64,000 nucleotides of DNA from Curvularia clavata (GCA_023920165.1 CP089281.1:558001-622000), one strand, 5' to 3'. Positions 1 to 64,000 are shown, counted from the stretch's first letter. Made by a program: numbers and translations. The notes: a model not told the origin generated them from the sequence alone.

Positions 1-1505
1 AAACGCTCAGCCAACTGGGGCCGGCTCCAAGATCCTGTGGAGCTTCGCCTGGGGCTAGCTCCTCCTCCTTGGCCAGAAAAGGAACAACATGTGGATTCAC
101 TTGAGAGACGATGAAATGGTTAACATTGAACAACTCAGATAGACGTGTCATGGGTAGGTCATTGTCTACCGAGCCGTCGATCCAAGTAGCGTCAGGATTG
201 GGGTCCCAAGGGATTTCGAGACCCGTTTTGGGGTCTTTAGCGATAAGGGACGCCTTCTTGTAGACCAATGGGACCGAGCAAGATGTGCACCTGTGGTTGA
301 TTAGCGTAAATATAAAACAGTGGTACGGCAATTACCCACACTGCTGACCAAATCATGACGTTCGGGGCTGTAATGTAATTCAACAGTCTGGGAAGTTCAT
401 AGAGTGAGGACGTCGAAACTGGTATGTTCAAGATGCGACGAGTCCGGTTGTAGGCTTCTTGGAAAGTTAGATCTCCAAGCAGGTTTCGCATGACTCTGGC
501 TAGATGCGAAATATCGAACAAAACACCAGACTTCATCATACGCATCGCCTTTCCCAGGATGCCGTCTGGTTGGTCAGGGTTCTCAAAGACGTTGAGGTCA
601 CCATAGCAGAATTCGTGCAGGATGTCGGGTATCTCTGCATCAGTTTTTGTGCAAAGCACAGCACACACAATGCTACCAGCAGAAGCTCCAGAAATGATGC
701 GCGGGAGAAGCCGGGCTTCCCACAGGGCTTTGACAACGCCAATATGGTTCATACCCAAGGTTCCTCCCCCTGAGAGCAGCAGTGCGCTTCGGCCGAAGGA
801 CTGGCGAGTCTGCAGGAGCTGGTCGACCAGTCGTCGGGGCTCAACAGCACATTGATGACCTTGCTTTTCTGAGACGCTCAACAAAGCCGCCAAGGTTTGT
901 TGTGCTGACTCAATATACCTCTCAATGAGGCGCTTGGTTCCGATGTGCGAATGCTTGTAGAGGCGCAAATCACCCATGTCACCCAATCCGCGGGTGAGGG
1001 TGGTTCTGATGAGGAACAACATCCTCTTGACGTCGCAGCTCATACGCGCGTCGTCGAGCTCCTTTAGCCGGGCGGCGACCAGGTCTGCGTTGTACTCGAG
1101 TGTCTCGTCGTGCTCCTTCCAGGCTTCGTTGCCCTCTAGAATGTCAAGCTCGGTAGCGGCGAGTTTCCATTCGTCGTAAGTTTCGGCCTGTGCAACATGA
1201 TTAGCATGTGACAAGAAGTACCACCAATCTGAAGAACCCACGTCTTTCATGCGCAGGTACAAGACCTGCCGACGAGCGGCATCTGCTGTACCCGCCTCCG
1301 GTGCAGGAACGTGGCCATGGCCCAATATGCCCACAAGGCTCCCTACTGGATTCCTGGCCAGGTGTGCGAGTGGGCCCAGCAGGCCGGCATGGCTCTTGCT
1401 CTTCTTCAGGGCTTTGTGGCCATTTTGTCCTCCTCTTATGTGCAGTCGAGAGCTGCCGCCTGCAAAGATTGTGTCAGACAGCAGTGACATGGAGCGTTGG
1501 TGCAC
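1..1505 (-). CDS. Patatin-like triacylglycerol lipase (Tgl4/Tgl5-like); 3' end runs off the window
   Basis: LLLSGGGTLG oxyanion motif, GASAG nucleophile and WIDGSVDNDLP after splicing. Introns 1188-1241 (in frame) and 291-339, both with GT/CTAA/CAG signals. Confidence 0.9.
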
Positions 1506-2505
1506 GCCATGCGCAAACGTAGCGAGGGCCGGACTGAGGGTTGAAGGGTTCCAGGGAAGGACCGATAGGGAGGTTGTGCAGTGAGTTGGGGAGCAGTCGA
1601 AGCGGGAAGGCGAGGGCTGGCCAGAACAAATATTCGAAGAAAGGACAGCGGTGGGTAGCGCAGTAATAGTGCTTTTCGCAGGAGACGCGGTGTAGGTATT
1701 GGCGGAAAATGGGTCCTGCGTAGGCGGTGGTCATGCGCCAGTTGTCGCGCAAGTCGCGGAAGCTACGTCACGGGCTGAGGGCTGGGATGCTTTTTTCTTT
1801 TCTTCAAGTGTTTTGACAGACGGCTGGCAGGTTGACAAGATGGGAGCGGGCACCCGTATTTCAGGTCCCAGAGACTGCCAGTGCCGGGTCGATGGCCAGG
1901 GAGAGTGGGTGCATGTCCGTGGGTCATCGTCATTACTCGTCCAGGGTACGGCTAAAGAAAGGCTACGATGATTTGGCCCCCCATTGCATGCTGCCACGAG
2001 CATGTAGACAACTGACGGGACCTGCAGAAAAGGCCCGCGGCGCTGCACCCGCTGTCATGGGCCCATTTGGGCATCTGTGGGTGGTGATACTGCTGAGTTT
2101 GTGCATTGGCCTTGTCGCGGATCGAATAAGATGTCGGCGTGTTGCTGCGTCCGACATCGCGATGCCGCGCTGCAAGGCATGCAGATCCGGAGAAAGGTGC
2201 AAAACGTGGGGTGGCATGCATCCATGGCGCTCCACAATGGCTGCATTCTGCCATGTTCGCCGGGCACGAGATGCCTTCACTTGACACAGCATCACACACG
2301 CCAAAAAGCACAAGGGTGTCGCAGTCATGGTCATCTGAACTACTAGATGCGGGCTTAGATACAGCCCCCTTCTTCACATGTCAGTCTTACTGAAACCACC
2401 TACACGGAAACCATCAAGGAGTGTGGCTTGGCCACGTACCACAAAAGCACTCCTTCACCAACAAACAAAGTCATGCTGCCGGCTGCATACAATCACACCC
2501 GCGAC

Positions 2506-3800
2506 TCATGCACGCCGCGTCAACCCCGGTCTTAGTCTAGGTTGCTCGCCCTCCTTGCGCTCGACATGATACCACCCGGACGGCGTCTCCCTGTCCCCGT
2601 AGAAAAGGTGCACTTTCTCCAGGTTCCGCAGCAGAGTCAACATGTTCGAGCCAGGGAGCTCATCGGGGACGAGCAGCTCCGTGAAAGCATCCAGCTGCCC
2701 GCGAGACAGCCGCCTCTCTATCAGCAAGAAGTTGACCATGATGTGGTGCGAGCCAAAGCACATCGTGTTGAGCTGGTACGGCAGCGCCGCAGTCTCAACA
2801 TACAGCTGCCGGCACACGTTGTTCAACAGGCCAAATGTCTTGTACGTTTTGATCCATGGCTTGGCAGCTATCGGGTAAGGGCTTTTCTTGCCGTCAAGCA
2901 CGGTGCAGTGGTACTTGAAAATGGGCACAACTTGCCGTGCCACCTTGGGCATAGTCGGCTCCATGGTAATGCGGTATGTCTCGTACTCGATGTTGATCGT
3001 TCTCCCGCCCAGCGTATATCGGTAGATGAGCTCCCGAACATTTTGTGGAAGTTGCAAGAACTGCGAGCTGGCTTGGTTGGCAGTCCATCTAGTTGGGTCA
3101 GTTCACAGTACCAAGGGCGTATTTCAACTTACACCTACAATTGCTTCTCACGTGACTTTCTCGATAATGGAGACCCGTCTATCGTCTTGCGTGGTGCAGC
3201 AGTCTCCGCGGCCTTGTAGGCCCTCGGCTGGTAGGGCTCTTTTGGAGTCACCTTCTTGATGACTCGTTCAAACAGCTGCGACGTCCGTGTCGAAGGAGTC
3301 GACGATGTCTTGGGCGTCATCAACTTGCTCGTGTCAGCATGTCCGTTCAGTGGCAACAAGTCCTCGTCTTCGTGCCCTTCGTCATAACCTTTCTTCTGCA
3401 CCTCAGCTGGTGGTGTAGGTAGATAGCGTTTGCTCTTTTGGTGATTAAGCTCCCGGGATTTTTGCCCAATCTTCGCTATCTCTGCAAAGAGCTGCCTGTC
3501 AGACCGCATGCGATCCTCGTCTGGCTTTGCAGGTTGACAAGTCCCATTGCTAAGAACTTTGTCGAATACCGAGTGTTTGTTGCCGTTTTTTGGCAAAGGC
3601 AGGTAATCTGCGTCATCTGGAATAGAGACCGGTCCACTAAATAGGCCTCGCTTCGAGACAGACGAGCCTTTGCCTTGCTGGAGGGAATCGAGCGTCCTAG
3701 GCCGCTTGCGGCTGTTGTCGTTATCACGGGCTAGATCAAAGTCGTGGGGGGATTGTCGCTTTTCGGGTTGCCGCCGCGAATACGTGATCTTTTTCACCAT
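2506..3800 (-). CDS. Hypothetical protein: basic disordered N-terminus plus a C-terminal domain opening with an F-box-like motif
   Basis: ORFs 3135-3800 and 2506-3057 join in frame through a 50-nt intron 3089-3138 (GTAGGT...CTGAC...TAG). Motifs FLQLPQNVRELIYRYTLGG and VCRQLYVET are typical of Pezizomycotina F-box-like/DUF7730-type proteins. Confidence 0.7.
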
Positions 3801-4449
3801 TTTGCGGCAGAACGCAAGAACCTTTGCAATGAGTGAGAGAATGGCGAATAGTGCGGTTTGGAGTACCGGTGTCGGATTGCCGTTTGCAGTGATTGGCGGA
3901 ACTGCGACGCTGCCTTGTAGCAGCAGGTGTTGACAACGGCCGACTTGTTCATGCCCAATCCTGAAATGCGATTGGCCAGTTCAACCAAGGACGGAAAGCG
4001 GGTATTTTGAAAAGCCTAGCTGTGAAGGTGAACTTGCGCTCACTGTCACTCTCTGTGAAATGGGTTCAGCGCAACGATGAAGTGCTACGACCTGGTTCTA
4101 CTGATGGCCTTGGAATCCGCGTGCGGTGTGACTAGGGTTGATATCTGGATCAACAAAAAGCGTATACGCGGAATCACGGGAGGAAACGTCTGTGTATGAT
4201 GAATCGATGGGGAAATACGCAGATCTCTCCATTGTCGCGGTCTCACGTGCGGTCATTGTAAATCAATCCGGTTAGGCTCCGTCACATGATTGGCTAGCTT
4301 CACAATGGTCGTCAGCCTGCATACAACAGTGTCAGCTCAGCCCACAATACACAGGCACGCCCTCTCGCTGTACAATGACTAAGTGTGGTAGCCTTACCGC
4401 CCGTCCACAATCATTCGAATCGAGTCAATAGAAAAAGGAAAACACAAGG

Positions 4450-5900
4450 TCGCCACATGGCTGTGCTCACTGCTACTGTTGTCTACCATCTATTCTTACT
4501 AGTGCTTTCATCGTACTCTCCCAACTAGCCTGCTAGTCGTCAATTTCTATTAAGTGTTCATGTTCGCTCTACAAATTATGACATTTCGACTTCATAACTG
4601 TTGGTACGCAGAAGGCGCTATCCTACAGCCTCGAGGAAGCTGTGTCGACTCCAAAAGGCTTTCGTTTGGTATCACTGAGCATACTACGCCCTTGGTGTTA
4701 GAAACTATATACGAGAAGCCCCTCCGAGAACACAATACATTGCTATCTATACTATGTTGCAGAGACTTCTCTTGCGGTTTCCAGTTTGTGAATACCTCGT
4801 TTGGTGAATGTTGATAATTTCCTATCAACTCTTGTTAAGTAAGCATCTCAAACAAATTGAACACAACGACCCTAGCTAACTTTTTGGAATGACGATAACA
4901 AAAGATGTTAAATGTAGAAATTGACGAGCTTTGACCTGAAAAGTAATAGGGTTGGCTTCGTTCAGCACTTCAGTCAACAACTACAGTACTTAAAGAATCC
5001 CTCTACCAGGACTCGATAACAGCATTACAACACATCTAAAGTTCAAAAATCGTGTCCAACCCGAAATCATTCTCAATAAGAACACTATTGAAAGGAAAAG
5101 ACTGCTAGCCAAGCATTACATTCACCGTCTACAACCTTTCTCTACTACCTTTGATACTGACGAGTTCCCTTCCCCTACGCTGCTTAGGATCCAAGAAGTT
5201 GGCAGCAGATGTTTTAACACAGCAATGAGCAACCATCATCCCCTCATTGGTTCACGAGAAGAGCCACATTCCTCTCTGCAACTTCAGACCCCAAAGAGAA
5301 AGCCCGAGACCAAGAGGGGAAGAATCTGGACGCTGTTGATACCAGGGGCATGTAACTACTACAAGTAGAGCTAGATGGGATGTGAAGAAACGGTAATGAT
5401 GGCAACACCCAAGAGCGGACTCGGGTCGTGTGAGTACAAGCTATGGACTCCGCAAGCAAGTGCCCATGTACCCTGTAAAAGTCAGCTGCAGCTGGCATAA
5501 CAGCCAATCGCATTCGAAACGAGACTCAAATAGCGGACCGGGAAATTTAAAATAGAAATGAGGGGAAATCCCATTCTAATTTCCTGATTTCTCCGCGTTC
5601 CCTCTGCGGGGAGATGCTGCGTGAACCATGGTGTGCCGCCTTGATTCCCACTATTTTGACAAAGAGCAACACCTCGGTCCCGTCATGTACTTGCAATGAT
5701 GAAATGTTAGTGCCTATCCATGAGGCTCCGAACCAGGAATTTTGTCTGGAAAAGAAGATCGTGAATGAGACTTCCACTAGTGAAGGCATCATGGGAGCTG
5801 GAGATGTGCCTTCTATTGTCCTTTCAAGCAAAGCTTCTATTTTTATTTATTTTTTGCGTTCATTCTTGAAAGCTATTAGAAATAAGGTTCAATAGAAGCG
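4450..5900. pseudogene. Possible degraded, RIP-like gene or repeat relic
   Basis: AT/TpA-rich relative to the flanks, with an ATG-poor open frame of ~125 codons on + (~4994-5368) among stop-rich sequence. No family recognised. Confidence 0.3.
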
Positions 5901-6246
5901 CAGAAGGTTGTAATAATGTGAATTTCAGTTGCTGCGTGGGGCGGGCCCAGTCGAACCATGGTTGGATGCGGGCCGTCGCGCGTTCACTCCGTAGCAGTGG
6001 AGCGAATTTACGATGTCCAAATTGCAACTTGGTTCGGCTAAGTGATTGATTTCCAGCACCCTGCTCAATACAAAGCATAAGAACGCCCATGTCCCGCACT
6101 TGGTATCCTTTCTTCATTAAGAACCTGGCATGACAGTTGAGCTCACAACTGCTTCCAAATAGTTCAGACCTGTTTACAAGCTAGCTTTCCCTCATATTCA
6201 CACATTGAAGCCCTCGTGAGCGCCGGTGAACAACACCAAACACGCC

Positions 6247-8015
6247 ATGGCTCTACCAGTTAGGAATAATAGCGACGCAAGGTCGAGCGGCTCAAGTGGC
6301 CACAAGAAGACAACCGAGAACATCGAGATGGTTCCTACACAGAGTGTCGAAACCGATGGCAGCGGCCATTTCAAACTCACGGAGCTGAACTGTATCGAGA
6401 AGACAGGCTACATGTTCTCCTCAAAGAAGAAGTGGCAGATTCTGACTGTTGTAGCCTTGTGCCAGACCAGCATGAGTAAGTAAAACTACGCATGACCAAC
6501 TGATTGAAGCTGCCCAGAACTGACAAGCATTAGATTACAACGCCGCGGTGTACTCCAATGCTATTGGGCATCTCAATGCCCATTACAATCTCGGCACTAA
6601 TCACTTCACTAACGCCAGAGCCGGAATGGCTTGGTTCCTCATCCTGTACGGCTTTGGATGCGAGTTATGGGGTGAGTAGTCTACCGGTGTGAGTCTAGGC
6701 GAACATCACTAACAACTCTACAGCCCCTTGGTCTGAAGAGTTTGGTCGCTGGCCGATCATGCAGGTGTCCTTGTTCACCGTCAACGTGTGGCAAATACTT
6801 GCTGGTGCTAGCACCTCCTGGCACCAGGTTCTCATTGCACGCCTCCTCGGCGGTCTCTGTTCTGCCGGCGGCTCTGTGACCCTCGGAATGGTTGCAGACA
6901 TGTTCGAACCTGAAGACCAGCAGATGCCCATCTTGTGGGTCAGTCTTTGGAGTTGCTTGGGCTCAGGTACATTGAGTTACTATCCTGTGGTCAAACTTGA
7001 TTGCTAACACCTCTTAGTCATCGGTGGAATCTGCGGTGGTTCGATTGAGGAATTTCTTGGCTGGCGCTGGAACTTCTGGATCCAGCTGATACTCGGTGCT
7101 ACTGTTCAGGCCATCCACGCCTTCTACGTCCCAGAAACGAGGTCAACAATCCTGCTTAACAAGGAAGCAAGGAGACGACGCAAGATCAACCCAGATGACC
7201 AAGTCGTTGGACCCACCGAGAACCAGAAACTCGACTGGAAGAAGGTATTAGGTATCATGGGCCGTCCTTATAAGATGCTCGTCTGTGAACCGATCGTCGG
7301 GTTTTTGTCATTGTTGAGCGGGTTCAGCGATGCGCTAATTTTCAGTTTCCTGGAGTCCTATGGGTACGTGTTTGGCGAGACTGGATGGGGCTTTACACCC
7401 AGCCAGCTTGGACTTGCGCTGTTCGCTCTGTTCATCGGCTACTGGTTGGCAGGAGTGATATACTTCCCTATCATCAGACGCCATAACCAACTTCGTCAAA
7501 GAGGTACGGAACTAAGTCCTGAGAGTCGACTTTCAGCTCTTCGCTGGATCGTCTTGCTACTACCCGTCGGCTTGTTTGGATCGGCCTTCGTCGTCACAGG
7601 GCCGCCTCTTCCATGGATTGTACCACTCATTTTCGCGGTACTCATAGGCTGTGCTAATCTTGCCATATACTTTGCAACGATCGACTACATGGTCGCGGCC
7701 TATGGAGGAGAGTATTCTGCTTCGGCCACTGGTGGCAATGGTTTTGCTAGGGATGTTCTTGCCGGAATCTGCTCCTTCTATACCGGTCCAATGTACAAGA
7801 AACTCGGCGTCGCCAAGTCAACGTGGGTGCTCTTTGGGGTATCAGCGGGCGTATGTATCCCAGTCTTCTGGATTTACAAATGGGGGCCTCGAATTAGAAC
7901 TCGAAGCAAGTATGCCGAACTCATCCAAGGTGAGCGCGAGAAGAATGCAGCAGCCAAACAGGCCATGCAAGCTAGGCGGGAAGCCATGCTACAGATCAAT
8001 CAGGCACAGGCATGA
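6247..8015 (+). CDS. MFS transporter, DHA1 multidrug-type
   Basis: Introns 6476-6533, 6672-6723 and 6967-7017 give a continuous frame with APWSEEFGR, ARLLGG, GWRWNFWIQ, VPETR and multiple TM segments. Confidence 0.9.
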
Positions 8016-8593
8016 AAGAAGAGAACCACGTTATGATCTCTGAGCTCGGGCAACCAGGTGTTACCAGCTGACTTTGTAATGTGAGAGATGCGTCTCATAT
8101 GTTTTCTCCATACGGGAATGATTGTAGATATGGCGATATAACAGTAAGGATGTTTAGTGAATAGACGGTGATATTGGCGTCTCAGACAGCTCGGGTCCTT
8201 TAGTATATTAGGACTCGGCTGCTTACGTAGCGAATGGGCAGCACATGTATAGATGCGATAAGTACATGAATCGCCTTTTATAGATTTTGTGTTTCTCTGA
8301 AAATCAAGACTACAGCGAGTAAAAACTTACAGTTGCTTAAAAGTTTAGAGTTGTTGTAGCAGACTCTCTATACACAGAAGTAGTGAGGGAGGTGCCCTGT
8401 TAGCGTCTCACATGACACCGCGTCAGCCCTTGACAACCCGCGCCTGCACTCACACATCTCAAGCGAGCCTGTTTCCACAGCATACCAACCCACGAGAACG
8501 AGCGCGGGGCCTACCATGAAATTCATGACGCGCTACATAAAAAACGTATCACCGATCCATCGCCAATAAGTCGCTTCGCCGCAGTGTGCAGTT

Positions 8594-11005
8594 ATGTGGT
8601 TCTTAGAACACGAGACCCTCTTTGGAGGGAAGCGCGTGTGGCTACGCCCAGGATCGCAGCAGCTCTTCGGTCGGACTCGATCGGTCGACAAAGACGGTCC
8701 ACAGGGAAGGAACTGGAAAATCGATAACAAGGCCGTATCGAGAAAGCATGTCATGCTCAAGATCTATGAGGTGGCACCAGAAGATGGCACCAAGCTTCAC
8801 AGCCGGTCGCAGATTGAGGTGACTGACCTCAGCTGCCGACAAGGGACTACAATCGATGAAAAAACGACACTGAAGAGCCAGAAGGCGGAGGACGGGACAA
8901 TAACATACAGTAGTGAAATACTGAAGGGAACAGAGCACACTATTCGGCTAGCTCAAGGTTATGCGCCGTTCAAGATCGTCTGGCGCCCGGTGGTGTTCAC
9001 CTATGCATCCAAGGAATCAAAGGATGACAAAATGCGCAGCACAAAATTGCACTCTCTTGATATCAAGACTACGACCGAATTCATATTTGACAGGACCACG
9101 CATGTCGTATCTACAAAGCGAAACCTGCCCAAAGTCCTCTCAGGCCTGACGTCTGGCAAGCATATAGTGACTGCGGAATTTCTCGAAGCCGTTCTTCGTG
9201 TCGCGGTAACATCGGTCGATGAAGAACAAAATTATATCCCTTCTCAGTTGGAGGAGGACTTTGATACCTACTGGCCGGCTGAGAAGGACTACATACCTGC
9301 AGCAGGCGCGGAGCCAGTCGCTCGCCCACAGGAGATGCTATTGCCTGATGTATCGAGATCAGAGGTGTTCTCGGGTTTGACGTTTATCTTCTTGAACAAA
9401 GGTCAATACAGTAACTTGCTCGATCCCATCACCGGTGGAGGTGGCAAGGCATTGCTTTACAACGTTCGGCCAGGCGAAACGACAGTCGATGAATATGTCG
9501 ATTATGTTCATAGCGTCGCGGGCAAGAAACGCCGTGGGAAAAGTGGCGAGAAGCTTCCAGTTATAACGGTTCGACTACCCGCCTACCCTGACGCGATGGA
9601 AGAATGGGCCGCTCGCTTTGTTACAGGGACCGATCAAGCGCTTGGCCAACGCTCCATCTTACAGAACGAGTTTCTCGATGTAATTATCACAGAAGATCGA
9701 ACTCAACTTCAACTCCCACCTACAGAAGTAATTGAAGTGCCGTCAAGTGCGCCTGAACCTGAGCCTGAACCAGCCGCAACTCGACGTTCTACACGCGCTC
9801 GAACTCCAATGTCTAGATCTGAAACCCCTTCGCAGGCGCCGGAAGAGAGTGCAGCTCCGGCAGAAGAGCCGGCAAAGGTGAACACACGAAAGCGCATACA
9901 TCGACCTAAGGTCAGCCGCTTCACCGGTTTCGATGACGACGAACCGATTCCAAAGAAGAAGGTCAAGGTTGAGAATCCCCCAGTAGAAGAAGTGCCACAG
10001 GCTCCCGCCTCAGCGCGATCAACAGCATCTTCACAGACACGCGTTGAGGCCAGCATGCCGAATGAAGTTGCTCCGCAGTCACACATTCAAGACAGCGTTG
10101 AAAAAGAAGAACAGATGGACACGTTGTTTCCTACGGCTGCGAAGATGAGAAAACAGAGAGCAGCTACTCGAATTCCATCAGTCCCCATCGAGCTCGAATC
10201 CAGCGGGCCTGTACAGAAGTCGAGGACCCAAGTGGACACATTGGCACGAATCAAAGCTAAGGCCAAAGACGAGAAAGAGATTAACGTTCGCGAACACACA
10301 CGTCAGCGGATAAAGGAAGAAGAAGATCGACTCCAGGCAGACGAAGAAAACCTTCGAGAGGCACTCCAGGGTATTGATATTTCTGAACTGAAGAATCTGG
10401 CGAAAGTCGAGGAAATGGAGGTCTTGCCACGACAGAACCGAGCTACTGTGCGCAACCAGAATGGAGGGGAGAGTGAGCGTTGGAATCCAGAATGGAACGG
10501 TCGCAAGAACTTCAAGAAATTCCGTCGTCGCGGTACTGAACAAGGTGTGCATGCTCATAGAGTGATGGTCACGCTTGAGGAGGCGGCGCCAAAGAAAGGG
10601 TTCGGCATTGGTGATGCTTTCTTCCTCGAAGATGTGGAGCCATCGTCGCACTCGCATAACAGCCGTCGTGGGACCCAAGTAGACGACGACGATGGTTCCG
10701 AACCGGAGGTCGGCGGTTTCTCTCGGCGGAAGGAGGCTTCGCGGTCTCAAAGTCAGCAGGTAGTCATCAATGTGGAAGACAGCGAGCCCGACGACGAGGA
10801 AGTGCCTGGCGAGCGGACACAGAGAAGTAGCGGAAGGACGCAAAGAGTTGCAGAAACGCAGCTTGACGGCACTCAGACGCAGAGGAGCAAGAAGAGAGGA
10901 CCTGGAGCTGCAAGTGGACCGCCTGCCAAGAAAGGGAGGTTTGGTAGAAAGGACGATGATAGCGATGATGAAGAGACTGGTTTCAGGTTTAAGCGGAGGG
11001 GATAA
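8594..11005 (+). CDS. nbs1: Nibrin/Nbs1 (MRN complex; ScaA/RcaA-like)
   Basis: N-terminal FHA domain (FGR...VSRKH...DLS), BRCT-like region (TTHVV), Mre11-binding RKNFKKFRR, and an acidic plus FRF C-terminal Tel1/ATM-binding motif. Confidence 0.92.
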   Translation: MWFLEHETLFGGKRVWLRPGSQQLFGRTRSVDKDGPQGRNWKIDNKAVSRKHVMLKIYEVAPEDGTKLHSRSQIEVTDLSCRQGTTIDEKTTLKSQKAEDGTITYSSEILKGTEHTIRLAQGYAPFKIVWRPVVFTYASKESKDDKMRSTKLHSLDIKTTTEFIFDRTTHVVSTKRNLPKVLSGLTSGKHIVTAEFLEAVLRVAVTSVDEEQNYIPSQLEEDFDTYWPAEKDYIPAAGAEPVARPQEMLLPDVSRSEVFSGLTFIFLNKGQYSNLLDPITGGGGKALLYNVRPGETTVDEYVDYVHSVAGKKRRGKSGEKLPVITVRLPAYPDAMEEWAARFVTGTDQALGQRSILQNEFLDVIITEDRTQLQLPPTEVIEVPSSAPEPEPEPAATRRSTRARTPMSRSETPSQAPEESAAPAEEPAKVNTRKRIHRPKVSRFTGFDDDEPIPKKKVKVENPPVEEVPQAPASARSTASSQTRVEASMPNEVAPQSHIQDSVEKEEQMDTLFPTAAKMRKQRAATRIPSVPIELESSGPVQKSRTQVDTLARIKAKAKDEKEINVREHTRQRIKEEEDRLQADEENLREALQGIDISELKNLAKVEEMEVLPRQNRATVRNQNGGESERWNPEWNGRKNFKKFRRRGTEQGVHAHRVMVTLEEAAPKKGFGIGDAFFLEDVEPSSHSHNSRRGTQVDDDDGSEPEVGGFSRRKEASRSQSQQVVINVEDSEPDDEEVPGERTQRSSGRTQRVAETQLDGTQTQRSKKRGPGAASGPPAKKGRFGRKDDDSDDEETGFRFKRRG

Positions 11006-11464
11006 GGTTTCTATGTGTGGCCGGGGGAGCATGACTAGATTATGGAGCTTTCGTTTCGTCTCATCTGTAGAGCATGATACCCAAACACATCGTTACGGAA
11101 GCGCAAAGTCGCAATCATCACATGCTGCGTTGAGCAGAGTGCTTGTGTGATGTCAAAAGCGTGAATTCGTGTCGTCTACATAGTTAATCATGGGACAAAT
11201 ACCACAACGCCATCCGCCCACAGAGCGAAACGAGAACTATGAAGCCCATGCTCTTCGCCCTGTACTGTGTCTTGCACAGTATGCAGGTTGTGCCTTCAGA
11301 ATACTGCATCCATATCTCTACGTTTTACAGCAATCCTTGTGTTGTCTTTTTTTTCCTCCACCAATCTGCCTCTCGCATGTTTACACAAGGGCTATTCTCT
11401 CTATTCTTCGACTGCCATCGGAGCGCCTAAAAGCCCTCTCGGTTGGGTTCGTGTTTGGAGTAAT

Positions 11465-11949
11465 TTATCGCTTGCGCTCGAAGTAGGAACTTGAACCAAA
11501 CAAGGCGACGCTCTGGTCCATGACGGTCTCGCCAACCCAAAGGTAGTTTTCAAACCACTTTAGGGCGCTTGGGTTCTCGCTGAAAGACTCTGGCTTTAGA
11601 CTGGGTCTGGGGTTTAGCTTTAGCTCCAGACTTTTTATCATGTTCGGGGTCGCAAAATCATGTAGATATGTCTACGGTGATGGTGGCGAGGGGAGTGGTT
11701 GGCGCTTAGAAAGAAGGTGGGATGGGGAGAACATACGTGAGGCCAGTTGAGCGTCGGACGCCAGCAAGGAAAGCGGAGACTGCGGCATGGTCAGTGAGAG
11801 TATTTTGGCGAGGCGCGCTCTCCATGTACGTACACAGTACCGCATCGAAAGCGTAGTGAGCGACTTTGCCGAGCTGAGAAGTGTGTAAGCTATGGAGCAT
11901 GCGACTCGGCGGCCCGACAAGCGCAGGCCGGCGGGCTACGTACGACCAT
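11465..11949 (-). CDS. Small DUF1748-family protein (76 aa, 4 exons)
   Basis: Exons 11949-11944, 11873-11834, 11779-11737 and 11606-11465 with canonical splice sites encode MVLGKVAHYAFDAVLFSAFLAGVRRSTGLTPSLKPESFSENPSALKWFENYLWVGETVMDQSVALFGSSSYFERKR. Confidence 0.88.
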
Positions 11950-13283
11950 GTTGGGCAGGGTGTGGAGGTTATGGGGCGAGGCGGAGTTGTATATTGGGGG
12001 GAGGTTTGGCGATCGCTGTTCCGAAGGGTGCGGCGGCTAGGGTGTGTTGTCGTGGGTGGTGGTGGTTGAGTGGTGGAAGGATGCGGTGTAGAGTAGCAGA
12101 AACGTGTGGCTGAAGCCTGGGTTAGTCACTCCCTGCATGTGATTGAGAGCCTGGCACGCGCAACTTCAGGGTTCCCTCGTCGACGAGTGCTCTAGATTAC
12201 GAAGAGCAATTAGCCCCATCTGCCTCTCTGCCCACTTTACTGTGGACATCTCTCATGTGGCTGCAGGAAACCGCCATCTGTACCTACATGACCTGTGGCA
12301 CATCACTCGCACAACCTCGGGACACACGGCAATGGCCGCCATGTATCCACTAACATGGCACTCTAGCACAGCCAGCCTCGACGGCGGCCGGGCAGCATTG
12401 AACCTCGGGCATCAGGGCCATGCGGAGCTCATGCGGGTGATCTAGGAGCGGACCATGGTACGGGCAGGTGATATATAAGTCGACCACCCTTGACGCGGTC
12501 AGAGGCTCCTCAGGGCTCCTTTCCCATGGCCTGACCCCATGAAACCACCAAGACACGACCCATCTGCCGCGGGTAGAAGTACTGAAGAAAAAAAAACATG
12601 ACACGCCAGCATCCGGCCGCGCACCGATACAAGCACGCACCCAAGAAGCGACTAGCTAGATGCGACAACGGGGAGAGCGGGCGGTGATGCCGCGATTTCC
12701 AATTTGTATGAGCAGCAGCTTGCGTACGAGGGCTTATCGGTCTGGGTGGGATGCTTCAGTGCAATGACGGTGCAACGTGGGTGGTTTCGCCCAGGCAATG
12801 GGCGGAGCGCTCACGACCACGGGTGAGGGTCACAACGGCCGTCAGCAGGGCCGACGACGCAGACTAAGCATTGTTATTAAACCCACATTTTTTTCCTACC
12901 AAGCCTAGATCTCCATCGCAATTCGTTTCCAATTGTTATATCCAAACGTGCCGCCGCTCAGGGCCGCGCAGCCCCACGTACTAAGCAGAGCATCACTAGC
13001 GCCGCTCGGATTGCCCCTCCAAAACGCGCCCTCAACAGCCAACAAAACTTCTAGCCCGTCGCCGCAAGAGATAAACCCCGTCGAGCGCCATTCTCTCAGA
13101 GCCACTTCGCTCCACCTCTTCCTTCTTCTCCTCTGCTCTGCAGTCACCGCCATCTTGCCCGGAGCATCTGTACATACTGCTCCTACCGGCCCCGCACTCC
13201 GCTACAGCGATATAATCTCGCCTCACAATCTTGCCTCTCCCTCCTTCTCTACCACACCCCTCAGACCCTACTAGACGTAGACA

Positions 13284-15256
13284 ATGGCAAACGCGTATGT
13301 ACAGTCCAATTTCACACTACAACCCTTGTGCTTGCGGCCGACTTGACGGGCGCAATTTCATACATGTCTGCGCAACACGATACAATCGCTCCACGGCGAA
13401 GGGGGGAAAAGGCAGTGGGCTTGGCCTCATGCTAAGCTCTTGGTGCACCCTTTTGTATTCTGCGAGGGACAATGCACCCAGCTACATGTCTTCGGACTTG
13501 AAGCTATTCGGGAACTGCAGCTCGTCATGAGCATGTCGCGACTACGCTGCCCTTTGAGCATTTGCTAACTAACACCGACTTCAGTCTAGACCACCTCAAC
13601 GCCGGCAGGACCAGGATTGAGTGGCTCAGCCAGCTCAACACTGAGTACACCCCTGCCAAGCAGTACCGGAGAACCTCCATCATCTGCACCATTGGCCCCA
13701 AGACCAACTCTGCCGAGAAGATCAACGCTCTCCGCAAAGTTGGCCTCAATGTCGTCCGCATGAACTTCTCCCACGGCTCGTACGAGTACCACCAGTCCGT
13801 CATTGACAACGCGCGCGAGGCCGAGAAGACACAGCCCGGCAGGCCGCTTGCCATTGCCCTCGACACTAAGGGCCCCGAGATCCGAACGGGTAACACCGCT
13901 GGCGACGTTGATATCCCCATCAAGGCTGGCACTGTCATAAACATCACTACTGATGAAAAGTACGCTACCGCGTGCGACGACAAGAACATGTACGTCGACT
14001 ACAAGAACATTACCAAGGTCATTGAGCCTGGCCGCACAATCTACGTCGACGACGGTGTCCTCTCGTTCGAGGTCCTCGAGATTGTAGATGACAAGACACT
14101 CAAGTGCAAGTGCGTCAACAACGGCAAGATCTCGTCAAGGAAGGGTGTCAACCTGCCCAAGACCGACATTGACCTTCCTCCGCTCTCGGAGAAGGACAAG
14201 GCCGATCTCAAGTTTGGTGTCAAGAACAAGGTCGACATGGTCTTTGCATCCTTCATCCGCCGCGGTAGCGACATCACTGCCATCCGTGAGGTGCTCGGCG
14301 AGGAGGGCAAGGACATTCAAATCATTGCCAAGGTCGAGAACCAGCAAGGTGTCAACAACTTTGACGAGATTCTGCGCGAGACCGACGGTGTCATGGTCGC
14401 TCGTGGTGACCTTGGTATCGAGATTCCACCCAGCCAGGTCTTCATTGCACAGAAGATGATGATCACCAAGTGCAACATTGCCGGCAAGCCCGTCATCTGC
14501 GCCACGCAGATGCTCGAGTCTATGACTTACAACCCACGCCCAACCCGTGCCGAAGTCAGCGACGTTGGTAACGCGGTCCTCGACGGTGCTGACTGTGTCA
14601 TGTTGTCTGGCGAGACAGCAAAGGGTGACTACCCTGTCGAGGCTGTCACCATGATGCACGAGACGTGCTTGCTCGCCGAGGTCGCTATTCCCTATGTCAA
14701 TGCATTCGATGAGCTGCGAAAGCTTGCTCCCGTACCATGCCCAACGACCGAGACGTGTGCCATGGCAGCTGTCAGCGCTAGTCTTGAGCAGAATGCCGGA
14801 GCCATCCTGGTCCTGACAACAAGGTAAGAGGATCGATAGGCCTGTATAGCCGTATATTCTAACGTGTTGATAGTGGTACCACTGCCCGTCTCATCTCCAA
14901 GTACAGGCCTGTGTGCCCCATCATTATGGTTACCCGTAACGAGATGGCGGCAAGGGTGAGTTTTCTCCGAATACGAGAATGACGTCTGTCGCTAACGAGA
15001 GCAGTATTCACACCTATACCGCGGCGTATACCCATTCTATTTCCCCGAAGCAAAGCCAGATTTCAAGACGGAGCCATGGCAGGAGGATGTCGACCGCCGA
15101 CTCAAGTGGGGTATCATGAACGCCATCAAGCTCGGTGTGCTTAGCAAGGGTGATCCAGTCATCTGCGTGCAGGGCTGGAGAGGAGGCATGGGACACACCA
15201 ACACGCTCCGTATTGTCCCGGCACAAGAAGACCTTGGCCTCGACCAAGACGCGTAA
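13284..15256 (+). CDS. pki1: Pyruvate kinase
   Basis: [38 protein letters not shown] and ATQMLESM motifs. Introns 13295-13584, 14824-14873 and 14956-15004. Confidence 0.97.
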
Positions 15257-15630
15257 AAGGTACCGTGGGAGCGGAAACATTCTATTTACGATAGAGGGGG
15301 GTGCGTGCAGGTGGGGAGAGAATGCTGCACAAGACGCATATACATGACTCGTTTGGCCAAATGACGGTCTGGCGCATGAACCGCAAGATTTGGTGTAGAC
15401 ACTAGCGGAATGCTCAATCTCTGAATGATCCTACTTTCTCGTCTACATTGTGCCCAGTGATGACTGCGAGTGCTAAGAACACAACAAAGGCTAGAGTGAC
15501 ATGCGCGTCAACGGCTTTGAGCCGCCGCATGGCAAGGGTCACTTGGGCTGCTGGGACCGTGCGCCTCCAACACTAGCCTCCTGTACACAATGGTGAGTAC
15601 TGACCGACGCACAACCCTACCACATCCACC

Positions 15631-16947
15631 ATGGATATATCTGCGCTAGTGAATCATGATGGAGACGCAACGGTGCTACCGCGCCGTTCGCTCTCCATTC
15701 CTCACTCCGCCACCGCATCCTCGCCCGTCCCCGTCACTGCAAGCCTACCGACGCCGCCGCCTAAAGCCAAACACAAGCAGATGTCACTCAAGCGCAAGCG
15801 CCACGACCCAAAGCCAATATGGGCATATCGCGAAGGCGAGGAGCTTCCGCCCGAACTGAAGCAGCTCGAAGAGCAACAGCGCCAACAGTCGCGTCCGCCG
15901 CCGTCTGTCGCTCAACCCCAGCCGCACGCGCAACCTCCACCCCAGGCTTCCCGGCCTCAACCGTCGCCTATGGGAGAGCGAAACGGAAACGCATCAGCAG
16001 AAAAAGGTGCTCCGCCTCCAGCGGCGGGGATGCGTGAACTTTCAGGCTTCGAAAGGCCCATCTCCAACGATGCACACATCTTCGATGACGTGTCGCGCAA
16101 CGTATGCGACTTCATATGGAACATGGCCGTCAACAATGAAGCTGTGCGGAACGCGATAGCGGATCCAAAAGTGCAGCTGGAGGTCGAAGCGCGATGGGGC
16201 CAGATCATAGACAAGCAGACGGACCAGCGATTACGTGGGTTTTGGCGCACAGAAACCGTCTTGAATACCGACGTCTTGGAAGTCAAGTTTGAAAGCACCA
16301 TGACGGCGCAGCAACACAAGCGCATGAACATGTTTCTCAACGCCCAGGTTCAGCAATCGAAAGCTCCTGGAGCCCCGCGTCCGCCGATCGATTACCGACA
16401 CACGTACGAAACTGACATGTTCTACGAGTTGGACCAGCAAGGCTTCAGTTCATTGAACCCCATCGTCCAACGCCTAATAAGCGCAGCGGGTGGCCGACAG
16501 CGCGTTCGTGTGACCCGCGACAAGAACACAGGCGAGTTCCTACGGGCAATCATAAAGCATCGGTTAGGCAATCTCGAGGTCAGTTCTCCAAAGACGGAGT
16601 GGGACTACCGCATCGGTATCAACTTGGAAATCGACTTCCCAGGGCCTATCGAAAGTCTCAAACCGGCCCTTGAGGGTGGAAAGACTGCCGAGGGCATGCA
16701 GCGACAAAAGGACCGCATGTCATATTCGTGGCTCGGCGCTTATCAGGTTGATCTGACGCAGGTTTCGCAAGGATCCAGCAAGAATCACGAACTAGAGCTG
16801 GAGCTCGACTCTGGCGTACTAATAGCAGAGGCGGACAAAGTGAGACGCAAGGAGCCTACCAAGTTCGAAAGCTTGATCAACGGGATGATGAATAATCTGC
16901 GAGTGTTGTCGCGTGAGATCACAGCTCCTACCGGTGGTGCACAGTAG
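15631..16947 (+). CDS. CET1: mRNA capping enzyme beta subunit (RNA 5'-triphosphatase, CYTH/TTM fold)
   Basis: Motif A (LEVEAR), RVRVTRD, DYRIGINLE, RQKDRMSY, VDLTQV and motif C (HELELELD); PIWA motif near the N-terminus. Confidence 0.92.
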   Translation: MDISALVNHDGDATVLPRRSLSIPHSATASSPVPVTASLPTPPPKAKHKQMSLKRKRHDPKPIWAYREGEELPPELKQLEEQQRQQSRPPPSVAQPQPHAQPPPQASRPQPSPMGERNGNASAEKGAPPPAAGMRELSGFERPISNDAHIFDDVSRNVCDFIWNMAVNNEAVRNAIADPKVQLEVEARWGQIIDKQTDQRLRGFWRTETVLNTDVLEVKFESTMTAQQHKRMNMFLNAQVQQSKAPGAPRPPIDYRHTYETDMFYELDQQGFSSLNPIVQRLISAAGGRQRVRVTRDKNTGEFLRAIIKHRLGNLEVSSPKTEWDYRIGINLEIDFPGPIESLKPALEGGKTAEGMQRQKDRMSYSWLGAYQVDLTQVSQGSSKNHELELELDSGVLIAEADKVRRKEPTKFESLINGMMNNLRVLSREITAPTGGAQ

Positions 16948-17663
16948 GGCTGGAGAGGAGGAGTCTGGGGCTGTAATACTATGAATGTTTCTATATGGCG
17001 TTTTGGAAAGATCGAAGGAGAAACATCAGATCCAGGATCAGCATCGTCAGGAGTTTGTGCTTTCAAAATACGATACCCGATTTTCACTATCTTGCATCAG
17101 AGTGCTTGCGTCTACACTGTTGCTTGATGTGTTTGACTATGAACTGGAGCATGCAAGCAGCATTTCGCCAGCTGTGCCAAGTTTGCCGTGCTTGCACATA
17201 CAGCATAGTCCCTGTAGACATTTAAACCCCCCTTTTTTTTCCAACTCGAATCCGCATGCCTCAAGTGAGGCGCACATACATGGCTGGAGCTTATCGTGGG
17301 AGTGATGTGCAGCTAGCGTATTATGTCATGTTGAAGTGGACCAGGGTCGCCGCTTCCGACACTCACGAGCTGTGTTTAGACCATCACGTACACGATTCCC
17401 GAACCCACCACTCCGGCGCCACGCCATCCCCATCAATCTCTCTCCAGCCTCACATCTTCGTCTCTCTTTCACTGCGACGGCCACACTAAAGTCCGAAGCA
17501 ACACGGCCCGACCGTATCCTCTGATCGTAGGCACGCCCGCAGGCGCCACTGCGTAGCTCCATAGCCTTCTACCCATTTCCGCAACAGCTCCCTCTCCCTT
17601 CAACACCGCGGACAAGCGTTCAACAATACCGACGCACGTATTGTCCCCACCAAACACAACGCA

Positions 17664-20600
17664 ATGGTCGGTCTCACATCTGCCGCCGGTGTCGTTGGCT
17701 TCCTCTCCGAGCCGGACCCAGCTCTGCGCTCGTTCGCCCTCCAACGGTTGAACGAGGAGATTGACTTGCTGTGGCCAGAAGTCGCGGGCTCCGTCAGCCA
17801 AATGTAAGACACTCAGATATACTGCCTCATACTGATGCTCAGTGAATCTCGTTATCGGACAGCTGCTAACGTGAATGCGTCATAGTGAAGCCCTCTACGA
17901 AGATGAGTCCTTTCCCGAGCGCGAGCTTGCGGCCCTGGTAGCGGCAAAGGTATACTACCAGCTGCAAGAATACAATGAGAGCATGGTCTTCGCGCTGGGT
18001 GCGGGCAAGCTCTTCGACATCCACAAAGCTGCTGAGTTCGAGGAAACAATACTAGGTAAGACATTCTAAGCCTGGGCTTGCTGCCTCGTCCCTGTTCTCT
18101 TCTCCCCAAGCCAAAGAATTGGGCTTTCCATTGTTCAGAGAACAGCTGCTGACTTGCTTTTTTTCTCTCAGCAAAATGCTTAGATACGTACATCGCGCTC
18201 TCAGTCATGCACAACCCCCCGACGCCGGTCAGCAAGGCGAGCCAGGCTCCCCCTCAGCTCAGCACATCGTTTTCTGGTAATGCTGCAGGTGGTGCCAGTA
18301 CTTCGGCCAGCTTGGCATCGCCGATAACACCGTTCTCGCAGTCTGCGCTACCGTCCAAGTCGCTTCTCTCCAGAGAGGACTCCTCTACATTTGATCCCAC
18401 TGTACCTGGAGGAGGCAATGCAGGTGTACCCGGAGCACACCCCACCCCTATGGTACTGCAGCGAAACGTGCAAAAGAATCTCCACAGCACTGTCCGACGG
18501 ATATTCGAGAGCTGCTACGAGAGTGGCAACTACAAGCAGGTTGTAGGAATCGCCACTGAAGCGCGAAATCTTGAGGTCTTGCGCGAAGCGATTGTCCGAG
18601 CGAGCCAGGATGGAAAGAAGCAAGGCAAGAAGCCTGCGCAACCGTCTGCGCAGAGTGAAGACTTGATGGAGTACGTTCTTGACATTTGCATGAACGTGGT
18701 ACAAGAGCGTGGCTTGAGGAATGAGATCCTTCGCCTGATTCTGGATCTACTCAACGATGACCAGATACCAAACCCTGATTACTTTTCAATCGCCAAGTGC
18801 GTCGTCTACCTTAACCAGCATGCCCTCGCCTCGAAACTCATTCGGCAGCTCATTGAGCGTGACGACGACAAGTCGCGCGCTATTGCATACCAAATTTCCT
18901 TTGATCTTTACGAGAACGGTACACAGGAGTTCTTGAGCAAGGTCATGGAAGAGCTCCCTGCTGAGAAGGAAGAGGACACCCAAAAGCCCCAATCAAACGA
19001 AGCTGGTGAATCGGACTCACTGCTCGCGAATGCCGACACGAGCAATGTCTCGCGTACCAAGGAGTCTGAGTCGACCGAGGAGCAGCTCAAGTCCTTCAAC
19101 TCTGTCCGACATATCCTTCGGGGAACAAAGAGCATCGAGCTCAACCTCGAGTTCTTGTACAGGAACAACCGCACAGACAAGGCGATACTGAATAAGATTC
19201 GCGACAGCTTGGAGGCTAGGAACTCCATCTTCCATTCCAGTGTCACCTTTGCAAACGCTTTCATGAACGCAGGTACCACTAACGACACATTCTTCAGAGA
19301 GAACCTGGAATGGCTAGGAAAGGCAGTCAACTGGTCAAAATTCTCAGCAACTGCTGCTCTGGGTGTCATTCACCGTGGCAACATCACTCAGGGACAGAAG
19401 CTCCTCGAGCCATACCTACCCAAGGACAGCGTTTCATCTGGCTCTCATTATGAGCAGGGTGGATCACTATACGCTCTGGGGTTGATCTACGCCAACCACG
19501 GAAGCAACGTCCTGGACCTGCTTCTGAAGCAATTCCAGAACGCTTCCGAGGAAGTTATCCAGCACGGTGGTGCTCTTGGTCTCGGTGTCGCCGGTATGGC
19601 CACTGGCTCCGAGGAGATATTCGATGCATTCAAGAACGTTTTGTACACTGACTCTGCTATCAATGGTGAGGCTGTCGGCCTCTCAATGGGTCTTGTAATG
19701 CTCGGCACAGGCAACATCAAAGCACTTGAAGATATGATCCAATATGCGCACGACACACAGCACGAGAAGATTGTTCGAGGTCTTGCCATGGGTATGGCAC
19801 TCATCATGTATGGCCGACAAGAGGCTGCTGATGAGCTCATCAATGGTCTCCTGGACGACCCCGACCCAACCCTACGCTATGGAGGTATCATGACAATTGC
19901 GTTGGCATACTGCGGTACGGGCAGCAACAAGGCTGTGCGAAGGCTGTTGCATGTTGCGGTCAGTGACGTGAGCGATGATGTACGACGAGTAGCGGTCATG
20001 AGCTTGGGCTTCATCCTTTTCCGAAAGCCGGGCAGCGTTCCTCGCATGGTCGAACTCCTTGCTGAGTCGTACAACCCTCATGTCCGGTACGGAGCCACGA
20101 TGGCTCTCGGTATTGCATGTGCTGGTACTGGGCTTCCTGAGGCTGTCGACCTGCTCGAGCCTATGATGAAGGACTCTACCGATTTCGTTCGCCAAGGTGC
20201 TTTGATTGCGCTGTCCATGATTATGGTACAGCAGAATGAGGCCATGAACCCCAAGGTGGCATCAGTCCGGAAGCAGTTGGCCAAGGTCATTGGCGACCGT
20301 CACGAAGACGCCATGGCCAAGTTCGGATGCGCTCTTGCCCTCGGTATCATCGACGCTGGAGGTCGCAATTGCACAATTGGCCTGCAGACGCCGACAGGCA
20401 ACCTCAATATGACTGCCATTGTCGGCATGGCCGTCTTCACTCAGTACTGGTACTGGTTCCCCCTGACGCATTTCCTGTCTCTTAGCTTTACGCCTACTGC
20501 CGTTATCGGCCTGGACCAGGAGCTTGAGATTCCATCGTTCAAGTTCCACAGCAACACGCGGCCGAGCATGTTTGACTACCCACCAGACGCGGAAGTCAAG

Positions 20601-21263
20601 ACAGAGGAAGCACCCGAAAAGATCAAGACAGCAGTCCTATCGACCACGGCTCAAGACAAGCGACGACGGATGGTCAAGGAGCGTCAAAAGCGAAGGGAGA
20701 GCATGGACGTCGACCATACTCCTTCGACACCAAAGCCATCCGGCGATGATGACAAGATGGACGTGGACGAGGATGCTAAGAAAGAAGAGGGTGACAAGGC
20801 CGAGGGAGGACAGGCTGTCGAGTCGTCGTCCAAGAAGAAGGCAGAAAAGGAGAAGGTTGGCTACGAGCTGGAGAACATGTCGCGTGTGCTGCCGCCACAA
20901 ATTAAGTACATTAGCTTCCCCAGCGAGCGATATGTACCAGTAAAGAAGGTGAGTGGCACGCAATTCGGTATTGAGCAAGAACGCAGGCTAACGCAACCCC
21001 AGCCAACTCTGGGTGTTATCCTTCTCACAGACACAAAGCCTTCAGAGCCGAAGACACTCCTCGAGCTCAAGGTAAAGAAGGCTGCACCAGCACCCGCCCC
21101 TGGGGCGTCGGGTTCCTCTGGCGAACAAGCACCAGAAGGCGTGTCGGTAACAACTGCTGCAGCGCCGGCCAACGACAACATGGTATACGAGGGCGATGCA
21201 GAGGCGCCGACTCCGAACGAGTTCATCTACGAGTCGGACACCAACCCGGATGATGACGAGTAG
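17664..21263 (+). CDS. RPN2: 26S proteasome regulatory subunit Rpn2
   Basis: MVGLTSAAG start, NWSKFSATAALGVIH, PC repeats and YNPHVRYG. Introns 17804-17885, 18056-18171 and 20949-21002 (in frame). Confidence 0.96.
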
Positions 21264-22846
21264 GCGAGTACCGCGGGGATAGCCGGTAGCGTGTTTTCTA
21301 GAAGATGCGTTTATTGGACTGGTGCATGGCAGCGGAGAAGGGCAGCGTTTGCATTCATGACAGGTTATAGGGAGGCTTGTAGAGTCACCTTTCCCCATTG
21401 CCTCGTTCTTTAGACTACGGACGCATGTATAATAGCCACAAGGTTGTTCTGTTTATCTTGGACAGTTTACGTTTGACATGTCGTGTGCTCATAGTGACTG
21501 GTACCGTCTTCGCTGACGGGAGTGGCGGGCTTCTAGAATTGACCCGGGATCCTGGATAGTGAATTTAGACGCAGAGTGCACATGGTCACACGGCGCGTAG
21601 ATCTTCAACATCTTGTCATCAATGATGGTGGGGCACTAATATATGTATATTTGGACCGTAGACATGGTGGCGAGCATGTACCCATGAAACACGCGATTGG
21701 GTGCGTATCAAGTATAGCCGGTTTCAATAAGGTCCTAGATGCAAGCTCTTTACTTGTCAATGCACAGGATGTACAAAGTAAGCTCGTGTCTCGCAAAGCT
21801 TCTGTGCAGTAAAGCACTGCTCTCTATCCACGCCCGTTGAGGCCGGGCTGGTATTCCCCGGATTTTTCGGACCGCTAGCTCGGGTTCCAAAGGCGGAAAT
21901 GGCTAGTCGCATGTATGCTCGGGATGTTAGAAACACCATCTTGCATCTGCACACAGGCCACCCTCGTCGTTATAAACCTTGCCCACCAGAGCATTACGCA
22001 ATACTTCGCCAGTCAAAGTGCTGCTCTCCGCTCGCGCCTTACATGGCACTATCTCGGGATCCTCGAGAGGGCTCGCAATAGCGCGCCGGTTCCCGTATCG
22101 CCACATCACTAAGGACAGGGTTGTGCGAGACGAAGGATTGCGGCGTGGAACGCCAGGCGGCCCTGGATCACATCGTGTCTTCGTATCTTTCTGCGCAGCC
22201 GAGCGTCTCAGTCTCTAACAACCGGTACGGGTAGAGGTCTGCTTGCCAGCATAGACCTGCCACCAACACACGAGGTCCTGCCTCCACCAACAACCCGCCA
22301 TGTACGCAGTCAGATGCAGGCAAAGCATCAGCTAACAGGCGCCGTTCAGCGGCAGGTTGAGTACTTGTCCATTCAACCATGCCTCTCCGTCTAATCTCGG
22401 ATCTCTATACACCAATCGTTCTTCTTAGCCTACATGTAAGCGAGGCCGTAAATGTGCAAATACCCGGTCATCATGCGCCCGGCAGAACGCATCCGCCGCG
22501 GAATCCCCTTGCACTGTGCGACCAAGCTACCAGTCTGCAGTTTAGGATCTGGCATGTCTCAGTGGTGGTTTGCCTGCTGCCGAGAACATATCAACCGCAT
22601 GGGTCGCGTGGAGGGCTTGATTAAATTAAATTGTCCTCCGCCTGGCGCTGCTCCACTTCGCATACCCTGCAAGCTACTCCGCGTTCCTGCTTTTATGTGT
22701 GTTGGTGGTTGTTAGATGTGCGGGTGATGCTGTCCAGCTCCTCGGGCGCGAAGACGGCTTCGTTGTTACACTCCTTTGTCGACGCTTGCTGTGTTGCTTC
22801 GACAAAATATCTTTCTTTCGTTTCCTGGTGGTGAACTGAGGGCAAG

Positions 22847-24909
22847 ATGGATCATACGCACAAGAGGGATGTGCACACCTCGCACACGGAGCGGAGTAGT
22901 AGTACCATGGAGATCCGCCAGGTTCAGAATGTTGCCTTTGCCGATGCAACGGCAAAGGCCAACGTCAGACCTTGGACAAAGTCCATGTTCAAGGTTGGCT
23001 CTACGAATGCTCTTTCCATGCATGGCACTTACGACGAAACAGCTGTACTTCTGCCTCTTTATTGCCACGCTCAACTCATGCATCAACGGATACGATGGAT
23101 CACTCATGGGCGCCATCAACTCTTACCATCAATACCGCTCATATTTTGGCTTTGACATTGACGAGGGTACACCAACAACTGGAATCGTCTACGCAATCTA
23201 CACCATAGGCAACTTGGTCGGATCGTTTGTAGCCGGCCCAGCTACAGATTTCTGGGGAAGGAAATGGGGAATGTTCATTGGAACCTCAATCATCATCATC
23301 GGCGCCTGTATCCAAGCTACATGTGTAAACCTCGGCGGCTTCATGGGTGGACGTTTTATCCTTGGTTTCGGTGTTGCTATCACATCGACCGCAGGCCCGG
23401 CTTATGTTTCTGAGATGGCACACCCTTCCTACCGGGGTGTTTGCACTGGCATCTTCAACACATTCTGGTATGTTGGCGGAATCCCTGGATCCTTTGTGCC
23501 ATACGGAACGAGCAACATACCTGGCACCCAATCCTGGCGAATCCCAGTATGGCTTCAACTAATCTTCGCGGGCATCGTGTTCTGCTGTTCACCATTCTTG
23601 CCTGAAACACCCCGATGGCTCATCGCTAATGACCGGCACGAAGAGGCGCTTAATACTATGGCACGCTTACATGGCGAAGGCGACCGTGATTCGCCTATCG
23701 TCAAACTTGAATACAAGGAGATGGTTGAAGATATCAGTGTCACAGGTTCCGACAAGCGCTGGTGGGACTACCGTGAGCTGTTCAACTCCCGCGAAGCCCG
23801 CTACAGAACTATGCTTGTACTCGCAATGGCCTTCTTTGGTCAATGGTCAGGAAACGGACCAGTCAGCTACTACTATCCGACAATGCTTCAGGGTGCCGGT
23901 ATCAACGACAATCACACACGCCTCCTCTACAACGGCATGCAAAACATTGTTTCTTTCAGTGGTGCCATCTTGGGTGCCATATACACCGATTCTTGGGGCC
24001 GCCGCCCTCAATTGCTTGTCTCTACAGCACTGCTCGTCTTCGTTTTTGCCATTGTATGCGCACTTGTGGCTACCAACTTGAAGACAGGACCCGACGGCCA
24101 ACCCATCTATCTGGGCAACAATCGAACACCTGAGATCAAGAGACCGGGTCAAGCCAAGGCTGTCATTGCCTTTGTCTTCATTTGCGGCTTCATTTACAGT
24201 GTAGGGTACACTCCGTTGCAGCAGCTCTATCCCGTCGAGTGTTTGCGGTACGAATCCCGAGCTAAAGGCATGGCTTTTTATAACTTCTGGGTCAACATTG
24301 CCAATTTCTACAATACTTTTGTTACCGGAATCGCCTTTTCCGGTGCAGGTTGGAAGGTATGTTGTCTTTTAACTGAAAAAACTATTCATGTTACTATTGT
24401 ATCCTTATACTCACATGAACGAACAGTACTATCTCCTCTTCATCTTCTGGGACATTTTCGAATTCATCTTCATCTACTTCTTCTTTGTCGAAACCAGGCG
24501 CCGCACCCTCGAGGAAATCAGCGACATCTTCAACGCGAAGAAGCCCGTCAAGCACTCGCTCAACAAGACAAGCATCATGGTGCATGGAAACGGCAGGGGC
24601 GTCACCGAGATGCTGGACAAGGAGGAGAGAGTCATTGAGCGGGATTTCGCAACCGCAATGTATGGCCGTAGAAGATCGAGTCAGTATGGTGCTGCGAGTA
24701 TACGAGATAGCGGGGCAAGTCAGGGCGAGCTTATTATTAGAGATGAGTTGAGAGAGAAGGTCATGGATGCAGGGAGGGGCAGTGCGGAAAGCGATATGGC
24801 GAGGGAAGAGGCGAGGTACGCAGGGGGTGGGTATGCAGGCAACGCGTGGCGGGAAGAGCGGGAGCCGTGGTATGCCACGTCGCCTGTGTCGTCGCCGCGA
24901 AGTCCATGA
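22847..24909 (+). CDS. Sugar porter family MFS transporter (lactose permease / cellodextrin transporter-like)
   Basis: NGYDGSLM, DFWGRK, YVSEMAHP, PETPRWL, QWSGNG and FVETRRRTLEEI motifs. Introns 22994-23042 and 24357-24426. Confidence 0.92.
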
Positions 24910-25291
24910 CATGTTTTTGTGATGAATTTTCTTTGTTTGTGTTTTCTGCGAGGAGATGCTGGTTGGCTGGATCACGGCGATTTACATGCTTTTTTTTCGA
25001 GCATGTTGCATATACCCTTGGTTTTTTTGGTATTTGTGTATTACTTACGTCTTCAGTATATATATTTATGACATTGAATGCTTATTTTATACCATTATGA
25101 GGAGCGAGAAAAAAGAAGACTCTGAAAGAAAAGTGTCCACTATTGACTAATCTACTCCCCTCTTACATTGCATTTATGTCGAAGATGCGAAATAAAATGC
25201 CACAAATGCATACCATTCTATAGAACAAGACTCTATAAAAATGAATTTCCTTCTATCCAACAACAGTACATGGGGTATCAACATCTATCTC

Positions 25292-26326
25292 TCAATCCAT
25301 ATCCTCTAGATCCATCGTGCTCGCCACCTGCTCCTCACTAACCATAATACCCACCATACATTCGCCCAGCATATTTTCCCAATTCACCCAAGGATGCACT
25401 TCCATGAATAACTTTGTGCCGTCTTTTCCCGCAGCTCGCCTTAGCTCACCCTCTCCGCCTGGATGGAAAGGCAGATAGGGTGATATGTTGTATACTTTTC
25501 CCTGGTAGCTCGACCACGCGGGTTTGCCTTTACGTCCGTTTTTCTCCTTCAACATGGCGGGCGTGACGCGCAGCATGGAATCAACGCCAGAGAGGTTTTT
25601 GCCTGATTTTTGGAGGTGGGCCCAGTCGAGAGGTGAGTGGCCTGGGGATAGGAGCACTTTACCGCGGGCGTTGGGCGTCTTGACGGCGGGGGAGGACGAG
25701 GGTGGGACGGCCAGACCACTGTTTGAGGTGGGCGGGCCTCGATTGGGAAGCGGTCCGCGGTTCGGAAGAGGGCCGGTGGTGGGAACGCGCATGGACTGTG
25801 AGGATGTGGAACTGGGGAGGGGACGCAGACTCGATGCTGCGACTTGTGGTGGTGGCATGAGAGACGTGGTGGGTCTGGGAGGCGGCGCCATGAGCGTTGG
25901 CTTGCTGGGTGGAGCCATGGTAGATGGAGAGGTCACTTGTGAGGCTCTTTGGGCGGAGTTCATCGCTGGGAAAGATGGAGGCGGTAAATTGTCTTCTTCA
26001 TCTTCGTCTCCGTCCGAACTGTCGTGCTCGTCGAGGGTGAAGGACGGTACTGGAGGAGCATTTTCGTTTCGTCTCGGCATAGCCTTAGGAGTAGACTCGG
26101 GCGACAAGCTTTTGTCAATCTTGTTGACTGTTTCATGATTGCTGGGAGACTTGTGCTCCTCTCTAGTCGCGGTGGGGTCTTCTCTCTTGCCATCCTGTGA
26201 CTTGTCGGGTATCGCATTCGCTCCTGACCGGGTGAGGCGAGTGATGAAGGCAAGCCATGTCGAGGGTGGGCGCTGGTAGACCAGGAAAGAGAGCGATAGG
26301 GCAAAGATGGAGAGGGCAACTAGCAT
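25292..26326 (-). CDS. Cytochrome b5-like heme/steroid-binding protein (Irc21-like)
   Basis: C-terminal KVLLSPGHSPLDW, GKVYNISPYLPFHPGG, GKDGT and HPWVN; N-terminal hydrophobic anchor and Pro-rich linker. Confidence 0.88.
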   Translation of the reverse strand: MLVALSIFALSLSFLVYQRPPSTWLAFITRLTRSGANAIPDKSQDGKREDPTATREEHKSPSNHETVNKIDKSLSPESTPKAMPRRNENAPPVPSFTLDEHDSSDGDEDEEDNLPPPSFPAMNSAQRASQVTSPSTMAPPSKPTLMAPPPRPTTSLMPPPQVAASSLRPLPSSTSSQSMRVPTTGPLPNRGPLPNRGPPTSNSGLAVPPSSSPAVKTPNARGKVLLSPGHSPLDWAHLQKSGKNLSGVDSMLRVTPAMLKEKNGRKGKPAWSSYQGKVYNISPYLPFHPGGEGELRRAAGKDGTKLFMEVHPWVNWENMLGECMVGIMVSEEQVASTMDLEDMD

Positions 26327-26729
26327 GTCTTGGGACGTAAACGAGCGAAGGGCGGCTGGACCCTGGGGGATTGTGAAAGAACGAACGGAGGCCAGCGCCG
26401 GGGCTTCATCCGCGGCTCAGGGTTTGTAGGGCTGAACAAGATGGCGCTAACTGCCGATGACTTCACGCGCCGCATGACGACAGGAACCGGAACAACCCAT
26501 GTCAGAGTGAGCGCGTGTATACTTTTTTTTTTGTGGGCACTGCGAAGGCGCTTGTATTGGAATATTCCATATTTTACTCTCTCGCTCTCTTGCTCCCACG
26601 GTTATATATTCGCAGATTCCAGACCCACCCAACGCGCTACAATACAAGTGCGCGACTACCCCACCACCCCTCCGTTGACTGTCTTCGGAAGCTGCGACTC
26701 ACCCTGAGGCTCTACTCTGGCGTAACACA

Positions 26730-28302
26730 ATGGCGGCTGAACCAGCAAAGTTGCCTGAGGGCATCTTTTCCCTCTTGGATACCGATTTGTATAAGCTGAC
26801 TATGCAATGCTGCATACTCAAGTTCTTCCCCGATGTATCAGTCACTTATGGCTTCACGAACCGCACGCCGGACAAGAAGCTCAGTCGCGCAGCCTTCAAA
26901 TGGCTCCAAGAACAAGTAGCCAGTCAGTACGGCCAATGTCGCAACCATGCGCATGCTAATCTCTGGCAGAACTCGAGAATGTGCCTGTTTCCGACGAAGA
27001 GCTCAACTTCCTCAAAAAGAATTGCCCCTACCTCAACGCGCAATACCTCCAATTCCTCTCTACCTTCCGCCTGAAGCCTTCAAAACAGCTCAAGTTATCT
27101 TTTACACCTGCGAACGACACAGGCTCAGATAGCGACTACGGCGATTTTCACATCCACACTGAGGGCCTATGGCTCGATACTATCCTGTACGAGATTCCAC
27201 TATTGGCGCTAGTCAGCGAAGCATACTTCAAGTTTGTCGAGACAGACTGGAACCACGAGGGTCAGGTTGAGAAGGCATATCAAAAGGGAAAGAAGCTGTT
27301 GGAAGGAGGCTGCATCTTTTCCGAGTTTGGCTCGCGGAGACGGCGAGATTACCATACGCAAGACCTGGTTCTACAAGGTTTGCGCCAGGCGGCTGACGAG
27401 GGCGCCAAGCTAGGGTGGAAAGGCAAGCTGTCGGGAACTAGCAACGTCCACTTCGCCATGAAGCACGGCCTTGTCCCTGTCGGCACTGTTGCCCATGAGT
27501 GGTTCATGGGCGTGGCTGCTATCACGAACAATTATGAAAGTGCCAACGAGATTGCTCTCGAGTATTGGACGGCTACTTTCGGTGCTGGTGTCTTGAGCAT
27601 TGCGCTTACAGATACTTTTGGCACACCGGCGTTCCTGAGGGCTTTCAAGAAGGAAATTCCTCGCGTGACCACGGCTGTTCCGGGAGGCAGTACGACGCTG
27701 GCATCAGAAGGCAGCACAACCAATACGGATGCGGTAGAGACTATGGCTTCCACACAGCCACCCATTCAAGCGCCGTTGGAAGGAAAGACTGGCTCGGGCA
27801 AGACGTACGCTCAGGTGTTTTCCGGTGTGCGTCAAGACTCTGGGGATCCTCTGGAATTCATCAAGTTGATGCGTGACTTCTATGACAAGGAAGGCATTAC
27901 AGACAAGAAGACGATTGTGTTTTCCGACTCTCTGAACCTTGAACTCTGTTTCAAGTACAAAGCAGCCGCGGAAGAGCAAGGGTTCCAGCCAACATTTGGT
28001 GTCGGAACGTTTTTGACAAGTAAGTGGGCAACGGACCATGAATATTTGATCTACGACTGACTCGAACAGACGATTTTATCGAAACATCGACAGGCAATAA
28101 GTCTGTACCCTTGAACATTGTGATTAAGATTTCTTCTGCACAGGGCCGCCATGCTGTTAAGATCAGCGACAATATTGGCAAGAACACTGGAGATCAAGCA
28201 ACGGTCGATGAGGTCAAGCAGCGTCTTGGGTATCAAGAAAAGTCATGGGCTGGCGGAGACGAGCGGACGCGATGGGGGATCCCAAACCAGACATCCAATT
28301 AA
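26730..28302 (+). CDS. NPT1: Nicotinate phosphoribosyltransferase
   Basis: SLLDTDLYKLTM, EFGSRRR, GTVAHEW, ALTDTFGT, GVRQDSGDP and KISDNIGKNTG. Introns 26923-26969 and 28020-28069. Confidence 0.96.
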
Positions 28303-29126
28303 CAGTTGGCAAACTCTGGCTGAGTGTTGGGTCAAAAGATTTCCTAAGTGCCAGCCTGCAGGAGCAATAGCAATGAGGCGGAGACACAGCCGACAGGTAC
28401 TCCAAAGCTGAGCTATGAGCCGCAAGGCTGAGTCCAGCGAGCAGACCCTGAATATAAGACTATACGAGCCAGCCCTCAACTGTGGCCAGCTCGAAAGACG
28501 TAGAGGGGCAAAGTGGCGGGGCGGGGCGAAGTGGCGATGAGCTAGTGTATGTAGGCGACATAGCGTGAGAGATGCGGAGAGCTGAACTGAGGTACTTGAA
28601 GCCCGCGTTTATTGACGAGAGCAAGCCATTGCAGAGACCGGGTGAAACTGTACTATACCGTTAGAATGCTATGCATGTGCAGTACTGACCAGAGACATAT
28701 ACCTGGTAATATGTATATATGTATGTCCATAATGTATTCGTGAACAACGAGCAGCATTGCACAAGCCATTTTTAGAGCATTGCCTGGAAGGAATCGCTGC
28801 GGGCCAACCGTCGACAAGGGCCCCGCTTTTTCTTGCTGACAAGTGGAACGCCTGGCTGGAAGGGGCTAGCGCGCGCGCCTCCTGCATCTGCGAGAATGCA
28901 CCCTCACGCTCAGCCCCAGAAAACACTCGCGGCCCTGAAACGCATTTATCTTTCTGCTTGCCTTCGTCCACGACCGATTCGAGCCCGCGCGCGTTTGACA
29001 TTTCCCCACCATCCCGACCTGCTAGTTGCCCGTCCCACTGCCGTTTGAGCATTGCTTTGCGCGTCTGCCGTCTGCCGTCTCAGGAGTATCCCAAGCCCGC
29101 ACACGCTATACCCGTCCCGTTTCAGA

Positions 29127-30257
29127 ATGAGCGTAAGTTCCCTCTAGCTTCTACCCACACCGCGTAGCCCATCACACTCTCCTTCTTGCAATCATCTTCA
29201 ATCCTCCCAAACCACCACGCGCCTTCGCTGACCATGGCTGCTGCCGACCAACAGTACGGAAACAGAGGCTACGGCCAGATAGGCTCTCAGGGCGGCAACC
29301 CCTACGATGCGCGCGACAACAACTACAGTGACCGTACGTATCTTTGAATCATGCGCATTTGGCTCCCATCTGACACCGCCCAGGCGACGTAGAGATGCAA
29401 TCCTACACCGGTGCCAGTGCCGACCCAAATGCCATCCTCAATGAGTGCCGCGATGTCGACCGCGCCCTTGACGACCTCGATGCACAGCTCAACAACCTTG
29501 ACCGCGTTTTCAGGCAATCGCTGGCTCGCCCAGATATGCCCTCAGGCGAGATCAACAGCCTCAGCTCTCAGATCATGACAGGTTACCGCGGCCTTGTCAC
29601 ACGTGTCAAGAACATTAAGTCGAAGCCTGATTCTGGTCACCCCAGGAATGCCCCACAAGTTGGCAAGGTCGACCGTAGGCTCAAGGCCACCATCAACAGG
29701 TACCAAACACTCGAGTCGGACTTCCGAAGGGAATCGCAGGCCGCCGCTGAGCGTCAATACCGTATTGTTCGCCCAGATGCTTCCGACGAGGAGGTCCGCG
29801 AGGCTGTCGCAGACCCCGATGCGCCCATTTTCCAGCAAGCTGTATGTCCTCTAATTGCTAGTAGCGACTGCACAACACTAACTTGTCCTAGCTGATGAAC
29901 TCTGATCGCCGTGGCCAAGCCTCGTCTACTCTACGCAACGTCAAGGAGCGACACGAGGCCATCCAAAACATCGAACGCCAGATGGTGGAGCTCGCACAGC
30001 TGTTCCAAGACCTTGACCAGATTGTCCAGGAGCAAGAGCCACTTGTCGCCAACATTGAGCAAAAGGGTGAAGAGATCAATGACAACGTCAAGGCCGCCAA
30101 TGTCGAAATCGATGGCGCCATTGAGAAGGCCCGTAGCCGCAACCGCAAGAAGTGGTGGTGTGTTCTCATTATTCTCATCATCATCATCATTATCGTGGTT
30201 ATTGCTGTTGTGGTCACACAAGTCAACAAGGCTACTACCAAGGCCGCTGGTGCCTAG
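29127..30257 (+). CDS. Plasma-membrane syntaxin (Sso1/Sso2/Psy1-type Qa-SNARE)
   Basis: RQYRIVRPDA, SNARE motif (RHEAIQNIERQMVELAQLFQD) and C-terminal TM after RKKWW. Introns 29133-29254, 29334-29383 and 29842-29891. Confidence 0.92.
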
Positions 30258-31033
30258 AAATAAGCAGTTTGCCGCTTATACTGTCTTATTTGCCTAGATG
30301 CCGAGTTGTACGGTACTGCCGCGCATACCACGATTATACCCATATCCACCATCTCCTTCCTCAGTAGTCTTTTTGTCAAAAGGCTGGTCCCGTACATCAT
30401 GTAATACGCGTCTCGGTGGGTATGTACATATACATACTCGCATTTTGCCGTTATCCTTCATTCTCTTTGGTTAGAAGCATCTGTCAGTGTCTCATTCGCG
30501 GTGCTCCGCGGCGTCTTCTATTCCCAGTGACGCTAGTCAACTGTTTGTGATTTTTTTTTCGTAGCCATGGCTTGGATTGCATTGCAGGTTGCTTGGTGGT
30601 TGTTTTAGGAAATAGCCCATAGGCTACCATTGAATTAAAAGTATTAGAAAAGTATATTTGTCGAGTGACGGGTGTGAGGGCTGGGACAGCCGTGACGGTC
30701 CTCATCCTCGACCGCTATGGGTGACTTCTCATACGCGGATTGGCTGCAATTTGTACTCGGCGCAAACAATCAATCTCTGTGGAGCGCTATGCCGATGGTT
30801 TTCCCAAGATGACGTTCCGTAATATGCGGATGTGCCACGCTAAATTTGCAGGCAATCTAAATGGCACAACGTCCACCGAATGTAAACCCAGGGTAGAGTA
30901 CTATCCACCGACACTTTATCAAAGTGGAAACGCTGGGCTGGCAAGTCATTAATTGTGGAAACAAGCACGGAACAAGCATCCGACTATGCCTTTTTCGCAG
31001 CGGAAGGCAAAGCTTAGGGGCATGCTTCCAAGA

Positions 31034-31043
31034 TATATAAATA
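31034..31043 (+). promoter_or_regulatory. TATA box of the Cip1-like gene
   Basis: TATATAAATA about 80 bp upstream of the ATG at 31120. Confidence 0.55.
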
Positions 31044-31119
31044 CCTGACTGTGTTATACTAGATTCACGTCAGTCGTGCAGTTCACATAAACAGTCGACC
31101 TACCAGAACAATAAAGACG

Positions 31120-31941
31120 ATGCTCCGCCAAACCGCCATCTTTGCCCTTGCCCTCGCGGCCCCGGCTCTCGCCCAAGTGAGCGAGGGCTTCGAAAACGGC
31201 TGGGACCAGACTGCCTGGCCTGTCTATGCACCCGACTGCAACCAAGGCGGCAAAGTGACCTTGGATAGCTCAACTGCTCACACGGGAAAGAACTCGATTC
31301 GTGTTGATGGAGCAGGTGGATACTGCGGTCACGTCTTCGTCGGCACGACCAAGGTCCCGTCTGGCGATGTCTATATCCGAACCTACCTGTACGTCTCTTC
31401 TTTTCCCGCTTTTCAAATCCAGAATACTAATATCTATGCGCAGGAAAGCCACCAAAGCTCTCACCGACTCGCACGTCAGTTTCATCACCATGCCAGACTC
31501 GGCCCAAGGCACAAACAAGCACCTTCGCATCGGCGGCCAATCCAAGATCCTCATGTACAACCGCGAAAGCGATGATGCGACGCTGCCTGACCTTTCTCCC
31601 AACGGCATTGCAGCATCCAAGCCGCTGCCGACAAATGCATGGACGTGCTTCGAGTACCATCTCGGTCCTGACGGCAGCATCCAGACGTGGTTGAACAATG
31701 CGACTGTTCCGGCGCTGCAAGTCGGGAATGGAGTGTCGAATCCCAATGGAGCGCAGTGGACGAGGAGCTCGGTAAAGCCCAAGATTACAGGGGTAAGTGG
31801 TCCCTTTTTTCCCCTTCTTTCCTGGTGTATTTTGCTAACGAGGGTGTATAGGCCTACTTTGGATGGGAGAGCTATGGTGGCGATACCAACACCATCTGGT
31901 ATGATGATATTGTGGTTAGCAATAAGAGGATTGGATGCTAG
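31120..31941 (+). CDS. cip1: Secreted Cip1-like (cellulose-induced protein 1) core-domain protein without CBM1
   Basis: Signal peptide followed by QVSEGFENGWDQTAWP..APDCNQGG, YCGH, HLRIGGQS, YNRESDDATLPDLSPNG and FGWESY..WYDD..RIGC, closely resembling the Trichoderma Cip1 core as I recall it. Introns 31389-31443 and 31793-31851. Confidence 0.88.
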
Positions 31942-33369
31942 ATGTCAGGGCCCAGTATTTTCGTAGAATCAGACCAATGTTTCTAATTGGAATTTCTTCC
32001 GTGTTCGAGGCGGTGCTCGAAGTTTGTTGGTGTCTTGTGTGCTCGACAGATATCAGGTGCTGTGGTATCTTTTTGACTGGCCAACGCCCTTGTATGAACG
32101 CAACGTCATGTTGATCTCAGCAGCTGTTGCTTGTGATCGAGGTTGTCGATATCGTTTGCATGGCCTCTTTCGCCGGCCCGATAGCTTCCTTGCTCGTTAG
32201 CTGGTCACCAGTCTGAAGGACAAGCATCCGAATAGCTGGGCAATGACGTCGCCCCTGCATTGCCCCTTGTGTGTACAGATGCAAATCATTCTGGGCATTG
32301 GAACAAAGTCTTTTTGGTCGAGAGAGAAATCAACGTGGACAAAGTTGGACCAAGTAGAGTGGCTTGGCGCATGCTCGATCCTACAATGCTAGTGTCGATG
32401 TTATCCCTAACCAAGGGCTCTCTTTCTCCACACGCGTGGTCTAAATCCCGCAACCCATGTAATCGCAACGTCCAAAACATCAGGTGAGCAGCCTGGTCGT
32501 CAGAATAGGGCCGCTTGCTATCTCTTGGCGGAACTGCGTGGATGGGTGTCTTGTAATAGTAGGATCTCATTTCTTGCTGGAGCTAGCATATCTCCCAAGC
32601 TCCCAAGCTCGAGTTTCGTGGTGATCGGCTGCCCGCCCACCTATCATCCGCCGCACCCTACTGGGGAATCGCCCGTCGCTTACGAAGACGTTGGCGCATA
32701 GGCAAGCACATGCCCACCCACGGCTTATTCCTGCACTCAGCCCGCAACCTCAGCTCGTGGGTGGGCGGTGAAAGAATTGCCAATAGATTCCTTGTGCGAT
32801 TTGAACCACGCGGGCTTCTCACATGGCAGGTTAAGCCAAGCGGGCGTGCTGGCGTGGGCGGACGGAAACAGGCGTGGCGTTGACCAGTGGCTTCGCGCGC
32901 ATGGCGACATCTCTCGCGGTGGTTGCACATGTCTGCGTACCGGATTGCTGGAGAGCGGCGGCGGCTCAGGTGTAGACTTGGCGCCCATTTTCACCGGTTG
33001 CGGCGCGTGAGAGAGTAGGTTCGTGATGCGAGTGCAGGTGGGCTGTTGGAACCCCAGAGAAAGGCAACGCTCGGGCAAACGCCTAGATCCTTGGGGGCGA
33101 CTGGCATAGGTCTGGGCGTTTTTAACCTTGCCTCGCTCTGCTCACTGGTCATTCTTAATGGACGCTCGTGCCTGTCTTAACCCTTGCATTTAAGCAATTT
33201 GCTTGCTCTGCAGCCCCTCCAAGGGCTTTTGAGTTCTGACCTTTGCTTATCTCTTTGACATACGTTTCGGCGTGTCATCCGCTTTTCTGTTTTGTGGGGT
33301 AGGGGTCTGGAGAATCTGGGGTGACATCCACACGCTGCCTCGAAGCCAGAGAGGACCTACACAGTAGAC

Positions 33370-36292
33370 ATGTCGTCGACATTATCATCAGCGGCCGCAA
33401 AGGCTACCGCGCCTCCCAAGGCGCCGCCTCAGGCTGGTGTTCTCGATGGAGTGAACCCAGTACACTTTGATCCGCAGCATCCTATCATCTTGTTCATTGT
33501 CCAGGTAGGTATTCAAGAGCTTGGTTCACTGGTGGAGCGAGTGGTTTCCACCCGTCTGCCTCCAACTTACATACAAAAAAGAGGACAAAAAGCACAATGC
33601 TAACACATCCTAGGCCAGCATCATCATCATCTTCTGCCGCCTGCTCAACTATCCCCTTTCCAAAATCCGCCAACCACGCGTCATTTCCGAGATCATTGGA
33701 GGCATCGTTCTGGGTCCCTCCGTCATGGGCCGCATCCCCGGCTTCCAGGAGGCCATTTTCCCAAAGGAATCCATGGTCACGCTCAATCTAGCCGCAAACC
33801 TGGGTCTCACGCTGTTTCTCTTCATCATCGGTCTCGAAGTTGACCTCAGGCACTTGCTCAGCAACTGGAAGCCCGCGCTCAATGTGGGTGTGGCGAGTAT
33901 GGTCATTCCCTTCGGACTGGGAGCTGCCATTGCCGTCGGATTGTACAACGAGTTTCGCCATGACGAGGGCATGGTGCACATTGATTTTCCCATTTACATG
34001 CTTTTCATCGGTGTTGCCATGGCCATTACGGTAAGTGTGGATACCACCAGAATCTATACTGTTACTGACTTTGCCAAAAGGCCTTCCCGGTGCTGTGTCG
34101 TATCTTGACTGAGCTGAAATTGCTCATGACGCCTGTTGGCATCATCGTCCTGTCAGCTGGTGTCGGCAACGACGTTGTTGGTAAGTATTCATTTGATAAA
34201 ATGCTCCATGCAGAACATCCAGGCTAACGAATCTTCGAGGATGGATTCTGCTCGCTCTTTGCGTCGCCCTCGTCAACGCAGGCTCCGGACTGACAGCACT
34301 CTGGGTTCTTCTCACCTGTGCCGGATACATGGTATTTCTCGTTTACGCCGTTCGCCCGGCTTTCATCTACGTCCTGCGCCGATCCCGTGCGCTTCAAGAT
34401 GGACCCAGTCAAGGCATCATCAGTCTGACTCTCCTCATCGCTCTCGGCTCGGCCTTCTTCACCGGCATCATTGGCGTCCACCCTATCTTCGGAGCTTTCA
34501 TGGCTGGTCTGATTTGTCCGCACGAAGGCGGTTTTGCAATCAAGGTCGCCGAAAAGATTGAAGATTTGATTGGTGCACTGTTCCTGCCCTTATATTTCAC
34601 ACTGTCGGGCTTGAACACTAACATTGGCCTTTTGGATTCCGGTATTGTCTGGGCCTATGTCGTGGGAGTCGTTGCTGTGGCCTTCTTTTCCAAGTTCATC
34701 AGTGCTGCAATTGCCGCGAGGGGCAGCAAGATGCTGTGGCGGGAATGCTTTGCTGTGGGATCTTTGATGAGTTGTAAGGGTCTCGTCGAACTCATCGTCT
34801 TGGTATGGACGCTGTTTCCTGTTTAAGCACTAAGACAGAACACTGACAGTGACAGAACATTGGACTTAACGCCAGGATCCTCAGTACTCGAACCTTTACC
34901 GTCTTCGTCGTCATGGCCCTTGTCACGACCTTTGCCTCGTCTCCACTGGCGATGCTGTTCTACCCTCCGTGGTACCAGAAGAAAGTCGAAGCTTGGCGTC
35001 GGGGCGAAATCGATTGGGACACGGGTAAGCCCATCGACGATGCCGAAGGCAGCAGCGACGTGGTGCAGTATGAGAAGATGGCTGCAGAGAAGATTGAGAG
35101 ATTGACCGTCTATCTCCGCCTCGACAGCATGCCGAACCTTCTGGCTTTTACCTCTTTGTTTGGCGGAACCGACATTCCAGCGCCAAAGATGCATCCTTCC
35201 AAAGACGCCAGTACCAACACCAGCACTACGCTAGGCAAGGAAGCTGGTGAGACAAGCTTGACAGAAGTGACACCAGTCAACCGTCCGGTGGAAGCCTACG
35301 GTCTACGCCTCCTCAACTTGACTGATCGTGGCTCGTCCGTCATGCAAGTCTCCGAGTTGGAATCGTACACAGCCCACGACCCAGTCGTCAACACATTCCG
35401 TACGTTTGGACGCCTGCACAACCTAGCCGTCAGCGGCGAAGTTCTCGTGGTCCCGGAATCTTCGTTTGCTGAAACCCTAGCCATGCGCGCTTCGGACTCG
35501 CAGTTCCTCATCATGCCATGGAGTGAAACGGGTGGCATGTCCGAACAAGCCATTATCGAAGACAAGGGCACCAAGAACAAGCTAGCGGCATCGAGCTACA
35601 ACGCGTTTGTGCACCAGGCACTGGAGAACGCAAGTATACCCGTTGCTGTGCTCATTAACAAGAACTTTGGCGGCAGCAAGAACAAGGAGCAGAAGCAGCA
35701 GCAACAGCAACGGCTCAAGCTCACACGCACATATAGCAGCGTCAGTCTGGGAAGCGCAAGAGAAAAGGCAGTCACGGCGCCCATTGCAGACAAGAGCCAT
35801 CACATCTTCTTCCCCTATTTCGGCGGCAACGACGACAGGACGGCACTGCGTCTGGTGTTGCAGCTTGCCAAGAACCCGCAAGTCACGGCCACCATCATTT
35901 ACTTTGACGTTCCAGAGTCTGTTTGGGCGTCACTGCCTAACAATGCTGCTCCCGCATCACGCGAACAAGATGCCGCCTTCTTTGCCGCTCTGCGTGCCTC
36001 GCTGCCCGCCGAGCTAGCGAACCGCGTCGTGTTTGGAACGACTAGCTCGACGGCTCCCGTCGCCGATGTCATTGCCAGCGCGAGCATTGAGGTTGGCCAG
36101 TCACCCCGCAATGCTGGAGACCTTATTGTGCTGGGTCGCAACGTGGCCATGAACGCTGTCCTGGACAGATCAGTCAACTCTGATGAAATTCGAAGTAGTT
36201 CGAGTGCGGCAGAGACGCTGGGTGTGCTTGCAGAGAAGGTGTGGGCAGCTAAGCTGCGGGCTAGCGTGCTAGTCATTAAGGCAGGAGTGTAG
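33370..36292 (+). CDS. KHA1: K+/H+ antiporter (CPA2 family)
   Basis: [60 protein letters not shown] and [11 protein letters not shown]. Introns 33505-33613, 34031-34080, 34181-34239 and 34803-34855. Confidence 0.93.
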
Positions 36293-39174
36293 TGAGTGCT
36301 CTTTTTTTATACCACGATTTACCCACGAGGATGTTTTGGGCTTGCTTGCTTTGCAAATTTCACAGCAGAGCATGTAATTTGTTCCCGTATAAGACCGAGA
36401 GCCTTCAAATATATATATCTTGCTCTCCAAACAAACATAGCTGGGCGTTTTATGCACATGTATGTTATCATGTTGTCTGCATATCGTCATTTAGACCTCG
36501 CAAACCTTGTATGACGACTCGGGCCCCATAGTATGTAGCGCTTTGAGTGATCACCAGCAAGGGGGGGTCGTTATTGATGACGTTTCAGATCAGTTCTCAA
36601 ACGCGGCTTAGGTTTCCCTGTGTGATTGAGCCCTAGGGAAGCCCAAACCGATGATGCCTTTTATTTTTCAACGGCTTGAACATGGTATGGAAGTTTGCAC
36701 AGTGGAGTGTTTTGTCGGTCCTGGTGCTGCATTCGGAAAGGGCTAGGTCCAAGTTTGCTTAGTATGCACATGCATCTGGCACGTTGCTCGTGGTACGTAA
36801 TACTGTCTGGAGGGTACAGGGCAAAGGGTACGTAGTGCAATGCGTAGAATTCTTTTTGTAATACTGATCCATCTCATGCCACATGGCATGTTCGGCCCCA
36901 TAAGCTCAATCGGATTGCTCTGGCGCAACCGGAGGCGGTCAATCAGCGTATATTGAGCAATGGCTTGAATGAAGGCAGAACTTGTGCACTTGCGTAAGAC
37001 AAATTTTCGATGTCCATGTATATTCCCTGTCAAACAGCATGGTGGTACATAGTCGGCGCTGCATGGGACCGTGAGCGATGGAGGTCCGTGAGGGAACAGG
37101 CCTACGTCAGCTTTCCCCGGTCGTGCTGCCTGACTTTGAGTACGACGTGCGACCAGGATGAGAAAGCAATGGATCGAGTCCTGTGAAGACGTCACTTGAA
37201 TCATTTGCAATGATGCTGATGCTGCTGCTGATGACGATAAAGCCGCTGACCACCATAGACTGTAATGCCAAGAAGTTACACTCATATGGAAACAGCATAC
37301 GAAGCGAAGGAAAGGTATGATAAGCAGCAATTCAGTGACACGTACGGAGTACGTTCAGAGTGGATCTGATAGGGGGCAGAGTTTTCCTTTTTGTGATGAG
37401 GGTACACGGAGATAACAGAAGATATGCGGTGAAGGAGGGTAGTGGAGCGGGGCCTTGGACAAGTGTACAGAAATCCTGGGTACAGTAGACATGACATGAA
37501 GGCAACTGTCTGCTGCTGGATGCGGAAGCACACAGGCTTGATGCAAGGGCCTGTGGAGGGATATCCAAGTGGCTGACGAACGTGGGTATCTGTATCGTTT
37601 GGTAGAGGGGGTAAGACATTCACATGAAGCTACTGTGCTGCTTCGCGTACGGATTTTAGTCGGAGTTGAAGAAGAAGAGCAGTGTTGAGAGACATGCAGA
37701 TCGTGTTGGGTCCAATATGGGTACGTCGTAAGCGGTTGTGACTTGCAGTCGATCCCAAGAATCAACGCCACCGATGGATTCTACGCCACGCAGGCGATGG
37801 GGGTGGGATCAGCCATGGCCACCAGAAGATGCCAGAGTGCGCAAGCAAGCGGGCGAGATTCACAACATCAATTCACGAGGCCATGGCGTTTTGGGGGGTG
37901 CGACGGCCAGTTTTTGCAAAGTGTGATGTTCAACGGGCGGTGGAGTGTCGGGTAGACGGACGCGTGGCTAGCGACAGATGAACGTCTGGACCAGCCAGGG
38001 CTGCCGCCAGGGTAGGGTGAGCGACGAGCAGGGGAGATTAAGTACCCAGTACGCTCGTCACGGGGCGCGCAAAGAGAAAGCGTCGGGGGTTGTTGGGTAC
38101 GCAGATACGGGCGGCCTCATGACTGCATTTGTGGCAAGCGGAGCATACAGTGGGCTTGATGGGCGCCATCACGTAATGCAGGAGAAGGGGCCATGTGTCG
38201 ACGAGCAGCAGCCGTGGCAGTGATGACTGGATAAGCCGAGGGCCAATATTGGCTGGCAGAGCTTGTGGCGCGTCGAGGTGCAGAGGCAGCTTGGCGAGGG
38301 GGACGAAACAAGAGACTTGAGGGAGCTTGCGACGCCGGGTGCCAAGCGACGCGAGTCCAGCGAGCAAAGTGGTTCATGAAAGATTGCGCAAGCTGTAGTG
38401 CGAATCTGCCACGCTTAGCGAGGCGTGGACCGCCCCCTGCGCTGCGTACCCGGTTGCCCAGGGCCGTGGGAAGGGCGAGGGACAGATGCCGTGGGCGAGC
38501 TTGGCGGCGGGTGTGGGATGCTGGCGCGAGAGAGAGGGCGGAAGGATGCGTATGCACGTAGCATGTGGGCGTAGCATCGAGCGAGTGGGTGAGTGAGCGA
38601 GCGAGCACGCCAGCAAGCAAGCAACAGGAAGTACGCAAGCAGAAGAGAGGGTGAAGGACGGGCTAGCGCCGTCTGCGCGTGGTTGCAGGCGACGGGCACG
38701 GCTGGTCGGTGTTGTGGGTTCTAGACATGAGGAAGCCGCGACAGGGCCGCGTCAACCCGGCCGCATGCGGTAAGCGCGAGTCGTCGTCGTCTTGCCCCAT
38801 CCCTCAATCAATTACCCTCGTCCGCACCTGCGTCCACTGCAGCGACTCCACGACCACCTCGACGACGACGGCCCCGTGTCTCTCTCGCGCTGCCCAGCTG
38901 CCCGCTCCCATCGCAGAGTCACATCCTCGCGCCCGTCGACATCATCACCACCACCAGCACCTCGCCGGCTGCATTCCCAGAATACGCTGCCTGTGGCTGT
39001 CCCAGTTGCTGCGCCGCCGCATCATCGGGCTGTGCACCGCTGCCAAACCTGCAGCGCCTGCCTATACACAGCGCCCTCCCCCGACGCCCATCCACCCACA
39101 CCCGGACTCTCCACCACCTCCTCCATCACCGCATTCCACAGCTCTGTTGCGACCGCACTGAGCTCCCGTCGACG

Positions 39175-40552
39175 ATGGATCCCAACAGCCGCGCTCCTCG
39201 CGCTGCCGCCCGCCCCATGGACACGGACAAGATGGCTGCCGAACTGACTGAGCAGTTCCGCCAGGTCCTCAGCACAAAGCGAATGAACGACCTCACATCC
39301 CGATCATCTCAATCCCGCTCCTCATCGCCAGCTCCCCGCGACTTCGGCACCCCCCAGCCGCCTCACTCGCAAGCCGCCCCGCCAGCCTACTCATCCATCA
39401 AGAACATCCCCATCGTCCCAGAGCCCCCGCGCGACGCCCGATCACTGCGCTTCAAGAACATGCTGCACTCGCTCTCCAACATGCCCGTCCGATGGGAGAA
39501 CCCTGGACTCCTCGACGAGGCCCTTCGCGTCATCCCCCTCGAGCAAATCTACAACGAGGCTGAAGAAGAGAGCCAGATCCTGCAGGCCGAGGCCGAGAGC
39601 ATGGGCGCCGGCAAGAAGGCCGCCTGGGGCTACCAGGACTGCGTTGTCCGCGCCCTGCTGCGATGGTTCAAGCGTTCCTTCTTCACATGGGTCAACAACC
39701 CACCCTGCTCGCGATGCTACTCACCCACCGTCGCCGTGGGCATCACACCACCCCTCCCCGACGAACAGGCCCGTGGCGCCAGTCAAGTCGAGGCCTACCG
39801 CTGCTCACACGAAGCCTGCCAGAACTACGAACGCTTTCCCCGATACAATGACGCTTTTGTCCTGCTCCAAACCCGAAGAGGCCGTTGCGGCGAGTGGGCA
39901 AATTGCTTCAGCATGCTCTGCCGCGCCGTTGGCTCAAGAGTACGCTGGGTCTGGAATGCCGAAGACCACGTTTGGACCGAAGTCTACTCTGTGCATCGCA
40001 AGCGATGGGTTCATGTAGATGCATGCGAAGAAGCATGGGACAAGCCCCGACTATACACTGATGGTGAGTTGCTCGTTTCATTCCCATATGCCTTGCACAA
40101 ACTAATCTTATTCAGGCTGGGGTAAGAAGCTCTCCTACTGCATTGCCTTTTCGGCTGACGGCGCCATGGACGTCACTCGCCGATACGTCCGTGACGCTAA
40201 GCATGCTGCCGAACGCAACCGCGCACCAGAGGCAGTCCTCCTCTACATCATGGACGAGATCCGAGCAACACGACGGGCCAACATGTCCAAGCAAGACAAG
40301 TTCCGTCTGCAGGGTGAGGACATCCGCGAAGCCAAGGAACTACGCGCCGGTGTCATCTCCTCAATTGCACAGGCCGTCTGCAAACTACGACCCGAAGACA
40401 TCATCAACGGACAGGCCACACGCCGATTAGACCCAGATGCTCAAAAAGCATTGGAAGGTCGCATGAGCGGTAACTCGCAATGGATACGAGCCCGCGGCGA
40501 GGGTGGCCAACAACAAAACCAACAGGACCCTCGCAACCAACACCCCCGTTGA
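39175..40552 (+). CDS. PNG1: Peptide:N-glycanase (transglutaminase-like fold)
   Basis: [14 protein letters not shown], zinc-binding [37 protein letters not shown] and WVHVDACE. Intron 40064-40115. Confidence 0.93.
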
Positions 40553-41308
40553 GGCTGTTGGTATTGCCCAAGCAACCACCGCCCCACCACTACTACCACC
40601 ACCACCTCACACTCACTATACCCGGTACTCTTCCATGGCACCTTGTCTACAACACTAGCCGAGTCGGTCACTCTGCCTGTCCCCTTGGCACTTGGCTCTC
40701 GAGCATGCAGACTGTGTCATGGAAGCCAGTACCTCTTCGGAAATCATTCCCGCGACCCTTCGCTACGCGGAAGAGACTCCGGCGTGTACAATATAGAATC
40801 TGGGATTCATGTCGATTTGGATTCATTTGCGCTGGCGTTCTGGAGCAAACTCTACACAAGAGACATAAGCGGTAACCTCTAATGTCTTGACCCGGACCTC
40901 GAGCAAGAGGCCTTTCCTAGTCGTTTCGATTCTTCTTCGCCCCAATCATTTTTCTTCCCCTTGTTGTTGCACAAACACGTTTGGCGACTGAGTTTTCAGC
41001 GCAATATTGCATTTTTTTCTATTTTATTCTTCACTTCTACTTGTTTGAGCGTGCGCAAGGGTTTTTTTGCTTGCGGCACTGTTTATACCACTTGGGCATT
41101 GTTTGCTTGGATGACGATTTGCGACTTGTTTCTTATGTCTTGTTTCCTATGTCACGAGCATTTTTGGACTCGGCATGCACGATGTATGGGTTTTACGTTT
41201 TGCAGGCATTTGGGCTTGGGTTGGGAAATCAAAGGTGTACACGGGTGGTGTGGGGATCCGCAGCACGAAGCTGATGGAAAGGGAGGGGTTGAACGCGCGT
41301 CCGCAGCG

Positions 41309-41325
41309 CCCCCCCCCCCCCCCCC
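41309..41325. repeat. Poly-C homopolymer (C17)
   Basis: Direct read of the sequence. Confidence 0.9.
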
Positions 41326-43018
41326 AAAGGCAGGGCAGACTGCACGATAACTTGGATGCAAGATAGTAGGAAATCAAAGACCAAGATTGGTCATGTATCT
41401 GCAATTCGCCGCAAAGACACAGTGAGCGTGATTACCATTTTGCGAAAGAGGTGTGTCATTGTGCGAGACATATTGTTGGTAAGACGAGGCCGATCAGAGA
41501 CGGTTGACAAAAAGATTTGCGGGGGACGCGCGTTGAGGCTACGCAGGCGGTCAGGCCTAACCAAGATGACAAAGGCGGTTCTAGAGTGTTCTCAATCTAC
41601 TCCACGATTGATAGTTGTCGACAAAAGCACTTTTTCTCTCTCCAAAAGCAAGCGGTATGTTTCACTGATTAGAATACACACATAAAGTAGCAAGTATAGC
41701 GGGAGCATGTACACAGCTGAGCGTCTACGTGGTGTGATACGCCTCAAACGAGTCATGAACCCAGATCAGCATCCGCTGTCCCTTCTTCTCCAGTTTTTCT
41801 ACCTTGATACAGTTTAGCTCATCAGCTGGCACGGGAAGTGGAGGGGGTGATGGGAACAAAAAAGAGAGAAAAGGGAAAAGAGAGTGACCAACGACGACAC
41901 AGCCTAAAAAAGCCACACGACACAGACACATCAGTCTAAAAATAAAGATCGGGCATGGTGGGTTTGGGAGGCTAGACAGAATTGGGAGTAGTGCAGTGAG
42001 ACGTTGGGGGCCGGATGGAGGTTTTTGTTGTCAGCGTCTGTGTGTGCTGGGCACGTGTGGCGGTGACAGATGGAGGCTCAGCGATACAGAAACGTGCCTA
42101 GTAGGTAGCAGTTGGGCCGGGTGGAGCCAGTCCAAAGAGTGGTTCGTCAAGTAAAAGCGCCGAAGGAGATGTACGGTACGTACTTGGCGAGGCGGATGAG
42201 GGTAGGGCCGAGGCGTATAGTGTGCGTTGAAGGATGACGGAGCGAGAGCGCTGAAACGCAGTGTCAGGATTTTCTCTTACATGCCTCCATACCTTGATGC
42301 TCAGGACGAGACTTGGCGTCATGATGAAGTATATGCATTCTAGACGATACATACATGAACTAGGAATCCAAGGGTTTGTCCATGTACAAGTACGCAACCA
42401 TGCGTCCCAAGTGCTGCGAGACGGAAGCCAGCGATTCCACGCGGCGTTGGTTGTGGGCCAAGATGATGGGCAAGAGGAGCAGATTACATATGTCGTGAGG
42501 CTCAGCAAACGTCAAGCCAACCATGGTGATTTCACGCAGCTGGCTGTGTCAGCACTACAATCCACACCTGTCGCAAGCTCAGTGAGGCTGGTCAAGACTA
42601 ATCACCGCCCGTTACCAAGCCAAGGCCAGCCACTTGGATTCCGCTGCGCACTGACCACCAAAAGACACGCGCACCAACTGTACGGCCACTCAGCCCCCCT
42701 CGGCTGGGCACCGTTTACCCTGCGCATTTCAGCTGCGGCCTTGGGGTTTGCCCTATTATCTGCTGGTTCAAAAGCCTGGTTCATCCAACCCGTCAGTTCT
42801 TTTTTATCGCTCTCGCTGCACTCGTCTCCTCCACACATCTCAACATCCACGGGTTCTTGCTCGTTGCTCCCGTGACTTGCACCTGCCATCTCGACCCTTG
42901 CCAGCCCATTGCCCGTGCGCTCGCTGTGTGACATCAGCCACCTTCTACTCACAGTCCCGCAACACCACAACAACACCTCTACACACGACCGGACGGTTTT
43001 TCTTTTACCACCGCAATC

Positions 43019-44123
43019 ATGGGAAAAGTCGGCAGATTCGCTTGTATCATCACGCCCATGGCGCTGACCCTCGCATCCTTGATATGCTTTGTCATGGTGA
43101 TGCTGGGCCAAACACCATGGAAGGGCCACAGCGCTCCAGCAACTGCCCTTGGGCGCGAGCTCTACTTTGTCAAGGTATGTCTAAATCACATGTTCCTTCT
43201 CGTCTTCATAGACATGATTGCTAACCTACAAACAGGCTGATACTGCCAACATGACGCTCGACTCACAAACCATCCTCGACAATCTCCCCGACGGCATTGA
43301 GCCCAACAATGACTTCCTCGAAGCCCTCCGCGGCAAGGCCGAATCCAAAGAGCTCAAAGACTTTTACCAAGTCGGTCTCTTCTCCTACTGCGAGGGCGAC
43401 ACCGACGCCGAGGGCAAGGACAAGATCACCTACTGCTCGCCTCGCAAATTCCAGTTCTACTTTGACCCCCTCAAGGTTTGGGGTATGAACGGCACCAGTC
43501 TGCAGGCCGCCCTTGGTGACAAGTACGACGACGGAATGAATGTGTACAAGAAGGTTGCTGGCTGGATGAACTGGGCTTTTGTCATTGTCATTGTCTTGAC
43601 CCCCATTGAGTTTATCGTTGGTTTCTTTGCTATCTTCTCGAGGTGGGGTAGCTTCGTCACTACCATCATTTCTACGGTACGTTTGTCCGCCTTTTTTTCT
43701 TTTTTCCCCCGCACTTCGTCCTGGAACAGTTTTGTTGACTCTTTTCTCCATTAGGCCCAGACTGTCTTCGCCATTGCCGCTGCCGCAACTGCTACGGCCA
43801 CTTACGGTACACTCACGGGTGTATTCAAAACCGCTCTTGAGCCATATGACATTGACATCGACATGGGCTCCCAAATGCTGTCTACCCTCTGGCTCGGTGT
43901 TGCCTTCTCTATTGGCTCAGGTTTCTTCTGGCTCATCAGCGTCTGCTGCTGCAGCGGAAAGAGCTCCCACAAGAAGATGGTCGTTGAGAAGACTCCCTAC
44001 ACCTATGAGCGTGTCGCAAGTCCTGCTTTTGGCGGCCAACAGGGTCACCAGATGCAGCAGTGGCCCAGCAGCCACAAGGAGACGCCCCAGACTGCTTACG
44101 AGCCGTTTAGGTCGCGTGTCTAA
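43019..44123 (+). CDS. Sur7/PalI-family (claudin-like) membrane protein
   Basis: N-terminal TM, loop motif DFYQVGLFSYCEG...YCS, three further TMs and an SVCCCSG tail. Introns 43175-43235 and 43677-43754. Confidence 0.9.
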
Positions 44124-44475
44124 ACAACTAGCCGTTTGGCTACTCCATCACCGTCTTTCTACAGACTTGGATACTTGTGCCTGTGTTATGGCACCATAAC
44201 GACTTGTATGACCAGTTAGTTGTGCATGCTTGGGTTGTGTTTTCATCCTTTTTATTCTCTTTCTGGCGAGGTTTATACCCCCCCTTCTATCTACATGACT
44301 TGGAAATGGCGTTGTTGAATTGCATCAATGGGTTGTTTTTGGATCTTGGTGAATCTTTTCTCTGGTATATAGTAGTATACCATCATGCTAGGAAAAAGCA
44401 GGCATCACAGCATCAGAGCCGACTGAGTGGTCTGGCGAAGAGCTGAATAGAGAAATGCGTGATTCGTCCTATCTA

Positions 44476-44555
44476 TGTCTTTTAAGGGGCTTTTGTGTGA
44501 CATCAACAGAAGGTGGTTTTCTTGTGCTGTTCATACCAAGAGGAAAAATTTAAAC
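44476..44555 (+). repeat. Direct repeat, copy 1 (80 bp)
   Basis: TGTCTTTTAAGGGGCTTTTGTGTGACATCAACAGAAGG... aligns without gaps to 49364-49443 with 11 mismatches in 80 nt (hand count), 10 of them transitions. Confidence 0.92.
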
Positions 44556-45263
44556 CACGTTCATCCCTGCGTAGGGGGACACCCCATGTGCCGGGACGCT
44601 TTTTCGTTAAGACCTTCGGCGTCAAGCCAGCGCGACTGCACCAAGTCAAGCTCAATGCAGATCGATGGTGCAACTCTCCCACCTCAGTAATTTCCGATTA
44701 AGAAGAGCATGGTCTTAGGCGTGCTAATGGCTGACTGATCACTACTATTAACTTTCTATAAGTACCCCTTTGTTTACTCCTAATAATAGGCGTTTGTTAA
44801 GTAACTACTTAGAGGACTAGAAGGGAACTGTAGAGATTAAAGGTTAAGAGGATTGCCAGTTCTAAAGGTTAGATTCAAGTAAGAAGCGCGCCTTTTAGTA
44901 GTTTCTGCGCGTAGACAGTAAGATCGCTAGAACTTATCTACACAAACATAGGGCTGTTGCCGCTTCTAGTATGTAGTAGCGTACAGCAGCGCGCTCAGAT
45001 ATCTATGTATCGTACTGTATTGAAATACGCGCTTGGCTTGTCCAGGATCAGCTCCTTAAAATAGCCATGCAACAAGTCCATTGGTCAGATTTGCTGTGCC
45101 ATGCAGCCTCACATATTTACCAGCTATCTACACGTAGCCTACTTGATGTGCTTCTATACGACAGAGACTTCTCCTACAGTCCTGCGACGTTCACCTCTGC
45201 CAGCCTGTGTCGCGCGCGACAACCGAGTCTGCTAACATTCTAGACAAAGCATGCTAAAACACA

Positions 45264-48200
45264 ATGCGCCTTCTAAAGCGTCTCGCAGCAGACAGCAGCT
45301 TCGAGTTGACGTTTTTCAAAAACGACGACACGGTTCCTCCATACGCCATCCTCTCACACACCTGGATAGACGGCCAAGAAGTTACATACGACGAGCTGTT
45401 GGCGGGAGCAGGCGCGGATAAGCACGGCTATGCTAAGATCCGCTTCTGTGGCGAGCGAGCGGCAGCTGACGGTCTCGAGTACTTCTGGGTAGACACCTGC
45501 TGCATTGACAAGTCTAAGAGCGACGAGCTGAGCACAGCGATTAACTCCATGTTTCGCTGGTATCAGCGCGCTGTTAAGTGCTATGTATACCTAACAGACG
45601 TCCTAGTGCCAGATGAGGTTACCGACGCCGAAGCCTTCCGCATATCGTGGCAGCAAGCTTTTCAGTGCAGCCGGTGGTTTACACGAGGCTGGACGTTGCA
45701 AGAGCTACTCGCGCCAGCTAGCGTCGAGTTCTTCGCCCGGAACGGCAAGCGGCTAGGCAGCAGAATCTCACTGGAACAGGAAATACATAGCATTACCGGC
45801 ATATCTATCCATGCGCTGAGAGGCCATAGCCTTGCTGAGTTTAGCGTTGAGGAGCGGATAAGCTGGGCAGCGAAGCGCACAACGACACTAAAAGAGGATA
45901 AAGTGTACTGTTTGCTTGGCATTTTTCAGGTCTTTCTGCCGCTTATATATGGAGAGGGAGAGGAGTATGCAACGCTGCGTCTCAGAGATGAGATACAGAA
46001 GCGACAGCAAGGACGGAAGAATGTAGATGTGCAAGATCTATCCGGTGTGTAGTTTGGATAGCATCGCACTACACAGACCACACTTAATAGCTAATGACCT
46101 ATAATCTTAGTGTCACTACCTTTCCCACGAAATGAGCTCTTCGTTGGACGAGAGAGCCAGCTCCAGTCGATCGAACGAGCCCTCTTATTACCCAATACTC
46201 ACCGACGGATGACTATATATGGACTAGGAGGATGTGGGAAATCAGCGCTTGCTCTTGAGTTTGCGTATCGTGCACTTGTGGGAGACGCTAAACGCTTAGT
46301 CTTCTGGGTGCCAGCCATGAGCCAAGAGAGTTTCAAGCTTGCCTATCGCGAGATTGGAATCCGTCTTTGTATACCAGGCATCAGCGATGACAACGCGGAC
46401 GTTCAGCGACTTGTGAAAGAGACGTTAAGTTCAGGAAACATAGGCGATTGGTTAATGGTCGTCGATAACGCTGATGACTCTCAAGTCTTGGTGGGAGTGG
46501 ACAACGAAAGCGATGGGTTGGCTCGACCAATCGACTATATTCCGCATAGCAATAAAGGCGCAGTTCTCTTTACTACTCGTAGCAGGAAAGCGGCTATAGA
46601 CTTGACTCAGAGCAATGTCCTCGAAGTAAACGACATGGGCAAAATTGAGGCCAGGCAGCTGCTTGCGCGGCGAACGACGAAACAAGAATTGTTGAACGAC
46701 GAGGCGGCAGTTGACATATTGCTTGAGACACTCACAAGCTTGCCGCTTGCTATCGTACAGGCTGCCGCTTTTATGAGCCAAAACAATACATCCGTCTCCG
46801 AATACCTATCGCTACTCCAGTCTGCTAGCACGAAATCCGAGCTCTTTCGCGAGCAGTTTCAAGATCCGAGCACATACCGCAGTATGCATAGCACGATTGC
46901 AAAGACATGGCACATATCTTTTGAGCAAATCCAGAGACAAGATCCTCTTGCAGCAGAGTACCTTTCGTTTATAGCATGCATTGATCGTGTTGGCATTCCT
47001 CAATCGATATTGCCACCAGAAAAATTTATTATACAGCAAGTAAAAGCACTTGGAACGCTAACAGGATATGCGTTTATTACAGAGCGCCAGCAGACTGTGC
47101 CAGGATCTGGCGAGAGGTTTTTTGATATGCACCGACTAGTGCACATGGCGTTAGGCTGGTGGCTAGAGGGCCATGGTAAGCAGGCGGACTGGGCAGACAC
47201 GGCAGCAGCCCGAGTTGAAGAACTAGTGCCGGATCTTTGGCATGAAGGAAGAGAAGTATGGGGCGCGTACCTTCCACATGCAAAGCATGTGGCTGAACTC
47301 GTTAAAATTATGGATGGCGCAAGGAGTGCTTCGATCTTGGAACGACTCGGCCGATGTCAGATGAGTCTAGGGCAATACGCATCAGCAATAACGTCGCACC
47401 GAGAAGCGTCGTCCTTGAGGAAGGAGATACTAGGGCTTGAGCATCCAGATACCCTGACGAGTATGAGCAATTTGGTGTCAGTACTCAGCAAGCAGGGCAA
47501 GTACGAAGAGGCTGAGAGGATAAACCGACAGGAGCTAGAGTGCACGAAAAGGGTGCTTGGTCCTGAGCATCCAGACACACTGACAAGTATAAGTCACTTG
47601 GCGTTAATACTTGACAGACAGGGCAAGCACGAAGAGGCTGAGATAATGAACCGACAGACACTAGCGCAGCGTGAGAAGGTGCTAGGTCCTGAGCATCTCT
47701 CTACGCTCACAAGTATGAGTAACTTAGCAGGTGTGCTTAATATACAACGCAAGTACTACGAAGCTGAGGCGATGAATCGACAGACACTAGCGCGGTATAT
47801 AAAGGTGCTAGGTTCTGAGCATCCCTTTACGCTAACGAGTATGAGCAACTTAGCGTTAGTGCTCGACAGCCAGAACAAATACAAAGAGGCTGAGATAATG
47901 AACCGACAGACGCTAGCGCTGCGCGAGAAGGTGCTGGGTCCTGAGCATCCAGATACACTAACGAGTATGAACAACCTAGCAGGAGTGCTAGAAAGGCAGA
48001 GCAAGTACAAAGAGGCTGAGGTGATACACCGACAAACGCTAGAACAGCGCGAGAAGATACTTGGCTCTAGACATCCAGATACACTCACGAGTATGGGAAT
48101 CTTGGTAGGAGTGCTTTGTAGACAGGGCAAGTACGAAGAGGCTGAGGCGATAAGCTGGCAAACACTGGCGCAGCGCGAGGAGGTGCTGGGTTCTGAACAT

Positions 48201-48497
48201 CCAGATACGCTGACTAGCGTCTACGGCCTTGCACAAATTCTTGCCCAACGGCATCGTGTAGAAGAGTCTTTACAACTGTACCAGAGGGCATCCGCTGGAT
48301 ATGACGCCGTTCTTGGAGAAGGTCATCCTAAGGCCTTAGCGTGTCGCCGACGTTATGCTGATTTACGCGCATCGCAAGAGCAGCAGCTTAACTATGCGCC
48401 TAGTACGCTACAAAGTGGTGCAGGAGAAACTACGAAGAAGACATCGAAATTGTCACGCGGGCTAGCAAAAATTGGTATTAGGGGCTCAAAGCATTAA
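45264..48497 (+). CDS. Fungal NLR: HET - NB-ARC - TPR (~1055 aa)
   Basis: HET motifs (YAILSHTW, FWVDTCCIDK, INSMFRWY, WFTRGWTLQELLAP). Intron 46045-46110 (GTGTGT..GCTAAT..TAG) joins in frame to PFPRN. Walker A GLGGCGKS, Walker B LMVVDNAD, LPLAI, MHRLV and 42-aa TPRs follow. Confidence 0.93.
47430..48311 (+). repeat. Seven tandem 126-bp (42-aa) TPR units in the NLR sensor domain
   Basis: LGxEHPDTLTSMxNLAxVL..Q.KY.EAE units begin at 47430, 47556, 47682, 47808, 47934, 48060 and 48186, with a partial unit at 48312. Confidence 0.93.
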
Positions 48498-49363
48498 GGA
48501 GGGTGTACTGGCTTATACTTTTCTGCAAAAAGCTATCGCAGCCATGCTGCAAGTAGCTCAAAGAGCTATTTCCTGCCTACCACTCTGCACTACCTGTAGT
48601 AAGAGTCCATTCAATCAGTCTGTGGCAATAGAATCTGCACTCTTGCCTGTCTCTCCCGTCTGTGCTCCCGTACCGTAACAATGGGTAGTTAGTCTACTTC
48701 GCCTTTCTCGAACATTGCTAGAAGTTCGATGGTGCAAGTCATTAACTTTTCTAATGCTTGTTACACTTATGAAGCACTTGAGTCCTTATTCACTAGCCTT
48801 CCTGCGAGTTGTGTCTCGTTCTGAGTAGTAGGATCCTACAACCTATCTATTAGTTGTCTGTCTAGGATAGGTAAATCGCACCTTTTAGTACAATACAGTA
48901 CATATATATCCGATTACGCTAATATACGCTACTATATACCAAAAGCAAGGCTAGCTTTATACCCGTACAAACAGGTTCTAGTAATCTTGATGTTTATACG
49001 GGGAAATTGCAAGAGTACGCACTGCACACTTGAAATTAATCTTTAGAGGATGCAGTCATGAACTCTGCCATCTTAGCTTTCTTTCTTGCCTACTTAGCTA
49101 TCTACAAATGTTCGTCGTTGCGAAAAAAAGAACCAAGGGGATGTTAGAGGAGAGTCGATTGATGGCCCTGATAGAACGAGCGACAGCATAATCAACAATG
49201 CACTTTTTGGCATTGAAAGATGATGTACTGGAACAACAAAAGCTGTAGAATGGATGCGTACCGCGTTTGTCTTGACATAAGCGCGCTGGCGGGATGTTCT
49301 GAGTTTCTAGAAGAAAAGGTGTCCCATCACACCGTGGGTCCCAGCACGTAGAGACGGGCTTTT

Positions 49364-49443
49364 TGTCTTTTGAGGGGCTTTTGTATGATATCAACAGAAG
49401 GCGATTTTCTTGTGCTGTTCAGATCAAGAAGGAAAATCTGAAC
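49364..49443 (+). repeat. Direct repeat, copy 2 (80 bp)
   Basis: TGTCTTTTGAGGGGCTTTTGTATGATATCAACAGAAGG...; ~86% identical to 44476-44555. Confidence 0.92.
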
Positions 49444-49771
49444 ACATATGGTAGTCGAAGAACATGAAATGTCCCATATATGTAAGGAGATGTACCACAC
49501 AGCCTTTAAAATCAGTATGAGAACGCAGCCACACTCACGGCGAAGCAAAAGTAGAAATAAAAATTTGAATATCTCTGCATATTTATCTATCCCACATTCA
49601 AATACCAAAGTCTCAAACGTATCCATACACACATTCAAATGCACATACGCACAAAAGCCATAGGAGCTCAAGGCCAAACCTTATAGCATTCAATTCAACC
49701 CAACTCAGCCTTTTCCGTTTCACTCAGCCTCTGAGTCCTCATGCACCCTCAACTCGTCTCCCACAACGAAC

Positions 49772-52553
49772 TTATGATTGCTCATGGGTCCCCACAAACC
49801 TGGGCGGAAGATCCAAATCCCAGCTGGGTCTCTCCACAAGCACCACTTCCGGCGCATGAGCACTATAATCACCAGAGACGGGTACAATACCGAGAATAGG
49901 TCGGTACTTGAACGTGTGCCACCAGTGCTCGCTGCGTTTGGTGCCGTTGACAACAGTAGTGTCTTCTGTCTCAGCAGTGGTAGTGTTATCTTGGCTTGTT
50001 GTTCTGCGAAGGAGGGCGAGGGGTTGATGGGTAGTTTCTGTGTCGTCGCCATCCTCCATGACGTTGTCTTCGTCGTTGTCGTCCTTGGAGTCAAGCGGAC
50101 GACTGACATCGACCCATTTCTGTCTTCCAGCCTTGTCACTCTCATCGCTCTGGAACTTGCGCATCTTCGTGACGGGCACTTCTTTCCGGGGAATGACATC
50201 ACCCGCGCCAGAGTTCTGCTTCAACAGCTGCTCGCCGCGCTTGCGTTTCTTGCCAGCGTGGTCGGACTCGGAAATGGAGAAATCGCGAGTTAGATCAAAC
50301 ATGAAGAGCCATTTTTCGCCGTAGAGCCAGATCCGTTGTTGCGACGAGGAAATGTCCCAGATGCAGCCCTTTGCGGGGAGATCGAGTTGTTTGTACTCGC
50401 GTGGGTAGCTGGAGGGTGGGTTGCGTCTTGACCATTCGGAGAGGCGGCCGGAGAGGACATCGAAGAGGTAGAGTTGGTGCTCAGCGGAAACGAGCAAGAG
50501 CTTGTACTCTGTAGCAGGTAGCTCGTGTGACTTAGGGTGCGGGTTGTTCCGGGTGGGATGGACAGCAGGATTGCCGTTGGGTTCTGGTACGGAAGATTCC
50601 AAGTTGGGCTGGAAGGAGAGCAACACAGGTGTCGAGTCTAGTCGAGGGAGGAGATGACCTGACGGGTTTCGTATCCAGTGCTGGCCAAGATATGTAATCT
50701 GCTCACTTGTCTCATCCTCTTCATCATCAGGCCCGTCCTCCTCGGCGATAGGAGCTGAATCATCAATGTCGATCTCTGGGGCGGTTTCATCTTCATGTCC
50801 TTCAATGATCCATGCATCGACGTAGCCAGCAAGATCAACAACAGCAAACGCATTGCCATCCGTTGAGAAGTCGCCATGTGCAATTGATCGCTCATATATT
50901 CCTGAAGGACCACTGAGAGGATTTCTTGTGATCGTATCGCGCTCCAGACGATGCAGAGCTTGCACCTTCTCCAATGCACGGGGCGTGTCTGCCGGATCAT
51001 CTGTCCTCACAATCCTGATCAACTTGATCTCGTCTGTGGCCAAAATAACAGCGAGCCATTTACCAGTCGACGCCATTTTCAGTGACTTTGCGCCCGCAAT
51101 TGAAGGCATCTCCAGCTTCCTGACACGTATTCCAGCCCCAGCGCTAGATTGTGGGTGTAGTAGTTGGAATAGCTTGACAGTGCTGGCTGTTGCCACAGCC
51201 AGCAATCCACCGTCTCGAGAAATGGAAACTGAGATGATGTTTTCTTCACCTTGAAGTGCGAGGCGAGCCACTACCTTGGGCTTCTCCGTACCGTCATCTT
51301 GTGGTTTCACACGCCATATACGGACTTCGGTGTTCCACCAGCTAACTAACAGTCTCGCATCCGGGGCGCTCGTTATAGGAGGAGATGGGGGCAAAGATGG
51401 GAGGCTGCGACTGAGCTCCTTTCCAAAATTTCGGATCGGCACAACAATGGGCTGTGTGTCAATACCTGGACATATATTAGCCTTGTTATGTGGGACGTGA
51501 TGGAATTGCTTTACCTCCGGTGACGACTATACTGAGCTTGTTGCCTTCGTATGTTGTCATGGCCTTAACATCGTGTTCGTGGTGCCTTTGATGCGATACT
51601 TTTCGCCACTTTCCACTCTGTCCCTGGGATGATCCCTTTTTGCTCGTGTAGAAACAGGTGCGTCGGTCCATGCCTGCGCTGAATATACCAGATCCATCAC
51701 GGGTAACAGCAAGGTCGAGCACATCCGCTTCATGTCCAGATATCCTCTGGATCTGACTGTAGTTCTTGCCACTGTAGATCCGAATGTCGCCGGTAGAGTC
51801 TCCAGACACAAAGTCGCCATTTGGAAGGCACTTAACTTTCCACACCAGAATCTCCTTGGGACCACCGTGAGGTCCATTTCCCAGAGAGATGTTCCTGATT
51901 ACATTGCCGTTTCTGGTATCGAACACCCGAATCATACTATCTGCAAAGCCAGCTAGTACCGTATGCTGGTCCTTGTATGTGATGCTCAAGGCGCGCGCTT
52001 TCTTGTTCGTGGCGCGGGTAACGAAGCGCTCAAAAGTAAGGTCGTTGTCGTCGGTAGACAAAAGGACAATTGTGCCATCAGCACAGCCTGCGACGAGCTT
52101 CTGTCGTGCATTGCTATCTTCTTTCGATGATCCTTTTGCCGCATTCTTTTGCCTAGGCTGGGCCGCAAAGCACCAGACCTCGCTGTGATTTCCGTTGGAA
52201 TGGCGGGCGGGCAGACCAGTAGTAAGATCCCATTCAGTGACGCTGCTAGAGTATCCGATGCTAAAAAGCCGCAGGCGACCCGCAATGACTCTTCCTTGTG
52301 CGTCGCGCTCATCTGGTTCCTGAGTCCAAGCCAGGCCTTCGACGCTCCGATCTTTACCACCATAGAATACCTTCTCTTGCAGCCATGATCCCTTCGCAGG
52401 ATTCCATATTTCAATGTTGCCGTTTGCGCGCCCAATAGCAAGCCTCAGCGACTCGGGATCTTGCTGTCCATGTTCGGCTTCGGGATGCGAAAAGGCGAGC
52501 GCGTTGATCGCAGATGGCGGGTAGGGCACGAAGCGTGAACGGTGGATATCCAT
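49772..52553 (-). CDS. UTP4: SSU processome / U3 snoRNP WD40 protein Utp4
   Basis: MDIHRSRFVPYPPSAINALAF start, LAIGRANGNIEIWNP, RLFSIG, HEHDVKAM and C-terminal KYRPILG..VVLVERP. Intron 51466-51514. Confidence 0.92.
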
Positions 52554-54439
52554 GACTAATTTGGAAGACTGGATAAGTCTTCAGTCGATTCAAATCTGCG
52601 CGCAGGTCCACAAACCGAGCGCTCGCATCAAGATACCACACTCATGGTAACGAAGGAGCTGGATCGCGAAGTTCTCTCGAACTCTTGGCAAGCCGACTTT
52701 TCGGTGGGTCCAGCCGGAGCCCGGCGATAGTTTCTCCGAGATACTGACCACCTCCGCTGCACCTCCGCATCAGATTCAGAACACCGTCCATCAAGAGAGG
52801 TCACAAAAGACGCTGCTACTTCAGAAGAAGTAATGGTTAGTTCATATATGGTGTAATTTTGACATGTAAACACCAGGAATACCCAGATGACTCTAGCGAG
52901 ACCCGTACACTGCGCTGTCCCGCCTCCCGCCTCCAACCTCCCTTCACGAAGACTAGAGTCATCTCTCTCATCTTACAAGGTGCTCGAAATATCCTCATGA
53001 CGGTCGATCCTTCGTATATACTTTAAAAGACCTTGGTGGACCATGTGCGTGTTGGAAGGACAGGCAGTCTTCGACTAGATGAGATACCGGGCAGATAATG
53101 CACAGCGCTGTAGTAGCATGTTTGGCCACTGCATTTTCTCGTCAAAATCACTTTGAACTGTACAGAGTCATAAAGGAACATAAGCTCAGACGATGTGTAA
53201 CGGGATTTCGCACGATTGGTGTGTTAGATCATGATTGGTGTGCTTTCAAATGTTGCTGTGTGTATGCCGCAAACGGCCTGCAACAAATTCAACTCCGAAT
53301 TGAGAGCCAACAACTTCAAGTACACAAAACACATGCTTCGTGGGAGTAAGGCTTCGGGCGTGGCGTTATCAGCAAGATGGTCTGATGTGAGACTGTAGCT
53401 AGTCTCGGCCTATTGTAAACAGTGTTGCGCTTTGTTTGCGGTAGGCATGGTAATATTCAACGAGAGTTCCGGCGTTCCAGAAATGCCTCGCTGCATGCCG
53501 AAAGAAGCCACATGTTGGAGGCCTCTCCTGACAAGGTTACGCGAGTCAAAACTAGCCCCAGCGGTCCCACCACCGGGCCAAACTCAATGCACCATGCCCA
53601 CGTACGTCATGAAGAAATAAAGAAAGAGAGCGTTGCTGTGGGAGCGTTAGTGGTGGCTTGACGCCAATGAAGAGAAGCTGAATCTCTGTTGCAGGCGGAG
53701 CATTTGATACGGATGCGACAGCCGAAAGCATAGGGAGCATTGCCAGGAAACAAAAAAAGGTAAGGAGGTCTAGGCAGCCCTTAGCATCGTACAATCCGTA
53801 CTATTATTGTAATTGCGCAACCATGGCGATATTACGAGGATTGCCGGAGAGCTTGGATGAGCGGAAATAAGTTTGCGCACGATCGGTCACAGGTGGAGGG
53901 CGCCTGGTGCCGGCTTGAGTTGGGATGGGCGTTCCATGGTGGACATGGTCTTTGTCATCCCCGATAGTGTTTCAAAGATGCCGAGCAGAGGTGGTCTGTG
54001 AAGTATATTTCTGCGCGTACATGGCACGCGGCCGACGCGAACGTGTGAGGGGTTTTGCCACGTCTAAGACAGGCTGGGAAGCATCCGCGATGATGATGAT
54101 GCGGCGATGAAGCAAAAAAGGGCAAACCTTGGATACATACATCAAGGCTGGCGCTTGGACCGCTGAGCGGGGTATTTTAGTGGTAATCATTATTGCAGCC
54201 GGGCTGATTATCCGTGGAACACAGCGATGATCCAGTAGGAAGTGTGTGGTTGCAGCAGATTGAAGGTTGCTACGGAGTACACCCGCTTGTTGATACGGAA
54301 GAGCGGCATACTTATTATTATTGAAACATGACGAAGCGTGCTGTCCGCTAGGCGTTTCCAGAGATAATTGGAAAAAAAAGTTTGCTCAAGTGTGCCCATA
54401 TGCACAGGTGTTCTGACAAGTGCATGCGGTGTCCCAGTA

Positions 54440-56518
54440 ACGCGTTTAAGCGATGAGAGCTGAGGGTGTGGGATTGTTCGATGACGAGGCACATGCAGAC
54501 CAGCCGCAGTGCAGACCTCAGTGCATCGTTGCCGGGACAAATGGTTTAACGCGTGGTCATACCGACAGCATGCAAGAGAACCAGATCCGCTTCTTTGGAG
54601 AAGAAAAAAAAAGTCTGGACAAATTTGCAGGTGGTGACTTGCTGGGTCGGAAGATGGGCCCACATGAAGCCAGTCGTGTGAGCCGTAATGGTAAGATTGT
54701 CCGACCGAGGTAGAGGTGTTAGAAAGGCACAGAGTAAGATGGAAAGGATAGGCTGGAACCGCTTGTCGCGTGCGCACAGTTCAAACACTTTAAGACGCGT
54801 TCAGGTCGCGACTGTGACATAATGAGTGCGTTTTAAGGCGTGCTTATGTGCAGGCGTGGCTGACCATGGTATGGTTCCGCATGTCGGCTGGGAACTAGCT
54901 GCAGCGACAAGAGCAAGCAGCACGATGGCTTAGGGTCTTGCATGCGGAGCAGTCGCGTACAATAATACACGTGCTTTTTTTTCTGCCAAATGTGAAAATG
55001 GACGCGAACGATGGCGCTAAGATCCGTCATGATGCGATGATGGGTCCAGCCGCGATTCAATATCCGACGCCGGGTCATAGCTGTGTATGCTGGTGATGCA
55101 GGGCATTTACGAAACGCCACACGTTGCTGTGGTGGAGTGTGCATTGTATTGTGTGTAGTGCGAGCATGAGTAGTTTATTAGCGAGCAGAGGGGGTTCCAT
55201 GGGTGCTGCAACGGCGGAAGTGAGGCAGACGATCCATCATGGCCTCAATGGGACGATGGGAATGAGGATGTGCAGGACATGCGAGGCAGATGTGGAGTAG
55301 CTAGAGTGGTACGGCCGAAGGATAAGCGTGCAGGAGCAGGACGCCAGTTGACACTTTGAGATGCAGCCGCGCAGAGCTTGCACTCGCCTAATGTGAGGAG
55401 CCGTGGCCCGCATGCCCTGTTTGTCCAGAGGCGATATGCACGCCATGGACGCAGCGACCTTCCGCATTGAGGCCACGGCCTTTGTCCTTGTTGCAGTCCT
55501 TGCTCTACACTGCGAGATGAATCATAACAATCAAAGTAAGGACAAGCAGCCGCATGTGTACCGACCGCATCGCCAGGGCGCGGCGGAAGCGAGTGGGTAT
55601 TCCCAAGGGCGGTACCAGACTGGCGCTCGGCCGCTCGCAGTAGCAGGATTGGCAATTTCGCGAGCCATGTTAATTTAGGTACGGCGACGCGTGCTATGTA
55701 GATTGCTGCAAACGCGTGGACCCCGGCGTGCAGGCGCTACGCTACAGAGGCACGATTGCCTGAGGGCGCCCTCAGCACGGCGAAACACCAAAAGACTATT
55801 TGCAACCGCGACCAAACATTGGTTTCAACGGCCGGGGCGCGGGGCCAGTTGTTGCACCGGCTGTAGCGTCGTCGCGCGACAGTCTCCAGTCGAGTCAGCG
55901 GGCAGGCTAGGCAGTCGGTCGGCAATGGTGACGCTCGTCATGGTGAGGCGCGAGGGAGCCGTATCGGGGGACGTGAAGACGAAAGGGATGGTACTATGGT
56001 GTCGAGGGCACGACGACGCGCGTGACCAGGATGCAGTGTGCCGGCACGACAGGCTTCTTTTTGGGCGTCTTAGTCCGGCCGAGTAAAAGGAGGAAGCATG
56101 GCTGGCAGCAGATTGCTGCTATGACGATGGGATGAGATGGCATCAAAGGGCCCCCCGCTTGGTGGCCGCCTAGGCCCAGGACCGCATAGTGTGTCCAGTC
56201 TGTCAGGGGGAACCACGACGCTGCAGGCTCGCTGAGATGAATGGACCTGCGCCTGTCTTGGCCGCGGCCAGAGCAACAAGTTTCCTGTGCGCAGCTGCTG
56301 CAACCTTGTATAGCTCTGCAGGATGAGTGGCCTCACCGGAGCGGGCGCAGTGCGCTGATTCGAGCGGCGGCCGAATGCTCACAGCGCAGCAGCCACCGCT
56401 CAGCTCAGCCCAGCCCGGCGTCGAGCCCGCCCACACCCTCACGTCTGCGCGTTGGGAACAAGCAAGACGCCAGCCGTCCTCGTCGTCTGGCACGCCCATC
56501 AACGGGACTAGGACGCGT
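54440..56518. promoter_or_regulatory. Cluster of six MCB (ACGCGT) boxes upstream of the cyclin gene
   Basis: ACGCGT at 54440, 54549, 54795, 55687, 55712 and 56513. Confidence 0.45.
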
Positions 56519-56744
56519 TCAACGAGCGTCGAGCGTGTTCCTGGCCGCACAAAACGCCATGGTGCTCGATCCACAATGGGGGCACGACGGCGGCGGAACT
56601 CGCATCGGTTGGCTGGGCGCTGTGGGCGTATGAAGTTCCCTGTTCCCATGCTGTACAAGCTGCCGTCGGCCGCATCCGGCTAGCCCAAACCTCCTAGGGC
56701 GCCGCTCGCCCAGTCGTTTTCTCCAAGCTACGTCCCTCTGTATC

Positions 56745-58476
56745 GTGCTTCTCCTCCCTCTCCCTCTCCCTCCCTCCCATATCCTCTCTTTCATTACGGT
56801 CGAGCACGGAGAAACCTTGGATCTGATGTGGTGCTGAATCTCTCGGCCCCAAGTCTTTCCATAAAACTCCCCACCTCCTGCTCTCCGTAACCCCCCATAC
56901 CCGACCGCCGTCTCTCTCGAATAGGATCGTGAAGTGCACCCCCCCTCCTGGTGCCCGACACAGCCCTCGTTCGCTCTCCCTCCCGACTTCCTCCCTCGTC
57001 TCTCGCTGGACGTAGAGATACTCGCCGTACTCTAGTCCTTCGCTCCGCATACAGCCGCCAATCCAGACCTCTGTATCACCAGCCTCGCGTGTGACAATTG
57101 GGTCATCATCTCGGTAGGTAACCCTTCTTTCTTCCTTGCATCTAGCTCCATGTGTCTGCGACAGCGTTCGTCGATGCCCATTTCATCCCATCTAGCTCCG
57201 GACCACAAAGAGATGGGCACCTGGAGGACATGGCTTGGCCAGTTTGTTCGAGAGGATATGTGTGGGTAACGGCAGCCCGGGGGATGGAGCGGGGCGCTTG
57301 AGGGCGAAGTGTAAGCCGGTGGGACGGGGACTGGAACGGGGAAAATGTCAGTCGTGGGCGTTCGGTTGCATGCTGCATGTGCGCGCGTCGTTCTTGCGTG
57401 TTGTACCGTCGACCAAGAGAGGCCACCTCGGCAATATCACCATACTCCAACTTCAATCGCACCTGCATGCTATGCTATGCTATGCCAACCTCCGCCTGTA
57501 ATGCTGCGTCTCGGCACCTGAGCATTGACGGCTCACCGGAGGTTCATCGTTACTCACGGGCACGCGTCCCGCGGGTGCGTCAAACAGGCAGATGCCGACA
57601 CCACCTGCCATTCACCGCACGTCACCTGACTTGCCGACGCCGCGACTTCGTCACGTACGCGACCCAGTCAGGCTTTGACAACGCCGCACCTCGTCTCTGT
57701 CCAACGCTCCGCCCACCCACCGAACCTCGTCGTACTTCACCGCCAACCTTCACTCTCGGACCCTGCCTACTTTCTTTCACTAACCGGACCCGGACTTTAC
57801 TTCTCTGCTACCGCTTCTCACTGAGCGATTGCTGACAATCCTTTTTGCTTCAGACTCCGACACCTGCCGCACCAGTTTCCACCAGCACCCGAAAGAAATT
57901 GCAACGTAGGTGCTCCCAGCCATATTTAATTGCCTCCCATGTGCTGACGTCTCTCTAGCATCCAACTCTGGAGGCCTGCAATCCATCTTCTTGTGATCTA
58001 CACAACCCGGCGGACTCGTTAGCTCGTGCTCTGCCCCACTTCGAGACTCTGCTCAGTTACACCCAATCTTCTGGATGCAATTAGCAAGGAACTCACCTTC
58101 TTCAACTTCTTCTGCTGTCTCTTTTTGTGTTCTTGCACACACCTCGTTCGTTCACTAACTTAATAGTACTAATTCTACAAAGGTGTGTGAAGAACCCTCG
58201 CTGCCTAGGCATAACGTGCACCCGATTAGATCAGCCACTGACGTGACAGTACTAGGCTCTGTCCACCACAATTTGCTCCCTCGCCTTGCGCACTCACCAG
58301 ACCCCGGGACCACAGACCTTGCCATATATCAACTAATACCTGTCTCTACATCTGTTGCCTATTCCGGCTGCCACTCTCTAATCCAGCTTACTTGAAGCTA
58401 TCCACTCACTCAACCCGAACACGTCTATCCCGGAGAACTGACGACCACCTCGACCCACAAAGACAACACCTTCACA
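56745..58476 (+). other. Putative long spliced 5' UTR of the cyclin gene
   Basis: CT-rich box at ~56745-56790. Candidate introns 57114-57853, 57906-57958, 58018-58166 and 58183-58249, each with a CTGAC/CTAAC branch point and a YAG acceptor. Predicted exons lack ATG except at 56826. Confidence 0.6.
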
Positions 58477-59703
58477 ATGGCGTACCACCAACAGCAACAC
58501 CAGCAATCTCGCTACGGTAACTGCGACTCGTATTTTGTCGAGTCACATGATGATGGCATCTACGCTATGCGCGCTGAGGCCAGAGAAAGGCACCGAGCAG
58601 TCTCCAAGATGCAACAGCGGGCCATCGCTGAAGAGCTCTCTAGGCTCACAGCTGACGAGTACCAAGAGGACATCATGCAGCATATGATGCACATGGAATC
58701 ACAAACCCTCCCTGACGTCAACTCCATCGACATCCAGACCGAGATCCAGTGGTTCATGCGCCCATATCTCCTTGATTTCCTGGTAGAAGCCCACGCTGCC
58801 TTCCAGCTCCTTCCCGAGACCCTATTTCTGGCCGTCAACCTTCTCGACCGCTACTGCTCTCGCCGTGTTGTCTACAAGCGTCACTACCAGCTCGTCGGAT
58901 GTGCTGCCCTCCTCATTGCTGCTAAGTACGGCGACAAGAAAGATCGCGTACCTACCGTCCGGGAGCTCAAGTCCATGTGCTGCTCATTGTACGACGACGA
59001 AATGTTCACCCAGATGGAGTGGCATGTGCTGCAGACCCTCAACTGGATGATTGGTCACACCACCGTCGATGCCTTCCTTCAAATTGCCCTATCCGAAGCC
59101 CCCTACGATGCTGAGGTTGAGCACATGACGCTCTATATCGCCGAGATCGCCCTCTTCCACAAGGAGTTTGTCTCCACGCGCCCATCCGTCCTTGCACGAT
59201 CGGCTCTGGCCCTTGCAAGATGTATCCTTTCGCGACCACAAGCAAGGAACACCGACTGGTCTGGTGCCTATGACCCACAGACAGTGATTGGCCTGTCCAA
59301 CCACTTGTACCAGCCATCCCCTGTCCTCTCTCGCAAGTACGCTTCCATGCACCTATCAGCTGTGTCTGCTACTGTCGATGAGTTCCTACAGCGTCAAGCG
59401 CAAATTGCGCGCCGTCAAGCAGCTCCCCCGACACCCCCACCCACAGTAGTCATCGATGAGCCCAAGCCTACCTCCGAGACTTTTGGTCCTCAGACACCTA
59501 ACAAGAACCCATACGCTTCGGTCATGCAAAACGGATGCCCGACCCCGCCCATCACACCTGAGGGCGAACAATTCACGTATGGACATGTTGTCAAGTCCCA
59601 GCCTGCCTCCCTGTATCCCACCACACCTACATCGGAGCATGCAGCACCCCAGCACCAGGGACAATACTTCCACAACCAGTATCTCCACCCTCAGCACATG
59701 TAA
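58477..59703 (+). CDS. G1-type cyclin (Cln/Puc1/Ccn1-like)
   Basis: Cyclin box WFMRPYLLDFLVE, TLFLAVNLLDRY and YQLVGCAALLIAAKY..MEWHVL; C-terminal PEST region with several TP sites. Confidence 0.93.
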   Translation: MAYHQQQHQQSRYGNCDSYFVESHDDGIYAMRAEARERHRAVSKMQQRAIAEELSRLTADEYQEDIMQHMMHMESQTLPDVNSIDIQTEIQWFMRPYLLDFLVEAHAAFQLLPETLFLAVNLLDRYCSRRVVYKRHYQLVGCAALLIAAKYGDKKDRVPTVRELKSMCCSLYDDEMFTQMEWHVLQTLNWMIGHTTVDAFLQIALSEAPYDAEVEHMTLYIAEIALFHKEFVSTRPSVLARSALALARCILSRPQARNTDWSGAYDPQTVIGLSNHLYQPSPVLSRKYASMHLSAVSATVDEFLQRQAQIARRQAAPPTPPPTVVIDEPKPTSETFGPQTPNKNPYASVMQNGCPTPPITPEGEQFTYGHVVKSQPASLYPTTPTSEHAAPQHQGQYFHNQYLHPQHM

Positions 59704-60641
59704 ACAATCACTTGCGCTAGTCAATGGCTGTACATTTTCACCGTCAAAACAACTTCCACTATCCTGGCCTGTCTCGATACGGTCCAAGACGGTCTCGTTG
59801 TACCAAAAACACCCGTACATGTGTATCATTGCATGGTAATCCCTTTTGGCATCTCCAAGCGTCTGTTCCCTGTCCTTTTGCGATATCAAAGAACGTCCCT
59901 TTTCTGTTTCGAGCATTTCTTTTGTTAAGTCCGACCAAAAAAACTGCACTCTTGTTCGCTGTTTGGCCTACTTGCTTTGGTCAGCTCGGTTTGCGGAGCC
60001 CAGGCGAGGTCGAGTACCCTTCTTCCTGGACGTCATGTCCATCTAATACGGGTCTTTCGGTCTCTCTCACGGCTCAAGGGGAGGAAAAACGATTGGAGGG
60101 TGAAATTGAAATACAAGCAAGCAAGCACAACCAAGCTCACTCGCAAATGTTGTTTGCTTTCGCGAGCAGAGATACCCTTCCTTTTTCTTCAATTTCAAAC
60201 TTTTTCGGGCCCCTCTTTTTTCTGTTCCATGGGTGTCCAATCTTGTCTTTCTTTTTTTCCTCTATGGTGGAATGGTGAGGAGAGTGTGTGCGAGTGTGAC
60301 ATGCTACAGGCATGGTTCCTGTCTAGATTGTTCTCGACAGCGGAGCTGAAGGCGCTACGAACATCAAATAGCTATAGAAACGGTCGCCCTTAGCACCTTG
60401 GTTTTCCTTGAATGCGGCCCTGTATTGCGTGTATCCATGTTAATGTGTTTCACCTTGTGAGGACCCCCAGCAATCCAGCTTGGGCGAGTGGATGCTCGAC
60501 ATTATGCGACACCTGCTACGTCCACTTGGCCCCAGTTTCACAGTAAGCAATGCGAGTTGAGGCCTTTAAGACAATCATGCTCTGCTCATCAAGTAGGAAT
60601 AGTAGAGCCCTTCTTCCCAGTCTCGCCATTGAGATGAAAGC

Positions 60642-61077
60642 ATGCCTCTAGTGAGTCCTGCGAGGTGTCTTACCATACATAGCCTATCACTTATCCTAAC
60701 CGCTTAAGATCTCTATCACCACTACCAATCCACCCCCAGGCGGGTACCAAATCTTCTCACCTTACAAAGACGACGCCACGGCCTTCGCCCACAATACCCT
60801 ATGTCCCCGCTACGCCGAAGCCGACCCCTCATCCGCACCACCCTCCCCCGCCTCCATCGAGTCCCTTGAAATCTACGATAGCATCCCTTGGCGAAAAGAC
60901 TACATATCACTAGACGCAGATCGAAGGGCCACGCACAATACGCTATGTGCAAGATGGAGGCGGAATAAACTTCGCTCCACAGCGCTGCTTTTGTTTCTGC
61001 TGTTGCTGATGCTGGTCCTTGCGGTGGGCGGCTCGCTTGGCGTTTATCTGGCTGTTACGAGGGGAAAAGGAAAGTGA
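60642..61077 (+). CDS. Small hypothetical tail-anchored membrane protein (125 aa)
   Basis: ATG CCT CTA | GTGAGT...CTAAC...AAG intron (60651-60708), then 122 open codons ending RNKLRSTALLLFLLLLMLVLAVGGSLGVYLAVTRGKGK. Confidence 0.7.
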
Positions 61078-62235
61078 TCGATGGTACTCCTACAACAAGG
61101 GGCGCCTTGGACATGAGGGTGTCTGAATTGTTGGTGTCGTGAATGCAGGGACGACGCCGCACAGAATCACCGCGGACGAGGTGTACAGGCACACGTACGA
61201 CCTCGTGACTGGAGGTGTGATTGCGTACACTTTTCTTTTACCAGTTTCGCATCCTGTCCCTGCTCACGAGGTTCCTAGTACATATCTACAAGGTCACTCC
61301 CTCCCCTTACTCAGCCCCTCCACCCAGTCAATACTCTAGAGCGGAAGTCGTGTCAGCACCTCTCGTATTTCTTCCTTCTGAAAGCGGGCCAAAATGTCAT
61401 TCATGGCTGACAGCGTTAGTTGGGGCTGACAAGGCCAAGGGGGGGCTGGCTTTCAAGGGTCCTTCCTTGCATGTTTGACTGTCATCCGCTTACCCGAGAT
61501 CCAGCCTCCCCTTGTTTTGGGTCCGCGGCACTATGTCCTGAAGGAGTGAGAACAACAAAGAATGTTTCAAGCCGCGGGGCGAAAGAGGCAACAAGGAAGG
61601 GCTGGGCTTGGAATGGGTGGGTTGTTAGATGGTGAGCTTTGCTTTTACGTATGTGTGTGTAGCTCAGGGGATAGGAGAATGCCATGGAAACAGAGCCGAG
61701 CGTCTGTAGATCAAACTGTGCCCATGTTGGTTGGGATTAATACATGGATTGTTATTGAGAAAGAGTGGTGCGATTAATACTGTCGCTCCATGAAAATGGC
61801 CCAATGCGTCTGTTTGGCTATGCGTGTGCTGGGATGATCCTTTTCGTTCTTTTCTTCTTTTCGGCATTTTAGCAAGGAGTATTTCTTCTAAGCAGTGCGA
61901 CGCGGACTAGTTTGTTTTGAGTCCCGAGTTGATAGTGCGATCATCCAGGACGGTTTTTGGGATCCGCGGCGATCTTAGTGCGAGTATTACTCTGTGTGCC
62001 TGACTGACTGATGTTTTGTTTCTTGCTTTTGTGGCATCTTGATACAGAGGTATAGTTGATGTGTTCAACTACGAGGTTCGTTATCACATCACGTGAAATT
62101 CTCCTTATCGTGCTGTACCATGGCGCGAACGCGAAGTACCAGCTTCCTACACTGCAGACCAAAAACCCACAACGAATAGATTCTCTTACCATTTCAACCC
62201 AAAAAACATGCCCACGTATGCTCGTGGTCTAAATA

Positions 62236-64000
62236 ATGGCCGAACCCCTCACTCGCAAGACTCCCTGCAGTCACGCAATTCAACCCTTAGTCCTCCTTCT
62301 CATCCTAATCCATCTCTCCACAGTCCTCTATACGCTCCCGCTTAACCGCGTAATCGAGCTGCGTCTATGTCAGGAGCACTACTCACGACATGATCCATCT
62401 GTTGTGCGCCCAGATGGCTCGGTACCAGAGGCGCTGTGTAAGATCGATGACGTGCAGCGGGGGCTGGCGTGGCTACAGGGCATTATGGAGACGACGGCGG
62501 TGGTGTGTGGTACGTGTGACGGTGTTTGCTTTTCTCTTTTATGTGGATTCTTTTTTGAGGGAATGGTGTAGAATATGGGTTGATGTAGAGAGGAGGCTAA
62601 TGTCAAGTGTGTAGATTTTTTAGTCACAATACCTTTTGCCTTTGTAGCTGAGAGGTGGGGAGTCAGAGTTGTGCTTTGGTGCAATGTGCTGCCGAGGATT
62701 GGCATGAGTGTATGGGCGGTCGTGGTGGGTACGTGTGCTTACCGTCGTTTGTTACTTCTTATGCCTTTTGGATTTTCTAAATGTTGCGTCAGGTAATTTC
62801 CCACATGTCCTTCCCACCAAGGCGATTATTGCGGGCCCATTCCTCAATGTCCTTGGTGGAGAATGTGTCTTCCAATCGACCATATTTACTCTTACTTCAG
62901 CCCTGGCTGGTGAATATGTACAGCGGTAAGTGTCCTGTCACTTTTTGTGTGGAGTAGACGAGACTGATCTTATAGGGCATCGTACTTTTCATATATCAGC
63001 TCAACATCATACGTTGTTTCTTTCCTAGGGCCAACTCTAGCTGCATTCACCATGAGCAGGAGACTCTGGTTGCCGTTCTGGATTAACATATGCCTCTTAC
63101 TTTGTGCCATACCTACTATCGGATCGCTTCCCCGCGTTGCAAAAGTACCTACTGTGTACACGCTACCAGAAAGTGATCATCAGGAAACCAACGAGGAGGC
63201 TGGGCCATTGCTCCCGGGTAGACGTGCCAGCTCAGATGGGCACACTAATGAATTTGAAATACAGCCCACCATTGTTCAGAGTATTGTACACGCGATGCGT
63301 AGGGTAAGGCGTTTAGTCACAGGACGTAGGAAGTTTCAGGTGCTTCTGTGCTCGTTCTTCCTCACAGCGCTTGCAAGTTCAGACACGAAACTTCTTGTGC
63401 AATACATTTCGAAGCGATATGAATGGACATTTGCTCAGGTAAGTGCCTTCACAACTGAACGAAAACCTTCAATTGCTTACCTCATGTCACTGTTCAGGCA
63501 GGCTATATGCTCTCTGCAAAAGCAATAGTGAATTTTACTTTGCTGGCTATCGTGGTACCTCGCATCATTCGGACCTCAATGTCGTCAAGAACTATCCACG
63601 GCTCCGAAGTGCGTCTCAATATTCTCGGCGCGGAACTCAGCATTGCGATTTCCGTGGTCGGTGTACTGTGTGTTGCATTAGCCTTCAAGTTTTGGATGTT
63701 GCTTGTTGGTAAGTGGAGACGACAGCGACAGTAAATGGGAGGCAAGCTGACGTTCATAGCTCTGATCATATACGCACTTGGCTCAGCGCTCCCAGTCTTT
63801 ACCATGTCGCTGGTGAAGTCGTCGCTCATTGCACTGGCACACTCGGACGTCCAAGACTTCAGCATAATAATGCTAATCAAGACATTGGGATCCTTGGTTG
63901 GCGCTCCTTTGATGACTGTTCTCTGGGTGCAAGCCATCAAACTTGGAGGTGGATTTGTCGGTTTGCCATATTTTGTGTCTGCAGTAAGTGAACACGCTAA
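62236..64000 (+). CDS. MFS transporter (multi-intron); 3' end runs off the window
   Basis: PLNRVIELRLC...PEALCKIDDVQ, hydrophobic exons, LGPTLAA and LLVQYISKRYEWTFAQ; several GT-AG introns (first 62510-62614). Confidence 0.85.

Follow-up and report, generated by a model that had tools for sequence, protein, structure and literature searches.

In the 64-kb window, which is the whole stretch of DNA analysed here, a gene for a fungal NLR lies between two genes with convergent 3' ends. The left one is a SUR7/PalI family gene on the + strand (42829-44468; PF06687), represented by the spliced contig X22 record 1. Its introns are at 43173-43233 and 43676-43753, its stop codon ends at 44123, and the transcript contig ends at 44468. 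The right one is UTP4, a WD40 gene on the - strand (49611-52553) that the sources name 'U3 small nucleolar RNA-associated protein 4', with its stop codon at 49772-49774, an intron at 51465-51513 and a transcript contig that reaches 49611. All parts of the NLR gene are on the + strand. A unique upstream region (45046-45263; promoter and 5' UTR) is followed by exon 1 (45264-46043), which encodes the HET domain (PF06985, E=5.6e-11), an intron of 66 nt (46044-46109), exon 2 (46110-48497), which encodes the NB-ARC domain (PF00931, E=1.5e-9) and an array of TPR_10 repeats (PF13374, E=4.8e-89, 7 stretches), and a unique downstream region (48498-48864; 3' UTR and terminator). The TPR array corresponds to 126-bp tandem repeats at 47422-48303, and a GLGGCGKS stretch in the NB-ARC domain was recognised by eye as the P-loop. 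The transcript contig of the gene begins at or before 45178, and X22 record 3 has 45649-46043 and 46110-46664 contiguous, i.e. 46043 is joined to 46110 and the intron, which contains stop codons, is spliced. The inverted arms described below and those parts of the NLR without X22 cover were excluded from this evidence. The gene is intact, spliced and transcribed, and it has a fungal NLR architecture. This agrees with an earlier reading of the same DNA (hereafter, the sequence-only reading), which had described an intact HET-NB-ARC-TPR gene between Sur7/PalI and UTP4, gene identities that are confirmed here; the three Pfam families are in one open spliced frame.

The NLR and two inverted arms are enclosed by an 80-nt direct repeat, and we refer to the whole as the cassette. 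The left copy of the repeat (DR1, a putative duplicated target) is at 44476-44555, starting 8 nt past the point where the SUR7-like transcript contig stops, and the right copy (DR2) is at 49364-49443, both on the + strand; the inserted segment between them (44556-49363) has a length of 4808 bp. BLAST matches the two copies with E=1e-22, and the identity of ~86% claimed earlier was borne out at 69/80 positions (86%). The copies differ by 10 transitions and 1 transversion, and the longest identical run is now 17 bases. The repeat could have been an independent dispersed sequence, a possibility raised by the sequence-only reading, and this was not seen: the window holds two copies only, with no third one found by BLAST (remaining matches of 12-32 nt, E>=0.15), and the bin containing DR2 (49348-49681) has a depth of 119.1 in the DNA run X3, which is the single-contig baseline, so that further copies are not indicated. 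We also considered a small RNA gene as the identity of the repeat and rejected it, as an Rfam scan of the region was without a match at E<=1 and a tRNA scan was empty. No short canonical target duplication (TSD) of 2-11 bp adjoins the arms; the flanking duplication is the one of 80 bp.

Immediately inside the direct repeats are the two arms of a long degenerate terminal inverted repeat, defined by global inverted alignment: arm L at 44556-45045 on the + strand and arm R at 48865-49363 on the - strand. Aligned end to end, arm L and the reverse complement of arm R have 301 matches, 175 mismatches and 37 gap columns, corresponding to 63% identity, with the upstream and downstream regions of the NLR lying outside the alignment. 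The global score of 120 compares to -121+-14.7 for 500 dinucleotide shuffles (z=16.4), none of which equalled it. The score was also not equalled by any of 490 real 499-bp chunks of the window, and the same-orientation control had a score of -118. Independently, BLAST matches 44861-45025 to 49047-48883 with 67% identity over 167 bp (E=1e-7). The sequence-only reading had proposed inverted repeats of about 73 bp (IR-L, 44562-44634, in arm L; IR-R, 49282-49356, in arm R). The inverted homology that it pointed to is real, while the short repeat is weak alone: its local score is 21 compared to 13.0+-2.1 for mononucleotide shuffles, with 10 of 2000 shuffles reaching 21, a direct-orientation control has a score of 11, and a repeat search of the window did not report it. 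It is the outer tip of an inverted repeat of ~490 bp that starts within ~10 nt of each DR, the 6-7 nt separating the 73-bp IR from the DR being unlike on the two sides. The "TpA-rich spacers" that had been read as separate parts of the cassette belong to these arms according to the global alignment. The transposon-like geometry of the earlier reading is thus upheld by the alignment, in which the inverted arms directly adjoin the direct duplication.

A pair of subterminal motifs is at matching distance from both termini. In arm L, GGGAC-N12-GGGAC is at 44576-44597 on the + strand (positions 21 and 38 from the terminus), and in arm R the pair reads GTCCC on the + strand at 49321-49325 and 49338-49342 (positions 22 and 39 in reverse complement). 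The whole window contains 41 GGGAC and 44 GTCCC. Identity between the arms is flat (46-66% per 50 columns), without the peak at the tips that is usual for active TIRs. The arms were also considered as complete small elements and rejected as such, since head versus tail comparisons for their own TIRs have scores of 19 and 16, to be compared to 14+-2 for shuffles.

The distance from stop to stop between the SUR7-family gene and UTP4 is 546, 563 and 611 bp in three Pleosporaceae taxa of other genera. In the window it is 5648 bp, or 760 bp when the 4888-bp unit from DR to DR is subtracted. Wherever the two flanking genes are both seen (5/5 loci, from these 3 taxa), the site is empty and holds no NLR. 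As had been supposed, the cassette was inserted into a spacer that was ancestrally short, and a family-wide NLR at this position, which the sequence-only reading had held to be a possible finding against it, was not seen in these three genera. Non-coding DNA is unalignable at this distance; when the DR, arms and flanks were compared to 20 metagenome loci by blastn, the only match was a chance one of 22 nt. The occupied site is present in 3/3 DNA runs and in one diverged contig, which retains the junction of flank, DR1 and arm L with 60 differences and 33 gaps over 545 bp. No contig that skips the cassette and no polymorphic empty allele were found in the 3 DNA runs. Presence/absence polymorphism and excision products, which had been anticipated, are not seen in these runs, and clean excision via the direct repeats, also proposed earlier, is unlikely today because no identical run longer than 17 bases is left between the DRs. 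Neither current mobility nor excision through the DRs is supported.

The outer part of arm R is multi-copy. The bin 49014-49347 has excess depth in DNA runs X3 (310 vs ~120), X4 (71.5 vs ~13) and X5 (26.8 vs 1-2), which places the excess in the outer 215-320 bp of the arm in 3/3 DNA runs; in X3, loose ends of three contigs lie at 49134. The 87-codon frame of arm R, searched exhaustively with phmmer, gave 11 matches at E<=1e-3, of which 10 are ORFs of 53-124 aa on ENA or JGI contigs of other assemblies. These ORF clusters comprise 1-10 contigs each, the longest contig being 86.6 kb, and some of the matches could be orthologous as opposed to dispersed copies. The family member P0250 aligns over 49358-49104, reaching 5 nt from DR2, and P0251 has a weak match to arm L (44588-44677, E=0.12). 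The GGGAC pair is retained in the frames of P0250 and P0246, and sequence past the terminus in these two members is without likeness to the DR. When the arm-family profile was run on six-frame translations of the window and the metagenome loci it matched arm R only, a score obtained by construction because arm R was itself included in the profile. The depth excess in all three runs, the 10 ORF clusters and the alignment of P0250 support the arms as putative members of a dispersed repeat family, in line with the earlier expectation. The top phmmer match, P0243 (a 647-aa tandem-repeat protein), was set aside as unrelated, the similarity being restricted to a 21-residue stretch. Likewise, we do not take the arm-R frame for a real protein: Pfam had no credible match on 13 family members (best E=0.037). 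The best score of the frame in the ESM Atlas was 0.76 with low recognition, and a longer protein containing it was not found, that search being weak evidence.

Two members of such a family in opposite orientation could have flanked the NLR and moved with it, as in an IS-flanked composite transposon or by alternative transposition using the ends of two elements, or they could have inserted independently beside a resident NLR. Different source copies for the two arms would suit the observation that arm R over 49134-49347 resembles three other X3 contigs at 80% or more, whereas its outer columns are only ~58-62% like arm L. However, both arms lack terminal inverted repeats of their own and are hence incomplete elements, independent insertions would leave unexplained why a DR adjoins both outer ends, and a resident NLR is absent from the spacer in the three other genera. 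We consider a composite origin improbable.

The absence of a transposase or recombinase from the cassette, stated in the sequence-only reading, was confirmed. None of 24 short frames in its non-coding parts matches Pfam, these parts have no coding relics, and the NLR is the sole gene; the 28 long ORFs scanned in the rest of the 64-kb window include no member of a transposase or recombinase family. Neither a superfamily signature nor an autonomous partner for the cassette was found in the window and in the arm-frame protein searches. These results also bear on recombinational integration of the Campbell or site-specific type, in which a circle with one 80-bp copy recombined with a chromosomal copy. 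Single-crossover integration leaves direct repeats of tens of bases around the insert, as are seen here. On this view the DRs would represent homology like that of attachment sites and not duplicated target, and the reverse reaction could excise the insert, which is the excision idea of the earlier reading. Against this, there is no recombinase in the cassette or the window, contigs that skip the cassette are absent from all runs, further DR copies are not indicated in X3 and do not exist in the window, and the DR is unlike the flanks of other family members. An earlier occupied site would moreover be needed for the circle to gain its 80 bp. Such an integration appears highly improbable.

The relative age of arms and direct repeats was assessed from substitutions. 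Transversions number 69/476 in the arms versus 1/80 in the DR (P=5e-5), and the Kimura two-parameter (K2P) distance is 0.53 versus 0.16. The excess of transversions indicates that the divergence of L and R predates the insertion, and on these counts the arms are older than the DR. The DRs differ by 14%, which is comparable in magnitude to the mismatch level of the diverged contig. Repeat-induced point mutation (RIP) was rejected as the cause of arm decay. Although arm L has a RIP-like composition (TpA/ApT 1.70, composite RIP index, CRI, 0.85), this is absent from arm R (CRI 0.03); 22/71 contextable transitions are in RIP context versus a background of 31% (p=0.52), the arms show no bias in direction, and the 69 transversions are present.

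Arms that had already diverged would also be expected if no transposase had been involved, that is, if an NLR segment bounded by old transposon relics had been joined into a staggered double-strand break by end joining or template switching, with the filled overhangs of ~80 nt giving the direct repeat. A widely staggered break suits an 80-bp duplication better than concerted transposition with its 2-11 bp, and the tips without extra conservation, the lack of a transposase or partner in our searches and the position between convergent 3' ends are all in favour of this explanation. However, both ends of the insert are within ~10 nt of the ends of the inverted homology, and the arm-R end appears in addition to be the end of family homology. 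A random repair fragment is not expected to end at both element termini, and we therefore regard repair without a transposase as somewhat unlikely.

With regard to known element classes, the cassette has the terminal inverted repeats of a class II TIR transposon and an empty site in relatives, and it does not have the 2-11-bp TSD. Pack-MULEs of plants are non-autonomous elements with long TIRs and host gene sequence as cargo; they have 9-11-bp TSDs, carry mostly gene fragments and need MURA-type transposases. Long TIRs and a host gene are common to the cassette, whereas gene fragments and MURA dependence were not found for it. The Pack-MULE or Mutator assignment of the sequence-only reading is not sustained, there being no 9-11-bp TSD and no transposase found. 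Furthermore, the NB-ARC part is single-copy in X3, the one genome-like run (depth 126.9, one contig), so the cassette is not an amplified 'Pack' family. Starships range from tens to hundreds of kb in size and start with a 'captain' gene for a tyrosine recombinase. Fungal NLRs have been described as cargo of such mobile elements (PMC9156397; PMC13449251). NLR cargo is thus shared, but the insert is only 4808 bp, the NLR is its only gene and there is no captain in the window.

Further comparisons come from hAT elements. In Dothideomycetes, transduplication of histone H3 by hAT elements is described for Pyrenophora tritici-repentis and Pseudocercospora fijiensis (PMC6710886): as here, a whole host gene is within class II transposon termini in the same fungal class, and the copies can remain functional. 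According to that account these elements have a hAT transposase domain, 18-20-bp TIRs, 8-bp TSDs and tens to hundreds of copies, whereas the cassette has no transposase, arms of ~490 bp and an 80-bp duplication and is single-copy. ToxhAT is a 14-kb TIR-bounded element with ToxA in Bipolaris, Pyrenophora and Parastagonospora, and it likewise carries cargo between long TIRs (74 bp) without canonical TSDs in Pleosporales, in the sister genus too (PMC6737239). As described there, it differs in its size, a hAT-like transposase gene, several genes, no flanking duplication and a location in transposon-rich islands; the cassette has 4.8 kb, one gene, an 80-bp duplication and a housekeeping region. The same paper gives 2-11 bp as the usual DDE target duplication (PMC6737239), and no DNA-transposon duplications of ~80 bp were found in the literature searched, an absence limited to that search.

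We interpret 44556-49363, with moderate confidence, as a DNA element of the TIR type, non-autonomous and carrying a whole NLR, that inserted long ago and is now fixed. A transposon-like element probably brought in the NLR at that time. The ends of the element would be the two ends of the dispersed repeat family, and its cargo one complete intron-containing NLR with its own upstream and downstream regions. The arms were presumably only distantly alike already at insertion, as left and right ends of the family, and not through later decay. A transposase acting in trans may have delivered the element into the short interval without transcription between the two convergent genes, after the split from Alternaria-level Pleosporaceae and before the split of the relative with ~11% mismatches (plus gaps). 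Integration would have duplicated 80 bp of target; because this is far outside the 2-11 bp of concerted DDE transposition, we infer that the break was widely staggered, or that the two ends were joined in an uncoupled way, and that fill-in repair followed.

The turnover of fungal NLRs is very rapid and TEs are enriched beside them, but for small-scale NLR moves the vehicle is undefined. In Podospora, NLRs are reported to be TE-associated and occasionally translocated, with presence/absence between species; TEs are enriched in their flanks, and the authors suggest that TEs may move NLRs (PMC13449251). In the account of this 2026 study the association is statistical and without a defined vehicle, with TEs that 'might be involved' (PMC13449251). 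The cassette has a defined structure of arms and duplication, but it is a single old event that has been fixed and not evidence for ongoing NLR mobility. It provides a physically defined case, in which an intact, expressed NLR is between putative dispersed-family ends with a clear insertion scar in housekeeping surroundings. That the arm family represents a kind of fungal DNA element not described so far that makes ~80-bp target duplications and is able to carry a functional NLR into gene-dense core regions seems to us quite unlikely. If true, such duplications would imply a geometry unlike that of known DDE transposases, for example with independent end nicks or a replication-coupled route, and an equally long duplication beside other copies of the family would indicate an unusual integration mechanism.

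The direct repeat of the sequence-only reading was found exactly where it had been placed, with 80-nt copies at 44476-44555 (DR1) and 49364-49443 (DR2) that share 69 of their 80 bases (BLAST, E=1e-22); the 11 differences are 10 transitions and one transversion. BLAST and a repeat search found no third copy within the 64-kb window. Recombinational integration via an 80-bp homology could also be imagined here, and we consider it very improbable. The cassette between the copies (44556-49363) is flanked by a SUR7/PalI-family gene (42829-44468, forward strand) and UTP4 (49611-52553, reverse strand). In X22, a run with transcript-like contigs, the SUR7-family contig stops at 44468, 8 nt short of DR1, and the UTP4 contig extends to 49611; the insertion target is therefore untranscribed DNA, a short gap where the 3' ends of the two genes converge. 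The last SUR7-family exon is 43754-44123, with its stop at 44123 in frame from the spliced contig, and this frame rules out an end at 44199 as in the longest mechanical ORF (43606-44199). The remaining genes of the window are housekeeping genes (pyruvate kinase, RPN2, an mRNA triphosphatase, a cyclin and others). None of the 28 long ORFs scanned in the window matched a transposase or recombinase family and none of 24 short frames from the non-coding parts of the cassette matched Pfam, in agreement with the earlier statement that no transposase or recombinase lies inside.

The cassette is bounded by inverted arms of ~490 bp, each beginning ~10 nt or less from a direct repeat. The inverted repeat of 73-75 bp that had been proposed is marginal alone (local score 21 vs 13.0±2.1 for shuffles, with 10 of 2000 shuffles reaching 21) and is absent from the output of the repeat finder. 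A second inverted match, collinear with it, lies inside the supposed spacers (44861-45025 vs 49047-48883, 67% over 167 bp, BLAST E=1e-7), and arm L (44556-45045) was aligned globally with the reverse complement of arm R (48865-49363), with 301 matching and 175 mismatching columns and 37 columns with gaps. This alignment scored 120, vs -121±14.7 for 500 dinucleotide-preserving shuffles (z=16.4) and -118 for the same-orientation control; of 490 chunks of 499 bp cut from the window itself none scored as high, and identity was flat at 46-66% per 50 columns over the whole arm length. The proposed inverted repeat is therefore real as part of longer arms, and the DNA described as separate TpA-rich spacers is the arms themselves. 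Of the terminal features, a pair of GGGAC motifs is kept best: the two are spaced by 17 nt and stand at positions 21 and 38 counted from the left end, and at 22 and 39 counted from the right; in the whole window GGGAC occurs 41 times and GTCCC 44 times. The outer part of arm R (49281-49349, minus-strand frame) contains two similar tandem sub-motifs, CWDPRCDGTPF and LCQDKRGTHPF in translation, which hint at direct repeats in subterminal position, such as transposase-binding regions have.

Two independent lines, read depth and sequence matches, point to arm R as part of a repeat family, with the reservation that some of the matching ORFs might be orthologous rather than dispersed. Depth in the DNA sequencing run X3 was 310 in the bin 49014-49347 vs a flat ~120 elsewhere and 119.1, exactly the single-contig value, in the next bin, over DR2; three X3 contigs have loose ends at 49134. 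The same local excess was seen in two further DNA runs, X4 (71.5 vs ~13) and X5 (26.8 vs 1-2). At genome-like depth, this excess would amount to about three additional copies. An exhaustive search of 1.84 billion representatives with an 87-codon stop-free frame over 49101-49361 gave 11 matches at E<=1e-3. Ten are ORFs of 53-124 aa recorded on ENA or JGI contigs (1-10 contigs per ORF, with lengths up to 86.6 kb), and these have a long block in common with the window. The alignment of one of these database proteins, P0250, runs from 49104 to 49358, ending 5 nt from DR2, and both GGGAC motifs are kept in the frames of P0250 and of another, P0246, with no DR-like sequence before the terminus in either. 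The ~30 codons between the two tandem sub-motifs are apparently missing from P0246. We read the family ORFs as non-coding repeat DNA that a gene caller has translated; having no Pfam family, no longer form and a poor ESM Atlas score, the frame was rejected as a real protein. Only open-frame copies are recorded as proteins, so the open frames are uninformative on coding. Arm L is recognised faintly by the family (E=0.12). The top phmmer match, P0243 (647 aa, at least 10 tandem units of ~57 aa), has a short YCCSAFVLFTAKKF-like stretch in common with the arm frame and is probably a translated tandem repeat.

We then consider occupancy of the site, for which contigs of the four runs were aligned to 42000-52000 at a likeness of at least 80%. 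In X3 the cassette is complete and in the same position, in contigs 42006-45237 (11 differences in 3232 bases, 5 of them within 44459-44913), 45208-47857 (the NLR contig, 24 in 2650) and onward to 52000 (5 in 3422 over 48579-52000); divergence between window and X3 is several-fold higher in the cassette than in the adjoining housekeeping genes. Near-identical contigs bridge flank, DR1 and arm L in X4 and X5, as does a diverged X4 contig (44097-44641, 60 differences and 33 gaps), and no contig in any of the four runs joins across the cassette as an empty allele would. The insertion therefore predates the divergence of the relative behind the diverged contig, and it appears fixed. In these data the suggested gain/loss polymorphism of the NLR and its current mobility find no support, nor does excision through the direct repeats, which now have at most 17 consecutive identical bases.

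Other genera presented a different picture. The window UTP4 is the protein named by its source from Curvularia clavata, with Bipolaris (77%) and Alternaria (75%) as next named relatives; judged by these identities, the best of 20 UTP4 loci from metagenome contigs (42-75% protein identity) are Pleosporaceae of other genera. In all five loci having both UTP4 and the SUR7-family gene (L011, L012 and L018, from one taxon, L013 and L014) the two are adjacent and convergent, the rest of the loci being too short or without the SUR7 gene. From stop to stop the spacers measure 546, 563 and 611 bp in the three taxa, vs 5648 bp in the window, or 760 bp once the 4888-bp DR-to-DR unit is removed; spacers were compared by length, as non-coding DNA is not alignable at this distance. 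An NLR at this syntenic position across the family is thus contradicted at all five loci. The place of the SUR7 gene is taken in another taxon (L009, L010) by an MFS sugar transporter (PF00083, E=8e-77) that is convergent to UTP4, and a similar Sugar_tr gene lies in the window at 22728-24635, 20 kb away; rearrangements may have recurred in the spacer 3' of UTP4.

The arms are more diverged than the direct repeats (Kimura two-parameter distance 0.53 vs 0.16), with transversions at 69 of 476 sites vs 1 of 80 (P=5e-5). Repeat-induced point mutation (RIP) makes transitions only; the transversion excess is therefore not explicable by RIP, which was rejected as the source of arm divergence. Of the contextable transitions, 22 of 71 are in CpA<->TpA context vs a background of 31% (p=0.52), and RIP product bases are not enriched in either arm; RIP-like dinucleotide ratios occur in arm L and in the region after the NLR stop. 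The outer 214 bp of arm R have a likeness of 80% or more to other copies in the genome and of only ~60% to arm L, for which the simplest reading would be that the left and right ends of the family were already this different at insertion. A composite of two family members would be another way to unlike ends, and an improbable one. The rough agreement of the divergence of the direct repeats (14%), the diverged junction contig (~11% mismatches plus gaps) and arm R against other copies (80% or more alike) fits a single period of activity.

The sole gene inside the cassette is the NLR (45264-48497), with HET, NB-ARC and TPR_10 (7 stretches) and a frame open except for one 66-nt intron (46044-46109). 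X22 contigs are spliced at GT..AG introns in the NLR, the SUR7-family gene and UTP4 and thus behave as transcript assemblies; they run from 46043 straight on to 46110, and their coverage takes in 45178-46664 as well as the TPR part, with a depth of ~5-14. The cassette therefore holds an intact NLR that is spliced and transcribed. Its TPR array (47422-48303) consists of six to seven units of 126 bp, or 42 aa, which are mutually 61-75% alike, and is thus not of the kind with "high internal conservation" described for Podospora NLRs in PMC13449251. A 12.3-kb X3 contig (record 7) matches 45335-45505, 46917-47231 and 47349-47475 in patches at ~83-84%, with 3476 other letters in place of 1411 of the window; this is a paralogous NLR in the same genome and, among candidates for a relative of the cargo, the nearest.

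A transposon-like vehicle is the likely route of insertion, given the family ends, the direct repeat and the empty sites; the earlier interpretation is supported to this extent, and its Pack-MULE assignment is without support. The geometry is that of a terminal inverted repeat (TIR) element, with ends from a repeat family in inverted orientation, a directly duplicated stretch of unique local DNA outside them, a site empty in other genera, and a complete host gene in place of a transposase. The 80-bp duplication does not fit this model, the usual transposase target duplication being 2-11 bp according to PMC6737239, and our literature search found no DNA transposon with a similarly long one. Repair-mediated insertion of a fragment that chanced to be bounded by transposon relics would be an alternative, which we regard as unlikely. 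For the transposon-like vehicle, the duplication may have come from fill-in after a widely staggered break or after uncoupled joining of the ends. Precedents in the same fungal class are the transduplication of histone H3 by hAT elements (18-20-bp TIRs, 8-bp target site duplications; PMC6710886) and ToxhAT (74-bp TIRs, no target site duplication; PMC6737239). Cargo-carrying TIR elements of Dothideomycetes are already known, and the cassette would belong with them, unusual in that its only cargo is a whole NLR and in the great length of its flanking duplication.
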